A stretch of DNA of 21,798 nucleotides from Octopus sinensis (Eukaryota). The notes under the pieces were generated by a model. It saw only the letters and a program-made list of their open reading frames with translations, did no database searches and was not told the origin of the DNA. Both the position numbers and the translations under genes were made by a program. The stretch lies in assembly GCF_006345805.1 (NCBI RefSeq), contig NW_021823638.1, positions 1-21,798 on the forward strand, in the 5' to 3' direction. Positions 1-21,798 of this stretch are shown one piece after another (within the stretch, counting starts at the first letter, position 1; the number at the start of each line of letters is the position of its first letter).

Positions 1-11375: not shown

Positions 11376-13406
11376 AGATATATCATCATCATCATCATCA
11401 TTGTTTAACATCCGTTTTCCGTGGTAGCACGGGTTGCACGAAAATATACATAAGTAATATTGTAGGCACGCCAACATGAGTATCTGTTCGAATGGACTCT
11501 ACTGCGAATGTTTAACCCAAGAGAACATCCTGTAAGTAATTAACGACGCAGAGGTGCATCCGATTAATTGCGAGCAGGGGATCGAACCCCTACCATCTTA
11601 TAGCAACAGGACCAGCAGACCAGGTCTGGTTTCGGGCTATTCCTGCCACTGCTCAGTACTGGACACCTCATCGCTATCTGTGGAGATGGGATGTATATAA
11701 AAAGTGTATATAATAAAGTATGTATGCATATAAGAAACCTGTGTAGATATATTTGTTCAGAAGAAATGAGTTCGATGTTAGAAGTGAAATATATTTCTGG
11801 AATATATGTAGTTCACTGTGTGTCAACCAATTTCTATGATGTATCAGGGTCAAGACAAACATTTATCAATGTATGTATGCATGTGTGTGTATACTTGTAT
11901 GTGTGTGTGTGTGTGTTTCTGCGTCATTTAACTACACAAAATGCTGTATGTATGTAATTGTTCAAAGAAGAGTTTCTGCTGTACTCTTGGTAGTTACTGA
12001 TGTATCTTATAATATTCTCTATTCCGAACATGTAAATAATGTAATATTTGTTATAAATGAATGTTATTGATTGGATGTTTCTGTTTTGTCCACAGATGTT
12101 TATTGTGCAGAAATAAAGCGGCCACAACAAAAGTCCATCCATGTGTGGACACTTGTAATATGTAAGGATGTTCAAACGTTACACTTCAACGATGTCTGAA
12201 GTGCGGGAAACCTGTAACGAGCAGAACTGGAGATGGTAAGAAAATCTTTGCTGATCTGTCTGTTTGTCCTGCTTGTCCCATTGCCCTTATTGTGTAGAAT
12301 AATATACTTCATGTTGTTATGTAGACAGAGGTCTGCCATAATCTGGCAGATTTATGATAAAAGGTGTTCCTAGTGTCTGTTCTCTGTAATAGTATATCTC
12401 TCACACACTACATCCACTAAACATTGACCTTATCCAAGTAGGAAACATGTCACACTTCAAGAGGTTTGTAGTCTGCAACATAAAGATAATGGACGATTCT
12501 GCAAGATAATTAGTGAGTAACTGAAGTATCAATAAATCTCCATCAACACTATAATTAATTATGAGTTATTAGAAGATAATTAAATACAACAGTACTAACA
12601 AGGACATCAGTGTCATCTTTGGTAAAGTATTAAATTTAGTAGAATATTTTAAAGGAGTAAAATTATTTGTCACTAGTTTGAGAGACTTTAACACACAATT
12701 CCATGTTGTTATGTTTGTAATTGGTGGGTATTAAGGCTAATAGAGACAGTTTTGTTTGTCAAGCAGCCAGATCATGAAACCTTCAAATATATCCTGAATG
12801 AGATGACATTCTGGTGAACTGTGAAGTTAAAATTAGGGATTATCAGCAACAATGTTTAACAAAGAGATTAGGTGTATGTTTCTCCTTCTTGAAGTGGTTG
12901 TGACATGTGTTTGTTGTTATATCTTTTATAAATAAATATGTTGACACTGGAATTAAACAGGTTGTTAGTGAAGATCAGGGTTTTGAAAATGCAATAGATT
13001 TGGCATAGATATAAGCAAGGAAACCAAAACCTACAGATTAACTGTTATTAGGTGATAATTAAGTGATATAATTACAGCATTGTTAGATTATGTAGGATAT
13101 CTTAACAGAGAGAGGAAATTTACAAGATCAACTAGAGTTCGTTTTGGAGCTAAATATTGGCTATTACATGGTCCGCGTTGAAAGTATAAAAATATTGACC
13201 AAAGCATTATGATCGCTGTTGGCCATTGATGGTATGAATGTTTCTCATTAATAAAATATAGATTATTAATAAATATAAAGGGATTGTGCTATAAATAAAT
13301 ATAAAACTTGGAGATACATATTTCAGAGAGTCCAAAGTTTGAAGAGAAGGGAGTGCAGACTGTGGCAGAGACAGTTGATGAGTTTAAAATTAGAGATCTT
13401 AATTAA
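667..13406 (+). CDS. Spliced gene model (5' end upstream of window): ankyrin-repeat + RING protein, Mind bomb/MIB2-like E3 ubiquitin ligase; frameshifted as assembled
   Basis: Six AG-bounded exons with consistent phases (0-2, 2-0, 0-0, 0-2, 2-1, 1-stop). After indel repair they join into [52 protein letters not shown]|[12 protein letters not shown]|[70 protein letters not shown]|[59 protein letters not shown]|CLLC..PCGHxVICKxC..CLKC..TGD|[15 protein letters not shown] followed by RING is the Mind bomb C-terminal architecture, but the N-terminal MIB/HERC2 and ZZ domains are not in the window, so no symbol is given. Confidence 0.85.
1205..1300 (+). mobile_element. Highly degenerate SINE remnant
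   Basis: B-box-like GTTCAAATCC at 1240-1249 and CTGGGGTCAATATAATC at about 1272-1288, similar to the 3161 fragment. Confidence 0.4.
1351..3171 (+). repeat. 61-bp direct repeats (1351-1411 and 3111-3171) flanking the (GAT)n array
   Basis: 57/61 identical; the last 44 nt (AGAAAATAAATTGTG...TTACGTTCAG) are identical; offset 1760. Confidence 0.9.
1461..3103. repeat. 1.64-kb imperfect (GAT)n trinucleotide array with GAG/AAT/GCT variants, intronic
   Basis: Directly visible; it is the source of the poly-M, poly-D and poly-I/H ORFs in the track. Confidence 0.97.
3161..3260 (+). mobile_element. Degenerate tRNA-derived SINE fragment (second family)
   Basis: TTACGTTCAGAGTTGAATCC (degenerate B-box), then GGTCAACTT...GTTGATAAAA...TACCAG...ACTGGGGT; recognised by eye as a common octopus SINE body. 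Confidence 0.5.
3560..3596 (+). CDS. Exon B (37 nt): completes ankyrin repeat, (E)[12 protein letters not shown]
   Basis: Acceptor TATTACTTTCAG ending 3559; donor GTTAGT at 3597; phase 2 to 0 matches both neighbours and supplies the second helix of the GDTPLH repeat. Confidence 0.82.
3913..4040 (-). mobile_element. Degenerate SINE 3' fragment
   Basis: TGCGGCCATGCTGGGGCA...ATCGATCCCAG matches 9390-9440. Confidence 0.6.
4256..4566. repeat. (TCTA)n/(TCTG)n compound microsatellite
   Basis: Direct inspection. Confidence 0.95.
4896..5412. mobile_element. MITE-like element with long imperfect terminal inverted repeats
   Basis: 4896-5020 is the imperfect reverse complement of 5275-5412 (e.g. CCTGTTAGCCTAAGACCTCTTCAAAATATGGA vs TCCATATTTGGAAGAGGTCCTAGGCCAACAGG); no coding capacity; AT-rich ends, TSD not resolvable. 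Confidence 0.75.
5578..5708. repeat. (TATG)n-(TG)n compound microsatellite
   Basis: Direct inspection. Confidence 0.95.
5835..6110. repeat. Foldback/palindromic element with a ~100-nt near-perfect central hairpin
   Basis: 5962-5988 vs the reverse complement of 6037-6063 matches 24/27; pairing continues inward (5986-6008 with 6014-6036); weaker outer arms (TTGACCC..TTGCATCG at about 5843 vs CGATGCAACACGGGTCAA at about 6084). Confidence 0.7.
6701..6907 (+). CDS. Exon C: ankyrin repeats ([13 protein letters not shown]; [18 protein letters not shown]), disrupted by two small deletions
   Basis: AG at 6699-6700, GTAAG at 6908. The entry frame hits TAA at 6791-6793; the ankyrin consensus resumes in a shifted frame from 6790 ([12 protein letters not shown]...) and returns to the entry frame at 6893 (DLLNE). 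This implies -1 near 6787 and -2 near 6890. Confidence 0.88.
7714..7920 (-). mobile_element. Tc1/mariner transposon 3' remnant (transposase C-terminus + TIR-like end)
   Basis: The minus strand of 7902 to 7790 reads [34 protein letters not shown], the mariner C-terminal LPxRW..VxxxGxY motif, with one stop and one frameshift. It is followed by AAAAAACTGCTTCATTTATGAGATGAC (TIR-like, 7714-7742). Confidence 0.78.
8482..8657 (+). CDS. Exon D: terminal ankyrin-like segment and linker ([18 protein letters not shown])
   Basis: AG at 8480-8481, GTAAGT at 8658; 58 uninterrupted codons + 2 nt; phase 0 to 2. Confidence 0.9.
9368..9788 (-). mobile_element. tRNA-derived SINE with CORE-like domain, near full length
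   Basis: Minus strand: head AGGCGCAGGAG..., B-box GGTTCAATCCC (9726-9736), CORE-like GCACCTTGGGCAAGTGACTT (about 9698-9717), a (TA)n/(TG)n spacer, then a 3' body shared with 131-325 and 3913-4040. Resembles described octopus tRNA-SINEs; the exact family is not assigned. Confidence 0.82.
9896..10053. repeat. (TAT)n-(GAT)n-(AAT/AAC)n compound microsatellite
   Basis: Direct inspection. Confidence 0.93.
10054..10770. mobile_element. Interspersed non-coding repeat bounded by (AAT)n tracts, family unassigned, first 137 bp tandemly duplicated
   Basis: GC-richer block between AAT microsatellites; 10054-10190 and 10191-10327 are near-identical. Recognised by eye as an abundant octopus repeat; no TIR or ORF seen. 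Confidence 0.6.
10782..10821. repeat. (GAA)n microsatellite
   Basis: Direct inspection. Confidence 0.93.
10822..11250 (+). mobile_element. CR1/L2-group LINE 3' coding remnant
   Basis: Frameshifted reading ...[15 protein letters not shown]...[36 protein letters not shown]...* (TGA 11245-11247) resembles the C-terminal FK..LD.FL..IPD.P..PGY...NSL motif of CR1-like ORF2. Confidence 0.65.
11319..11372. repeat. (TA)n microsatellite (another at 3866-3911)
   Basis: Direct inspection. Confidence 0.93.
11384..11438 (-). mobile_element. Short RTE 3'-tail fragment
   Basis: (CAT)n followed by TTTAACATCCGTTTTCCGTGGTAGCACGGGTTG, matching the tail end of the RTE copies at 15683 and 20298. Confidence 0.65.
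12096..12235 (+). CDS. Exon E: C3HC4-type RING finger, locally frameshifted
   Basis: AG at 12094-12095, GTAAGA at 12236. CLLC at the start and C..CLKC at the end are in one frame. The central PCGH-xVICK-xC is recovered by removing 2 nt at about 12145-12146 and adding 1 nt at about 12153 and 1 nt at about 12168. Uncorrected, there is TAA at 12163-12165. Confidence 0.88.
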
Positions 13407-13970
13407 TTTCTATAGATTTTACATTCACCTCAGCTATTTTGCGTATTAGAATGGTGGAGAACAAATCCCATTTCTAATTTCCATTTGAAAGGTTAGCTCT
13501 AAAGTAATTGTATTAAAAATATGAAATTTCATAAAGTCATGGTTAACGTGTTTGGTAAAATGGATAAATTAAAAGCCACAATAGAGTTAATATTGTCTTC
13601 TGGAAGAGGGAACTATAATTCTTTTTTTACGTGTAAACTCCTAAGTTAATAAGATAGTTGTTTGTTTTTCTACTGAGATTTTTCGTAAGTTTTCTGATAG
13701 GTTATTCTTGATGTTGTTATGTAGCCAGATGTCTGTCGTAATAGTTTGTATTTTCTGGGGTTGTGTACCACGAATGTCTCTGGTTAGAATACATTTTGTA
13801 GTTGCAAATTAGAAAATTCTAATTAAATGTTAACACTGTATAAGAATATTTATCATGAACTTAATTTTATTAAATGTTAAATTTAGTATTCAACCGTGAA
13901 CATCTGTTTATATTTAATATATATTGGTGCTTATACAAAATATACGATCATAAATTGAATATGACTTGAA
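12300..13970 (+). repeat. Older, diverged paralogous unit(s) of the array
   Basis: GTTGTTATGTAGACAGAGGTCTG (about 12313) vs GTTGTTATGTAGCCAGATGTCTG (about 13713). About 12960-13600 aligns by eye to about 14950-15660, and about 13510-13970 aligns to about 16280-16750. Confidence 0.75.
13327..13406 (+). CDS. Exon F0: probable terminal coding exon (E)[25 protein letters not shown]
   Basis: TTTCAG acceptor ending 13326; phase 1 matches the RING exon; TAA at 13404-13406; clear paralogy to the exons at 15354 and 17817 including the acceptor context. Confidence 0.72.
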
Positions 13971-14367
13971 TACACAAATCCTTGTTTGTAACTATATATA
14001 ATATACACTTATTACATTGTTTGAACAGGATTTACCATCCATATAGTCATTCTTTTTCTCACTCTTGTTAGATTTTAGATGATATTAATGCTAAAAGAGG
14101 CACTGTTTTCTGAGTGTTTCACCCTTTGGTCTTGATTGTTGCGTTCAAATTATTTAATGAAAGATAGTCATTGTTATTTGACCAGGAAATGAATTAATGA
14201 TTAGTATTTGGCAGTGGACTTGGTTATATCTTTCTTCGTTTGCTCATGGAACTACCATAATATTAGCTGTGCTGAGACACAATCATATTCATAGTAATGA
14301 AGGTTATATGTTCTTTACTCAGATTATATACAATCTATATTGATATCTAGTATTGCACCGTCAAGCA

Positions 14368-14968
14368 CAGTGCCATTGTATCACATATGTACCCAATTAT
14401 CATGATAATTAATAAGCTATAATTCATTAACTCTCTTACATTTGTATGTCTGAAATGTAAACATATTTTGAGATAGGGACATCGTGTACCCTCACCTTAC
14501 ATTTTATATCTTGTTAGGGATCATGGTGGGGAAAGAGTGTATGGTTTCAAGGTTGTTGGGGATGGTTTTTAGGGGACAGATTGTGTTCAGGGGGGAAGGT
14601 ATGCACATAAAGGACAAGTCTTTATGGGCGCAGTTTTACTTAATTAGAGAGGAATGTTGATTAGTGAATTCAGTACCATTGCATCACATATATACCCAAT
14701 TATCATGATAATTAATAAGCTATAATTCATTAACCCTCTTACATTTGTATGTATGAAATGTAAACTTATTTTGCCATAGGAACATCGTGTACCCTCACCT
14801 AATTTTATATCTTGTTAGGGATCATGTTGGGAAGGGTGTATGGAATTTGGCTTGTGGAGATGATTTTTAGGGGACAGATTGTGTGCGGGGTGGAGGGTAT
14901 GTACATAAAGGACATGTCTTTATGACCTCAGTTTTACTTAATTAGAGAGAATGTTGATTAGTGAATTC
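14368..14968 (+). repeat. Internal ~300-bp tandem duplication within the first recent unit
   Basis: CAGT(G/A)CCATTG...TTAGTGAATT occurs at 14368-14670 and 14671-14968; single copy in the other units. Confidence 0.9.
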
Positions 14969-15353
14969 TAGAGATGAGAGGACTGTGCCATGCCATAATT
15001 TGGCAGTTATAGAAAAGAAAGACAAAGCTAAGAGAAAACTCTTATCAATTGTTAATTAAATGAGATAATTGGTACATTGTTAGAATATTTAATGTGTTCT
15101 TAGAGAGACAGAGAGAGAGAGAGAGAGGGAGAGGGTGGATATAGGAATGTTAGTCTGTTTTATTGTGGACATATTGAGCTATTACATGGGACCACTGTAG
15201 AAAGTACAGAAATATTGACCAAAACCATAATGGTCAACAGTTGACCAGTAACAACAGGAATTGAATGTCTCACAATAACAAGATAGAGTTTAATAAAAAT
15301 AAGGATACAGACATTTTATTTTTAAATGTAAAACTTGGAAATATTTATTTCAG

Positions 15354-15431
15354 GGGCTCCAAAGTTTGAAGACAGGTGTGTACAAACAGAGGCTACATGT
15401 CAGGAATTAGGGGCTGCATCTCAGGCAATTG
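15354..15431 (+). CDS. Exon F1: duplicated symmetric (phase 1-1) 78-nt exon, (G)APKFEDRCVQTEATCQELGAASQAI
   Basis: TTTCAG acceptor ending 15353, donor GTGAGT at 15432, no stop in the phase-1 frame; paralogous to F0. Use in transcripts is not demonstrated. Confidence 0.62.
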
Positions 15432-15682
15432 GTGAGTATAAAATAATAGTTCCCAATTGATTTCTGTAAGGTTTTCTTCCCCCGAGTATATTGTGCTTGA
15501 AAGAATAACTGAAAACAGCTTCCATTCCTATTTTCCAATTGAACGATTATCTGTATAAAATTGAATTAAAGATATCGATTTACTGAGAGTTTATGAAATA
15601 CCCATTGAGGTTAATGCTGTTGGTAATAATGTTCAAATTAGAAGACACAATAGAGTTAATTTTGTCAATTGGTCACAGAACT

Positions 15683-16279
15683 CATCATCATCATCATCAT
15701 CATCATCATTTAACATCCGTTTCTTATGGCGGCATGGGTCGGACGATTTCACTGGCAAGGCAGTAGGCTGCGCCAGGCTGCAATGTGATCTGGCAAGGTT
15801 TCCACATATGTATGCCATTCCTAATGCCAACCACTCCGAGAGTGTGGTGGGTGCTTTTTACGTGCCACCGACACAGGAGCCAGTCGGGGTGGGGGCTGGC
15901 ATCGACCACATTCGGATGGTGCTTTTTACATGCCAGCGGCACAGGGAACTAGTCAGGCGGCAGTGACAAGGACCTATGCTTCTATGGTACTTATAACGTG
16001 ACACAGGAACAGGTGCCAGTCAGGCGGCACTGGCATCGGTCACAACTACAATTTCCGTTTTGATTTCGATCTTGAATTGCTTTTGATTTTTCATTTCTGT
16101 TATTGCCTGGTGGACTATGATGAAAACGAGGGGTTTAGGAATGGTCCCTAGTGAACTCCTACTTCTATCCGGAATTCTTCACTATACTCATTGCCAATCC
16201 TCACCTTACTACAGGGCCTCTTCAACTCTTATAATCGCTCGTCAATCCCTAGTTTCCGCATTAGCTGTAAAAAGGATTC
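15683..16279 (-). mobile_element. Internally deleted RTE LINE: RT-domain fragment fused to 3'UTR and (GAT)n tail
   Basis: The minus strand of 16097-16272 reads MRKLGIDERL*...SKVRIGNEYSEEFRIEVGVH*GPFLNP.VFIIVHQAIT, a degenerate GVxQGxxLSPxLF RT motif. 15683-16095 matches the 3'UTR/tail of the 18145 copy; same left flank (GGTCACAGAACT vs GGTCATGGAACT). Confidence 0.8.
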
Positions 16280-17816
16280 TATTAAATATTCAACTGAAAT
16301 TTCATAAAATCAAGGTTAACGTGGTTGGTAAAATGGTTAAATAAGAAGACATAATAGAGTTAATGATGTATTTTAGGACAGATAACTAAACATTTTGTTG
16401 TTTATTTGTAAACAGGTGAGTTAACGAAAAGATTTCTTTCTTTTACTCTAAGGTCTTTCCTAAGTTTTCTCATAGGTTATTGTTGTTGTTGTTGTTGTTG
16501 TTATGCCAGATGTCTGTCATGACATGTTGTTTAGGTACTACCCTGAATGTCTCAGGTCAGAATAACTTTGTTATAAATTAAAGAAATTAAAAATCAAATC
16601 TCTAAGATTATAAGTATAATGATCATTAACGTTGATTAAATATTAAATTTAGTATTGAACGGTGAACATGTTTTACATTTAACAAAATATTGGTGTTGAC
16701 ATGAAATACAAAGATATGATTAAATATGAGTTCCCTTGTGTGACTTGATCTCACAAATCCTTGTTTGTAACTATATATATTATACACTTATTACATTGTT
16801 TGAACAACATTTACCATCCATATAGTCATTCTTTTTCTCACTCTTGTTAGATTTTAGATGATATTAATGCTAAAAGAGGCACAATTTTCTGAATGTTTCA
16901 CCTTTGGTCTGATTGTTGCGTTCAAATTATTTAATGAAAGATAGTCATTGTTATTTGACCAGGAAATGAATTAATCATTAGTATTTGGCAGTGGACTTGG
17001 TTATATCTTTCTTCGTTTGCTCATGGAACTACCATAATATTAGCTGTGCTGAGACACAATCATATTCATAGTAATGAAGGTTATATGTTCTTTACTCAGA
17101 TTATATACAATCTATATTGATATCTAGTATTGCACACGTCAGCACAGTGCCATTGTATCACATATATACCCAATTATCATGATAATTAATAAGCTATAAT
17201 TCATTAACTCTCTTACATTTGTATGTATGAAATGTAAATTTATTTTGTCATAGGGACATCGTGTACCCTCACCTAAACTCTTATATCTTGTTAGGGATCA
17301 TTTTGTGGAGATGATTTTTAGGGGACAGATTGTGTGTGGGATGGAGCGTATGCACATAAAGGACATCTTTATGACCTCATTTTACTTAATTAGAGAAGAA
17401 TGTTGATTAGTGAATTCTAGAGATGAGAGGACTGCGCCATGCCATAGATTTGGCACAGTTATAAGAAAAGAAAGACAATGCTAAGAGAAAACTCTTATCA
17501 AGTGTTAATTAAATGAGATAATTGCAACATTGTTAGAATATTTAATGTGTTTTTAAAGAGAAAGGGAGAGAGAGAGAGAGAGAGAGACAGAAGTGAGGGT
17601 GGATTTAGAAATGTTAGTCTCTTTTATTGTGGACATATTGGGCTATTACATGGGACCACTGTAGAAAGTACAGAAATATTGACCAAAACCATAATGGTCA
17701 ACATTTGACCATTAACGACAGGAATTGAATGTCTCACAATAACAAGATAGAGTTTAATAAAAATAAGATAAAGAAAGTTTATTTTTAAATGTAAAACTTG
17801 GAAATATTTATTTCAG

Positions 17817-17894
17817 GTGCTCCAAAGTGTGAGGACAGGTGTGTACAAACAGAGGCTACATGTCAGGAATTAGGGGCTACATCTCAGGCAATTG
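17817..17894 (+). CDS. Exon F2: duplicated symmetric 78-nt exon, (G)APKCEDRCVQTEATCQELGATSQAI
   Basis: TTTCAG acceptor ending 17816, donor GTGAGT at 17895; 4 nt differences from F1 (2 amino-acid changing, 2 silent). Confidence 0.6.
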
Positions 17895-18144
17895 GTGAGT
17901 ATAAAATAATAGTTCCCAATTGATTTCTGTAAGGTTTTCTTCCCCCGAGTATATTTTGCTTGAAAGAATAACTGAAAACTGCTTCCATTCCTATTTTCCA
18001 ATTGAACAATTATCTGTATAATAATTGAATTAAAGATACGATTACTGTGAGTTTATGAAATACCCATTGAGGTTAATGCTGTTGGTAATAATGTTCAAAT
18101 TAGAAGACACATAGAGTTAATTTTGTCATTTGGTCATGGAACTA

Positions 18145-19050
18145 ATCATCATCATCAACATCACAATCGTTTTACGTCCGTTTTTTATGGTGGCATGGAT
18201 TGGATGATTTCACTGGCAAGGCAGTAGGCTGCGCCAGGCTCCAAAGTGATCTGGCAAGGTTCCACATATGTTGCCATTCCTAACGCCAACCACTCCGAGA
18301 GTGTGGTGGGTGCTTTTTACGTGCCACCACCGACACAGGAGCCTTCGGGTGGGGGCTGGCATCGACCACATTCGGATGGTGCTTTTTATGTGCCACCCCG
18401 CACAGGGAACTAGTCAGACGGCAGTGACAGGACCTATGCTTCTATGGTACTTATACGTGACACGGAACAGTTGCCAGCCAGGCGGCACTGGCATCGGTCA
18501 CACTACAATGTTTGAATGGTACTTATTATGTGCCACCGGCACGGGTGCCAGCCAGGCGGCACTGGCATCGGCCATAATTACAATTTCCATTTTGATTTCG
18601 ATCTTGATTTGATTTTGATTTGTGATTTCTGGTTTTTGGTTTTACTTGACTCGGAAATTCTTCTCAAGCGCAACTTATCACTCTGTGATTCAAGGGTACT
18701 TTTAAAAAGGGCTGGTTATGCGCCACTGGTATATGCTACAGCTCTGATCTCACTTCACTTGCCGAGTCCTCTTAATCACGTCATATTTCTAGAGGTCTCT
18801 GTCGCTTGCCATTACCTCTGTGAGGCCCAACGTTCGAAGGTCGTTTCACTACGTCATCCCTGTCTTCCTGGGCCACTCCTTTCCACGGTTCCTTCCCTGT
18901 TAGGGTGTAACACTTCTTCCCACACTCTCTCTCATCCATACACATGACCATACCAGTGCTGTTGTCTCTCCTGTACACCACATCTGATGCTTCTTATGTC
19001 TAACACTTTCTCTCAGGCCTCTTCACTCTGCCTTGTGTACACACTGACAT
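18145..19050 (-). mobile_element. 5'-incomplete RTE-clade LINE: ORF C-terminus + 3'UTR + (GAT)n tail
   Basis: The minus strand of about 18770-19050 reads, with frameshifts, LREK.DIRSIRCGVQER..HWYGHV..MDE...KKCYTLT..G..G...PRKT.DDVVK.DLRTLGLTE, i.e. the WxGHV and degenerate RGRPRKTW motifs of RTE C-termini. It continues into a 3'UTR with internal sub-repeats and a (CAT)n tail at about 18145. Confidence 0.82.
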
Positions 19051-19718
19051 CGTTGCGTTCAAATTATTTAATGAAAGATAGTCATTGTTATTTGACCAGG
19101 AAATGAATTAATCATTAGTATTTGGCAGTGGACTTGGTTATATCTTTCTTCATTTGCTCATGGAAAACCATAATATTAGCTGTGCTGAGACACAATCATA
19201 TTCATGTAATGACGGTTATATGTTCTTTACTCAGATTATATACATCTAATATTGATATCTAGTATTGCACCGTCAAGCACAGTGCCATTGTATCACATAT
19301 ATACCCAATTATCATGATAATTAATAAGCTATAATTCTTAACTCTCTTACATTTGTATGTATGAAATGTAAGCTTATTTTATCATAGGGACATCGTGTAC
19401 CCTCAGCTAACATTTTATATCTTGTTAGGGATCATGGTGGGGAAAGAGTGTATGGTTTCAAGGTTGTTGGGGATGTTTTTTTAGGGGACAGATTGTGTGC
19501 GGGGTGGAGGGTATGCACATAAAGGACATGTCTTTATGACCTCAGTTTTAATTAATTAGAGAGGAATGTTGATTAGTGAATTCTAGAGATGAGAGGACTG
19601 TGCCATGCCATAGATTTGGCAGTTATAAGAAAAGAAAGACAAAGCTAAGGGAAAACTCTTATCAAATGTTAATTAAATGAGATAATTGGTACATTGTTAG
19701 AATATTTAATGTGTTCTT

Positions 19719-19752
<34 letters not shown>

Positions 19753-19972
19753 GGTGGATATAAGAATGTTAGTCTGTTTTATTGTGGACATATTGGACTA
19801 TTACATGGGACCACTGTAGAAAGTACAGAAATATTGACCAAAACCATAATGGTCAACATTTGACCATTAACAACAGGAATTGAATGTCTCACAATAACAA
19901 GATAGAGTTTAATAAAAATAAAGATAAAGAAAGTTTATTTTTAAATGTAAAACTTGGAAATATTTATTTCAG

Positions 19973-20047
19973 TGCTCCAAATGTGAGGACAGGTGTGTAC
20001 AAACAGAGCTACATGTCAGGAATTAGGGGCTGCATCTCAGGCAATGT
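19973..20047 (+). pseudogene. Exon F3: degraded copy of the 78-nt exon
   Basis: Relative to F2 it lacks single Gs (CAGTGCT, CCAAATGT, ACAGAGCT) and the donor is garbled (GCAATGTGGAGT vs GCAATTGGTGAGT). It is either a pseudo-exon or consensus error. Confidence 0.6.
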
Positions 20048-20296
20048 GGAGTATAAAATAATAGTTCCCAATTGATTTCTGTAAGGTTTTCTTCCCCCGA
20101 GTATATTGTGCTTGAAAGAATAACTGAAAACAGCTTTCTTTCCTATTTTCCAATTGAACAATTATCTGTATATAATTGTATTAAAGATATCGATTTACTG
20201 TGAGTTTTTGAAATACCATTGAGGTTAATGCTGTTGGTAATAATGTTCAAATTAGGAAGACACCATAGAGTTAATTTTGTCAATTGGTCACAGAAC

Positions 20297-20297
<1 letters not shown>

Positions 20298-20327
<30 letters not shown>

Positions 20328-20903
20328 TTAACACATCCGTTCTTATGGCGGCATGGGTCGGACGATTTCACTGGCAAGGCAGTAGGCTGCGCCAGGCTGC
20401 AATGTGATCTGGCAAGGTTTCCCCACATATGTATGCCATTCCTAATGCCAACCACTCCGAGAGTGTGGTGGGTGCTTTTTACGTGCCACCGACACAGGAG
20501 CCAGTCGGGGTGGGGGCTGGCATCGACCACATTCGGATGGTGCTTTTTACGTGCCAGCGGCACAGGGAACTAGTCAGGCGGCAGTGGCAAGGACCTATGC
20601 TTCTATGGTACTTATAACGTGACACAGGAACAGGTGCCAGTCAGGCGGCACTGGCATCGGTCACAACTACAATTTCCATTTTGATTTCGATCTTGAATTG
20701 CTTTTGATTTTTCATTTCTGTTATTGCCTGGTGGACTATGATGAAAACGAGGGGTTCAGGAATGATCCCTAGTGAACTCCTACTTCTATCCGGAATTCTT
20801 CTTCACTATACTCATTGCCGATCCTCACCTTACTACAGGGCCTCTTCAACTCTTATAATCGCTCGTCAATCCCTAGTTTCCGCATTAGCTGTAAAAAGGA
20901 TTC
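20298..20903 (-). mobile_element. Internally deleted RTE LINE, near-identical duplicate of 15683-16279
   Basis: Same tail, UTR, RT fragment and flanks; copied as part of the tandem unit. Confidence 0.8.
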
Positions 20904-21798
20904 TATTAAATATTCCACTGAAATTTCATAAAATCAAGGTTAACGTGGTTGGTAAAATGGATAAATAAGAAGACATAATAGAGTTAATGATGTCTTTTAG
21001 GACAGAGAACTAAAACATTTTGTTGTTTATTTGTAAACAGGTGAGTTAACGAGAAAGATTTTGTTTCTTTTACTACTAGGTCTTTCCAAATTTTCTCATA
21101 GGTTATTGTTGTTGTTATTGTTATGTAGCCAGATGTCTGTCATGACATGTTGTTTAGGTACCTACCCTGAATGTCTCAGGTCAGATAACTTTGTTTAAAT
21201 TAAAGAAATTAAAATCAAATCTCTAAGATTATAAGTATAATGATCATTAACTTGATTAAATATTAAATTAGTATTGAACGGTGAACATCTGTTTGCATTT
21301 AAACAAAATATTGGTGTTGACATGAAATAAAAGATATGAATTAAATATGAGTTCCCTGTGTGACTTGATCTCACAAATCCTTGTTTGTAACTATATATAT
21401 ATATACACTTATTACATTGTTTGAACAACATTTACCATCCATATAGTCATTCTTTTTCTCACTCTTGTTAGATTTTGATGATATTAATGCTAAAAGAGGC
21501 ACAGTTTTCTGAGTGTTTCACACCTTTGTTCTTGATTGTTGCGTTCAAATTATTTAATGAAAGATAGTCATTGTTATTTGACCAGGAAATGAATTAATCA
21601 TTAGTATTTGGCAGTGGACTTGGTTATATCTTTCTTCGTTTGCTCATGGAACTACCATAATATTAGCTGTGCTGAGACACAATCATATTCATAGTAATGA
21701 AGGTTATATGTTCTTTACTCAGATTATATACAATCTATATTGATATCTAATAATGACTGAGAACAGGTTCCAATGCTAGATTTCATTTGAATGCTTAG

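Follow-up and report, generated by a model that had tools for sequence, protein, structure and literature searches.

Our best explanation as a whole, which we consider likely, is that the 21,798-nt stretch of octopus DNA analysed here (the window) holds the 3' part of a gene that belongs to an Octopus-restricted family, whose products combine ankyrin repeats, one RING, a variable linker and a Death domain. The first-pass annotation had described an expandable array of mini-exons appended to a RING ligase that could serve as a tunable dimerisation tail. In intact relatives, Death-domain exons come next, 3' of this array, and the mini-exon cassettes thus form a disordered linker between the RING and the C-terminal Death domain, not a tail. 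Barring errors in the assembly, the window copy itself is probably a pseudogene.

The same cassettes are coding in about 90 "MIB2-like" proteins of Octopus sinensis, O. vulgaris and O. bimaculoides, and all homologue matches were proteins of Octopus species. Pfam recognises Ank, zf-C3HC4_3 and Death (PF00531, 33.5 bits in P0003) in the family proteins, and a profile of the C-terminal domain matches the death domains of RIPK1 (8.5e-9), ankyrin-3, PIDD, CRADD, Fas and FADD. Like the death domains of RIPK1, ankyrin-3, PIDD and CRADD, these C-terminal 90 residues are predicted to fold as a helical bundle; in an AF2 model, the ANK, RING and Death parts are folded and the linker has a pLDDT of 28-56. 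Databases call the octopus proteins 'MIB2-like' because they share with Mind bomb (MIB1/MIB2) an ankyrin block followed by a C3HC4_3-type RING. As had been suspected, however, they are not canonical Mind bomb proteins: the complete octopus proteins measure 450-550 aa, lack the N-terminal domains of Mind bomb, have no MIB/HERC2, ZZ or Mib-repeat domains, contain one RING where Mind bomb has two or three, and end in a Death domain that is absent from Mind bomb. Ankyrins, too, combine ANK repeats with a death domain, but the octopus family differs from them and from death-domain adaptors in its RING between the ANK block and the Death domain and in the cassette-encoded linker to the latter. We found no described family with the order ANK, RING, cassette-encoded linker, Death domain.

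All features of the window described here lie on the forward (+) strand. Ankyrin-repeat exon A (667-821) has an intact open reading frame, splice sites and matches to Pfam Ank, Ank_2 and Ank_4 (E 1e-14 to 1e-17), and is 90.5% identical, with zero indels, to its counterpart in L002, the closest locus (about 94% identical to the window). The small ankyrin exon A2 (3560-3596, flanked by ttcag and gttagt), located by homology to L002 16288-16320, restores the phase between exons A and B. Exon C (8482-8657), the last of the ankyrin region, is intact with its splice sites present and is 100% identical to both L002 and P0001. Ankyrin exon B (6701-6907, aligned to L002 37384-37593) carries two disabling deletions (1 nt and 2 nt) in comparison with L002; it contains in-frame stops at 6791, 6794, 6812 and 6851, and falls into two separate pieces, each a weak match to Pfam Ank_4. 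The RING (C3HC4_3-type) exon (12096-12235), previously assigned to a RING E3 ligase, is also disabled. Its translation meets an in-frame TAA at 12163-12165, and alignment to the intact exon of L002 reveals that the PCGHLVICKGC core is broken by indels of +2 (+GT), -1 and -1. The exon ends in phase 1 (...TGD G before gt), and the RING exon of the intact paralog matches Pfam PF13920.

The stop and three indels in the RING exon, the two frameshifts in exon B and two dead cassettes, F0 and F3, together indicate a disabled copy. That the gene is instead intact in the animal, its stops and frameshifts being assembly indel errors in a repeat-rich region that hide a working member with two or more usable cassettes, seems unlikely to us, although several features are of the kind that long-read assembly errors could leave. 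Each of the five lesions is an indel in a short run or dinucleotide repeat (TGTG, CC, GGG, CCCT), those within each exon sum to a multiple of three (-3 and 0), and 1-nt deletions are in excess in the window when it is compared with L002 (32 v 13), with a patchy density; in addition, exons A, A2 and C and cassettes F1 and F2 are intact. On the other hand, the indel density in coding exons (5 in 715 nt) is the same as in introns (about 1 per 100 nt), as expected without constraint, and F3 and F0 have decayed as well. Out-of-frame RING exons of a similar kind are moreover found in many paralogs from three annotated genomes (P0007, P0094, P0107), which suggests that gene death occurs often in the family.

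As the first-pass annotation had recognised, the stretch from 13327 to the window end is made up of tandem units of about 2.0-2.5 kb, and whole units are 88-96% identical, far beyond chance. U0 (13327-15353, 2027 nt) is older, more diverged and contains an internal 303-nt duplication (14368-14507 / 14671-14810), U1 (15354-17816, 2463 nt) carries a SINE-like insert (15677-16110), and U2 (17817-19971, 2155 nt) has a SINE-like part (18139-18631) and a unit-specific segment (18632-19048); U3 (19972-21798), cut by the window end, is 95.8% identical to U1. One small phase-1 exon had been assigned to each unit, which holds for F1 and F2 and fails for F0. F1 (15354-15431) and F2 (17817-17894), encoding the peptides G-APKFEDRCVQTEATCQELGAASQAI and G-APKCEDRCVQTEATCQELGATSQAI, are indeed intact 78-nt phase 1-1 cassettes with acceptors ...tttcag and donors gtgagt, and follow in phase 1 upon the ...TGD of the preceding exon. 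They are the only cassettes in the window that are still formally spliceable; the identical F1 peptide is coding in P0003, P0005, P0024 and P0034, and GAPKCEDRCVQTE... from F2 in P0014, P0019 and P0025. F0 (13327-13407), a relic of the short type, reads G-ATGAGT at the donor position in place of the G-GTGAGT of other units, and no GT yields an in-frame exon, so that it can only read through to the TAA at 13405-13407. This cassette is 100% identical in L002, where none of 12 isoforms uses it. F3 (19973-20045), rightly described as degraded, is dead: it has lost four bases in deletions of 1-2 nt, its fifth codon in phase 1 is a stop, and the donor is altered to GTGGAGT, out of register. No match to a Death exon was detected anywhere in the window; if the exons are ordered as in L002 and L001, further cassettes and the Death-domain exons would follow beyond 21798.

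RefSeq models of sister loci, from which we deduced cassette use, bear out the idea that any number of these symmetric cassettes can be included. L002 has four cassettes and 12 RefSeq isoforms with 0-4 of them, in which nearly every subset is used; other genes behave alike, and the isoforms of another family gene are numbered up to X22. Cassettes are found in the linkers of at least 46 proteins. Their copy number, compared across paralogs, varies among loci as anticipated, from 0 to 7, and the exons mapped in L001 and L002 are spaced as in the window (2.1-2.7 kb), with three units of the 26-aa type in the window versus two in L002. Throughout the family, units of 2.0-2.8 kb carry one phase 1-1 cassette exon each (51, 57 or 78 nt) between near-identical intron ends, AAAACTTGGAAATATTTATTTCAG before the exon and GGTGAGTATAAAATAA after it. 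We propose that these equivalent splice contexts and symmetric phases allow the spliceosome to include any subset; the cassette copy number probably also changes by unequal crossing-over.

We regard it as highly improbable that the cassettes are an annotation artefact, in which a predictor strung together repeat-borne open frames that stay unspliced in real mRNAs. No transcript-derived (Logan or TSA) proteins with cassettes turned up, all matches coming from genome annotation, and exons of young units are no better conserved than introns, as such an artefact would have it. Yet the cassettes are present in three independent annotations (RefSeq O. sinensis, RefSeq O. bimaculoides and ENA O. vulgaris), and the NCBI pipeline builds alternative isoforms from transcript alignments. 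One annotated cassette has a non-GT donor in the assembly, and an ab initio predictor would not have picked it. Also at odds with an artefact, six intact 78-nt copies are free of indels next to flanks with about 1 per 100 nt, and splice-site contexts are conserved far above exon bodies.

The mini-exon motif had been classed as LC8/DYNLL-type, and its sequence fits validated binders (SON RCVSVQTD, MAST1 RHQSVQTE, ZFPM1 SDKGVQTP, gephyrin EDKGVQCE, BMF EDKATQTL), which include VQT anchors and ED[KR]x[TV]QT contexts (PMC6607443, Table S4). The cassette core EDKVTQTL is one residue apart from that of BMF, and EEKGVQTV resembles those of gephyrin and ZFPM1. In a PSSM built from 70 cellular LC8 binders, EDRCVQTE scores 12.4 bits and EEKGVQTV 9.4, against a leave-one-out median of 14.6 for the binders. 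Random 8-mers attain 12 bits with a frequency of 1.5e-5, and when the 9,811 distinct 8-mers of the family proteins are ranked, cassette cores take the first six places; the same PSSM fails to separate binders from anchor-containing non-binders (median 9.4, maximum 15.4). In a set of 30 non-redundant cassettes, information peaks at V(-1), Q(0), K(-3) and T(+1). Diverged cassettes are best conserved at K-x-V/T-Q-T, whose scores fall among those of validated LC8 binders; the apparent conservation is inflated by gathering the set with a motif-seeded HMM. Although the Q is present in nearly all of the validated binders (PMC6607443, Table S4), it is lost from 17 of 73 distinct cassettes (23%; VKT, VKK and others). 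A further 13 have a non-canonical +1 residue (VQA, VQM, VQR), and both 26-aa cassettes of the intact sister gene L002 read VKK.

The cassette units probably arose when the unit with the first Death-domain exon was duplicated, and in our alignment the cassettes and Death exon 1 fall in one family of units. It is possible, though we would stop short of calling it probable, that the cassettes are a passive spacer, which sets how long and flexible the RING-to-Death linker is and in which K-x-V-Q-T persists as a frozen relic of the duplicated Death exon 1 and has no binding partner. A check of whether exons are better conserved than flanking introns went against constraint: young cassettes evolve at the intron rate (substitutions of 6.6% in exons vs 5.3-5.7% in introns), and their ratio of about 8 non-synonymous to 3 synonymous differences looks neutral. 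The loss of Q, motif-free units in some linkers (EAPTRGKSEPTSSTSQPV, or PSTSQHE repeats) and the strongest conservation lying at intron ends rather than in exons (in diverged types, 86% identity in the upstream 30 nt vs 46% in exon bodies) would all suit a spacer. However, when only cassettes with differences at more than 4 of 17 positions are considered, no other column is as informative as those of V-Q-T and K(-3). VQT is, furthermore, a derived state that does not come from the Death exon, where L-L-R stands at the same place, and two cassette types have shifted to the canonical TQT (KETQTL, KVTQTL), not away from the motif.

Taken literally here, the first-pass annotation implies a working ANK-RING ligase with an expandable C-terminal tail of LC8-binding mini-exons, the number of which tunes RING dimerisation. 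The intact, in-phase F1 and F2, the fit of the motif to validated binders and the differences in copy number among loci agree with it, but the lesions in the RING exon and exon B and the position of the Death domain 3' of the cassettes make it improbable. Death domains also oligomerise on their own, so that an extra dimeriser would not be required.

As phase 1-1 exons that encode disordered sequence, are tandem-duplicated and are freely inserted or skipped, the cassettes follow the general principle of phase-symmetric exons encoding disordered modules (PMC3632108). They differ from it in that the octopus array is very young and still expanding, with identities of 88-96% between whole 2-kb units, and in that the origin of the cassettes can be traced to exon 1 of a neighbouring folded domain (Death). 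Each included cassette would add 17-26 residues of disordered, acidic chain between RING and Death domain, and its putative motif would recur at this interval, as motifs do in disordered stretches of LC8 clients. Short [DE]-[KR]-x-[TV]-Q-T motifs like those of the octopus cassettes occur both in multivalent clients (ASCIZ/ATMIN, Nup159) and in single-motif clients (Bim, BMF, gephyrin). We entertain, tentatively and on the strength of the motif, that the conserved K/R-x-V/T-Q-T core could be a docking site for the LC8/DYNLL dimer in intact family members, where the number of cassettes would set how many LC8 dimers zip two chains together. To our knowledge, the valency of ASCIZ and Nup159 is not varied by splicing or exon copy number, whereas in these octopus proteins alternative splicing, together with the cassette copy number of each gene, would determine the putative valency.

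We found that the cassette array is a linker between the RING and the Death domain in an Octopus-specific ANK-RING-Death family, and not the tail of a Mind bomb ligase. A search with a stop-free piece of the window gene model as query returned proteins of Octopus sinensis and O. vulgaris that are 73-84% identical to this model and are named 'MIB2-like' in the databases. With further searches and with 1.84 billion representative proteins scanned, the family grew to roughly 90 clusters, and every cluster that was looked up belongs to O. sinensis, O. vulgaris or O. bimaculoides. Among these look-ups, no clear family member outside the three Octopus genomes was encountered, and the lower-ranking matches of the scan were generic ankyrin proteins. 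Short transcript-derived protein fragments with cassettes were also sought, and only genome-annotation proteins came up.

The family proteins carry 0-7 cassette peptides after the RING, either of a 26-aa type ([EG]APKFEDRCVQTEATCQELGAASQAI) or of 17-19-aa types, which include VCPKSEDKAVQAVVESV, followed by a conserved domain of 90 residues. This C-terminal domain is a Death domain, because it scores 33.5 bits against PF00531 in the family protein P0003 (cut-off 22.6), because a profile of ten of its copies (A1) matches the death domain of RIPK1 (8.5e-9) as well as those of ankyrin-3, PIDD, CRADD, Fas and FADD, and because the AlphaFold2 model of the family protein P0064 places Death-domain helices at residues 292-371 in a helical bundle with pLDDT values of 81-91. 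In the same model, the linker (residues 160-290) has pLDDT values of 28-56 and lies between confident RING and Death domains; the cassette motif is thereby predicted to sit in an intrinsically disordered region. Since the cassettes stand between RING and Death domain, the array is a disordered linker, and the first-pass annotation, which had described it as appended to the end of the protein, has to be corrected on the strength of these intact relatives.

The suspicion that these proteins depart from canonical Mind bomb proteins was confirmed. Pfam searches of the family members P0005, P0003, P0027 and P0048 yielded Ank, zf-C3HC4_3 and Death matches only; MIB/HERC2 domains, ZZ finger and Mib repeats are absent from the complete octopus proteins, whose start methionine directly precedes the ANK block. 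Whereas MIB1 and MIB2 combine ANK repeats with two or three C-terminal RINGs, the octopus proteins consist of ANK, a single RING, the linker and the Death domain. Lacking MIB/HERC2 and ZZ and having one RING only, they thus do not strictly qualify as Mind bomb proteins. The gene models themselves are already in public annotation, and our literature search found no relevant paper on MIB2 in octopus and none that describes the ANK-RING-Death family or its cassette array.

In the window, the tandem units U0 to U3 fill the sequence from 13327 to its end, with lengths of 2027, 2463, 2155 and at least 1827 nt and pairwise identities of 82-96% in their alignable parts. The cassettes F1 (15354-15431) and F2 (17817-17894), both on the plus strand and opening U1 and U2, were read correctly from the outset: each is 78 nt long, has phase 1-1 and is flanked by intact sites (tttcag/ and /gtgagt), and they encode GAPKFEDRCVQTEATCQELGAASQAI and GAPKCEDRCVQTEATCQELGATSQAI, respectively, in phase 1 after the ...TGD-G of the RING exon. 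Symmetric phase, a length divisible by three and usable AG/GT sites make these two segments candidate cassette exons, which F0 and F3 are not. F0, the small exon-like segment that opens U0 from 13327 on the plus strand, has G/ATGAGT at the donor position, where every other unit has G/GTGAGT; as no GT would give an in-frame exon, only read-through to the TAA at 13405-13407 is left. F3 (19973-20045, plus strand) is degraded, as had been noted, with four bases missing and a stop at the fifth codon. The proposed rule of one small phase-1 exon per unit thus holds for F1 and F2 and fails for F0, which has no donor.

Each of the younger units U1, U2 and U3 contains a SINE-like element that starts with (TCA)n-TTTAACATCCGTTT (15677-16110, 18139-18631 and 20300-20731) and was duplicated along with the unit; U0 is without it, and a partial copy lies at 11382-11441. 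Since no tRNA or Rfam matches were found in the window, the element stays unclassified. Furthermore, the intron preceding the RING exon contains a tandem duplication of a 137-nt unit (10053-10327; 95% identity).

The closest sister locus, L002, lies on the O. sinensis contig VCDQ01005649.1, which was found by an exact look-up of its longest isoform, P0048, those of P0001 and P0014 yielding no contig, and is collinear with the window including the introns (about 94% identity, about 3% substitutions). Its gene has 12 RefSeq isoforms with 0, 1, 2, 3 or 4 cassettes in nearly all combinations of the four available ones (two of 26 aa, one of 19 aa and one of 17 aa). The L002 homologue of F0 is 100% identical to that of the window and is used in 0 of the 12 isoforms. 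Isoform numbers up to X22, with lengths stepping by cassette size, are annotated for another O. sinensis gene, and the O. vulgaris paralog locus L001 (OX597817.1) shows the RING exon, cassettes every 2.1-2.7 kb and then two Death exons. Within the window there is no Death exon; judging from the exon order in L002 and L001, those of its gene would lie 3' of 21798. Units of the 26-aa type number three in the window and two in L002, and therefore the copy number of the array does change. The first-pass observation was in this respect largely right, and its structural view of the cassettes as symmetric and expandable is well supported by the 1-1 phase, by the 0-4 cassettes in the 12 RefSeq isoforms and by the differing copy number. 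One of the L002 cassettes, m4 (ENRTFEDKVTQTLAEPV, L002 52690-52750), occurs in RefSeq isoforms despite a donor reading G/TTGAGT in the assembly, which is either an assembly base error or a non-canonical splice site.

According to our alignment, all cassette types and the first Death-domain exon form one family of units. The intron end AAAACTTGGAAATATTTATTTCAG is common to all cassette types and Death exon 1, the donor context GGTGAGTATAAAATAA is common to the cassettes, and the exon bodies are homologous as well, with AGAGTCCAGTTCTGAAGGAGAGGGATCTTCTGAGAGTGGCTA of Death exon 1 corresponding to AGAGTCCAAAGTTTGAAGAGAAGGGAGTGCAGACTGTGGCAG of F0 and, at the protein level, ESPVLKERDLLRVA pairing with a 14-residue stretch. 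Among diverged cassette types, mean identity is 86% in the 30 nt that precede the exon, compared to 46% for the exon bodies; regulated cassette exons are expected to preserve their intron ends better than the exon itself. The combinatorial inclusion of the cassettes is explained by their equal splice contexts and the 1-1 phase. This origin illustrates how duplicates of a folded domain's first exon can give rise to a disordered linker.

The window holds the 3' portion of the gene on its plus strand: ankyrin exon A (667-821), which gives strong Pfam ankyrin matches, the 37-nt exon A2 (3560-3596), which was placed by paralog proteins and L002, ankyrin exon B (6701-6907), exon C (8482-8657), whose start was set by the same two sources, and the RING exon (12096-12235). 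The splice sites and phases of these upstream exons join consistently. The RING exon itself is disabled by an in-frame TAA (12163-12165) and, compared to its closest relative, by an inserted GT and two single-nucleotide deletions within the PCGHLVICKGC core, through which the C-G-H register is lost and the zinc-binding pattern C-x2-C...C-x-H-x2-C-x2-C...C-x2-C is interrupted. Searched separately against Pfam, neither of its two pieces gave a RING match, both being too short, and its identity is taken from the intact sister exon in L002, whose product P0048 matches PF13920. The RING E3 ligase originally assigned to this locus is thus not sustained. Exon B carries a 1-nt and a 2-nt deletion relative to L002, where it is intact; between the two deletions the frame is out of register and contains four stops.

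These lesions could stem from errors in the assembly or from decay of the gene. Short repeats underlie all five of them, the indels sum to multiples of three in each exon, and 1-nt deletions are more frequent in the window than in L002 (32 versus 13), all of which would suit an assembly error. Nevertheless, we consider this explanation rather unlikely: the coding exons contain 5 indels in 715 nt, as dense as in the introns (about 1 per 100 nt), which fits a loss of constraint, and decayed paralogs are common in the family, several annotated models finishing with the RING exon read out of frame. The window copy is probably dead.

Further features were observed upstream of the array. A (GAT)n microsatellite of 1.6 kb and about 548 copies (1461-3103) fills much of the intron after exon A and has a counterpart at the corresponding position of L002. 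Between its exons A2 and B, L002 contains about 17.8 kb (17182-34946) that the window lacks (about 4449), explained by insertion into the one lineage or by deletion from the other. Relative to L002, exons A and A2 (90.5% and 82% identity) have diverged more than the introns flanking them (92-97%); nearly all of the exonic differences change an amino acid, suggesting that the ankyrin surface is under diversifying selection or that paralogs have undergone gene conversion. The RING-exon region (11740-12469) is 65% identical to L001 (47885-48572), and the introns and tandem units on either side reach 89-92%. Family members are mosaic: they share cassettes and Death domain, which are combined with at least three different RING types.

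The core of F1 and F2, EDRCVQTE, and that of F0, EEKGVQTV, fit the TQT-class motif of LC8/DYNLL clients, eight residues anchored by [T/V/I]-Q-[T/V], in which position -3 is basic and position -4 is D/S. VQT anchors bind LC8 in SON (RCVSVQTD), MAST1 (RHQSVQTE) and ZFPM1 (SDKGVQTP), and the ED[KR]x[TV]Q context is found in gephyrin (EDKGVQCE) and BMF (EDKATQTL; Jespersen et al. 2019, PMC6607443 Table S4). In a position matrix built from the 70 cellular binders of that table, viral entries excluded, F1 and F2 score 12.4 bits and F0 9.4 bits, and the peptides EDKCVQTE and KDKETQTQ reach 14.2 and 17.1 bits; validated binders have a leave-one-out median of 14.6 and a 10th percentile of 9.4 bits. Random 8-mers attain 12 bits at a rate of 1.5e-5, and among 9,811 distinct 8-mers taken from a set of family proteins, the six with the highest scores are all cassette cores. 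The scores of the F0, F1 and F2 cores fall within the binder range, but anchor-containing non-binders (median 9.4, maximum 15.4 bits) are not told apart from binders by the matrix.

In a set of 30 cassettes, each differing from the others at over 4 of 17 positions, the columns V(-1), Q(0), K(-3) and T(+1) carry the most information, and V-Q-T is derived relative to the Death exon. VQT, TQT or SQT occurs in 40 of 73 distinct cassettes, a set gathered with a motif-seeded HMM and hence biased towards anchor conservation; the Q has been lost from 17 of the 73 (VKT, VKK and others), among them the two 26-aa cassettes of the intact L002 gene. The informative core, its derived state and the matrix fit favour a functional motif. 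Against it speak the lost Q, the lacking separation of binders from non-binders, the motif-seeded set and the young units: across seven 26-aa copies, which show no amino-acid-level constraint, exon substitutions (6.6%) are no rarer than intron substitutions (5.3-5.7%), with about 8 non-synonymous and 3 synonymous differences, the very outcome that the first-pass annotation had named as refuting its claim. The sole hint of constraint is the lack of indels in six intact copies. From sequence, it appears conceivable, at somewhat unfavourable odds, that LC8 binds at least those cassettes with a VQT or TQT anchor. Frequent Q-to-K variants in the family proteins P0001, P0022, P0105 and others produce a V-K-K-E or V-K-T-E core. 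SUMO-type psi-K-x-E motifs arising from these variants (VKKE, VKTE) and TRAF2-type [PSAT]x[QE]E motifs (T-C-Q-E in 26-aa cassettes) were set aside as too degenerate and may at most serve as weak leads.

Multivalent LC8 clients, the addition or removal of short linear motifs by alternative splicing and the tandem duplication of phase-symmetric exons encoding disorder are all known. We tentatively propose, as a rather unlikely model, that each cassette included in intact ANK-RING-Death members would provide one LC8/DYNLL docking site, and that alternative splicing and unequal crossing-over of tandem units would set the LC8 valency, which in turn might control the stiffness and parallel pairing of the linker that couples the ubiquitin-ligase RING to the Death-domain oligomeriser. 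This mechanism is an attractive, testable hypothesis and not a finding. If the LC8 reading is right, the three known phenomena would meet in one compact system, in which the valency of a hub client is written in a still-expanding array of near-identical cassettes and could be read from isoform counts, so that it could be tested how function depends on the number of motifs. This lineage-specific family, with a possible role in innate immunity or cell death, would then supply a multivalent LC8 client coded by splicing. Independent of LC8, our results provide a cleaner description of a large, fast-turnover family restricted to Octopus, in which the window locus is a damaged copy and unsuitable as a model gene, and whose members, 'MIB2-like' in the databases, are really ANK-RING-linker-Death proteins.
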